DNA of 64,000 bases from Eledone cirrhosa. Taxonomy: Eukaryota. A program made the position numbers and the translations under genes. Within the stretch, counting starts at the first letter, position 1; each line of letters starts with the position of its first letter. Positions 1-64,000 of this stretch are shown here, piece after piece. The DNA lies in NCBI GenBank assembly GCA_964016885.1, contig OZ024741.1, forward strand, positions 299,274,001-299,338,000, in the 5' to 3' direction. Below the pieces are notes generated by a model. It had not been told where the DNA came from and ran no database searches. It saw only the letters and a list, made by a program, of their open reading frames with translations.

Positions 1-1244
1 GGAATATGCCAAAGTAAGATAAAATTATGAAAAAGTGAAATTAAGAATAAAATCAACCAATAAATGCAAAGAAACTGGCTGATAATATATAAAAAAATAA
101 CGGCAACACCTCAAAATATGCGGACTCAATATTGCATCGAGATTTCATTTACTTTCGAAAAAAAGAATATACTAGAAAATACTAGAAAATCCCATGACAT
201 GATCCAGTCTTATTTTGAATACACTCCCAAATTCCCTTTGCAATAGGTTATGAATGTGATATAATTTTAAACATAGAATGAACTACACAGAGCATATATC
301 TGCGAAACCTATTGACATCAGGAAATTTAAAATGAAATAAATATACTTGAAAAAGTGCTACTACACTTCAAATATTCCAGGATAAAAATTTCAAATAACG
401 TTTTTCATTTTAGATTTCTTACAACCTAAAATGTTTTTCCTATATTTAAAATTGTTCTTTTAACTTTTAATGTTTCAAGTTAATCAGGCATGTTTTTTTA
501 GTTATAAACGTTATTCACTCATTTACTTGTGAATTCCCAAATGTTTTTTTTCTATTTATATGATTCTAGATTTGATACTTGTGGCATTTTCTTTTTATTA
601 TTTATTCATCTTCTTGAAACTTGCTTTAGTATATAATATCCTTAACAATTTCTCCCAACAGATCTTAGCGTATTCCTTAACTTGAGTATGATGATATCAA
701 AGAAACGATATATCATTTTTTTTACTTTGTTTGTGACTTAATATTTTTAGAAATACATTTCTGCTTTGCAAGGTGTTTACTAGAATGTGATAAATTCTAG
801 TAAAGCACTTTCGTTCTATTTATGTAAAAAAGTAGAGATATAATTACAGAATAAAAAAATAAAAAGATATCTTTAACTATGAACTTAAGCTGAAAATTCA
901 TGTATCGTATCTCAGAAGTTTTACGTTTCTGATTATCAAATTGACTAGAGCAAGTCTAGTTGTGTGTCATTATACGAATAAAAAGAAATCATATTCGCAA
1001 ATACATAGGAATATGATTTTAGAAAAAAAGGAGAAAAAAATAAGAACAAATTGCTCCTGCATAGTATTTCTTAATTTGAAATTAAATCAAGTTTCTCCTT
1101 GTAATATATTTCCCATCTCTACCGAACAGAACTCTGCAAGACAAAGCGACGAGTAAGGATAGGAAATACTTTACCACGACCATGGAAAAAGTGCATAAAA
1201 AAGTTCAAACACGTGCTGGAGAATTATATATCTATCAATCTATT

Positions 1245-1555
<311 letters not shown>

Positions 1556-1593
1556 AATATATATAAGTACGCACACACACACACACACACATA

Positions 1594-1654
<61 letters not shown>

Positions 1655-1666
<12 letters not shown>

Positions 1667-1760
1667 AGACTTCACTCCGACATAGCTGTATACATACGTA
1701 AACATTGAGTATATCATATTTGATATACATGATTCACACGCACACGCACACACGCACACG

Positions 1761-1798
<38 letters not shown>

Positions 1799-2295
1799 AA
1801 ATTAAAAACTTCACTCCGACATAGCTGTATGCATACGTAAACATAGAGTGTATCATATTTGATATACATAATCCACACACACAGACACACAGACGCACAC
1901 GCACACACACACATATATATATATATATATACGATATTAATAAATGGAAACTATATTTATAAAACAACGGTCAATTTTGAAAGGGGTACGTCAATGTCTA
2001 TTTATAAAACTGTTATATATTGTATTTTGTCTGATACCATAATGTAACTTGATATCCTTGAAATATATATAATGAAATAAATATGGTTTTATAAATATAG
2101 TTTCCATTTATTAATATCGTATATCTACTCCAAATATTTGTCGAGTGCTTTATATCAGTTATAAAAATATTTGCTTGTTGTATCCCAACAATTTAAATAA
2201 AACTTTTGCATATATATAACATTAAAGACTTGACTCCGACATAGCTGTATACATATGTAAACATAGAGTGTATCATATTTGATATACAAAATTCA
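1655..2295. repeat. Three direct copies of an ~85-bp unit (about 1655-1745, 1795-1875, 2215-2295) separated by microsatellites
   Basis: ATTAAAGACTTCACTCCGACATAGCTGTATACATACGTAAACAT..GTATCATATTTGATATAC recurs three times. Confidence 0.9.
1929..2122. repeat. 37-bp inverted repeat enclosing a decayed hammerhead/pLTR fragment
   Basis: ATACGATATTAATAAATGGAAACTATATTTATAAAAC with its reverse complement at 2086-2122; 2020-2120 resembles 17405-17515. Confidence 0.85.
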
Positions 2296-2943
2296 CACAC
2301 AGAGATACACACACGCACACGCATACACACACACAAACAAACAAACAAACACACACACACACACACACATACGCACACACACACACACACTCACACACAC
2401 ATATATAAATATATATATCACGTTTAGTATAGAAATGGCTTCTGGAAATCATTCAAAAGATATCACATATAAAAAGCTGGTTTTCTGAAAGGGGTCGTGA
2501 ATAAACCACATTTCAATAAATTACCCAATGCATTGGATGAGAACATATTTATCTAATTTATGTATAAATGACCTCTGTGGACTAGACTTGTTTTATTCAT
2601 ATGAAATATCAGGAATAACGACGGATATTCCTGATATTTCATACAAATGAAACGCATGTAGTCATATCTTTTTGCCTTTCCCTGCTCTTTCTCCTTTAAC
2701 TCTCTCTATTTATATATGTGTGAGTGCGTGTGTAAGTATTATTATAAATGTAATGCATTGAATGCAGCCTTCACATAATGTCCATAGAGTTAAGATAATA
2801 TTTGTTATTAATAGTTACTAGTTACCGTGACGTATCGCCGAAACATGCTTTTTAACTACTGTTTTATCATAGATTATTCGAATTAAACAGTAACTATTAA
2901 TGACTTATTCATTTACATACATACATACATAGACATACACATT

Positions 2944-2978
<35 letters not shown>

Positions 2979-3272
2979 ATGTTTGTGTGAGTGAGTGTGT
3001 GCGTGTGTGTATGTGTGAGTGTGTGTGAGTGTGTGTGAGTGTATGTGTGTGTATGTGTGGAATGTGTGTTTATTGACAAATGACATGCATCAGAGTATTG
3101 TCATATTAGTTTTGTAAAATTCCCATTTTATATAACTCTTTATATTCACTCTTCTTTTAAATTGTATTATACACTTTTATGTATGAAATCTTTCGTCGTA
3201 TATTTACAACCTGATAATTGATATTCTATTTTACACTATCTGCATCAATATATATTCTATTTTACTACATCC

Positions 3273-3335
3273 AATATTACTACGTACAATGCAATATTAC
3301 TACGGACAATGCAATTTTACTACATACAATGCAAT
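3273..3335. repeat. 20-bp minisatellite, three copies
   Basis: CAATATTACTACGTACAATG repeated three times with point variants. Confidence 0.9.
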
Positions 3336-5361
3336 AGGATGTCTTAGTATTTGACGTCGAGAGTTTGAGTATTCTGTCGTCACGCGTACACTTAACATAT
3401 TTCTCAGGGAGATTCAGTATAACACAATCTGTTAAACGGCAGGGATTTTCATGAACATGTACAATTCATTTATGTCAAAAATATATCCTGCTCATGAATA
3501 TAACGTGCTAACAGGTCCTATTGATCGTAAGACCAGAACCCTAGCCACTAGACAACAAACCTTCACCGATTCTGTCGTAGATGTACAACAAGCGGTTATG
3601 ATACTTATTATAGAAATAAGTACACAAAAATATACATAGCTGGGTGTGTGTTTTAATTGTTCGGTTACTATTACCCAAAGAATGCAAATATTTTAAAGAA
3701 ATTAATATCATTTATCAATGAATCATATAATCCCAGAAGTACTAAGATTAAAACACAAGTGTTATCCATTCCATTATTTGTTCATTTTATCGATTATGTT
3801 TCTTTGTCGTATTCAGCAGCCACAATGTAGAAAACTTCTTGCATTGCACAAATTATATCGTTACAAAATTCATTTAACTTTTTTTTTGTGTGCGAAACAT
3901 GTTATTAATGAAGCGTAAATCTCAAAGGAGTCTGATTCAAACGAGAATTTATCTTTTATTTTACTGAATAGAACTTCTTTTAGTTATTATTTTAAATTTC
4001 ACCAGAATTATGGCACGGTTTTCTGACATAAAAGCATCCATTTTCCTCTTTAAGTTACTATGTTTAAATACATGAATGTTATTGAAAATTTTATTTACAA
4101 AATAAAAGCAATTAAATATAAATAATTTGGTCTACGTTATACCAGTTCTAAACTGTCAACTAACAACTGAATGAATAAGACGTTCTATATTGTGCTTCTA
4201 TCTATCATTACTATCAGCTGAAATGCTATACCATTCAGAGAAAAAAAATCATTGTAAGCGATTGACATGTGACCTTTAACATGGGACATGTGACAAGAGC
4301 TGCATTAGTCAACTTTCAACAAAATTTAATTTAAATTCCGATTAAATGCAATTCCATTCATTTTCCCAATCATTCCAAGTTCTTACCGATTTCCCAAGAG
4401 TTTATGAAGTGTTGTCAAGTTTACGTAAAATATAATTATATATTTAATAACTGAATTCTCCTTCCATCATGGTATTGTATTTAATTAGAAATTTTTGATT
4501 ATTTGAACTAAATTAATTTACACAAAAACAATCCAAATCAATTCCATTTCCTACCAATCCTGTTTCTCTTTTAAATAAAATCAACAACAGATTTTATGTT
4601 ATTTTACTGGGAGGGTTTTTCACCAGACATAGATACATGTTTATACAAATAGAACAGTACACGTACATACAATCACCCACTCACCGGTACACACACAAAC
4701 ATATTCACACATATTTAGACATGTATATATACACAAATGTCTTCGCATACAAACATCCAAGTACGCACATCAAATCCTTCGTGTTGGAAATATTGAAAAA
4801 AAACCGGTTAATTTAGCAAACCATGGCACCGGATATTAAGGGTGTCCATTTTAAACTTTTCTTTTCTTCAGAATTTACCATTCGTTCTTGCATTAGCATT
4901 CGTAAATAAAATTGTTCGGTTTCAACAAGTTGAGAATCATTCTATAGAATTGATTCTATTACATTCTGTATTTCTTTATAATTATTACGTCAAACTTCGA
5001 CAAAGGAGTTATTTTGAAGAATACAGTCAAAATTCTGCCTAATATATAATTCTATAGTAAATTAGATTTGTAACGAATGAATTTTGATGACAATGCTACG
5101 CACAGATCTACACATTAGTACTCATACACAATAATATATAGATGGACTTGTAGGGGTGCGTCCTGACACATACTATGAATTGGGCAGTTTAAAACTAGGT
5201 GAAACCATCTCTGTTCTGATTGAAAAACAATGAATTTCGACCTCGAAATTGTATATCTCGGAATTTGAAGTCAGAGTGGGCTGAGCTGGAACACATTTTC
5301 AATCCGACGCCCCTAAAGCCTCTGCAGTTCGCCGTCATATACAAGGATCCTACCCTATTAA

Positions 5362-5572
5362 ATAATGGTTTCTTATAACGCCACAAAGCCAGCAATTTTG
5401 GAGGGAGGGTTAATTCGATTAAATCGACCCCAGTGCATGACTGGTACTATATTTTATCGACCCTTAAAGGAAGAAAGGCATATTTAAACTCAGCGGCATT
5501 TGAACTCAGATCATAAAGGGCCGTAACTCTATGCTGCAAAGCATGGCGTCCGAGCCTCTACAGATACTGCCA
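5362..5572 (-). mobile_element. tRNA-derived SINE (dominant family of this window)
   Basis: Reverse complement of head TTGGCAGTATC..., B box GAGTTCAAATGCC and body GGGTCGATAAAATA..GTACCAGT. Confidence 0.85.
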
Positions 5573-6070
5573 AAATAATATCAAAAGATCGGAACCTAAG
5601 GTAAAGGAAAGGAAAGGAAAACGGTAGGAGGAAAATAAATTTGGCAGTATATATTTATATATTTGTATGATTGTGTTTAAAGTCCCCAAACATAATTTGC
5701 TGCTTACGCTGGTGTAGCGGCTTTCATTAGAAATATGGTAAAGAAATGGTTAAATATTTGAAAAAATACTCAAGGACCATTACATTATCCTTGTAAAATA
5801 TTCCCGCTCTACATAAGCATATATGCGAAGTTAATGTACATCTATTATGTACGACAAATTTTGTTTCGTTAATCTCATAATACAATGTTGGGACAAAACA
5901 GGAATCAGTATCAGTTGCTTTATAACGCCCTGCAGATATATCACTATAGCAAGGAACAATAAAATGTGCTGCAAAAACATACATGCATGCATACATACAT
6001 AGATACATACATACATACATACATAACACGAATACAAACATACATAGATACATATACACATAACATACAT

Positions 6071-6570
6071 GCATAATGGCTGCAAACTCAGCTACGTGTA
6101 TTGCAATCGCTTGTCAGATTACCAGCCATACGTACCTGTAACATATCCTGCACAAGCAAAGCCTGTACTTTGAAGGATTTTGTAAGTGGGGAAAGTCCTT
6201 GCACTCGACCAATCCCACTCTCTGAGCATCAAAAACACTACCCGAAAAGGAGAACTGATCAACATCACCAGGTGCTTCCGAAGCCGCAGTTTTTTTGATT
6301 TCAGAGTTTCCCTCTCTGAGAAAGGTGTTGTGACAACAACTGGGCGTCTTTCATTCCCAAGTGGGGAAAACAGTACTACTTGGATGGCCGTTGACTCTGC
6401 TAAGTTCATCCGCATTTGCTGGGTGTTGTATGTTATCTCGCAGGGTATCCACATATCACCCTCCTCACCAAGGAAGATTGGTGGGGTTGCCAGTTCAGTC
6501 GCCGACGCCTGACCATGAGACAGGTTGTACTGGGTTACATGTTACCAGTAGCACTCGAGAGTGACCTCAC
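6071..6570. mobile_element. ~500-bp non-coding interspersed element bounded by (TACA)n
   Basis: End-to-end similarity to reverse complement of 22825-23300; partial relatives at 20450-20645 and 20658-20938. Confidence 0.8.
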
Positions 6571-6601
6571 ATACATACATACATACATACATACATACAT
6601 A

Positions 6602-9600
6602 CATTCCATCATTCAACGCGATCAGTCGCATATTTTGGCGTGGGAGACTATTTATTAAATTTAAGATAAATACTATCTCCGACAGTAATGCCACAACTAC
6701 GGCCAGGTTGAATAACTGGTTATTCTTCTAACTATCCCTTCTGAAGACACCTTTTATTCGAATTCGTAGAGATATCCGACTAAATACGTAATTCATTTTA
6801 CAAGGATTTGCTACAAACAGCATGGCTGAACACAACATCAACAAGAAAATTAAGGAAGTATCGGAGACAAATAACAAAGAAGGTAATCAAACTTTATTCA
6901 GTTGTAGCTACAGAAGAAACCGAAATTATAAATCGCATTTCTCTTGGAGTTGCGAACTTAATAATGATTTATTTAATTGTTATAAAATGGCAAAAAACAA
7001 TCCCTCCATTGGCTATATGAATAGAATGAAGCTACACTGGGACTAAATGCATCCAGAACTAAATTATTTCACAGCGAAACAATTACGCCAACAAGCGACG
7101 TTTGTTGAACGTAAAAATAAGATAAATATTATTAATTGTAAGTCCCCCACAACAAACATGGAATCAACAACACGTGCTACAGGTCGCCATGCTACTAGAC
7201 TTCCTAGCAGCCAGGTCGAACAGCGCCTTGAAACAACTATGCCTGTACCATCTAAGTCTACCTCGAATGCTGGGGAAAACACTATCGATAATAATAATAA
7301 TCGAAGAAATAATAATAATAATCAAATAAATGTGACACCACGTATACCATCCGAGTCTACCTCGACTGTTGTGAAAAATACTATCGATAATGATAATCAA
7401 AAGTATAAGCAATTGAAAATTTCCCTCAACGAAATCTTCCAGAGAGAAATTAACTTATGTATAAATATCTCTCTGGCTGAACGTGTTAAAATGACAATGG
7501 TGAATAAAAAACCAAAAACGTGTTATTGACGAAATAGGGGATGATATTTACGACGGATAAAAACCCCAACATTTTGGCAAATCAACGCCTGTGTATATGC
7601 CTTAGTAATGACAGTGAAGCATTATCTTGGTGATAGCAGAGATATTAACAAGAACAAAACACCACCAAAAATACCATTATATATAACTAAAATAGAAAAA
7701 AAAGTGCTGACCTACGAAAAAACATAGGACATGTGATAATGCTCCTTACATGCAAACAAACACAAATAAAACCTCACTCCTCACCAACAAAGAGTGAAAA
7801 ATAAAATAGAGACGATGTTTGGTAACATTAGAACCAGAACTCTCCAATATAAACTGATCGCCCTCAAACAAGGATTGAGAGCTGTTAGTGAAAAACGCCG
7901 ATACCTGAAGAAGGTAGATGAGAGAAAAATGCTTAATAAAAGATTCAGACGAAACCAAACATCAGTCTATAGAGATATGAAGGGCAAAATAATAAGTGTC
8001 ACTTAGGCCCCATCCCAGAAAGACATAGATTCCTTTTGGAGAAAAATATGGGGTGAAAAGAAGAATTTCAACCAAGATGCAGTGTGGCTAAGAGAAATCC
8101 GAAAGAACTATTGCTCCTACTACAACAAAAACATACGAAATAAGTGAGGGTACTCTTGAGACTGTGATAGGAAAACTCCAATATGAGAAAACACCAGGAA
8201 GAGACATGATTGTCGGCTACTGGTACAAAAAACTAATATTCTATCGGAGGTATCTTACTGACCTCTACCAACAAGTTGTTAAGGGAGATACACTTATACC
8301 AGAATGGTTGACATTAGCACAAACGTTACAGGTCCCCAAGAACAAAGACACCCACTTAGCAAAAAACTACCGACCCATTGCATGCCAGAACCTGATGTAT
8401 AAGATGTATACAGCCTGCCTCAACCTATTCCTCCAAGATCACTGTGAAAATAATAACATCATCACAGATGAACAAGCAGCTGGAAAGAAAAGGGTTTAGG
8501 GATGTGCTGAACAACTCCTAATCAACAAAACTGCGATGTCGGAGGTGCGACAACTTAGGAAGAATATGACTACAGTCTGGCTGGACTACAAGAAAGCTTT
8601 CGATTCTGTTCCCCACTCTTGGATGATGGAGCCCCTCCAACTTGCTAAATTCCCAGACATTATTGTCAGAGCCATAGAGAGGCTGTCTTCTTGGGCTACT
8701 ATCCTAAGGTTAAAGACAGAGAGGGAGGACTCTATTTTCACTGATAAAATAGAATATTGCAGGGTTATATTTCAGAGAGAGAGTCTCTCTCTGTGATATT
8801 GTTCATCTTGTCATTAAACCCCTTGTCCTTTCTGCTCAAGAAATGTGAGGGATACATCATTGGCTCACAGGAGGACAGAAATACGAACCTAACCGATAAC
8901 TTCTTTGTGGACGATCTGAAACTCTATGCCAAGAACATGGATGGGATGAAAAACAATCTTGACCTGGTTACAACGTTCTCAAAGGATATAGGAATGGAGT
9001 TTGGCCAAGATAAATGATCATACGTGACTGTAAAGCGGGGAAAAACAACAACCCAATCTAGCAACATTGTCCTCAATGGTCTAACTGTTTCACCGATATC
9101 TGATGAGGACTGCTACAGATACATGGGGATAGATGAGAACATATCCTATAATGGTATCTGTAATAAAGAACGCGTAACCAGGGAATACTACACCCGATTA
9201 AGAAAGATCTGGTCATCGGAACTCTCTGCGTAAAACAAAACAGTGGCTCACAATGTGTTTGCTGTGCCTGTCCTAACACCAACGTTTGGAATACTCAATT
9301 GGACGATAGACGAAATCCGAGCAGTTGATGTTGGAAATCGGGATGTCGCTCAGCAGTATCGCAGTGAATGAAAAACTGTATGCCTATCAGCAAAAAATCA
9401 TGCATGGATATGTTGCTAGGAAGCTCCAAGGTGAGAGTAATGTGGATAAGGAAAGTAGTCTATCTTGGACCAACAACTGTTATATTGGCTCCCACTTTGA
9501 AGGATACGCTTTTGCAATCCAAGAACATGAGATTAGCACGAAATACCTGATTCACAAAAGAGATAGGGATGCAGGCAAAACACCTAGATGTGATAACAAG

Positions 9601-10421
9601 TGCAGACTCTGCAGAACTCACATCGAGGATATCACCCATGTCATCAGTAGCTGTCCAAAGATGTCATTACGGTACTATCTACCTATGAGGCATGATATAG
9701 TGGCCAAAACACTGTACAATGCAGTTCGTAAAAAAAAGATAGCCCTGATAATAAACACATTAAAAGCTACAACAATATGGAAGACATCCATGTACATAAT
9801 ATGAATGAGTACTTGTGGAATGTTCCAGTAAAAACCCTAATAAAATGCAGGCATAGCAGACCAGCTATTATGATATGGGACAGGGAGAAGAAAACATCCA
9901 CAGTAGTGGAAATTAGCTGCCCAGCAGATGCCAATATAATATCAAAGATTAGGGAAAAGGAGAATATTTATGCAGAACTGATGAGAAATCTGGAGATACT
10001 CCACCCTGATTACACCTTCAGATTTATGCCTGTGATTATTGGGGGACTGGGGTATGTTAGTAACTGCCTCAATATAAATCATAAGAAATAAGCTTCACAG
10101 GAACAGAAAGAACACAACTAGTTAGGAAACTACAAGTATAATCCATTAATGGAACAGTAAAAATATGTAAAACATTCCAAACATTCTGCATCTAATAACT
10201 GCATATACACATGTACAGATACAAAGCATACACACATGCACACATACAACTCAAAACATCCACATCCACACATACAATAACATCCATATCTACACATGCA
10301 TGCATACATACATATCTACCTAGTTGATGTTGTGTAAATTCCAATGAGAGAGTCTTGTGTCTATTAGAAACCGACTCTCTCTCTATTGGTAAAACTTTGT
10401 GAAATTATAAAACCAGAAGAA
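6602..10421 (+). mobile_element. Near full-length decayed R4/Dong-clade non-LTR retrotransposon (RT + CCHC + restriction-like endonuclease)
   Basis: Fragmented ORF ~6822-10195 with KTPGRD, YRPIAC, WLDYKKAFDSVPH, FFVDDLKLY, IGMEFGQDK, CRLC..EDITHVISSC, RHD, RP(D)..IWD, VVEISCP; (TACA)n on both sides; internal deletion near 9337 relative to copy at 28688-30459. Confidence 0.93.
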
Positions 10422-11559
10422 CATACATACATACTTACATAACGGGTTCCCACACTGTTACCATTCACTTATTAAGAATTGGTCAAATTGAAGCGATAAT
10501 AAAAGAATATTTCCTTGTACATCGCGCAAGAAAATCGAAGCCGGAACACTGCTGTTGCGAAATAAAGTACATAGCTATGCATATGCATATTCACTAGTAC
10601 ACATACTTATTATACGCCTATTTATCTATTCCTGTATGTATTTCCGTATTTAATTTATTTTTATCTGGGTTTGGTATGTTTTAGTTTCGAAAAATTATTT
10701 CCTTTCAAATATTTTTCTTGGGGGAATTAAAGAAGAAAGAGCAATCGAAAACGATCGTTTGATCCACTTATCAGTACTTTCTTTGTTTTTCTTTGAAATA
10801 ACCAATTTTATTTCGCTTAAACGTCAATCAATTTATTTAAATTTGCTTCCGAATTGCATTAGATAAATTGTTTTCAGTATCAGCAAATAAATACGGGAGA
10901 AAAAATGAAATAAACTTACGTAAAAGAAAACGATATGAGTTAAAATAAACAAAAGATATATCGATGTTTATTCTGAAAACAAACACTGGCATTATATTTT
11001 CATTATAAATAATAATTTATTATATTTCTGGTCTCAGTTTCTGCACTGGGTCTGGACTGCTGCATTACCATCAAGGATCTTTGTCGGTTGTATCGAACCT
11101 AATATACTTGATATATGTTTCATTACGTACTTAATATAGCAATCCCGCTAGGGACGAATATTTAAGTCGCCTTTGAAGTAAAGTGATGTAACATGAAAGA
11201 AATACCGTTGATTATTTTAGTACCGCTATTTCCCAAGCCTACATATAAACTTCCACACACACACACACACATTCACAAATACATACAATCATACTTATAT
11301 ATATATATAAACAACTTCATAAGAAATACTTTGAGCAACTGCATGTGTGTGTGTAAATATATAACCTCATAACGACAAAATGAAATAGAAATGTGAAACC
11401 AGAAAAAACAAGTGGGACAGAATAGCGATATTCATTGAGGAGGCCACATACTGCTGTGACGAAAGAGTTTTGACGGAAGAATAAAGATGAAGTGAAGGTT
11501 ATATGGTGCGTTTGTTGAATTTGCAAAATGACAATCCCCTGTTATTTTTCTGTAAACAC

Positions 11560-11755
11560 ATTGTTTTTCAGATTCCGCCCTGCTCGTCCCTTCAATCTTT
11601 CTAATTTTTCATTCCTTCTTCTGATCAAGTACTAGCGTCTGAAACGTTAAGACACACTTCCTGCTATTCCATTTCAAGCGTTAAACTAATATATACCTTC
11701 CATACACTGTAGCGATTGCGTTGTTATTTCTGTTTACCTTTTACCCACTAACACA
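11560..11755 (+). mobile_element. PLE-type pLTR fragment with decayed hammerhead (11617-11652)
   Basis: Homologous to 59560-59755; core CTGATCA (G8 lost) ... GAAACGTTAAGA. Confidence 0.7.
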
Positions 11756-11766
11756 TATATATATAT

Positions 11767-11945
11767 ATTGTTATAATTTAGGCGAGTCAGGTTGCCAATA
11801 AAAGCACACACACCTGTTGGTTTTCACTTCAATTTATTATAAATTTCAGGTTGTTTATATATTGGCAACATGGCCCTCCCAAAGTCTAACAATATCTGTT
11901 TCAACACATGGTTTTAGATAAGAAATCTCGTCTGATCGGGTTTCG
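11767..11945. mobile_element. Fold-back fragment of the PLE pLTR family of 42820-43910
   Basis: Inverted ATTGTTATAATTTAGG...TTGCCAATA followed by sense TATTGGCAACATGGCCCTCCCAAAGTCTAACAATATC. Confidence 0.75.
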
Positions 11946-12267
11946 GAACGTATGTCGGTGTTGGTAGAGCCGAGTCTTAAAGTCACAAGCGGTTAAACCT
12001 ATATAAGCTTTGTTAGAGGTGTCCATCCTCACGCTGCACTGGTAGATCACGTTATGTTCTCGGCCATATATATATAATTCTTATTTAGCAACTTCTATTC
12101 TCAACTCATTCTATAGCATTGGCCGAAAAAGCGACACCAACTAAATATAGCAGCTGTGTTAGACTCCTTAGTTTTTGTTTCATTTCACTTCTCAATTTCC
12201 AATTTTATATTCTGATATATCCTTCAATTATTACTATTTATTATTTTTCGGTGAATTGGCAGTATCG

Positions 12268-12460
12268 AGGGCGGTGATTTGGCAGTATCGGTAGAGGGTC
12301 GGACACCATGTTTTGACGCATAGAGTTACGGCCCTTGCCATTCTGAGTTCAAATCCCGCCGAGGTTAACTTTGCCTTTCATCCTTACGGGGTCGATAAAA
12401 TAAAGTAGCAGTAATGTACTGGTAATTGCTGGCCTTGTGCCAATAGTAGAAACAATTATT
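12268..12460 (+). mobile_element. tRNA-derived SINE with short duplicated head (12249-12267)
   Basis: GGCGGTGATTTGGCAGTATCGG (A box), GAGTTCAAATCCC (B box), family body, AAACAATTATT tail. Confidence 0.9.
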
Positions 12461-12789
12461 TTTTATTATATTTTTTTTATTATGTTTTTTCATTGTCTCC
12501 TAATCTCATTTGATTTACCCACTCTATTACATCTCTCCTCCATTTTCTCCAGAAACCTTTTACGCTTACCTCCTCTGGCCTACTCTCATACACATTCCTT
12601 AGAATTTGCCGTATAGAGTTCACCTTCAATGCTTGACCGGTTCCACTCACTCCCTTATCCTTCTACAGGCAAGTTCTGCCACCCCACCTCCCACCTACTG
12701 CCATGATAGACTCATCTGTGTTTGCTACAAATTTTGACCAACCCTCTTGACAACTACAATCTTCCCATACAAGGAAGTAGCCCTTGAAA

Positions 12790-12970
12790 AGTTCGGCTAT
12801 TTAGTTACCAGACTAAAGACTCTTATTTTAGTCCAGAAATAGCCGTCGAAACGGCTTGAGCTCTGCCGTCGGGGTCATACTTTCTCCTATTACCCACTCT
12901 ACTACCCTAAGTATTGAGTACTCTAGTGTGTTATGGTCCATCTGGTTCCTTACCACAACTCCTTCGTTAT
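12790..12970. mobile_element. Short hairpin-headed repeat family (GCCGTCGAAACGGC), probable PLE pLTR derivative
   Basis: Same sequence at 15388-15440, 42070-42245, 49830-50043 and 62530-62723. Confidence 0.75.
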
Positions 12971-12974
12971 ACAT

Positions 12975-13378
12975 ATATATCTGAAAATGTGTGTTGAAAC
13001 AGATATTGTTATACTTTGGGAGAGTCATGCTGCTCATAATAACACATGCTTCTGTTGGCTTTTACTTCAACTTATTATAAATTTCCGGTTGATCGGTTTA
13101 ATAACCGGACAGTTGTTTATATAGTCTCAAAGCTCTTTCATCACATATTCTGTGACCTCCCCAGTGACTGATATCTTAGTTTGTGTTCCTCATTTACTTG
13201 GTCCTACACCATCTTGTTTGTCTATGTGCGTTGTGTGACGAAAGAGGTTTGACAATATATAAACAACCATCCGGTTATTCAACCAACCAACCGAACATTC
13301 ATTTATAATAAATTGAAGTGAAAACCAATAGATTCGTGTGTTTCTATTGGCAGCATGATCATCTCAAAGTATAACAAT
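12975..13378. mobile_element. Inverted pair of PLE pLTR fragments (family of 42820-43910)
   Basis: 12996-13215 antisense and 13230-13378 sense; decayed hammerhead halves. Confidence 0.8.
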
Positions 13379-13959
13379 ATATATATACTATACAACTTTT
13401 CATCGAATTTCCATTCGTTTTAAGCGGACACTATAGAGACGAGGGGTTAATAATTACACGCAAACGTGACGGATAACACCTTAAGATTACAGACAAATCT
13501 AGACTATTTTTTCATAGATCTCTGATGAACTAACATTGTAGAAAGTTGATTAAAAATGTTCACCTTCCGAGATATCAATTTAAAATTAAATACATTATTA
13601 CATACCTATACATACATATATACATACACATACATACATACATACATACACACAATCATACATATATACACACGTACATACATACACATACATACACACA
13701 TATATACACGCATACATACGCATGCACAAATATAGAAATATGTACGCACACCTACATACTCACACACAAATAATTATAAGAAAAAATATAATAATAAAAA
13801 TACCCTCACATAAGAATAAAAATGAATATAAAGAGTATTATAGTGTTGACAGCGATACAGGCAAGAAATAAATGAACAAACACACGTGGTAAGCAATACA
13901 CACAATTGCACGTACACATACATACGTAACAATATATACATACACACACTCTAACACAC

Positions 13960-15900
<1,941 letters not shown>

Positions 15901-16433
15901 TGTGTGTATGTATGTATATATATGTTTATGTATATATATATATATGCATGTATATGTGTGTGCGTGTGTGTGTGTGTGTATGCATGTTTGTGTATTTGTA
16001 TGTATGTGTATGTATAGATATATTGATAATTATGTGTGTATGTATGTATGTGTATATGTATTTGTATTTATATATATACACATATATATGTGTGTGTGTG
16101 TATATATGTGTGTGTGTATGTATGTGTGTATGTATATATATATGTGTATGTATATAATTGTGTGTGTATGTGTTTGCATGTGTGTTTATTTTTCCTTTGC
16201 TACTTCCTTTTCCAGCCTCACTTTCATATAGATTATATTTTTGTTTTTAAAATCAAATACCAATAAATACACCAGGATTTTTTCAATCTGATGGTTGAAA
16301 GCAAAATTTGTTTGCTTTTAAGAAACAACTGGTAAATGAAATAATTGCCTTATGTTATTTATTACATAACTATTAAGCTCTGTTACCTACATAGAGCACT
16401 CTTTTTTCCTGGACTTTTCCGACGGAATTACTT

Positions 16434-16481
<48 letters not shown>

Positions 16482-16484
<3 letters not shown>

Positions 16485-17373
16485 GGTGCGGTGGATATTT
16501 GTTCGCAAGATTACTGTTAGGGAAATGGTAACACAGTAGTTTTATTTTTTAAGATTTATTTATCAAACTTGGGTCAGTTTGTCTTCATGACTTGTTCTTT
16601 CGATCTAATTCAATAAACCCGCCATTGGCTTTGATGATGGCCTCAAGGCGGCCTCGGAACCGGCTACATGCCTTCGTCACTGTCCCCCGACTTAGGCCCC
16701 TAAAGGCACTTGAGATCCTGGCCTTCAGATCGTCTTTCGTATTGCAGCTAGATCTGTTGGTGTCTCGTTCCACTGAACCCCACCCAAAGAAGTCGAGGGG
16801 TTTGCAGTCAGCCAAGCTGGAAGGCCAGGTGTCAGGTGAAGTGTTGTCGACGAAGTTCTCTGACAGCCAGGCTTGGGTCTTTCGGCTGGTATGGCAGGGC
16901 GCTGAGTCTTGCCGCCACACGCACGGCCTACCTGCAGCTACCTGGTCGATCCAGGGCTTTACTACATCGCTCACAACGCGGATGTAGCCATTGGCGTTCA
17001 GCTTGACGCCCTCAGGGAAGAAGTTAGGTGGCATAACGTCACCTTCACTGCTGACGACACTTAAGACCAATGTTGTCCCTGGAAACTTCGTCTGCATGAC
17101 TCTGGGCACGTCTTTGGAAGAGACAGCTAGCCACCTGTTGTTCTGGGAGTTGATCTTCTGGTCTTATTTGTCCTCTCAGCGCGGATTCCAAGAAGTATTC
17201 CGTGTACCTTCCACAAATTTGGAGGTTCAAAATTATTCATAATCAATTATTCTGAAAATAAGTAATGGAAATATAGTCACTGTTTTTATGAAGACAAGAG
17301 TGACAACGGAAGTAAAGAAAATTTGCATAAAATCAGCAGTTGAAAATTGTGAACAAATATCGTCCACACCCTG
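16482..17373 (-). mobile_element. Internally deleted Tc1/mariner-superfamily transposon, DD37D (maT-type)
   Basis: ~27-bp imperfect TIRs (AGGGTGCGGTGGATATTTGTTCGCAA / TTGTGAACAAATATCGTCCACACCCTG) next to (TA)n; ORF 16585-17109 has QDSAPCH...WP....DCKPLD with 37 residues between the last two catalytic Asp. Confidence 0.92.
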
Positions 17374-17407
17374 TGTATATATATATATATAAAACTAATC
17401 TGTATTG

Positions 17408-17473
17408 TATTTTATCTGATGAAAGCGCACCATAATTTGCCTTGGCGGCCCTTGAAATATGTATAATAAAATA
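17408..17473 (+). ncRNA. Minimal type I hammerhead ribozyme
   Basis: Stem I TATTTTAT/ATAAAATA, CTGATGA at 17416, stem II closed by AAG/CTT, GAAA at 17454, short stem III, cleavage triplet ATA. Confidence 0.7.
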
Positions 17474-17511
17474 AATATGGTTTTATAAATATAGTTTCCA
17501 GTTGTTAATAT

Positions 17512-17579
<68 letters not shown>

Positions 17580-17586
<7 letters not shown>

Positions 17587-17830
17587 ATACTTTGGGAGGG
17601 TCATGTTGCCAATAAGAAACACACGCACCAGAAGTAATCACTCCAATTTATTATTAATTAAATTATAAATTTAAAAAATTATAAATTTCCGGTTTGTTGG
17701 TTGGTTCCACACCCGAACGGTTGTTCATATATTGTTAAAGTTCTTTCGTCACACATTATGCGACCTCTTCAGTGACTGGGGATTCTTTTCTTTGTTTTGT
17801 GCCTTTCCTTTGTTCTGTCCTACGCCAAAA
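17580..17830 (-). mobile_element. Antisense PLE pLTR with hammerhead (17734-17776)
   Basis: Reverse complement of 43595-43845; GTCA-CTGAAGA-GGTCGCA..TGTGAC-GAAA-GAACTT. Confidence 0.85.
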
Positions 17831-17864
17831 AAAAAAACAAGATGGCGTAGAACATACGCACACA

Positions 17865-17895
<31 letters not shown>

Positions 17896-18436
17896 TCACA
17901 CACACACACACAATCACACTCACACACACATATATATATATATATATTACCAGAGATTGTGCGTTTCCGCAGTAATCAAATATTTCTATCTGCTATTGTT
18001 TGTACCTGAGAGAACCAATTACATGCATATTAAATGTAACGCTTCAACGATATCATGGTTTATCCAAAGGCAGATAAGAACAATTTTATTTTACTAAGTT
18101 TGTTCCTTACAGTTAAGCATTTTTGCATGCAAATGTTTATGCGTTTAACTTTGAATCATTTCAGGTCATGATTACAGTAGACGATTAAAGCCTCAGAACT
18201 ATACACCATAGTGTCTCGCGCTGTGACTCCGCTTAAGTTGTCCGTTAGTTTCAATTTTAACGCAAAGAAGGTCGACTTCTGGGTTAAAATATCCCAAAAT
18301 CTCTAGATATTTCTAGGAGACCCAATCAATGATAAACCTCATGAAAAACGCCGTAACGTTAAAAGTAAAATGCAAGCTCTATATTTCAATATATTAGTAG
18401 GCTGCAAAACTACATACAAAAGGCACGGATCTAACC

Positions 18437-19125
18437 TCAGTAAGTGTCTATGTAGTAGTAAAAATGTATATATATTTCAGTGCAGAAGTAAATGATAAAG
18501 TAGAAATTCAAACTTTCCAGTTGTCTTCTTGTTTCTTCTACAACAACTACAACGGTACGCGATGTGGCCCATCCACAGCCCCGGCGGACAGAATGGAGAA
18601 GGCGTTTCTCCGGAGGACGGCAAGGGAGACGCGCTGGAAAAGCCACTCAAACTCGCGGGGCTCACACCTGCGGCTGGCCAGCTCAGCGCCTATGGTGGTG
18701 AATAAGGAGGTAGCCCGGGAGCCGAGGACACCAGAAGTCTCCACTGCCAGGGGTACGACCGCAAACCTGTCGGAGAGCGAACAGTATTTGAGGAGATTGG
18801 CCCCCTGAGTCCGACGTGCAGCAGAACCTTGGTCAGTCGCAGACTGCACCAGGTTGAGGGTGCCGAAAGTGTCGGTGCAAGTAGCATCCCAGACGTGGGG
18901 TTTGCCACCGCGGAACAGGAAGATGGTCATGCCATCTGGCCTTTTGCCGTCGCCTCGATCCAGCCCCACCGGCTCCAGCTGGGAAGGGATGTCTGCAGCG
19001 TCCAAGCCATGCTTAATGACCTCGTTGAGGGCAGCATGGCGTGGAATGCGGCCGGCATTGTTGCGACAGGAAAGCGAGTGGAAGCCGAAAGAGTCCACGG
19101 TAGAACCGCAGCCTAATTGGTGTGG
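18437..19125 (-). mobile_element. 3' fragment of a CRE-clade non-LTR retrotransposon (RLE domain)
   Basis: ORF 18547-19098: (CG..VD.FG.)HSLSC, RH, LEP.GL, KRPDG, VWDATCTDT, PLAVET.G; GC-rich island. Confidence 0.88.
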
Positions 19126-19445
19126 CTGGCGAGCCTCAGGGAAACGCTGATTACTTATGAAATTGTTCCTAATTGAAATAGCTATTCTTGAAATGGAAAT
19201 TAAACGAACGTTTTGTGTTATTCAAAATATTTAATATATTTATTAATATGCACATTTTGCTGAGGACCTTATGTTTATCAAACAGTCAGGATACTCCGTA
19301 GAAGAATAATACAACATGGTCAAACGATTTCTCGTATACGAAAATATTCAGTTCCTCCTTTGTGGGTTACTACAATCAGAAGATCGTAATAACTTGCGGA
19401 CATACAGACATACATATAGACACACACACACGCACACACACCACA

Positions 19446-19491
<46 letters not shown>

Positions 19492-19641
19492 ATATATACA
19501 TATAAGCATGAATAGTTATCAATCAATCAATATATCCTATCTATCAATATATTTTTATAATATACATTATGTATATGTGTGTAAAATATCTAACCCCCCC
19601 CATATAAATATATATATATATATCATAGATTTGTGTGTGCC

Positions 19642-19696
<55 letters not shown>

Positions 19697-19842
19697 ATGT
19701 ATGTGTGTGTGTGTGTGTAATACTATCTATCCATTGATTTATGGGAATAATAGTTGACGAAAGAATCATTTGCGAACTTTGATGTATAGAAGGTTTGCGC
19801 CTAAAGTAGATGATCATAACAATAGTTAATCACTACATATAC

Positions 19843-20028
19843 TTGTTTCTACGTTAGGCACAAGGCCACCAATTACCCAGTGCATTACTGGTACTTTATT
19901 TTATCGACCCCGTAAGGATGAAAGGCAAAGTCAACCTCGGCGGGATTTGAACTCAGATCGTAAAGGGACGTAACTATGCTTGAAAGCATGGCGTCCGACC
20001 CTCTACCGATACTGCCAATCCACCGCCC
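19843..20028 (-). mobile_element. tRNA-derived SINE
   Basis: Full family match in reverse orientation. Confidence 0.9.
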
Positions 20029-20449
20029 TTATAATCACTACATATAATAGTAGTGAAAATCTGCTACAATATCCTTGGAGAGTAAAAAGTCGAACAGAGG
20101 GATCCATAAAGAATTGAGGCCCTCGTGTAGCAAGGCTTAAAACCTACTAATTAAACGGAACTCGTGACCAGGGATATTTTAGCCTAGTAATCTATGCTTT
20201 AGGAGGACCTGTTCATGTCCACCTTTTATCGGGTGTTTTACCGCATTGTGTTCACTATTATTTATAGCGATCTACTATTCTTATAGCATGGTCATTTCAT
20301 GAGTAGGTTGTTCCGTTGATCGGATTAACTGGAACACTCATTGTCGCAACCGACGAAGTGCCAACAACATATATATGTATGTATATGTATGCACATATAC
20401 ATACATTCATATGTATGTATGTATATGTGCATACATATACATTCATACA

Positions 20450-20938
20450 TGTTTTCCAGGGCGTTCTTCTAGAAGGCAACTCAAGAAACTAGGATAACTC
20501 CAACATAAAACCTGCGGTTCGGTAGTTACCGATGTGTTATCTTTTCTTCTTTTCGGGTTATAGCTACTGTCGCTCAGATAGTGGGCGTGGCTCAATGCAC
20601 TTCTTTCCTCACTTTAAAAAAAATCTCCACGCACAGGCATCATCATGTATGTATGTATGGTTAAGAGAGTGGGACTGGCTTTGTGCAGTGCCTTTGCTCA
20701 CTATAAAAGCTTCACGGCACAGGCATTGCTTTATATCTGGAGATCTCTCTGCACTTGCGTCACATGGTACCATGGGCCCAGCACTCTGTCAATAATTGTC
20801 ACAAGTGTAGTGTTTGTACCAGAGTTTTCATGTCGCTGGCTGGACTAAAAAGTCACACTCGTTAAGGGCATGGGTAGGGGTTTTCCTACATGGATATAAA
20901 GTAGTGGCCGTACTCGAAAACGAGTTGGCAGCCACCAT
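20450..20938. mobile_element. Two truncated relatives of the ~500-bp (TACA)n-associated element, separated by (TATG)n
   Basis: 20450-20645 and 20658-20938 share motifs (GAGTGGGA, CACAGGCATTGCTT, GAGTTGGCAGCCA) with 22825-23300. Confidence 0.65.
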
Positions 20939-20981
20939 GTGTATGTATGCATGCATGTATGTGTGTATGTGTGTATGTATG

Positions 20982-22711
20982 CTTCTCTTTCTCTTAATTT
21001 CGAGTACATTTTTGACCAGCCACCTTCCTGGTGGTAAGGTTGTAAAACAAAGGAAATTGTCATCCCCTGAATTGCAAGAATGTTTTTCAAATTTTGAAGG
21101 TGCCAGCTATAGCAGCTATTTTGCCCGCAAATCCATGTTTAGCCATACTTTAGTGCAAGCAGGTTGGTACATAACCTGTAGCCCAAATAATCATGGGTAT
21201 GAAGCTGAAGGTGTATCTTGGATACTGGATCTGAAAAAACTGGTACGTCGATGTCTTCCTTCTCCTGTATTTTTCTTACGGCATTGACATCAATTGGGCA
21301 GCTGATCTCTATAACAGAGGACGTTTTCAATGTGTGGTCCCAAACAACAATATCAAGCTGGTTGTGCTTTAATTTGGTGGCAGTATTTATTTTCAGGTTC
21401 CACTATTATTCCTATCTCAGCATCTTTCACCTCATTTGTTTTAATTTTGTTTCCCTAAGTGCGTTCCAGATCGTTCTAGCTATTATATCGTGTCTCATAG
21501 GGAAGTGTTAACGAGACGACATTCTTTCGCAGTTGGCAATAATGTGGCTAACATCTTCGATCTTTGTTTTACATTTATTTTACATTTATTATTGACTTGT
21601 GGACCTCCTCTTTTGTGTAGCAGATATTTGGTTGGAATTTTTTGTTCCTGTATTGCATAGAAATATCCTTCAAGGCGGGATGTCATAAACATGTCGGAAC
21701 TCCACGGAACTCCACGTCAGGCTTTTTGAATCATTTATCCTCTATTGTCTGTGTTTTTCGTTTCAAGTACCCATACATAACTAGCTCGGCAAATTGGCCC
21801 ATTTTTAAAATCGTGTTCGAGCATTGAATAGTATCTTCCAAGTCCCTGGGTGAGAGATTCCATTTAGGCACTATTCCATATCTCTCTTCCAAACCAGTGG
21901 CTATTCTAATGATATTATTTCCTTTATGCTAATAAACCTGGGTAAGATGGTTGCTGACCTTATTATTCTGTTGAAGATGTTGCTTCAGTTTTTCTATCCG
22001 GTTTATCGTATGCTGTTAATATGGATTTTAGACACTGGCCACCTTCATTGCGTGAGAAGTATAGCCTAACCATATCAGTATTGATGCTAACACTGAGAAG
22101 CTTGCGAGTTCTTACATCCATCTCACTTAGTTCTTGCAATTACCAGTTTAGCAGGCCAAATGTTGGTATTAGGATTGGCAGAGCATAAGAATTGTGAGCA
22201 ATGTATTTGTTGTACGCTAATAGTTCTGACGACCATATTTTCTTTACTCTCCTGAAGTATTCAGTTCTGTTTTTCTCCTTATTTATGGCTCCATCATATC
22301 TGACATTCTCATCCTGTCCAAAATATCTGTAGTTGTCACCTTACTGTAGAAGTTGTACTGTCACGCCGTTCATCTCTAAATTTCCAGAGTCCAGAGAAGA
22401 GCACAACCCTTCCACATTTTACTGTCAAATATGCACATTTGTGCTTACTAAATTTCATTCTGATCTCTGCAGATAATTGTGTATTAAGGTCCAATTGTTT
22501 TTTTTATATAGTTGATATTTGGACAATACAACTTCAGGTCATCAACAAAGAAAATATGGGACATAATTCTGGACCCACTTCTGTGACCACTTTGTTTTGT
22601 GAGCAGGTATGATAGCGGGTGTAGTGAGAGGACGAAAGTAGCAGATAGGCTATCACCCTAAAAGATGCCTTTCTGGTAGTGTATTGCATCAGTCTTAATT
22701 TGCTTCTTCTT
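20982..22711 (-). mobile_element. 5'-truncated R4/Dong-clade LINE, diverged subfamily
   Basis: GIF*GDSLS, FFVDDLKLY, YAIQEQKI.TKYL, RHD, VIEISCP remnants; both ends abut (TATG)n. Confidence 0.88.
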
Positions 22712-22824
22712 TATGTATGTATGTATGTATGTATGTATGTATGTATGTATGTATGTATGTATGTATGTATGTATGTATGTGTGTATGTATGCATGTATGT
22801 ATGTATACATGCCTGTATGTATGT

Positions 22825-23300
22825 GTCAGTTCGCCCTCGACTGTTACTGGTAACATGTATCCCAGTATAACCTGTCTCATATTCGGGTCATCGGTGACTA
22901 AACATGCAACCCACCCAAGCTTGCTTGGTGAAGAGGGTGATATTTCGACACCCTGCAGTATCCATGCAAAGGGCAGAGGAAGTCAGCATAGTTAACGACT
23001 ATCGAAATAGTACATTTTTATCTTTTTTTATCTCTTGGGAGTGAAAAGCCCCAGTTCTTGTCATAAGACCTTTCTAGGAGACGGAAATTCTGAATCAAAT
23101 GCTGCGGCTTTGGAAGCATTCGATGATATTGACCAGTTCTTTTCCCGTAGTGTTTTCGATGCTCATAGAGTGGGATGGGTTGAGTGGAAAACCTTTCCCC
23201 ACTTTTAAATCTTCAAATCACAGGCATTGCTTGTTCAGGATCTGTTACAGGTTCGTACAAGCGATTGCAATACTGTTAGCATGAGTTTGCAGCCATTATG
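22825..23300. mobile_element. ~480-bp (TACA)n-associated element (inverse of 6071-6570)
   Basis: Shares both termini with the 6071-6570 copy; flanked by (TATG)n. Confidence 0.8.
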
Positions 23301-24026
23301 TATGTATGTACGCATGTATGTATGTATGTATGTTATGTATGTATGTATGTAAATATACATGCGTACTTTTGTATGTCTGTACACATGTATGGACATGCAT
23401 GATATTCATATTTGCAATGTTTCTTAAGAATTTCCTCACTTAGAATAGAAATACCGTGCGATAAAATCTTAGTTTAAAAAATTACTTTACTAAAAGAGTT
23501 GATTCATACGGAAATAACATAAATAAAACATGAAAAAAAAAAAGAGGAATTAAATCTTAACAATTAGGATGTAAATTGTCCTAAAATTGCTTCTTAGATG
23601 ATTGAATTTTAATATAGATTTATTTTTTTGAAACAGGAATTATTAGAATGGAGAGGCGAAATTGCCTCATTACGTCGCAAACACTAAACCACACACATAC
23701 AAGTTGGGATAGATAAATATACATAAAGATAAGATGAAAGAAATTGAGAAGCTTCGCTAAAAAGAAGAAAAAAATAAGTATCATATATACATAAAGAATT
23801 AGGTTAGTATTTCATACATTGACACTTTCATCTAATGAAATAGCAGAAAATCATTAAAAACTTTAAGCGTTATTAATGCAGTGACGTCTCGGCATAAACA
23901 AGTTTAAAGACAGCACTTTTTCTTTTACTTAATGTCAAATAATACAGTTATATGTAGAGTTGAATAATATATACACACACTCTCTGTCACATATTTACAC
24001 ACCTCTGCCTCCCGTATATACATGCC

Positions 24027-24157
<131 letters not shown>

Positions 24158-24164
24158 GTGTGTG

Positions 24165-24236
24165 CAGACTAAAATGCAAAGAGGGATCGATAAGGATAAA
24201 TAGATATCAAATATATAAGAACCATGGAGCAAATTC
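24165..24236 (-). mobile_element. Small fragment of the pLTR family of 44698-46678
   Basis: GACTAAAATGCAAAGAGGGATCGATAAGGATAAATA matches 47600-47640. Confidence 0.65.
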
Positions 24237-24246
24237 TGATATTTTA

Positions 24247-24279
<33 letters not shown>

Positions 24280-27192
24280 CACACATAAATACATTCATCC
24301 ACACACATAAATAGCAGAATTTTATTCAATTACCCTGTTCACCAAGTGCCTGTCTACCGATATGTCTAGGAATATTTGTTTAGTAACGAAGTAAATAATT
24401 AACTATCCATTATTTTTTTCCTTCTATATGGGAATACATCTCACAATATGTCCTTTAATAAATTGTGAACATTATTTCTATTTTCAATATGCCTTTTTAA
24501 TAAGCTATGCATCGCTATCTGTAACTAATGCTAACTTCATAAAAAAAATTGCTGCCTTTGGACAACCTTTAAAAACAGCGTTTGTAGTTTACACACCCAA
24601 GTGCATTTAGGGGCCAAAGTGCTAACTTAGGGAAGCATTCTAAAAACTAAATGTTTCCATATTTATTCTCTAGTGTAATATAGTCAATATTTTGATGTAA
24701 ATCACTATTACTGCATGTAATTCCACATGGAATTTCGACATTGTTTAGATGAACATCAGTCTACGATATCATTATAAATACATTAAATGATATATCTTGT
24801 GATGTACTTCGTAAGTACTTAGGGGGAAGAACGAAAGGAAGAAATAAAAGACTATTTGAGTGTATATAATGACATGAAAAGACCGTTCCCATGACTCGCA
24901 TTTAATAGATTATTTTTACAAAACGTTTTCCTCTAAAATGGTGCTAAAACGTGCTGATCCACCAAAGCAAGTTAATATTGATCATGAATTACCAGCTATA
25001 AACACCTATTGAGAATAAAGGATATATTTTATTGAAACTGACATTCAGAAAAACACAGAACAGAACAGTCGTTCAGCTTTTATTTACTCGGGTAACATTT
25101 AGAGAGTAGTCTAGGTTTTTGTTGTCATTGTGTAAGTCTATAATCGAGTAAATATTTTTACAAGACTGTTGGATGTAATTACAAGGAACTTACGTTGTTA
25201 TTTGTTCCAAGACGAATGGCAACGAAACCGTTTTCTCGCCATTTCGACTAAGTTAATTATTCAATGTGTCAGTCGGTAGAGCATCAGATTTTAACGGATG
25301 TACAGAATTGAAATCATTTAGAATTTTATGTCTAGCATGGATCCCAAAACGGCGAATTGGCAGAGTGTTTCGAAAGCCGAAAAGAATGCCTTGATTTTTA
25401 TCTGAAAACGTCTGCCAGTACTGTTCCAGCGATTTATTATCTGACGGTAATATTGTCGAGAAAGGAATACATTTTGTGAAACTCAGTTATATTAGTTTAT
25501 TCATCAATGAGACATACGTGTAATAGCATAACTAAGAACGATAGATATATTTAAAAGATATTAGTTATTACGCAGTAAATTGGCAGAGTCATTTGTGTGT
25601 ATGATAAAATGCCCCGCGATATTTGTTCCCAACATCTGCACTCCGAATTTCATTACCAGTGACGTCAGTGTCACCTTTCATTTTTTCAGAGTCGGTGAAA
25701 TATAGTATTAATCCACTGTGATGGGTTGCCGAATAGGTAGACCGCTAGAAAAGATGTAGTATTGTATTTGCTATGGTCCCTCGCATACTGAGTCCTGAGT
25801 GAAACACTGACATCATCATATGATTTTGGCCGGCTTTGGTAGAGATGTTTTTGTTGCAAGCATTCGGGTTAGGTTTTCGGGTTGACGATAATCTTCTCTC
25901 ACTTAGATCATAAGTCTGATTCATCAGACCTATGGACAAAAGTGTTCTGACTATGACGCCACTCGTCTTCTTGTATAAAAGGAATCGATATTATCAAATG
26001 TATCTCATTGTATTAATGATTGTATGGTATATATTTCTTAGCAGATCGTCATCCGTAGTTTTTCTAGTGGCGTCGAACAATGCACGTTCAATTTAAACTC
26101 AAACCACCACAAACATACCAGTCAGGAATGGTTTACAGGAGCTAGCATCACTGCTCGTCGGTCACCAATTATTTCATAGAAAAAAAAAGATGTTGATGTA
26201 GCTATTTTGTCGCAGAAACGAGCGATAACCCATTAAATTAATAGTATAAATATAACTTCAATGCTGTCAGGAGCCCATAACCCCTGATGGTATCGTAACA
26301 TACGACGTGTTCTGGGCATTTGTGCCTCGCGGAACACGTCCCCCTTTAGGACAGAACACAGCCAATATTTGCAGAGAGTGAGGAAGAGGGTGAGAGGTAA
26401 AGAATAGAAAGTATTGAACTGGCTCGTTACTTATCCACCTCTGAATGGTGAAAGGTAATGATGGCCACAGTGGGTTTTGACTTTAATATGTAGAGAGCTG
26501 AAACGCACCGCAAAACATTCTATCCGTCGTTCTAACGATACTGTCAATTCAATGCCTTCAAAAATATAGCAACTACTAATAATAATCATCATACATTACG
26601 TGTCATAAAGGGCAAGTTCAGCAATCAATAATTTCTCCAATCATTGAGTGGTTGTATTATTAAATTATTTCTGAAATAGTAAAAGAATTGTTTGTGCGTG
26701 ACAACTTCTCAAGATAGATTATATGGATGAGTATATGCTTTCGTGCGTACGATATCATTTACAGTGGTAGTCTCACTTTCAACCACATTCCTCCTATTTG
26801 TATTAAAAAGAGCTACGATTAAAATCAACAAATTCGGCAGAATTCTATAGAAGATAAGAAGAAAAAGAAGTTAGAAATTAGAAAAAAATAGTGAGAATTC
26901 TGAACAATTGTTTGAATATATTTGCAAGATAAAACACCCATACATACACAGAAAACTGTACATGAACAACCATCATTATATACTCTCGACTACATATGCA
27001 TGAATGTGTACACTTTCACAAGTCCTGGTTACAACTGAAGTATATCATGTACACATATATATATATATATATAGACACACATAGACAGACATACATGCAT
27101 CCCACACAAACGCATACACACACGAACATATATATATATATATATAAATATATACATACGCACATACAAATAAAGACGTATGTAACAATGAT

Positions 27193-27308
27193 TTATGATT
27201 TGAGTACAAGGCCAGTAACATTGGGGAGCGGTAAGTCGATTAAATCGACACCAGGGCGATACGGGTACTTTATTTTATTGCATCCATAAGGATGAAAGGC
27301 GAAGCTAA
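27193..27308 (-). mobile_element. SINE 3' half
   Basis: ACAAGGCCAG...TAAATCGAC...TACTTTATTTTAT...TAAGGATGAAAGGC. Confidence 0.75.
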
Positions 27309-27309
27309 C

Positions 27310-28058
27310 ATCCCTGGCAGTACTACCCGAGAGCATTGCCAGTTCGTGATTAACTTTAATGATGTGCCGACAGCTTGTATATTCGAGATGCTCGCAGGGC
27401 AACGAAATCATCATGCACGCACATGTCCAGTGTCCGAGCTTTCCTGACTTGTGGGTTCATGTCGAAAAAAGCTGTTGCATTATTGTTAAACCCAGCTGTC
27501 AGACGACTTCATTGTGAAGATTACACAGTCGCCTACTTTTAGTCAGGAACGGCAGGCTGTTTTTACCTTCCTGGTGGCCACGGTGAAAAAGCTTGTATGG
27601 TGGACACAACACAAATGAGTTGAAGGCTATCACTTTCTTCTACGGTTAAGCCCCGATTAGATTTTTCAGGTTACACTTGAAAAGATATATGAGGGTAGTG
27701 AGGGAAGTGCTGCCTTCCAATTAGATTGCTCTAAGGTGGCTGAGAAATGCGAGCATGGCCCAAGTGAATGGGCACGCTCTGAGTGTGCGGCTGTAGATTG
27801 CAGGAGGACAAGTGGAACCTAGCACTTGTCCTAATGATCAGGGCACCCGTAACTTTATGTAGTTTTTTCTACGAGCAGCCCTTGAACTTTCTTCCTAATT
27901 GACGAATTCCCGTTGTTTAATTTTTATTGTTATCTTTTTTTTCGCTGTTAAATCTGTTTACACGCAAACCCACACACCAACACACGCAGGCTATGTTTTC
28001 GTACTGTAATGGTCTAATGTTTTCTCAAAGTTAACCCTTGTGGTGAATAAAGAAAACA
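27310..28058 (+). mobile_element. Decayed 3' end of an L1/Tx1-clade LINE
   Basis: Translates in pieces to RCSQGNEIIMHAHVQCP (zinc knuckle remnant), VATVKKLVWWT, FFRLHLKRYMRV..RW; U-rich 3' UTR and AATAAA near 28046. Confidence 0.65.
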
Positions 28059-28085
28059 TAATTACTGTTATTATCATCATTATAA

Positions 28086-28280
28086 GGGCGGTGGATTGGC
28101 AGAATCGGTAGAACATCGGACCAAATGTTCAGCAACATAGAGTTACGCCCCTTTTCGTTCTGAATTCAAATCTTTGCCTTTCAACATTACGGAGGCCGAT
28201 AAAATAAAGTACCAGTAATGCACTGATATCGATACCTTCAAATTACTTGCCGTGTGCCTAAAGTAGAAACAATTATTATT
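28086..28280 (+). mobile_element. tRNA-derived SINE
   Basis: Family head and tail; internal deletion. Confidence 0.85.
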
Positions 28281-28687
28281 ATTATTATGGAAGCTTAGGT
28301 AGTGGTAGTCGTAGACGATATCACTCATGTTAATGGCATGAATATAGTGGTCATAGTTGTCATCCCCTCCACCAATATATTTAATTTATTTACTTTGAAA
28401 AATCATATCAGTTATCTTAAGGTTATATCGGATTTTTTCTGATATTTTTCAGTTTATATATATTTTATATAATTTTTATTTTATAATTCATATTTCATAC
28501 TTTCTTATTTCTATTAATAATATATCTTTACAGTTAGTATGAATACTGATGTCCATATATGTTAGTGTATATATGCCAGCAGTTTTGAGCAGGCGTATGT
28601 CTATGTATGCTTTTTATGTATATATGTACGCATGAGTAAGTTAATGAAAATGTATATATTTGTTTTACATATGTATGCTTATGTATG

Positions 28688-30459
28688 TTCTTCTGGTTTT
28701 ATAATTTCACAAAGTTTTACCAATAGAGAGAGAGTCGGTTTCTAACATAGGCACAACACTCTCTCATTGAAATTTACGCAACATCAACTAGGTAGATTTT
28801 GTATGTATGTCTGAATGTGTAGATATGGATGTTATTGTATTTGTGGATGTGGATGTTTTGAGTTGTATGTGTGCATGTGTATATGCTTTGCATCTGTACA
28901 TGTGTATATGCAGTTATTAGATACACAATTTTTGGAATGTTTTATATATTTCTACTGTTCCATTAATGGATTGTACTTGTAATTTCCTAACTAGTTGTGT
29001 TCTTTCTCTTTCTGTGAAGCCTAGCTCCTCAAGATTTGTATTGAGGCAGTTGCTAACATATCCAAGTGCCCCAATAATCACAGGCATAAATCTGAAGGTG
29101 TAATCAAGGTGGAATATCTGCATATTTCTCATAAGTTTCTGCATAAATATACTCCTTTTCGCTAATCTCTGATAATATATTGGCATCTGCTGGGCAGCTA
29201 ATTTCCACTACTGTGCATGCTTTCTTCTACCTGTCCCATATAATCATATCTGGTCTGTTATGCCTGCATTTTATTGGGGTTTTTACTGGAACATTCCACC
29301 AGTACTCTTTCATATTATGTACATGGATGTCTTCCACATTGCTGTAGCTTTTAATGTGTTTATTATCGGGGCTATCTTTTTTACGAACTGCATTGTACAG
29401 TGTTTTGGCCCCTATTTTATGCCTCATAGGTAGTTAGTACCGCGATGACATCTTTGGACAGTTCTGCAGAGTCTGCACTTGTTATCACATCTAGGTGTTA
29501 TCCTGCATCCCTATCTCTTTTGTGAATCAGGTATTTCGTGTTAGTCTCATGTTCCTGTATTGCAAAAGCGTATCCTTCAACGTGGGAGCCAATATAGCGG
29601 TTGTTGGTCCAAGATAGACTACTTTCCTTATCTATATTACTCTCACACTGCAGCTTCCTGGCAACATATTCATGCATGATATTTTGCTGATAAGCATGCA
29701 GTTTTTCATCCATGGATTCACTGCGATACTGCTGAGCGACATCCGTGGATGTGAGGTTTTGATTATCACACAGGGGGTATCTCTCGAGGAGTTCCTTCCC
29801 AACTCTCATGAACTTATCTGTTTCATGCAGATAGCCTTGCCCGAGAAACGGGCTCCCACGCTTCGAGGTTCTTAGATATTGTCTGTGAGATATGATGCGA
29901 CATTCAAATGTTGGCTGGACTGATGTTAGGCCTCTGCCTCCCTGCTTACGTTTCAAGTAAAGGCGGTCTATGTCACTGTTGATGTGGAAGTTTCCGGTGT
30001 TGTTCAGTAATTTTCGAGTTCCAACATCAACTGCTCGGATTTCGTCTATCGTCCAATTGAGTATTCCAAACGTTGGTGTTAGGACAGGCACAACAAACAC
30101 ATTGTGAGCCAGTGTTTCGTTTTGCGCAGAGAGTTCCGTTGACCAGATCTTTCTTACTCGAGTGTAGTATTCCCCGGTTACGCGTTCTTTATAACAGATA
30201 CCATAATACATATGTTCTCATCTATCCCCAGGTATCTGTAGCAGTCCTCATCAGATATCGGGGAAACAGTTAGGCCATTTATGACAATGTTGCTAGATTG
30301 GGTTGTTGTTTTTCCCCGCTTTACAGTCATGTATGAGCATTTATCTTGGCCAAACTCCATTCCTATATCCTTTGAGAACGTTGTAACCAGGTCAAGGTTA
30401 TTCCTCATCCCATCCATGCCCTTGGCATAGAGTTTCAGATCGTCCACAAAGAAATTATG
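28688..30459 (-). mobile_element. 5'-truncated R4/Dong-clade LINE, same family as 6602-10421
   Basis: DDLKLY...IGMEFGQDKC, DRLYLKRKQGGRGL, AIQEH, NRPDMIIWD; 3' UTR and 3' junction match 10196-10430. Confidence 0.93.
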
Positions 30460-30579
30460 TATGTATGTATCTATCTATGTATGTATGCATGTGTGTAAAT
30501 ATGTACGTATCTATTGACATATGTAGGCTGGTATGTAATACATGTGGTCAATTGATGTAAGTATGTATGTATATGAATG

Positions 30580-30670
<91 letters not shown>

Positions 30671-30711
30671 GCGTTTGTATGTGTATATATACGTATGTGT
30701 ATATATACGTA

Positions 30712-30941
<230 letters not shown>

Positions 30942-30949
<8 letters not shown>

Positions 30950-31150
30950 GGCCTAATGGTATGGGTGTTGGCCTTCGATCATAATATCGTGGGTTCGATT
31001 CCTGCGTTGCGTGTTGTGTTCTTTAGAAAAACATTTCATTTCACGTTGCTCCAGTATACTCAGCAGGAAATGATTACCAGCAATAGCTGGCGGTTTAAAG
31101 CTGTGATAGACTGGCGTCCTGTCTAGGGGGTTGTCTTGTACTCTCACCGG
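30942..31150 (+). mobile_element. tRNA-headed SINE of a second family
   Basis: GGCCTAATGG (A box), GGTTCGATTCC (B box), body TTTCATTTCACGTTGCTCCAGT..ACTCAGC, GATAGACTGGCGTCCTGTC. Confidence 0.7.
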
Positions 31151-31479
31151 CCTAGCGTGCCTTCTGGCTTAAGACAGATAGGGAGAGTTGACATTTGAAA
31201 ATTTTAAAAGAAGTGATTCTTAAAATAAGCAATCACTATATATAACAATATTTATGTTTAATCAAGACCTAAGAAATTTAATAGATAATTTACATAATTT
31301 TCATTCATGATTTATTCAAAATAATCCAACTTATTTTAATAACGTGTTCATAAAAAAATATCCCTGGCACAGTCTCGCAGTCTTCCAACGATTATATATA
31401 AGATTCATGGACTTGTCGGTCATTTGATACACTTTTGACTTGTCAACATCATTTATCATCGGATATATGCGCCCTCAGC

Positions 31480-31990
31480 TCACCTTCAACTATTCTTCAT
31501 GTCTAAAGAGATCTTCGTAAAAAGGGTGTTGACATGGAATTTCAATTCATACACATTTAAAGTGTACAGAACATATATATTGCCTGCATTGTTGTTAGCA
31601 TGAGAATCTAGAGTCAATTTTCACTAAACTAAAACATGAATATTTTCACCAACAGTATCATCAATGAAAACTCGGTGTCCATTAGCAATCGTCTATGTGT
31701 TGAGGAGCTGGAATGTATTCATTTTGAAAGCATTGAATGTTTGTCGAGTCAACATAGATTGTGCTGGTCATGTAATAAGGAGTGATAATCGTATTGCTAA
31801 GCAATTCATTACGGGGTGTGTAAATCACAGACAAAAGTTAAGATATAAACCGAAATCTTAGAAATAGACCTGCATCAAGTCAGCTATGATAAAGTAAAAA
31901 GAAATGAGAGAAGATAACTGGGAGAATATAGCTTAGAGCAATCATCTAGGAGGAAAGCAGCGTTTAATTTAAAAAAAACAAAAACAGGAA
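31480..31990 (+). mobile_element. Highly decayed RTE-like LINE 3' region
   Basis: (W)AGHVIRSDNRIAKQ resembles the RTE C-terminal W.GHV.R motif; many lesions. Confidence 0.45.
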
Positions 31991-32145
31991 TATTGAAACA
32001 TATTCGGTTGCAGCATGACAAAGTGAAAGGGTATCTGCACAAGAGTTGGCATGTGTTACTAGATTTTTGAATGCTCAAAAGGAATTTGTGAGCAGTGTAT
32101 ATGATTTGACTTGGTTCAGTAAAGCTAGTTACACACACACGCGTG

Positions 32146-32183
<38 letters not shown>

Positions 32184-32190
32184 GATACAC

Positions 32191-32263
<73 letters not shown>

Positions 32264-32419
32264 CATATATATATATATAGTAAGTACTTTTATAGTACTA
32301 TTGAATATAAGTAGACACACTTAAAGAGATAAATGCCTACATCTATATAAACGAACAAGTTTTACACTTCTCACCAAGTTACATCGTGCCAAATGCAACA
32401 ACTATTACTTTGTCCTGCT

Positions 32420-32484
<65 letters not shown>

Positions 32485-32609
32485 TTGGTAAAAGTATGAT
32501 TAACACGGATAAACGATATCGACATTCGATCGACTTACGTCAAATTGGACCGAGGAAACAGTGTTTCCATTGGTCTTTCCAATTGTTAATACTATCTATC
32601 GGTTGCACC

Positions 32610-32732
32610 TCCAGGTAGAATGAACAACGTGAAATTAAGTGATTTGCCCAAGGCTATAACGCATCGCCTGGTCCGGGAATCGAACTCACGACCTCATCAG
32701 TGCGAATCCAATTCCTCAACCGCTCAGCCACA
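32610..32732 (-). mobile_element. tRNA-headed SINE fragment (second family)
   Basis: Reverse B box GGAATCGAACTC, A box ACCGCTCAGCCA, AAGTGATTTGCCCAAGG. Confidence 0.65.
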
Positions 32733-33068
32733 AGTCACACATGAGCGATACAATAGGGTTTTATTCAAAGCATTAACATATGTTTCATCGCCTGACAAGA
32801 AATTTGTTCATGTCGGGAACGTGCTATCAACAATAGCTGATTGATTATTGCGAAATTCGTTATAAAATATGCATATCCGCTTGAAAAAGCATATAATGCT
32901 GAAACCGGTATTATTAAATGCAGAAATATTCACTTCATAAATAAATGTTTTGATATTATACTGAAAGAATCTCTTCAGAATTTTGTTACTAAAAAAATAT
33001 TTTTCCTTTCTACTATTTATTTATCATTATCTATAAAAGGCAGATTGTTGTTGTTGTTGTTGTTGTTG

Positions 33069-33176
<108 letters not shown>

Positions 33177-33499
33177 ATGATCTATCGTTATACATTTGCA
33201 CAATTTCAAACCGATTTGAAGTCTGTAAGAATGTTGTAAATATCTAACTTAAGTCAACGACTATTTATTTATTTCAAACTCACCCACAATTACGGAAATA
33301 ATCGATAAAACAATATACATCACGCTTTACCCCTCTAATACAATATGATTTTCTCTCTCTACTCCACTTAAAATTCGATAAAACTACATACATGCTGCAA
33401 CTTTCTATTATATACGCTTAAACTTACAAACTTCCTTTAGGAACGCCGAAGAAGGAAGAGAGAAAGAAATGAAGGAGAGAGAAGAGAGTGAAAGAGAGT

Positions 33500-33556
<57 letters not shown>

Positions 33557-33859
33557 GGAGAGAACGTTTGTGTTTGTGTGTGGAACGGTCAAACATTTAT
33601 TTACTTAAATGACAACAATTATTAAAAAGCAACAAATAAATTTATTCAACAACAAAAAATAGCGATATATTCTTTTTTAAAACATCTCTCAACGAACGTG
33701 GAAGAAAGAAGTATCAGTTTATTTATTATACAGAATAATATCCTCTATGAGGTCACTAAACCTGCTAGAAACAGCAGCTAACTCTCCCCTATATCACACC
33801 CCTCCCTACTGTCTTAAATTAAGAAAACACACATTAGACAACATGCAGAACAACTCCAT

Positions 33860-34126
33860 GGCAGCTCTGTTGTTCGGATGGCATCATCTACGCGCGTGTT
33901 ACGCAAGTACTGTGAAACAATAAATTTCAACACTTCTTTGCACAGAGATAATATCAATAGGCGAAACTACAATTGTCACCGCTGGCGCAGCTCCTGCTTC
34001 GGCAGTCCAGGTCTGCAATTCATTCACCCAGTGCCTTGCAGACAAAAAAGTGCTGCCATAAAATAGGTGGTGCAACCTAACTTTGGTAACTTACTGACCC
34101 CGAGCAACGCCGGGCTTTAATGCTAG
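33860..34126 (+). mobile_element. Helitron 3' terminus (5' boundary uncertain)
   Basis: GC hairpin CCCGAGCAACGCCGGG followed 8 nt later by CTAG then T. Confidence 0.7.
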
Positions 34127-34138
34127 TATATATATATA

Positions 34139-34309
<171 letters not shown>

Positions 34310-34477
34310 ATGTGTGTGGTGGCTCTGTGTAGGTGTCTATCTCTATGTATCTGGATGTGTATGCGTGTGTATGCATTTCTGTGTGTAAAAGCTTGTCAGA
34401 AATGTGTGAAGATACGCACATATATATGTCAAATGATGGTTTTGGTTGTTTCTATTCTTATACTGGTATCTGCACCC

Positions 34478-34541
<64 letters not shown>

Positions 34542-34989
34542 TTAGTATATCTACTAACATATGCGTACAGATGTACGCTAATGCTAGCAAATACACAGGT
34601 TATGTCATAGTACCTATGTGGTTTGATGCAGGAGGATGCAGAACAATAATATAAAAGACGTAAAATAAGAAAATTTAAAAAAATTAACTTACTTACTAAA
34701 ATGTTCACTTCAACTAATTAGTTTCTGCAATGGGATAAAGACAGCTACGTAATAAACTGTCGAGAATTCATTGCGTCATCAGGCTTCTGTCATCTTACCA
34801 TCCCACTCCTACCGATTAGCCTCTGTGTCACGTGATTGATTCTTTAGAATCTGCCATTTGACCAGTGACAGCGAGATTTTCAGTGCATGGAATCCAGTCG
34901 CCGCTAGCTGTTCCATTTACCGAATTATTATTATTATTTTTATGAGTCCCCAGTGTCCGCGCATTGCCTGGAGACTTAGCTGAGAATAG

Positions 34990-35070
34990 ACTCCCTGATG
35001 ACGCAATGAATTCTCGACAGTTTATTACGTAACTGTCTTTATCCCATTGCAGAAACTAGTTAGTTGGAGT
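34990..35070 (+). ncRNA. Type I hammerhead-like motif with long stem II; mirrored antisense at ~34705-34785
   Basis: CTGATGA at 34995, GCAATG/CATTGC stem II, GAAA at 35052, palindromic AACTAGTT, stem I ACTCC/GGAGT with a bulge. Confidence 0.6.
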
Positions 35071-35118
35071 GAAAATTTTAGTAAGTAAGTTGATTTTTTA
35101 AAATTTTCTTATTTTACG

Positions 35119-35201
<83 letters not shown>

Positions 35202-35470
35202 ATATGTTTCTGTTAATTAAGAACATTAAAAATTCTCTGAACAGAAAACGAGACTATATCTTGTATCATTTGAAATGGGTGCAGATACCAGTAAAAGAAT
35301 AGAAACAACCAAAACCATCATTTGACATATATATGTGCGTATCTGCACACATTTCTGTCACACTTTTACACACAAATGCATACATTCGCATACACATATA
35401 CGCACACATCCACGTACATAGACACCTACACAGAGCCACCACACACATAAACACACACACACACACACAC

Positions 35471-35588
<118 letters not shown>

Positions 35589-36057
35589 CAAATAGTAGAA
35601 AGGAAAAAGATTTTTTCAGTAGAAAATTCTGAAGAGATTCTTTCAGTATAATATCAGAACATGTATTTATGAAGTGGATATTTCCACATTTAATAATAAT
35701 ACCGGTTTCAACTGCGGATATGCATATTTAATAACGAATTTCACAATAACCAATCAGCTATTGTTGATAGCACTTTCACGACATGAATATCCATAATATT
35801 TCTCCGTATTGCAGTTTAAATATAAATATTTTTTAAAAAATGTATCATAGATTATTTTACTGATTACAGAAGAGTGTAACACTGTCTCTCTTCAGTTTCT
35901 GTGCATCTTCTCAATTACGATTTTATTTGATGCATCATATTTTCATGCCTATATATTTGCGTGTGATATCAATATGCACACTATACATGCTAGCAGAAAA
36001 CCAGCCAAACTGTGTGATTCTGCTGGTAAAAATAATGATTTCTAGTATAGACACAGT

Positions 36058-36238
36058 GATTTGGAGGGAGGGGAAAGTCGATTACATCGACCCTAGTAGG
36101 ATACTGGTGTTTTATTTTATCGACCCCGTAAGGATGAAAGGCAAAGTTAACCTCGGCGGGATTTGAAGAGAGAACATAAAAGGCCATAAATCTATGTCAC
36201 AAAACATATTGTCCAACGCTCTACCGATTCTGCCAATC
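36058..36238 (-). mobile_element. tRNA-derived SINE
   Basis: Family match in reverse orientation. Confidence 0.85.
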
Positions 36239-36334
36239 TAATAATAATAACAACATCGTTGGTTGTATGCCCTCAATGTATGACCATCTGTCCTACACAC
36301 ACACAGGCACACACACACGCACACACACACGCAC

Positions 36335-36391
<57 letters not shown>

Positions 36392-36411
36392 TTATATATA
36401 TATATACATAA

Positions 36412-36589
36412 CGGGGTGAATTGGCAGTATCGGTAGAGTGTCGGGCGCCATGCTTTCCAGCATAGTTATGTCCCTTTACGGCCTGAGTTCAATTCCCGAT
36501 GAGGTTAACTTTACCTTTCATCCTTACAAAGTCGATAAAATAAAGTACCAGTAATGTACTGGATAATTGCTGGCTTTGTGCCAAAAGTG
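36412..36589 (+). mobile_element. tRNA-derived SINE
   Basis: Family match. Confidence 0.88.
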
Positions 36590-37037
36590 TGATATGGTAA
36601 GCTAGATGCGATAGCCGAAGCGAGTTGTGCTGAATGCTTAGGGTTGCAGTCTTAAATATTAAAGAAGGGTTAATATTTAATGAAGAAGGCAAGCAAGCAA
36701 GTATAAGCAAAATAAATGAGGGAGATGGAATACATTTAAAACCAAATTTTATTTCTTATATTATGTTTCATCTATACCACAGAGAGTAACAGTTCATACA
36801 TATTTGTTTGTGCGTGTACGCACGTGTATACTTGTTTGTTAATGCTATTGATATAGAATCCTCAATATATATATATATACAGACAGGTTAAAATTAAAAT
36901 AAAAACATTAATGCACATTTCGATATTCATTGATGCATTTATCAAATATTTATTAAATGAACCATTAAATATTAACTTAATATGCCTGAACGTTTTTGTT
37001 CTATTAACCTGTCTCCTTACATCGCTGTGGATTAATT

Positions 37038-37223
37038 ACAATTGTTTCTATTTTAGGCACAAGGCCAGCAATTATCCAGTACATTACTGGTACTTTATTT
37101 TATCGACCCCGTAAGGATGAAAGGCAAAGTTAACCTCGGCGGCATTTGAACTCAGATCATAAAGGGACGTAACTCTATGCTTCAAAGCATGGTGTCCGAC
37201 TCTCTACCGATACTGCCAATCCA
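37038..37223 (-). mobile_element. tRNA-derived SINE
   Basis: Family match in reverse orientation; very close to copy at 52396-52582. Confidence 0.9.
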
Positions 37224-37546
37224 CTATAATGCATTAATTTATCATACTCAGCGATATACCTGGAAATCAACTGAATAATTGATAAATTGTCCACATACTA
37301 CGCGGATTACAACTCAACTGGTGTGTCGTCTAGCCACTATGTGCATATACATCTACCCCACAATACAAACCTGAGCGCTACAGACCATAAAACTAATACT
37401 TCTGTGCGGGTGTATATATGTAACCAATATGCATGTATGAATATAAATAAACACACACACACACAGATACATAAATACATATATATATATATATAAAATA
37501 AAGTAAAATAAATAAGTCAAATGTTTAAAATTTAGCTTCGTTTATT

Positions 37547-37601
37547 ACTGCTATATATATTTCGGTGACAGCCATCTTTGGCTGTGACCTCTTCAGGCAG
37601 T
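37547..37601 (-). ncRNA. Minimal type I hammerhead ribozyme (mirror of 41364-41418)
   Basis: Reverse complement ACTGC-CTGAAGA-GGTCACAGCCA-AAGA-TGGCTGTCACC-GAAA-TATATATA-GCAGT. Confidence 0.85.
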
Positions 37602-38275
37602 CCGAATTAGTGTGGTATAGACAAGTACATATGTTGTTGAGGTGTATAATTGTGTCAATACTCTGATATGCCCAGTTCCTGGTTGGGTTGTTATTTCATT
37701 GAGGAACTGGAATCATATGAATTCAAGCAAACGAATTTCAGTGTCAACGGGCCTCTTCTACTCTCATTGGTCAGTTGTTAGAACATTCCTCATTCAAAAG
37801 TCTATAGAAATTCGTTCTGAGGCAAGCCAAAGCCAATCTGTAGTTGTTGTTCTTGTTATTGTTAGGTACATCTGACCTCAAATCTTGTGTTGGTAGTGTT
37901 GTTATAGTATGAGTTTATGTCTTGCTGCTGCTGACAATTTAGAAGTATCTGTGTGTGTTTTTTCATCCCTCCTGCCACCATCTCCCGTGGTGGTGGTGGT
38001 GTTGGTGGTGGTGGTGTGTGTGTGTGTGGGGGGGGGGGGGGTTCTTCCATGTATATGAAGAGATATAAGGCAATAAATGAAGAAAACAGAAAATAAATAA
38101 TGAATAGAGAATAAAGAATAAATGAAAAATTGGTGAAAAAGTAATGAAAATGAATATGGAGAAGTGAAAAATAAAATGAAGATTCAAATAAAGTAGGATA
38201 AAGTGTGTGTGTGCTATAACCAAATTCAAGTTCAGAAATATGTTTGATAGATTGGTATGAGGAACAAGATGTTAA

Positions 38276-38382
38276 AATAATTGTTTCTACTTTTGGCACA
38301 AGGCCAGCAATTACTCAGTGTATTACTGGTATTTTATTTTATCGACCCCGTAAGGTTGAAAGGCAAAGTTAACCTCGGCGGG
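38276..38382 (-). mobile_element. 5'-truncated SINE inserted into the left arm of the PLE palindrome
   Basis: Absent from the matching position (~40510) of the right arm. Confidence 0.85.
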
Positions 38383-41363
38383 TAAAATAATAAAAGAATA
38401 AGATAATCAAACAAAATGTGTTTGTGGTATAATCAATCTCAACTTAAAAATAAATATAAGGTGATACAGTGAAGAGAACAGAAAACAAATAACAAATTAA
38501 TAAAGAGAAATCAAGATTTAAAATTGAAAATTCAAAATCAGAAATCAAGTAAATTAAAATGTGTTTGTGTTATATAGATGTTGGCCAAATTATAATGGCT
38601 GTGTCCGATTCAATCTCTAGGCTATCATGGTGTCTGCTCATCCTGGGTTGTCCACTATGGCTTGAGGGGAGTTCTCAACCTAGGGTGTTGTTACTGCCCA
38701 TATAGCTTGAGGGAGGTCTGGCCGAGAGGTGTCTACATGTTCTGGAGAAGTCCCTATAGCTTGAGGGGAGTTCACATCTTCTTGTGTTGCTACTGTCCAT
38801 ATATATTGAGGACGGTCCCGGCTCTAATGTGTCTGCATGTCCCGAAGAAGTCGGTTCTGAGGTTTATCAGGCCGCTTCCACCTCTTAGTATCTCGAGGGT
38901 CTCGTTCAGGCATAGTTTGCATATGCAAGATCCCCCTTTGCTCGCGCTAGGAGATCTATCGTGGGGTGGTCCCCCCCCCACGTTTCCTGCGGTTGGGGTC
39001 GTTGGTCCTGAGGTGGTTAGCGTCACTCTTGAGGCTCCTACTCAAATTGGGTTTCATCTCATGGTTAAGCGTACTAGTCACCAACGCCAGTGTGGTGGTT
39101 TCGGGCACATGGGGCCTATTTGTTTCTGCTCTGCCTGTATTGTTAGGGAACGGGGGACCACCCCACGATAGATCTCCCAGCGCGGGAAACGACCACCCCA
39201 CAGATTCGGGCCGTGAAGATAACAAAAAGCATAGCGCCCAAAGGGGAAGCAACAGTGCGGGAACCACCAGCAACCCAACAAACCTCCAACAAATCACGAC
39301 GCCCCCGACCCACACATATAGGAGGAGACACAGAAAAATCACGTGGTACAACCCACTCTACTCAGCGGCCCTAAAGAACAACTTGGCCCGATCATTCCTT
39401 GGAGCACTTGCTAAATGCTTCCCGAGGGACCATAGATATCACAGGATCTTCAACAGACACACTGTGAAGCTCTCGTATTCCACCACGAGAAATCTGGCCC
39501 AACACATAGCTAGCATCAACAGGAGTAGGCTTAAAAACCGCACACAACCAGAAGATGGCAATGCAAGCACTCAGCAGACCCATGTGAAAGGACGGAAAGG
39601 GGGACCCAGAGCCCTCCCAAGAAACCCAAACAGACCCGGGGAACCCCACCGTGCCTGGGGGGAAGACCACCATGTAACACCTAACGGGAACCCCAATCTA
39701 GGCACTTAGAGGTCGACCACCATCTGCAACTGCCGAAACCCCGAATCATGCCCCCTCGGTAATGAATGCCTTAAGAAGAACCTAGTATACGGTTGTAGGG
39801 TTAAAACCCCGAACTCCGAACACCTCTACATAGAAGCCACATCAACGAGCTTTAAAGACCGCTGGTACAACCATCGCCATTCATTCAATAAGGAGGCCAA
39901 AAGGAAAAGCACGGCTCTCTCCGACCTGATCTGGAAGCTTAAGCTGGACAGGACCCCGTACTCTCTGGCCTGGTAACTATGCCTGAACGAGACCCTCGAA
40001 ATACTAAGAGGTGGCGGCCTGATAAACCTCAGAACCGACTTCTTCGGGACATGCAGACACCTTAGAGCCGGGACCTTCCTCAAGATATATGGACAGTAGC
40101 AACACAAGAAGATGTGAATTCCCCTCAAGCTATAGGGACTTCTCCAGAACATGTAGACACCTCTCGGGCAGACCTCCCTCAAGCTATATGGGCTGTAACA
40201 ACACCCTAGGTTGAGAACCCCCCTCAAGCCATAGGGAACAACCCAGGATGAGCATATACCATGATAGCCTAGACCTAGAGATTGAATCAGACACAGCCAT
40301 TATAATTTAGCCAACATCTATATAACACAAACACATTTTAATTTACTTGATTTCTGATTTTGAATTTTCAATTTTAAATCTTGATTTCTCTTTATTAATT
40401 TGTTATTTGTTTTCTGTTCTCTTCACTGTATCACCTTATATTTATTTTTAAGTTGACATTGATTATAACACAAACAGATTTTGTTTGATTATCTTATTCT
40501 TTTATTATTTTAACATCTTCTCCTCATACCAATCTATCCAACATATTTCTGACCTTGAGATTGGTTATAGCACACACACATTTTATCCTACTTTATTTGA
40601 ATCTTCATTTTATTTTTCACTTCTCCATATTTATTTTCATTACTTTTTCACCAATTTTTCATTTATTCTTTATTCTCTATTTATTATTTATTTTCTGTTT
40701 TCTCCTTTATTGCCTTCATATACACGGAAGAACCCCCCCCCCCCCCCCGAACCACCACCACGAGAGATGGTGGCAGGAGGGAGAAAAAACACACACACAT
40801 ACTTCTAAATTGTCAGCAGCAGCAAGACATAAGCTGACCACAACACCAACAACACTACCGAAATAAGGGTAGAGGTCAAATGTACTTAACAATAGCAAAC
40901 ACAAACACTACAGGGAGCCTCACCCCAGAAAGATTTCTATGGACTTCTGACTGAGGAATGCTCTCAAAACTGACCAATGGGAAGTTTGACATTTTTTTGT
41001 TATTTTGTTCCTTTACCACCTTCTTCCTTCTACCACTTTATCAATTTTTTAAGCAAACTCCAACAATAACAACACTACCAACACAAGATTTGACGTCAGA
41101 TGTACCTAGCAATAACAAGAACAACAACTACAGATTGGCTTGCCTCAGAACGAATTTCTATAGACTTTTGAATGAGGAATGTTCTAACAACTGACCAATG
41201 AGAGTAGAAGAGACCCTTTGACACTGAAATTCGTTTGCTTGAATTCATATGATTCCATATCCTCAGTGAAATAACAACCCAAACAGGAACTGGGCATATC
41301 AGAGTATTGACAAAATTATACACCTCAACAACATATGTACTTGTCTATACCACACTAATTCGG

Positions 41364-41418
41364 ACTGCCTGAAGAGGTCACAGCCAAAGATGGTTGTCAC
41401 CGAAATATATATAGCAGT
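41364..41418 (+). ncRNA. Minimal type I hammerhead ribozyme in PLE pLTR
   Basis: Stem I ACTGC/GCAGT, CTGAAGA at 41369, ~11-bp stem II, GAAA at 41402, palindromic TA stem III, triplet ATA. Confidence 0.88.
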
Positions 41419-42027
41419 AATAAACGAAGCTAAATTTTAAACATTTGACTTATTTATTTTACTTTATTTTACATTACTCCGGAGTAACCAAACCAACCTG
41501 CGCACTTCGTCGAGTGCACCAGCAAAAACAAAAAACAAAAAACAAAAAACAAAAAACACAAAAAAAAAAATATGTATATATATATATATACATATATGTA
41601 TAAGTATATAAATGTGTGCGTATGTGTATTTTTGTGTATATATAGACACATATATAAGCATACATGGAGAAACATGTAGTAACTAAGAGCCTCGAAAAGG
41701 AACATCTAACCACACCCAAATATATAGTTCTCAAAAATAAAATATATTATAAATGACATATAAATATAAATCAAAAGAAAACAGAAAGCAGAAAATAAAT
41801 ATAGACTTAAGATAAATAGAACTAATAAAAATGAGTATACGAATATCTTTTTCCGACTGATTATTTTCAGCACACAGACACAACACACAAGCACACGCAT
41901 ATACACGTACACAGATGTACACGCGCACACACGTACACACACATACACACACACACACACATATATATACACGCACACAGATATAAACACACACACACGC
42001 GCGCGCGCACACACACACGCGCGCGCG

Positions 42028-42059
<32 letters not shown>

Positions 42060-42069
42060 GAGAGAGTGA

Positions 42070-42245
42070 TAGGAAAAAGAGTGACCCCGTTTCAACGGCT
42101 ATTTCTGGATTGAAATAGCCGTCGAAACGGCTTGAGCTCTGCCGTCGGGGTCACACTTTTGCCTATTTCACACTCTACTACTCTAAGTATTGAGTACTCT
42201 GGTGCGTTATGGTCCATATTGTTCCTTACCACAATTCCTTCGGTA
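42070..42245. mobile_element. Hairpin-headed repeat family copy
   Basis: CCGTTTCAACGGCTATTTC-TGGATT-GAAATAGCCGTCGAAACGG fold-back followed by family body. Confidence 0.75.
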
Positions 42246-42434
42246 TATATATATATATAGAGAGAGATATATAATATATATGTATATATATATCTAAATA
42301 TATATATATATTTATGTATATATATATATATCTATATTTATGTATATATATAAATATATATATATATATTTATGTATATATATAACTATATATATATATT
42401 TATGTATATATATATATAAATATATATATATATT

Positions 42435-42489
<55 letters not shown>

Positions 42490-42516
42490 GTATATATATA
42501 TATATATATATATATT

Positions 42517-42609
<93 letters not shown>

Positions 42610-42632
42610 GTATATATATATATATATATATT

Positions 42633-42682
<50 letters not shown>

Positions 42683-42724
42683 AATATATATATATATATA
42701 CATAAATATATATATATATATATG

Positions 42725-42786
<62 letters not shown>

Positions 42787-42820
42787 CATATAGATATATG
42801 TATATATATATATATATATA
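42244..42820. repeat. Long interrupted (TA)n tract with TTTATG interruptions
   Basis: Directly visible. Confidence 0.97.
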
Positions 42821-43910
42821 TTGTTATACTTTGGGAGGGTCATTTTGCCAATAAGAAACACACGCACTATTGCTTTCACTTCACTTCAAGATGTCGTAGG
42901 ACAGAACAAAGGAGAGGCACAAAAACAAAGAAAAGAATACCCAGTCACTGAAGATGTCACAGAATGTGTGACGAAAGAACTTTGACAATATATAAACAGC
43001 CTTCTGGTTGTGGAACCAACCAACCAACCGGAAATTTATAAATTCATAAATTTATAAATTTATTATAATAAATTGAAGTGAAGTGAAAGCAACTGGTGCG
43101 TGTGTTTCTTATTGGCAACATGACCCTCCCAAAGTATAACAATATCGGTTTCAACACACGTTTTCAGATAAAGAATCTTGCTAAACAAATTCTGAAACGA
43201 AATATATATATATATATATATATTTATAGAATAAGGAAAAGCGAAGATAGTAAAGAATCATCTGTACTCTACCAACATGCTAAAATAGAACACAAGGGTA
43301 AATTAGAGAACATAGAAATAAAAATAGAATCTACACACAGAAAAGACGCAATGTTTAGACAATTCACAGAGGCAATAAACATAAAAGAATTACAACCAAA
43401 ATTAAATAGAAAATATGAGTGGAACAGCAACATCACAACTTACAATTAAGGACAAAATGAAAACACACACACACATAGAACAAACAACCAACCAGTAAAC
43501 ATGTAAATAAACAAATAAATAAATGAACATAAACACACACAGACACCCGGATGTGGCGCATGCGCAGACTGAGCACACAACACACACACAGAAACAAAAT
43601 GGCGTAGGACAGAACAAAGGAGAGGCACAAAAAACAAAGAAAAGAATCCCACGTCACTGAAGAGGTCACAGAGTGTGTGACAAAAGAACTATGACAATAT
43701 ATAAACAACTATCTGGTTGTGGAACCAACCAACCAACCAGAAATTTATAAATTTATAAATTTATAAATTTATTATAATAAATTGAAGTGAAAGCAGCTGC
43801 TGCGTGTGTTTCTTATTGGCAACATGACCCTCCCAAAGTATAACAATATCGGTTTCAACACACGATTTCAGATAAAGAATCTTGCTAAACAAATTCAGAA
43901 GCGAAATATA
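42820..43910 (+). mobile_element. Truncated Penelope-like element: inverted 5' stub, pLTR, GIY-YIG C-terminus, pLTR
   Basis: 42820-42885 inverted vs 43075-43143; direct pLTRs 42890-43205 and 43600-43910; SVLYQHAKIEH...RQFTEAINI...PKLNRKYEW at 43228-43449. Confidence 0.88.
42944..42986 (+). ncRNA. Minimal type I hammerhead; second copy at 43653-43695 has GAAA changed to AAAA
   Basis: GTCA-CTGAAGA-(T)GTCAC..GTGAC-GAAA-GAACTT-TGAC. Confidence 0.75.
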
Positions 43911-43934
43911 TATATATATATATATATATTAGTA

Positions 43935-44125
43935 CAGGCTGTATCAAAAACGCTATATCTCGGAAGGCTATATTTTTTAGACGAATGACCATCTAATTAT
44001 GCGGTAACTTGTACAAAATAGGCCTGGATATAAAGTTTTATTCATGTTTTATAACGTCTATAAATTTTTATAAAGTTATGTGACAATTGTAAACAAAATC
44101 GGATAATTGTTTTTGGTACACTCTG
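43935..44125. mobile_element. Possible Tc1/mariner-type MITE
   Basis: Imperfect TIRs CAGGCTGTATCAAAAAC / GTTTTTGGTACACTCTG, TA on the left. Confidence 0.45.
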
Positions 44126-44448
44126 TGTATATACATTAGCCGAAATATACATTCGATTTTGTATGCAAAACACCATTAAATTGGTCAATACGCAATTGCA
44201 GTGAAGTGTCTAGATGGTAATAAATGCACATTTATATACTGTCGTTGCTACGCTATGAGATCTATAACAGACTTTTACGCTGGAGAAAATAGGCTTTTTA
44301 TATCGTCTCCATTGACGAACGTTGATATCCACTTCATAAAATATCACCTGGGAAACCGCGTGATATCATGTTGCATACCAAATGGTATAGTGACTAAGAA
44401 TCATAGACACACATAAATCTCTCCCACCCTCTCTCTCTCTCTCTCTCA

Positions 44449-44603
<155 letters not shown>

Positions 44604-44604
44604 C

Positions 44605-44697
<93 letters not shown>

Positions 44698-44701
<4 letters not shown>

Positions 44702-46678
44702 TAAAATAACAGATTAAAGTTTAAGCAAAGAATCGCTGCTTTCACCCTTAACGGGATCTTCTGAAACTAACAAAGTCAATCTGTAAACGCAGAAGTGGAT
44801 ATTTAAAAAATGTTGCAACTGGAGGAAGACAGGAAGACGATACTTTGGTTCGTGGAAACGTTCCCTGGCAAAGAACGGGAAAAAACAAATATAATACGTC
44901 ATTAATAGGAGCGGTGAAAAACAATTACGCGCAAAGACAGAACCACGTTTATGGTATAAAAGAAGTCGTAGACTAATGTTCTCTTAGGTGGTTCATAGAG
45001 ACGTTCTCTGGCAATGAACGGAAAAAACAAAGTTACTCTACGACTCCTAACCTTGCACATAACATCACAGCTTCAAATTTAGCTAAACTACCTAGCCGTA
45101 GGAACACGTGCAACCCTGTAGTTAGTACTAACTGTAATTGTAGGAATCGGGTTGATTTCCCCCTATCAGGGAAATGCCTCTCTAGTAACATTGTCTACAA
45201 ATGTAAGGTTGAAAGACCCACGTTCCGTAGGGCCTACATAGGGTTAACCGCCAATAGATTCAAGCAGCGTCTTTACATGCATACCCATTCTTTTCGTTAC
45301 CCTCTAAGAAGGAATATGACATCACTTTCAGCTTATATCTGGGTTCTAAAAGACAACCACACCCAATTTAAGTTACACTGGGAGATCGTAGCTAGGGCTA
45401 GATCGTATAAAGGAAATAAAAGACCATGTGTCCTCTGCGCCGCTGGGGCCCTGGAAATACTCTACGCCACAGACCACATCTTAAACAAAAAATCTGAGGC
45501 AATTTAGGCTTGTAAACATAAATTGCACAAAACTTTCCTGTATTACAGCCCACATTATACCCTAACGGATAGTACGATCTATACGTCGATATTTTACGTC
45601 TTGATGTGGTAGCTAAGTATATGTTCTGTTTATACCATTACTTATTTGCATAGGTAAGTATATATTACCTGTATGTTTTGTGAAGGTACGTATACTTTCT
45701 CATACGTGTATTTGATTGATTATGTTATGGCGTATACATTTTCTATATATTCTGGTACATATGGTTTTGTTATGTATATACGGGAGTTTTGCGTCTGCGT
45801 GAGTATACAGGTTCGTACGTATGTAGGGTGTGTGTATATGTGTACTTCATGTTTTGGTTGACTTACGTCTCCGAACATTTGTGTATTTACATGTAGGTAT
45901 GTGTGTGCTCTTGTTATATACGTATTTATTTATTTATATACGTTTATTTAATTATTTATTTAATTGTATACACGCACACACACACACACTTATTTATAAG
46001 TGCGTGGTTTTGTATACCTATGGCAAGTGTTTTGCGTATGCTTGTGTATGTACGTATTTGCATGAGTGTATGCATTTATTTAATTTCTATTACCTCTGTA
46101 TTGTATTTATTTACTTTATTCTTAACTCTGAAGCGGAGATTCATTCGGTTTGCTAGTTAGAATTTAGTCTTCGACTTCAGCTATACCATTTACGTGGTTT
46201 TGTCTTTGCTTGCAATTGTTCTCCAACGTTCCACATATGACGTATTATCTTTGTTTTTTCCGTTCATTGCCAGAGAACGTCTCTATGCACCACCCAAGAG
46301 AACATTAGTCTACGACCTCTTTTATACCATAAACGTGGTTCTGTCTTTGCGCGTAATTGTTTTTCACCGCTCCTATTAATGACGTATTATGTTCGTTTTT
46401 TCCCGTTCTTTGACAGGGAACGTTTCCACGAACCAAAGTATCGTCTTCCTGTCTTCCTCCGGTTGCAACATTTTTTTAAATATCCACATCTGCGTTTACA
46501 GATTGACTTTGTTAGTTTCAGAAGATCCCGTTAAGGGTGAAAGCAACGATTGTTTGCTTAAACTTTAATCTGTTATTTTAATAAATATTTGCTATACGGT
46601 TCTTATATATTTGATATATATTTATGCTTATCGAGCCCTCTTTGGATTTTAGTCTTCAAATTTATTATTATTACTATA
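44698..46678 (+). mobile_element. Second Nematis-like PLE: inverted pLTR, GIY-YIG endonuclease remnant, 3' UTR/pLTR
   Basis: 44698-45030 inverted vs ~46250-46587; CNCRNRVDFPLSGKCLSSNIVY...AYIGLTANRFKQRLYMH...TSLSAYIW...CVLC...ILNKKSE..CKH at ~45130-45540. Confidence 0.92.
46514..46564 (+). ncRNA. Type I hammerhead-like motif with CAGAAGA core; mirror at 44718-44768
   Basis: Stem I AGTTT/AAACT, stem II CCC/GGG, GAAA, stem III AGCAA/TTGCT, triplet CTT. Confidence 0.65.
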
Positions 46679-46680
46679 TA

Positions 46681-46722
<42 letters not shown>

Positions 46723-47004
46723 AAATACATATATAATGCATATATATGTTACATATGTATTATATATATGTAACATACATATATATGCATTATGTATATA
46801 TGTGCATACATATATATATATATATATATGCACACACACACACACACACTCACGCATATATATATTATAAAGAAGAGAGACGGTTTTAAGTGTACATCCC
46901 CTATTTATTATATAATCCTGTTATCGGTATTTCAATAAGTGGAGTGTTTTACGTCTGTTTCCAAATACGGTAGATTAATTGATCAACCAACGTTTCTTCA
47001 CTTG

Positions 47005-47043
<39 letters not shown>

Positions 47044-47531
47044 ATATATATACAATATATATATATATATACAATATATATATATGTATATATATATATA
47101 TAATATATATATATATATATACGTGTGTGTGTGAGCGTGTGTATGTGTGTGTGAAAGAGAGATAGAGGGAAAGAGAGAGAGATAGATAGAAATAGATAGA
47201 TATATAGATAAATAGATAGACAGATAGATAGAGAGAGAGAGAGAGGGGGGGGGAGAAAATAGGTAGGAAGAAAGAACTTGTGTAATTTGTCATTTTCGAA
47301 AGCGATCATTTCAGAACGAGTCACCTGTTTCTTTATATATGCATCTTCTTATTTCTTCTCTTTCCGAATCCAAATCTCTTTCTCTCTTTCTCATTCTGTT
47401 TTCCGATGAAGGACTAACCTTCAAAATGTTGAACCCTATTCCTACTAAATAAGATTTTAAATTAATATATATATGTATCTGTGTGTTTGTGTGTGTGTGT
47501 GTTTGTGAGTGTGTGTGTGTATGTGTGTGTG

Positions 47532-47577
<46 letters not shown>

Positions 47578-47583
<6 letters not shown>

Positions 47584-47716
47584 ATAATAATAAATTTGAA
47601 GACTAAAATCCAAAGAGGGCTCGATAAGGATAAATATAGAGCAAATATTTATTAAAATAACAGATTAAAGTTTAAGCAAAGAATCTTTGCTTAAACTTTA
47701 ATATGTTATTTTAATA
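47578..47716. mobile_element. Antisense pLTR end of the 44698-46678 family ending in a ~65-bp hairpin
   Basis: 47578-47680 is the reverse complement of 46555-46678; ATTAAAATAACAGATTAAAGTTTAAGCAAAG-AAT-CTTTGCTTAAACTTTAATATGTTATTTTAAT. Confidence 0.8.
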
Positions 47717-47719
47717 TAT

Positions 47720-47852
<133 letters not shown>

Positions 47853-47853
47853 C

Positions 47854-47938
<85 letters not shown>

Positions 47939-49436
47939 CTGTGTGTGTGTATGTATATATATATATAATAAGGAAGACGTCAATTTGTATGTATCTTACA
48001 CTATATTATTAATTACTTTTTTTATGTCATATATATTTTGATGGTATCTATTGTATAATACATAATACCTTGTGTAATCAGATATTCAATGTCTGATATG
48101 TCCCATGCATCTTAGGATATTACATTATAATTATCTTATTCCATTTACCCCTACTCTTCCTTCATTTTCTCCTCCTCCTCCTCCTCCTCCTCCTCCTCCT
48201 CCTCCTCCTCCTCCTCCTCTTCCTACTTTTCTCTCTTTCTCCAACCCAAGATATATTTATATGTGCTGAACCTAACCAACATTAGCTGACATTCCTGATG
48301 ATTTAAAACCTATGAAATATCTTTCGCTCTGTAGATGTCAGAATATATAACGACTAAACACTCAACTTAAAGGAGAAATGTTAATGTGGTTGTTTGTATA
48401 ATTCCATGTTGTTCTGTAGTTTTGAAAAAATAATTTTTCATGGTAAGTGAAAAAAAGGATCTAAATTAAAAAGTCACAAAAGTTTCGTTTTATTAGAAAA
48501 AATCTTAGTGTATTGTACGAGAACAATAACCATAACTTTGAAACCATGAGTTATATATCTATCATAAAACATATTTTTTAAAATGTTCAGCTTTTAAGAA
48601 ACCGATATAAAACTAATGTATGCATTTAATAACTTAGTTCCCCCAGGCCAACGTCAATAAGTAGAAAATAAAATAACAAATACTAAAGTAAGGAAACCTA
48701 TATATGATTAAAATTGTTTACTTTTAATGTCTTTCATGCAAGCATTAGAGCGTATCTGATGAAGTGATTTCATATTAAATATCGTACTTATTTACAGCTA
48801 TTCTTTTCCATATGATTTTTTAATATATTTTATTAAGTCACTCTTAACAGAATTTTTTTTCACATATTCTTCTGTGAATTTTGTTGACTGATACACTTTC
48901 CCCATTACTATAAAACCTCAGAGAAGACGGCCAATATGCTATTATTTGGGTAAACCGTAAAACATGAGTCATTAAAAGAAGTCCCACATAATAACAATAT
49001 GTTTTAACCTTTATAACCAGCGAAGTAGAAAGTCTATAATAACAACTACAATACTTTACTGGTATTTTATTTTATCAGCCCCAGATTGACGAAAGCTTAA
49101 ACTGACCCTGGTAGATTTGAATTCGGAAAATAAAAAGCCACGAATCATTTGTATTTCCAGGAAGTAGTTGAGAAGCCGAATAGATTCTTCTCTTTATATA
49201 TATATATATATATATAAATATAAATTTAGCGAGAATCGTATTTCAGCAGGAGGTAGAAAATAAGCGAAACGCAGTTTCCGAGTTATGCTGGCAAGCGCTC
49301 CATGGACCAAAAGCCATCAGAGTAATAAACATAGGTTATAAAGGCCATACAACCTGAGCCGCCGGTTAAGAAGCTATCAACCACCTAACCCCCAAAACGA
49401 GGCAAGCTAAACGGCTGAGACAAAATAAATGAAGTA

Positions 49437-49490
<54 letters not shown>

Positions 49491-49768
49491 AGTTACGTAA
49501 GTCTGATATTTGATTTCGGATTCATAGAAACACTTTAAACGTATAACGTTTGATTTGCCCAGGTGCGTTTTTCTCAACCTGTTAGTTCTTTCGTTACTTT
49601 GGTATATTGTGTGTTAGATTTTGCTTACCACAATGTTCAATTTGTCAAGCTATTTAAACGTATGTTATTACTCTGAGGACCTACCTTGTCGAGTGCTTTG
49701 CTAACTCATTCTCATGGTAGGCCGAATTTGCTTGCACACCGCCAGAGATTCGATTTTACTAAATATCC

Positions 49769-49818
<50 letters not shown>

Positions 49819-49829
49819 TGTATATATAG

Positions 49830-50043
49830 GAAAAGAGTCAGGAGATCGGCGGCTGACACTAAACCAGTAGTGTTAGGACGGTCCTGACACTACTGGTTTA
49901 GTTTGGATCTAGCTGCCGAAACAGCCGGAGCTCAGCTGTCGGGGTCCTGCCTCTTTTCCTATTACCCACTCTACTACCCTAGACATCGAGTAGTCTTGTG
50001 CCCTATGGTCCAGCTGGTTCCTTTCCACACGTCCTTCGTTATA
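49830..50043. mobile_element. Diverged hairpin-headed repeat copy with a long internal stem-loop
   Basis: ACTAAACCAGTAGTGTTAGGA-CGG-TCCTGACACTACTGGTTTAGT closed by CGGCGGCT/AGCTGCCG, then AAAC. Confidence 0.7.
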
Positions 50044-50062
50044 TAAATATATATATATACAC

Positions 50063-50412
<350 letters not shown>

Positions 50413-50549
50413 CTTATACTCCGTTTTACATCATCTAGCTGTTCCCTTGAATGGAATTGGAGATATACAAAAGCGTGGAGAACTTAATATTGCTAACATA
50501 AATTTATTGGACCTTTTTACACAACCAATAATGCACCTTACTATATAAC

Positions 50550-50629
<80 letters not shown>

Positions 50630-51974
50630 TATATATATGTAATGGAACATTTTAAAATCTAAATTAAATAAAAATATTGAAAATAATTTCGGAAAAGGGG
50701 CTATAACAGACATAGTGTATAATGTATATTAAGATTTTGTTTTAGATTCGCTCATATACATGTAATTGTACGTAATTATTAATCTCTCTTCAAAATCTGC
50801 CTTCCCACAATGTTCTATATTTTGTTGCAGAAAACTACCCGCGTGATTCCTTTTTAAATATTTTCTTATAATTGCTATAACGCTTCTGTGCGATCGATAT
50901 GGCAGAAACAAACTTTGAAATTACTAAGTCACTTTTTCCTTAGGAGGCATAATTAGCCTAGCTTTAATTTTCTCATTTGAAAATTAGAAAATAAGAAGTG
51001 AAGACTAATAAAGTAATTATTTTACGACTTTATGCAACCAAACTAAAATCGATAAAAAGAAGATATGTGTTGTTCTCTTAAATTGTCACTAATGGTTGTT
51101 CTAACCTAAGGAAAACGTCTTTTTAACAGTGCTCACCGACCTCAAAACTCCTTCAAAACTCTCTTACCACTGTCCTAAAATTAATAAACATATATTGGTT
51201 TTAGATGTTACCAGAAATAAATGGCCCTTCCATATATGATGTTCGTCATTAAAATCGTGAATGGCTAAAAATATTCACGTTGAATGTCTGTAATTGCTGT
51301 GCATAGGTGGCCTCTGTTTGTGATGTTTTATATCTACTGGTCACAGGCGTCACAGCATATCCTATAGGAATGCCGACACTAATTCGTAGATGTTACAATT
51401 CATTAAACATCGTTTTCGTTAGAGCTGATCGTGGATGGGTAGGGAGCAAACAACAACAACACCATACATTATTTTGAAAGAATAATGGTATATAAATTGT
51501 TTTGATGTTCAGGTTATACACAAAAATAATTATCAAAGTCAATGAAACAGATTTCTGTGTATAAATACTTATATCACAATATCTGTTTACTAAGATTCTT
51601 ATGATATCAACATTTTGAGGACTAGCTTTCACACACATACACACTTCCATCTCACACACATATAGATACTCATATAATTACACACAAATATGATTAATAT
51701 TTACTGGTGTCATTCAAAATTTATGACATAAATTATTCAACTCAATATAAAATGAGATGCTAAGAGTCATCGTTAATATATATATACCGAATTATCTCTG
51801 TTTTCCCATCAATATAAAATTCAATACAGAAACAGCAGATATGACGTCGTCTGCCAAATAACAAGGGACGCACACATTATGCTATTTCATCGAATTAAGT
51901 AAACCAGTGAAAGACTTTTATTGGAAATATTTTCCATTCAAGTTTTAGGGTTAATTAATAGATGTTAGAAAGCA

Positions 51975-52396
51975 ATAACATTATCATCACCATCATCGTC
52001 ATCATCATCATCATCATTATCATCATCATCATCAACATCATCATCGTCGTCGTCATCGTCGTCGTCATAATCATTTTCGTCAACATCATCGGTGATCATC
52101 ATTATCGTTATCATCATCATCATTATCATGACAACGAAAACAACGTCGACAATATTCATAATATTGTCGACGTTGTTTTTGTCGTCGTCATCCCCATCAT
52201 CATCCTCATCAGTGGTGTTCAGTTTCACCATCATCACCATCGTCATGAATGTTATCGTCGCCTTCAGCATCAACATCAACATCGTCATCGTTATCTTCAT
52301 CATCACCCTCATCATCATTATCGTCGGCGTCATCATAATCATCATCATCATCATCATCATCATCATTTTCCTTAGTTATCATCATTATTTTCATCA
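51975..52396. repeat. Degenerate (ATC)n trinucleotide tract
   Basis: Directly visible; produces poly-H/I/D/M pseudo-ORFs. Confidence 0.95.
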
Positions 52397-52582
52397 TGGA
52401 TTGGCAGTATCGGTAGAGAGTCGGACACCATGCTTTGAAGCATAGAGTTACGTCCCTTTATGATCTGAGTTCAAATCCCGCCGAGGTTAACTTTGCCTTT
52501 CATCCTTACGGGGTCTATAAAATAAAGTACCAGTAATGTACTGGGTAATTGCTGGCCTTGTGCCTAAAATAGAAACAATTAT
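52396..52582 (+). mobile_element. tRNA-derived SINE
   Basis: Family match. Confidence 0.9.
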
Positions 52583-53238
52583 TTTCATCATCCCCATCAG
52601 CAATATCAGAGATTGTAATAATCATCGTCGGCATGATTATTGCCATCATCAACCTCTTCATGACCTTCGTCGTCACCATCGTTAGAAATAGTAGTTAAAT
52701 TTGCATCGGATCCTCCGGCGTCGTGGGTTTCATTCACACGAAAAATAAAAACGAGATGGACATGGATAGAAAATGTTTGATCATAGATTGGCTCAATCGT
52801 GACTGAGCTGGTGCTATACAGCCACAACAACAGCCACTGAAAATGAGCCTTCGAACCTAATTGCTACTTATATTTCCCTTTCAACATATTGATTGACGCT
52901 TCTCAAATGGTCGAGATCGGGATCAACGCACTTGTGTGATGAATTTCTTAACCACGGAGCGACACCTACGCTAACATCTTTTCCTGAGCACATTAAAAAG
53001 AATTCAATCTTTTTTTAACACTAGGTTGCCGACCACCTGTCCCTTTTTTATACTGGCTTTTGTATTGACTACTAATCTGGTAGTTTTTGTAAAGTATTTC
53101 CCAACTTTTCCAATAATTTTTTTTTCCGATAACCAAGAAGGTGTGTCTTTACACAAAATAGACATGAGATGAAAGCATATGCGAAATAAAATACACACTC
53201 ATACATGTATATATACATAGATATATCACCCCCCCCCC

Positions 53239-53343
<105 letters not shown>

Positions 53344-53358
53344 TATATATATATATAT

Positions 53359-53845
53359 AAAGTAAGTATGTTTTGAAACAGTGAGCAAGATTGAAATTAG
53401 AAAATAGAAGCTTTCACCGTATTTTTTTACTAAAGAAATTTTAGCCTGATAGTGGGGTTTAGAACCCTCAGAAGAATGGAAAAAGATGAATATTGACGTA
53501 CATCGGTGTCGAACCCACATCTTTGGTAATCGAGACCACTATCAGACTAACATTTCTTTAGTAAAAAAATACGATGAAAGCTTCTATTTTCTAATTTCAA
53601 ACTTGCTCACTGTTTAAAAACATACTTACTTGTCATCATACTTGCTAAGAATGAAGCTTCTAATTTGAATGAAGGATATGGGTGATATGTGTGTGTAATG
53701 GTAGCACAGTGGTCTGGATAACCACAGATGTGGGTTCAACTCCCATGTACGTCAATACTCATCTTTTTTCCATTCTTCTGAGGATTCTAAACCCCACTAT
53801 CAGGCTAAATATTTCTTTAGTGAAAAAATACGGTGAAAGCTTCTA
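53359..53845. mobile_element. tRNA-cloverleaf-bearing repeat unit, inverted + tandem array in (TA)n
   Basis: Antisense 53359-~53540, then sense to 53845; cloverleaf ~53684-53754; homologous to 62755-63741. Confidence 0.85.
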
Positions 53846-53987
53846 TATATATATATATATATATATATATCAAAAGAAAACTGCATCTCCTATTCATTTT
53901 ATCTGACGGGAACATGCAAAATATAGATAATAGAATAAATTGAAATGATCTAAAGTAAACTATCTTTTGTTATATATATATATAAAT

Positions 53988-54275
<288 letters not shown>

Positions 54276-54889
54276 CATATATATTTACACATATATACAC
54301 ACACACGCACACACACACACAAACATATATATACAGACACAGCGATGCAAACATGTATATATGCATGCATATATGTGTATGCATGTATATACAGTCGATA
54401 AACATGATATTCCCATTCTCAAATACATACAGGCATATCGAAGCAACAAACACACACATATATATCAATGCCTGAACTCTTACAGTACGAGTACTACAAA
54501 AATGTTGCCCTTAAACACTTCCGAACACTTTCTTCTGAAGAAATTCTTTTGATAATAAACTCTTTTATAAAACCAATGTTTCTCCGATTTAGATTTCATA
54601 AACCTCCACCCAGCTATATTAACATCTAGCTTTTTTATTCTTCAAATATTATCGCACACACACTCGGACACATATTTATCTGTCGTTTATAACTTCCAGC
54701 TCTCTATAGATTTATATATTACTAATATTATTGCCAGTATAATTCTTAGTTTCAAGCCTACTTCAGTAGTGTCATTTCGTACATAAAAAATGGGTACATG
54801 CTTAAAACATCTTGAAGACTAACAATGTTATATGAGAATGCCCTAATAATATCAATAGATACTTGCATTGATATTTTCTAAAGAGAATA

Positions 54890-55030
54890 TTATCATCATC
54901 AGACATCTTCATTATCATGATTATATTGATTATCATGTCCATCATCACCCTCATCATCATCCTCATCATCATCATCATCATTATATTGATCATAATGATC
55001 ATGATGATCATCATCATCGTCATCATTATT
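54890..55030. repeat. Degenerate (ATC)n tract
   Basis: Directly visible. Confidence 0.9.
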
Positions 55031-55064
55031 TCTTTTGATATTTGCATTTCTTCATTCTGAAATC

Positions 55065-55335
55065 GATAAAAGAAAGTATCAGGTCAGTACTAAGGTCGAT
55101 ATAATCGACCTCCCCCCCCCCAATTGCTGGCCTTGTGCCTAAATCAGATACCATTATTATTATTATTTGCAGCATAGGGTTATGGCGGCGTCAGACAAAA
55201 TGCTTTGCAGCATAGAGTCAGCGCCCTTTCCGTTTGTGTTCAAATCCCGCCGAGGTTAATTTGCCTTTCATCCTTACAGGGTAGATGAAATAAAGTACCA
55301 GTCATACACTGCGGTCGATTTAATCCACCTTCCCT
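55065..55335 (+). mobile_element. Two adjacent SINE pieces
   Basis: 3' part at 55065-55160 followed by head/body at ~55190-55335. Confidence 0.75.
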
Positions 55336-55336
55336 T

Positions 55337-56055
55337 GAGATTTCAGTTCTATTTTCTGTTTCGGTGTTTCTTTAATTGATTGAGTATAAGGCTTTGAAGT
55401 TCTTGAAGTTAATTTGTATTTCCTAATGACATTGACTGGACAGATTCCCTCGCATATATTTCATCCAATATCGATATTTCACCTCTTATCATTTCAATTT
55501 ATTTCTCAATTCGCATCTTACGGGATGGTTTGTTGTAAGTTCTGTGTCCTTTTCTTTTTTCTTTATCATACATCTATTTTCCATTACCATTGCTGCTGCA
55601 TAAATAACCTTATTCAAATCTGATATATTAGACCCCATCTCTTCAATTACTGCTTTAACAGTATGCTTTCCATTTCTAATGTGTCTTTCGTTGTGATGTT
55701 TGCAAACATATCCGCAATCCACTCATAATACTGTTACATTTCCAAGCTCTTTGTTCAAACCGATCCTTATGCTCGTTTGTAAAAATATCCTCATATATAT
55801 TATTACTCTGTCTTTCAGTGTAACCTGTTCTGTTGTATTTCTGATACTTTCAGTTTTTTGTCGAATTCTTCTGATGACAACTTCATTAATACATTTTGTG
55901 ATTTCTTTTCCTCCCTCTTTCCGATATTGATATTCTAAAATTATTTTCAACATTTTTCTTTCATTTCGTTTAACCCTACATGTGTTTTTCTCTTGTTTAT
56001 AAAAATGTCACTTCCTATATTTACAAACTTGTTTTCAACCGTATCTGTTGTCATA
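55337..56055 (-). mobile_element. Decayed N-terminal region of an R4-like LINE ORF
   Basis: ISDLNKVIYAAAMV...KKKEK...P segment parallels 7560-7900 of the long copy. Confidence 0.5.
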
Positions 56056-57537
56056 TCTGAATTTCACGGCCCCGATGCTCTAAAAGAATGTACTGTGTTT
56101 TGGTTCTGCTCATGAAAATAACATGTAAGTGGCTGACCATTCCACAAGCACATGCCCCCTTAAAGTAACTGTCAGAGAAATTTAACGTGATACAATGTGA
56201 AACAAGGTTGACCAATTCAATACAGTTTTGTCGATCCAATTTCACTTAGCAGAGAGTATGTTATATGATACTTGCAGAAGATACCACGCAGTGTGATCGA
56301 ATCAGGAGCCTAATGATTGTAAAACGATCCTCTTCACAGAAAAAACAAAATCCCAGACACATAAACACACAGACACAAACTCACATATACGCGCTCGCGC
56401 ACACACATACACATACACATACAGACGTTGACAAGCGAAAAATCAATCAAACAATGGAATTAGGTTTGTTTGTATAACATGAAATATTCAACAATTGAAA
56501 GTGTAGAACTTATAGTCAAAACGGAACACTGACAGCATTGTATTGAGAAAAGAACTTTGTCTCCTTGCCCGAAGTGTTTATTCAGAAGCTGGCAAGAAGA
56601 AAGCTAATCTCTCTTTGTTTCACAAAAGAAAGTGTGGTTTTTACTCTATCTTAGAAAAACGAAATGAACGAAGCTCTGTCAGATGTCTGTGTTAATATAT
56701 TATTTGTAGGAAAATGTAAAATCTATTGCACCGACTGTCTGACTTTAGTGACCGGTGAAGGATATAGAAGTCAAGCAGAGACAGTGCGTGAGACATTCAT
56801 TCATAAACATTCATGCTAGTACATAGGGCAGAATAATATAAAGATGGATATTGACTGGATTATTGGAAGAAACGATGTAGCTAATGGCATGTAGGCTTAA
56901 CTGAGACAGCGTGGACTTGCGAGTATTCATGATCCCTCAGTACCACAAAGCTATTGCAGGTGCAGGGCAGAAAATCCAACGTTTACACATGTGAAGGATA
57001 AAGAATAATTGATAGCTTTAAGCCCTGAAGAACCCGAAAGAATAGAAAGATCAGCAGATCTCGGAAAATACTGCTCCAGTAACATCGCCAGCCAAAACAC
57101 CGGTTGCACCTCGGAAAATTAAAAGTAGATACACTTCACCACTGATCACAGAAATAAATGTCTCTATAACGTGATACTACGTAACTAGTGGCCTCACATC
57201 ATGTATGGATGCGTATCCCCAAATGATCTTCATGCTCAGTAAATATTTTAAATATTGTGCTTAATATTATACTTATTTCATGTTTTTATCTAGTTCTGAT
57301 CAAAGAGGATCTCCAGAAGCCCGACGTTACCTCGGAGGATGCAGAGGGACTGATACGGGACTGCAATGAAGGGCACTCTACGCAGGATAATGTCTCTAGG
57401 ATCCCTCATCTAGGATGTTCCCAGTCTCATCGAAGAAAACCAAGAATAATCTAGTTCTGATAAGGCTATAGTATAATGTTCTTGCTCTTATAACGTTTTT
57501 TCCAGCTCGTCACATACTGTAACTCCCTTCACTATCT

Positions 57538-57618
<81 letters not shown>

Positions 57619-57801
57619 ATGAATATTCCCATTTCCTTGTATGTTTTAAACACATGCATCTGCTTATATATTCGTTCATCTACACCCACATACGCACACA
57701 CATAATCACATACACGTACACACACATAGACGTACATGCACACACACATACATATACATACATACATATATATAACACATATACACATACACATACACGC
57801 A

Positions 57802-57870
<69 letters not shown>

Positions 57871-58306
57871 GAACAACAGTAATAATTGACGTTTTTCAAT
57901 AAAAATAACAAAACGACTTTGTTAATTAATCATTAATCATAACGAGAGACTGAGTTAGAAAGAAGGTAACTAAGCAACTAATGATTTATATGAAAGCTAT
58001 AGATGGATAGTCGTGAGTAAAAGGTAGCACCACCCGCCTTCTTAGATAATTTCTAGCTCTATTCTTCGAAACAATTGAAGGAGATACATGTTGCTTTACA
58101 GAAAGCAACAGTTATATATTTAGATATCTTTAAAATATCCCGATTTGCATGAAAATATAAACTGATTCAGTGAAGGTAAAACATGTTAATACTTGTGATA
58201 AGCTAACCCTTTAACTGAAATTGAGAGAGTATAATGTGAACAAGTTCTTTTGTCAAAACGTTAAAAGTCATGTTGAAGACAATTGAAAGTGAATATATGT
58301 TACAAG

Positions 58307-58425
58307 AGCGGGAAATTAGTAGAACTAATAGAAGGTCAGATAGAATGCTTTGCGGTATACTTTCAGGCTCTCAGCCTTCTGTGTTCAAACCCCATCGTGG
58401 TCAACCTTGCTTTTCATCCATTCGA
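58307..58425 (+). mobile_element. Old SINE copy
   Basis: TTCTGTGTTCAAACCCCATCGTGGTCAACCTTGCTTTTCATCC. Confidence 0.65.
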
Positions 58426-58563
58426 GTTCCATACATATGTTATCTGTCTAGCATTGTGGATAAATATTTGGCCCATATCTCTTCCACTCTCTAATTCTAT
58501 CTCACCTCCTCTTTCCCTGGTTATGTTCAGACCAATGGATTGATGGGTTTTGCCAGACTTAAC

Positions 58564-58722
58564 CTGTACAAATGGCGAACTATGAGTGAACGGCGTCGCT
58601 ACGACTCCATCAGGATTTACATATTTATACATTTATTCGGTGTGTTAAATGAAAATTGTTCATAGAGAAATTTAAAATGTATTATATTACAGAATAGTTC
58701 TGGATGATTATTGAGTTGTTAA
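58564..58722 (-). other. Candidate host-gene exon (5' UTR + ATG at 58632, MYKYVNPDGVVATPFTHSSPFVQ)
   Basis: Pyrimidine-rich acceptor ...ACAACTTTCAG|, donor CAG|GTTAAG, non-repetitive sequence; upstream donor AG|GTATGA at 58822 gives a 100-bp intron. Confidence 0.35.
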
Positions 58723-59069
58723 CTGAAAGTTGTGATACAAAAGTACAATAAAGATAAAATGAAGTAAAATCAACAAGTATAACACAATAATTTAGAATAT
58801 ATTACATATGCAGGTTTCATACCTAAGACACTTTATAGAAAATTTTCTTTATTCTTTTCAACAACCGCTAGACAGATGGGAAAATATGAATATTCAAAAT
58901 GAAAAAAATAGCAAATCCCTGATCTATTCAACTAAAGTAGCAATATATTGAATGTTAAGGTTTTTTTGCAACTGTTCGCGTTATGGCCCTATGCTATAAA
59001 TATCTAAATAAGGGGAGAGACAATAGTGTGTAAAAACATGTGTTGTTAATATGATACTTGGCTACAATC

Positions 59070-59200
59070 GGCGCCTGCGCATAAAATGCACGTTAGTGAT
59101 AGATATTAGCACATACTAGGACATAATAATATATGGGGGTTTCCTAATGAAATTAGATTTTAACATATCACATGTACTTTGTTGATGTCGCTATGGTAAC
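59070..59200. promoter_or_regulatory. Candidate promoter: NRF1-like site (59070-59081) and RFX X-box (59187-59200)
   Basis: GGCGCCTGCGCA and GTCGCTATGGTAAC (fits GTYNCY-AT-RGNAAC) in a non-repetitive island. Confidence 0.5.
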
Positions 59201-59433
59201 ACAAATCAGTATTTGAACTCAGAACGCAATAAGTCTGAACAAATTTTGAAAGGCATCTCGTACGACCCGCTAACAATTATACCAATCCACCACACGGGGC
59301 TTGTTGTTTGAACGACTGAAAATCTAAGAGATGTCAATGACGAGATGTCAATTCAGTGCAAAGTTATACGGAACAAGAACTCATTAGAGAAGTATGTAAC
59401 AGTATATAGATTACTATATATATATATATATAT

Positions 59434-59462
59434 AAATAATAGGTCCATTCATGTTGACATCT

Positions 59463-59530
<68 letters not shown>

Positions 59531-59559
59531 AGATGTCAACATGAATGGACCTATTATTT
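59434..59559. repeat. Perfect palindrome centred on (TA)n
   Basis: AAATAATAGGTCCATTCATGTTGACATCTCT-(TA)n-AGAGATGTCAACATGAATGGACCTATTATTT. Confidence 0.95.
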
Positions 59560-59625
59560 TTATCTAAAGACATTTTTCGAATTCCATCCGGCCCGTCCCG
59601 TTAATCTATTTTATTTCTCATTTTT

Positions 59626-59661
59626 TCTTCTGATGAAGGACTAGCATCCGAAACGTTAAGA
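59626..59661 (+). ncRNA. Minimal type I hammerhead ribozyme in a pLTR-like repeat (59530-59755)
   Basis: TCTT-CTGATGA-(A)GGA-CTAGCA-TCC-GAAA-CGTT-AAGA with palindromic AACGTT. Confidence 0.78.
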
Positions 59662-59765
59662 CCCTCTTCCTGCTATATCAAGCGATAACCTAATATATAC
59701 CTTCCATATACTGTACCGATTGTGTTGTTAGTTCTGTTTACCTTTTACATACTATACCCCCCCCC

Positions 59766-59830
<65 letters not shown>

Positions 59831-59839
<9 letters not shown>

Positions 59840-60121
59840 AAACGAATAATCAGTGATGCATCTGAACTCAATTTATTGTGTGTTACAATTGTTTCGTCGG
59901 CGGACAGCTCGAGACGCGATTATTGTGCGGATCTTCTCTGGAAAGAATATGCTCTGGAGAGAATATGCTCCGAAATCATTAGACGTGTCCGTCGAACCTG
60001 CAGGTCCAGAATCAGACAGATCCACACAATGATCGCGTCTCGAGTTGTCCGCCGGCGTACCAATTGTAACCCACAATAAATTGAGTTCAGATGCATCACT
60101 GATTTTGCGTTTTATATTATA
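59831..60121. repeat. ~100-bp inverted repeat with ~85-bp spacer, PLE-like fold-back
   Basis: 59831-59934 vs 60018-60121; starts in (TA)n; possible decayed hammerhead at ~60133-60160. Confidence 0.88.
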
Positions 60122-60194
60122 TCATACTCTGCTCTGTAAGAGCATAGAGTGCTCAACCGGCATACCACCTATGGACGCATCTTAGCTACCATCA

Positions 60195-60311
<117 letters not shown>

Positions 60312-60784
60312 ACACACACATATATATATATATAACTTTTCGAAATCATGAAATCTAAGGATATCCTATTAAATAAGCGACAGGAATTAATTATATCTTG
60401 CAATCATAGAATTAGAAGAACCTTCAAATATTATAAACCTAATTAATATAAACCTTACTCTTATATTTTACAAATTATTATATTTGTTTTTTTAAATTTT
60501 TAATTTAGTTAACCTATAATAAGCATTTTACTACGGAGAACTTCATATTTTTATTTCCCTCCTACAGCTCTCTTTTCCTAAAATTATTTTAAACCACACT
60601 ACTTTATTTAATCGCATCCCCTATTTATCACATTTAATACCTATGATTATTAAATATAATTAATATCTTTAATATCATCAATGTGCGTATAGATACAATA
60701 CTTTTTAAAAAACATTTTTATCTACTTCAGTTTTTCCATATATTTATTTTTTATTTTTATTGCTTTAATTTCTTACTTCTTTAT

Positions 60785-61345
60785 TTATCACATTCATATG
60801 AATTATTATAATTTTATCCCTGTAAGTATACCTATAAATTAATTTAAGTTCCTGTTATGTATTTAGATTCCTTGTAGTTTAAATAAGATTGGTATTTCTC
60901 ACTAATACCCTTATCCCACAATTTTATTTTCCTTCGTTTTTAACAACACTCTTTAATAAGTTTTTATTTATCACATCAAGTTTTTATTTATCACATTCGT
61001 ATGAATTAATATAACTTTATCCTTGTAAGTATACTTATCAATTAATTTAATTTCCTGTTATGTATTTAGATTCCTTGTAGTTTAAATAAGATTGGTATTT
61101 CTCACTAATACCCTTATACGGAAATTTTATTTTCCTTCGTTTTTAACAACACTCTTTAATAAAATCAATCTTCTATTTATCACATTCGTATGAATTAATA
61201 TAACTTTATCCCTGTAAGTATACCTATCAATTAAATTAATTTCTTGTTATATATCTAGATTCCTTGTGTTTTAAATAAGATAAGTATTTCTTACTAATAT
61301 CCTTACCCAAAAATTTTATTATACTTCGGTTTTAACAATATTATT
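60785..61345. repeat. ~190-bp tandem repeat, three copies, within the PLE 3' UTR
   Basis: TTTATCACATTC.TATGAATTA...TTTTAACAACACTCTTTAATAA at about 60785, 60988 and 61176. Confidence 0.92.
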
Positions 61346-61349
61346 TAAC

Positions 61350-61542
61350 AGGGCGGTGGATTGGCAGTATCGGTACAGGGTCGGACGCCATTTTTTGACG
61401 TATAGAGTTACGGCCCTTTCCATTCTGAGTTCAAATCCCGCCGAGGTTAACTTTGCCTTTCATCCTTACGGGGTCGATAAAATAAAGTACCAGTAATGCA
61501 CTGGGTATTTGCTGGCCCTGTGCCAAAAGTAGAAACAATTAT
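61350..61542 (+). mobile_element. tRNA-derived SINE (full length)
   Basis: Family match; flanked by TTATTTAA-like sequence. Confidence 0.92.
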
Positions 61543-61772
61543 TTAATAACATCAAATTTTCGTGTACCCTTCACTATCTTCTTGACTTGACCTCATTTCA
61601 TCTCCATAGTATTCTTTTCATTCAAAGCATAAGTCTGCACTCCTATACCCCTAGATTTATTTTCTACTACTGTCATTCTATCAACTTGACCTCATTTTCT
61701 ATTGGTCAATTCAAAACCTGTTCCCAAACAGACCGTATATATTAATTCTTTGTTTTTTTCAATAAACACATC

Positions 61773-61908
61773 TCATCATTTCTGAGGACGGCATGTATAT
61801 GTGAAGGTATGCATATTTCCTCTGGTAATTTGTAATATTTTTACATAGATATATATGATATACATACCAACACAGATATACATCCCAGAAACGATCGTAA
61901 AATGATGA
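61773..61908 (+). ncRNA. Type I hammerhead ribozyme with ~100-nt stem II domain
   Basis: Stem I TCATCATTT/AAATGATGA (9 bp), CTGAGGA at 61782, ATGTATAT/ATATACAT in stem II, GAAA at 61888, palindromic ACGATCGT, triplet GTA. Confidence 0.82.
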
Positions 61909-61957
61909 ATTTTTTAATATAAGGAACTTGTTCTTTGTGTTTATTTCATTGTTTTTA

Positions 61958-61993
<36 letters not shown>

Positions 61994-62055
61994 CATACAT
62001 ATATATATATATATACATATATATATGTGTATATATACATGTATGTGCATATACA

Positions 62056-62140
<85 letters not shown>

Positions 62141-62466
62141 TTATTTATATATATATAATTAGAAACTGGAGTTAACACTATAATTTAATGAGCTCAAGGT
62201 ATAGAATCCCACCTCTTATTACAGGGGATATGTGTTCAATTACCAGAGCGAAAGTGATGGAGAATACATATCAATTAAAAGAATAAATTAAAATGCACAA
62301 ACCAACCTTTTATAACTATATACACCTGGACAAACTCTAATAAGCGAATGTTTCGCCATAAATGATGAAGATTCCCTACAGCAGAGGGCTTCTCAACAGG
62401 TGTACAACACTATATTATATTATTATATTATTATTATTAATATATTATGTTATTTATATATATATA

Positions 62467-62529
<63 letters not shown>

Positions 62530-62532
<3 letters not shown>

Positions 62533-62723
62533 CAAAGGAGGTGTGGCAAGGATCCAGATGTACCATAACGTACCTGAGTACTCAATACTCAGGGTAGTAG
62601 AGTGGGTAATAGGTAAATATTTTACCCCGACGGCAGGGCTCAACCAGTTTCGACGGCTATTTCAGTCCAGAAATACCCGTGGAAACGGCTTCAGCTCTGC
62701 CGTCGGGGTCAAACATTTTCCTA
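62530..62723. mobile_element. Hairpin-headed repeat family, fold-back copy
   Basis: Antisense body 62530-62663 turning at CAGTCCAG into sense 62670-62723. Confidence 0.8.
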
Positions 62724-62754
62724 TATACACACAGACACACATATATATATATAT

Positions 62755-63741
62755 AATTAGAAATTAAAAATTATAAGCTTTCACCGTATTTCAGACTAAA
62801 GACATTTCTAGCCTGATAGTGGGGTTAATAACCCTCGGAGAAATGGAAAAAGATGAGTGTTGCCGTACATGGGAGTCGAACCAATATATTTGGTTATCCG
62901 GACAACTGTGCTACCATTACACCAATACACATCCCGTCTCCTTCCATTCGAATTAGAAGCTATGAACTTAGCAAGTGAATGATAAACAAGCAAATTATAA
63001 ATGTAAACATGTAAGTATGTTTTTGAAACGGTGCGCGAGTTTGAAAACTAGAAATTAGAAATTATAAGCTTTCACCGTATTTTAGACTAAAGAAATTTCT
63101 AGCCTGATAGTGGGGTTTATAACCCTCGGAGAAATGGAAAACGATGAGCGTTGCCGTACATGGGAGTCGAACCCACATCTTTGGTTATCCGGACCACTGT
63201 GATTCCATTAACATACCGTTTCAAAAACATACTTACATGTTTACATTTATAATTTGCTTGTTTATCATTCACTTGCTAAGTTCATAGCTTCTAATTCGAA
63301 TGGAAGGAGACGAGATGTGTATTGGTGTAATGGTAGCACAGTGGTCCGGATAACCAAAGATGTGCGTTCGACTCCCATGTATGGCAACACTCATCTTTTT
63401 CCATTTCTCCGAGGGTTATAAAGCCCACTATCAGGCTAGAAATTTCTTTAGTCTAAAATACGGTGAAAGCTTATAATTTCTAATTTCTAATTTTCAAACT
63501 CGCGCACCGTTTCAAAAACATACTTACATGTTTACATTTATAATTTGCTTGTTTATCATTCACTTTCTAAGTTCATAGCTTCAAATTCGAAAGGAAGGAG
63601 ACGGGATGTGTATTGGTGTAATGGTAGCACAGTGGTCCGGATAACCAACGATGTGGGTTCGACTCCCATGTACGGCAACACTCATCTTTTTCCATTTCTC
63701 CGAGGGTTATAAACCCCACTATCAGGCTAGAAATTTCTTTA
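62755..63741. mobile_element. Inverted + tandem array of a ~291-bp tRNA-cloverleaf-bearing unit
   Basis: Antisense units 62755-~63212, sense units ~63214-63741; period 291. Confidence 0.92.
63607..63677 (+). tRNA. tRNA-like cloverleaf (repeat-borne, probably not a translating tRNA); further copies at 63316-63386(+), 62861-62931(-), 63152-63212(-, partial)
   Basis: D arm GTGT-AATGGTA-GCAC, anticodon arm (G)TGGT-CCGGATA-ACCA, T arm GTGGG-TTCGACT-CCCAT, partial acceptor stem, TTTTT ~10 nt downstream. Confidence 0.6.
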
Positions 63742-64000
63742 GGAAGCAAGTGTTAGTGCCTCCTTAAGGAACGAACTGGCACGTATCCGGAACAAATGCA
63801 CCGACGCTAGAGACCGAGACACACACACCACACATTTCCTGGAAGTACTCAAACTGAACGGATACACGACATCCACCACAAACCGTGCCAGAAAGAACGG
63901 AGGACACCACACCCGAGGCACTAACACTTGCTTCCTGAAGCTCCCACACTTCAGTGAAGAAACAACAACAGCCATCCGCAGAGTTATCAGACGAGAGGGA
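63741..64000 (+). mobile_element. PLE reverse-transcriptase thumb fragment, running off the window
   Basis: Open frame 63761-64000 SLRNELARIRNKC...FLEVLKLNGY...FLKLPHFSEETTTAIRRVIRREG (L..NGY and LP motifs); begins with a 22-bp inverted copy of 63915-63936. Confidence 0.72.

What the first reader, a model, noticed from the sequence alone, without database searches (positions are those of the whole stretch)
62755..64000. tRNA cloverleaf built into what looks like a Penelope-like pseudo-LTR
Seen: a 291-bp unit holds a ~71-nt cloverleaf (D arm like tRNA-Gln, 7-nt loop with GGA at the anticodon position, short variable loop, intact T arm/B box), followed ~10 nt later by TTTTT. The unit is arranged antisense-tandem then sense-tandem, starts in (TA)n and joins directly to a PLE RT-thumb frame. 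Known: partial tandem plus inverted pLTRs at AT microsatellites are the PLE signature and pLTRs usually carry hammerheads; SINEs have the tRNA part at their 5' end and are not permuted. I find no complete hammerhead in this unit. Inference: this PLE, or a PLE-mobilised non-autonomous RNA, may use the tRNA mimic as a Pol III promoter or as an RNase P/RNase Z cutting signal in place of a ribozyme.
Basis: partly seen in the sequence, partly recalled or inferred. Interest (0 to 1): 0.85.

Follow-up and report, generated by a model that had tools for sequence, protein, structure and literature searches.

The report
tRNA-headed Penelope passenger without ribozyme
This is one copy of a gene-less repeat, present at well over a thousand sites, that is inserted with the footprint of Penelope retrotransposons but carries a conserved tRNA-shaped module instead of the usual self-cutting RNA, and that module likely serves as the repeat's own RNA polymerase III promoter.

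Summary
The 291-bp unit belongs to an ORF-less family (2,248 exact motif hits; subfamilies A, B and an old sister C). Only 1 of 217 loci, this one, joins a Penelope ORF, and that Penelope family has its own hammerhead. Copies sit in (TA)n as head-to-head arms with one long and one short 3' end (77 of 80 loci), the Penelope 'tail' signature. No hammerhead core was found. The cloverleaf is conserved as RNA structure between B and C (5 double compensatory pairs, p=0.003) on a paired leader-trailer helix. In B, arms stop at -9..0 before the cloverleaf (held-out: 12 of 28 against 7 of 100), as expected for Pol III starts; the younger A shows no significant pile-up. Best reading: a Penelope-mobilised SINE equivalent transcribed by Pol III through a leaky T5. 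RNase P cutting in place of a ribozyme is a weaker rival. No RNA data were available. The scan earlier reported hammerhead-bearing siblings with this two-armed footprint elsewhere in this genome, but no look-alike of this unit. Closest known: Schistosoma Sm-alpha and non-LTR retrozymes, which keep the hammerhead.

The parts
62755..63210 (-). Left (inverted) arm, subfamily A; 3' end at the 'short' site (unit 40/41) in (TA)n; 5' end at unit 168
62861..62933 (-). Complete cloverleaf copy in the left arm (A box 62914-62924, B box 62872-62882)
   Evidence: outer coordinates from unit register
63211..63214 (.). 4-base filler at the head-to-head junction
63215..63742 (+). Right arm: unit 55-291 then 1-291; lacks the usual 1-98 tail because it is fused to a Penelope fragment
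63314..63386 (+). Cloverleaf copy with one change next to the B box (RF00005 24 bits at 63316-63384)
63588..63604 (+). Purine-rich leader, complementary to the trailer; holds the window in which subfamily B 5' ends pile up (predicted Pol III start zone)
63605..63677 (+). tRNA-like cloverleaf (A box 63614-63624, B box 63656-63666); RF00005 31.4 bits; not a translating tRNA
63678..63697 (+). Trailer with T5 (63687-63691), pairing with the leader; T5 exact in 176 of 185 copies scored
63743..63762 (-). Inverted 20-base snippet of the Penelope fragment at the junction (copy of 63915-63936)
63765..64000 (+). 5'-truncated Penelope fragment (RT thumb; GIY-YIG, 3' UTR with minimal hammerhead and (TA)n follow beyond the window, L031:2000-2985) of a separate family with about 1,930 candidates
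53360..53846 (.). Second, independent two-armed insertion of the same family (subfamily B, about 260-bp unit) in (TA)n; ARAGORN call at 53683-53755

Best explanation
The unit is an ORF-less repeat family inserted in (TA)n as head-to-head arms with two fixed 3' ends, and it is likely a Penelope-mobilised SINE equivalent whose tRNA-like module is likely its internal Pol III promoter. Steps: (1, inferred) Pol III starts 0-10 nt before the cloverleaf in a tandem source copy and often reads through the T5 into the next unit or units. (2, structure shown by covariation, role inferred) The RNA folds into a cloverleaf on a leader-trailer helix that buries the U5 tract and both tRNA-processing sites, which likely protects the RNA from being cut. 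(3, footprint shown, enzyme inferred) A Penelope RT/GIY-YIG dimer nicks both strands of a TA repeat and starts cDNA internally at two sites about 60 nt apart in A and about 40 nt apart in B, one per arm, from one RNA source. (4, shown) Arms end at the T-arm hairpin, at the start zone, or further upstream, and are joined head to head. The window copy is a chimera: its left end is the unit's short site and its right end is the long site of a hammerhead-bearing Penelope, joined through an inverted snippet, likely by template switching.
For: Family size 2,248, 1,306 and 1,549 exact hits for three motifs, reversed controls 0. One long plus one short end in 77 of 80 two-armed loci with both ends assignable, p=1.4e-19; in 63 new loci 25 long+short, 2 short+short, 0 long+long. 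228 of 266 3' ends touch (TA)n against 15% background. This matches the tail between two internal RT starts in PMC11167929 and the tandem/inverted layout in PMC8557442. Both arms share sublineage markers: 21 of 22, 25 of 25, 21 of 22, 34 of 40. 5' ends in B: 25 of 59 stop in -11..+8 against 15 of 211 in other 20-nt windows; in 37 held-out loci 12 of 28 against 7 of 100, p=2.4e-5, all 12 at -9..0. Human Pol III starts are spread over several purines in the leader and read-through is common (10.1101/2025.10.17.683076, passages and section 7). A box and D arm are identical at 18 of 18 positions between B and the old sister C, while the stems changed with 5 double and 3 single pairing-compatible changes (18 of 21 pairs kept, p=0.003). 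Leader-trailer duplex: -21.8 (B) and -14.8 (C) kcal/mol; 0 and 4 of 1,000 shuffled leaders do as well; host tRNA-Gln genes give -0.3 to -4.6. 24 of 54 A arms stop at the T-arm 3' edge; 12 ends lie at one AT position against at most 1 at each of 26 other AT/TA positions.
Against: There is no RNA evidence. The 5' pile-up is not significant in A, the window's own subfamily (5 of 18 against 8 of 68, p=0.13; held-out 2 of 4). 34 of 59 B arms pass the start zone, so the T5 would have to be very leaky. The mode of 5' ends (8 of 38 at position 0) fits an RNase P cut equally well. A promoter needs only the A and B boxes, so the conserved stems need an added RNA-level role that is untested. Among A and B subfamilies alone the cloverleaf is not more conserved than the rest in ungapped columns (7 of 71 against 27 of 184, p=0.41). 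The window copy folds no better than shuffles (z=-0.83), and the C region gives z=-1.1. The C consensus rests on 15 old copies. No sequence shared between the unit and any sampled Penelope 3' end was found, so the partner is not identified; the chimera is n=1 and could be a later deletion. 22 of 103 two-armed loci had one atypical end.
Confidence: 0.6

Rival explanations
1. Same Penelope-mobilised family, but the cloverleaf acts mainly as a cutting signal: RNase P cuts tandem transcripts into monomers, doing the job of the hammerhead in retrozymes.
For: No hammerhead. Cloverleaf stems are conserved by compensatory change, which a promoter does not need. The modal 5' end is position 0, which is +1 plus one untemplated A; two loci are perfect palindromes centred there (L251, L287).
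Against: 17 of 38 listed B ends lie at -10..-1, upstream of an RNase P cut; in the held-out set 9 of 12. The leader is paired to the trailer in B and C. The youngest subfamily has a mismatched, shifted acceptor stem. There is no excess of indels across +1 (189 of 195 spans have the exact length). There is no pile-up at the RNase Z site (4 of 60 in the window holding unit 227). Arms are short (median 166 nt, 11 of 98 over 300 nt), unlike long runs round a circle, although arrays of about 16 and 26 units exist.
Confidence: 0.2
2. Penelope-mobilised family transcribed passively by Pol II read-through from flanking DNA; the tRNA module is a captured passenger, and its structure only stalls the RT.
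For: The T5 directly behind the cloverleaf would normally end Pol III transcripts before the RT start sites. No significant start-zone pile-up in A. The strongest stop is at a hairpin.
Against: A box and D arm are unchanged (18 of 18) between B and C while neighbouring segments diverged. The B pile-up has a sharp upstream limit, with 0 of 34 stops in the next 24 nt, on a strand that is already unpaired when the RT arrives.
Confidence: 0.1
3. The unit is the pseudo-LTR of an autonomous Penelope element.
For: In the window it abuts a Penelope RT thumb/GIY-YIG frame in the same orientation. Flanks were limited (median 1.4 kb) and only about 217 of roughly 1,500 loci were read.
Against: 1 of 217 loci is joined directly; the other near cases are separated by TA tracts or 0.8 kb or more. 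0 of 24 other copies of the adjacent family carry the unit. That family's repeat is its own hammerhead-bearing 3' UTR. Units join to units seamlessly.
Confidence: 0.06
4. An ordinary LINE-mobilised tRNA SINE that was later rearranged into tandem and inverted copies.
For: tRNA-derived A and B boxes; many B arms begin at the head.
Against: Two fixed internal 3' ends with a long+short rule, routine head-to-head arms, permuted tandem units, and no poly(A) or element-encoded tail.
Confidence: 0.04

Closest known systems
Schistosoma Sm-alpha / Sj-alpha SINE-like repeats (PMC2770079 passages; PMC6155905 passages; the original paper PMC108972 was not held)
   Same: Short repeat that combines a tRNA-derived part (tRNA-Gln-TTG in S. 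mansoni according to PMC2770079) with a repeat organisation described as satellite DNA. Here the best host match among the tRNA types sampled is also Gln, 47-49 of 71 bases.
   Different: Sm-alpha carries a type I hammerhead; this family has none. The passages read do not link Sm-alpha to Penelope enzymes or describe two-armed insertions. The tRNA parent here is not established.
Metazoan non-LTR retrozymes (PMC7229834 passages; 10.64898/2026.07.22.740005 parts 1-2 of 5 and passages)
   Same: Non-coding tandem units of about 300 bp, non-autonomous, proposed to be Penelope derivatives.
   Different: They are defined by a hammerhead in each unit and by circular RNA. Here there is no hammerhead, there is a tRNA-type module, and arms are mostly shorter than one unit. 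The 2026 preprint has no occurrence of 'tRNA' or 'promoter'.
Penelope-like elements and their pseudo-LTRs (PMC11167929 parts 1-2 of 4; PMC8557442 and PMC4209133 passages)
   Same: Partial tandem plus inverted 5'-truncated copy, tail at one end only, (TA)n targets, two internal RT starts.
   Different: No ORF and no hammerhead; the tail is about 60 nt in A and about 40 nt in B.
Non-autonomous Chlamys elements such as MRC1 (PMC8557442 passage) and short non-autonomous Penelope elements in Heliconius (PMC6685494 passage)
   Same: ORF-less Penelope-dependent elements, with multicopy head-to-tail insertions in the Chlamys case; most Chlamys lack hammerheads.
   Different: The Chlamys ones resemble autonomous partners at the 3' end, which was not found here; no tRNA module is mentioned in the passages read.
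tRNA-derived SINEs (general knowledge, recalled)
   Same: Internal A and B boxes from a tRNA; RNA start at the head.
   Different: The head is internal to a permuted tandem unit, the T5 terminator lies directly behind it, and the ends carry a Penelope rather than a LINE footprint.

Membership tests
Penelope pseudo-LTR | Repeat is the terminal part of an RT/GIY-YIG element and flanks its ORF | tested here: not met
   1 of 217 loci joined directly; 0 of 24 copies of the adjacent family carry it
Penelope-mobilised element | Partial tandem plus inverted 5'-truncated arm | tested here: met
   103 of 163 elements are two-armed (one locus counted twice)
Penelope-mobilised element | Two fixed 3' ends, tail on one arm only | tested here: met
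   77 of 80 long+short; 25 of 27 in new loci
Penelope-mobilised element | Insertion in (TA)n | tested here: met
   228 of 266 3' ends against 15% background
Penelope-mobilised element | Identified autonomous partner sharing the 3' end, or RT activity on the RNA | tested here: inconclusive
   No shared sequence with 12 Penelope loci; one chimera; activity cannot be tested here
Non-LTR retrozyme | Non-coding tandem unit of a few hundred bases | tested here: met
   291 and 260 bp units
Non-LTR retrozyme | Type I hammerhead in each unit | tested here: not met
   No sense-strand core plus stem II in six consensuses; positive control found in the Penelope 3' UTR. Rfam shows no ribozyme hit but also missed the control
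Non-LTR retrozyme | Circular RNA intermediate | not testable with these tools
   No RNA holder listed
tRNA-derived SINE | tRNA-related head with A and B boxes | tested here: met
tRNA-derived SINE | Element begins at the head | tested here: inconclusive
   25 of 59 B arms begin there and the rest run on into the upstream unit; not significant in A
tRNA-derived SINE | LINE-type 3' end (poly(A) or own simple-repeat tail, single 3' terminus, target duplication) | tested here: not met
   Two internal 3' ends, inverted arms; target duplications cannot be scored in (TA)n
tRNA-derived SINE | Pol III transcription | not testable with these tools
   Inferred from fossil 5' ends only
Functional tRNA gene | Stable anticodon loop with U33 and a canonical acceptor stem | tested here: not met
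   Loop differs by sublineage (43 and 45 of 118 copies changed at two loop positions); anticodon position GGA, CGA or GGC by lineage; mismatch in A
Hydra clade (for the adjacent Penelope) | RT phylogeny and endonuclease motif set | not tested

The most novel reading that the evidence does not exclude
A ribozyme-free class of Penelope parasites that has swapped the hammerhead for a tRNA mimic, using it both as Pol III promoter and as the signal by which host RNase P cuts tandem transcripts into unit-length templates: a SINE equivalent for Penelope elements processed by the tRNA pathway.
Probability: 0.25. Interest if true: 0.87.

Novelty: new variant of a known kind. Interest (0 to 1): 0.67.

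Why it matters
SINEs are known as passengers of LINEs, and the known Penelope passengers in animals are defined by hammerheads. This family has a SINE-type head, a Penelope insertion footprint and no hammerhead. It bears on two open points stated in the papers read: whether the hammerhead is needed for Penelope transposition (PMC11167929 found it dispensable in vitro; PMC8557442 calls its function unclear), and how such non-coding units get transcribed. A 260-291 nt RNA with two mapped RT start sites, a mapped RNA start zone and a natural chimera with a candidate partner is a small, ready substrate for the published in vitro Penelope assay. Not found in print in searches. Repbase, Dfam, SINEBase and the repeat libraries and supplements of PMC13282606 and PMC8557442 were not seen and may list the family under a SINE or unknown label.

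Tried and rejected
Processing site at the unit 291/1 boundary: an early impression from top-ranked loci, not seen as a dominant stop in the motif-anchored sample. Decayed hammerhead around the GAAA at unit 14-17 in any of three topologies: no core within one mismatch on the sense strand of A, and the single near-core in B has no stem II plus GAAA. Twister-type and twister-sister-type likeness: looked at by eye from recalled consensus only, no descriptor run, no Rfam hit. A-to-G editing footprint: none (A>G 34 against T>C 43 in A, p=0.82; 68 against 100 in B, p=0.12). m1A58 as cause of the T-arm stop: no misincorporation (2 of 118, 0 of 86, 2 of 36). Junction scars at +1: none. Rolling circle against multimer: within-locus and between-locus distances are alike, so undecided. 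Host tRNA parent: Gln is best among Gln, Thr and Leu genes sampled. One Gln gene type shares short leader and trailer words with B and 8 of 9 doubly changed pairs still pair (p=0.003), but sister C has other flanks, so the parent is left open. A degenerate tRNA pattern found nothing. A hammerhead-family control for the 5'-end method failed because the anchor spanned the cut site; its loci were not analysed, so the method has no positive control. Sequencing runs: no RNA holder listed; contigs of four other runs held only near-identical A and B pieces. The script stopped early; only its printed part is used. No relatives' genomes were offered.

Full report
1. Observation. The described layout is real. 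A minus arm (62755-63210) and a plus arm (63215-63742) of a 291-bp unit meet head to head; the left end lies in (TA)n. The cloverleaf passes the Rfam tRNA cut-off in the last copy (31.4 bits) and not in the one before (24 bits); ARAGORN calls none of these copies, only a related one at 53683-53755. A box, B box and T5 are in place. The open frame from 63743 continues beyond the window into a GIY-YIG domain. Its first 20 bases are an inverted snippet of the Penelope itself, and the family match starts near 63765.

2. The unit is a family of its own. Three exact motifs give 2,248, 1,306 and 1,549 genome hits, with 0 for the reversed controls. The first 100 hits fall in 68 loci, which suggests roughly 1,500 loci (estimate). 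I read 217 loci (ranked by similarity or taken in coordinate order from the motif lists; flanks median 1.4 kb). Only the window locus joins a Penelope ORF directly; the other near cases are separated by a TA tract or by 0.8 kb or more. The adjacent Penelope belongs to a family of about 1,930 candidates. None of 24 other copies has the unit within 1.5 kb, and its own 3' repeat holds a minimal hammerhead and two fixed ends. So the unit is not that element's pseudo-LTR. Two subfamilies were resolved from 119 full units: A (291 bp, about 1-4% from consensus) and B (260 bp, older, several sublineages). A T-arm search uncovered an old sister family C: 18 hits, 70-81% identical to the query, with the same permuted tandem layout in several loci.

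3. Penelope footprint. 3' ends fall at two sites: short (unit 26-40) and long (about 98 in A). Of 163 elements scored, 103 are two-armed; 81 had both ends assignable and 78 were long+short. One locus was counted twice, so 77 of 80, p=1.4e-19; 22 had one atypical end. In 63 new loci: 25 long+short, 2 short+short, 0 long+long, 14 with an atypical end. 228 of 266 3' ends touch (TA)n against 15% background. Both arms share sublineage markers (21 of 22, 25 of 25, 21 of 22, 34 of 40), and all four window pieces share one, so one RNA source made both arms. PMC11167929 (parts 1-2 of 4 read) shows a Penelope protein nicking both strands of AT-rich DNA and starting at two internal RNA sites that define the tail, with the hammerhead dispensable. 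PMC8557442 (passages) describes the tandem, inverted and tail layout. The window insertion obeys the same rule across two RNAs: short end from the unit, long end from the Penelope. That suggests template switching by one enzyme, but it is a single case and a later deletion is not excluded. No sequence shared with 12 Penelope loci was found.

4. No hammerhead. A descriptor scan of six circularised consensuses found no sense-strand core with stem II, while it found the motif in the Penelope 3' UTR. A has no heptamer within one mismatch of the core; B has one, without the rest; C has none. Rfam gave no ribozyme hit but also missed the positive control, so it adds little. Other ribozyme classes were not tested with descriptors.

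5. The cloverleaf matters as RNA. Between B and C the D arm and A box are identical (18 of 18) and the T arm nearly so (14 of 17), while the acceptor and anticodon stems differ. 5 pairs changed on both sides and 3 on one side with pairing kept; 4 are broken in one lineage; 18 of 21 pair in C (p=0.003 against random change at the same positions). In both, the leader pairs with the trailer across the T5 (-21.8 and -14.8 kcal/mol; 0 and 4 of 1,000 shuffles; host Gln genes -0.3 to -4.6). Against: A and B alone show no extra conservation (p=0.41), the window copy has z=-0.83, the C region z=-1.1 and its consensus comes from 15 old copies, and A has a weakened acceptor stem. The anticodon loop varies freely, so this is not a translating tRNA. 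The best host match among Gln, Thr and Leu genes is Gln, 47-49 of 71; the parent is not settled.

6. Fossil 5' ends. In loci anchored at the 3' part, 24 of 54 A arms stop at the 3' edge of the T arm, against about 0.5% per base elsewhere. Other AT or TA positions hold at most 1 end each against 12 here, so microhomology alone does not explain it, and there is no m1A58 misincorporation. A folded T hairpin in the template is the likely cause. In loci anchored at the T arm, 25 of 59 B arms stop in -11..+8 around the cloverleaf start against 15 of 211 in other windows. In 37 loci fetched after the pattern was noticed, 12 of 28 against 7 of 100 (p=2.4e-5), all at -9..0. No ends lie in the next 24 bases upstream (0 of 34). 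A is not significant (5 of 18 against 8 of 68, p=0.13). Of 38 listed B ends, 17 lie at -10..-1, 8 at 0 and 13 downstream, one of these a spurious match. A spread of ends across a 10-base purine-rich leader fits Pol III initiation, which is spread over several purines and often reads through terminators in human cells (10.1101/2025.10.17.683076, passages and section 7). The mode at 0 also fits an RNase P cut at +1 plus an untemplated base. There is no pile-up at the RNase Z site and no junction scar (189 of 195 exact). The method lacks a positive control (one search failed as one).

7. Mechanism. Shown: ORF-less family, two fixed 3' ends, long+short arms, TA targets, shared arm markers, no hammerhead core, conserved cloverleaf and clamp, two stop zones. 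Inferred: Pol III transcription with leaky termination, a Penelope enzyme as the copier, and a protective role of the clamp. That a paired leader and trailer hinder tRNA processing is recalled, not read; one search was seen as a listing only. I put 0.6 on this reading, 0.2 on RNase P cutting as main role, 0.1 on a passive passenger, 0.06 on pseudo-LTR and 0.04 on ordinary SINE. Penelope-type mobilisation, common to the first three, is about 0.9.

8. Comparison. It works like a non-LTR retrozyme in insertion and like a SINE in its head, but fails a defining test of each (hammerhead; LINE-type 3' end). Sm-alpha joins a tRNA-Gln-derived part with a hammerhead (PMC2770079, PMC6155905 passages; the original paper was not held). 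Non-autonomous Penelope elements are known (PMC8557442, PMC6685494 passages). PMC7229834 and PMC4209133 (passages) and the 2026 preprint (parts 1-2 of 5, passages) showed no tRNA-headed case; PMC13282606 and PMC8967140 (passages) list SINE and Penelope classes without such a hybrid. Searches found no description. Repeat databases and supplements were not seen. Earlier notes of this scan report hammerhead-bearing families with the same two-armed footprint, some with snRNA-type promoter boxes, and they call the genome octopus (not checked by me). No look-alike of this unit was indexed.

9. Verdict. A real, new variant of a known kind: a tRNA-headed, ribozyme-free Penelope passenger. Interest 0.67; the bolder reading (tRNA processing replacing the ribozyme) has probability 0.25 and interest 0.87.

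Noticed in passing
window 53360-53846: Second two-armed insertion of the same family (subfamily B) in (TA)n.
   Followed up: yes
L388-L405 (for example G000:C1:52579594-52579794): Old sister family C with the same D and T arms but different stems, leader and trailer; tandem in several loci, one clear inverted arm (L404).
   Followed up: partly
L218, L220-L228 around 1500-1575: A different high-scoring tRNA-like cloverleaf (60-71 bits for most, varying anticodon) embedded in a dispersed repeat of over 1.1 kb, about 94-96% identical between loci, with an internal inverted segment.
   Followed up: partly
L232:1520-3630, L233, L234: A second and third Penelope lineage (53-59% identical to the adjacent family); by eye the 3' UTR holds a hammerhead-like fold with a non-standard core.
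   Followed up: no
L233, L232, L234; pattern: Short hammerhead-bearing inverted islands in (TA)n; one motif has 6,258 exact hits, often as minus/plus pairs 0.2-4 kb apart.
   Followed up: no
L176:1445-8330 and L270: Long arrays of the B unit (about 26 and 16 copies); L176 copies share array-specific variants and some higher-order groups.
   Followed up: partly
L028: Alternate copies share private variants, as if a two-unit block had been repeated.
   Followed up: no
cloverleaf positions 31-36 in B loci: A smaller cluster of 5' ends in the anticodon loop (7 of 68 against 0 of 61 and 2 of 70 in neighbouring windows); post hoc.
   Followed up: no
L098, L123, L129, L174, L030: Penelope ends or fragments sharing a TA tract with the unit, showing the same target preference.
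   Followed up: partly
G000:C1:168.21-168.28 Mb; C1:153.75-153.83 Mb: Clusters of host tRNA-Gln genes and of tRNA-Leu-type genes; one Gln gene type has short leader and trailer words like subfamily B.
   Followed up: partly
window 62532-62725: Another short TA-flanked segment with an inverted pair near 62620-62645 and 62697-62720, directly left of the finding.
   Followed up: no
window 60780-61351: Three copies of a 180-203 nt AT-rich repeat, 85-94% alike.
   Followed up: no
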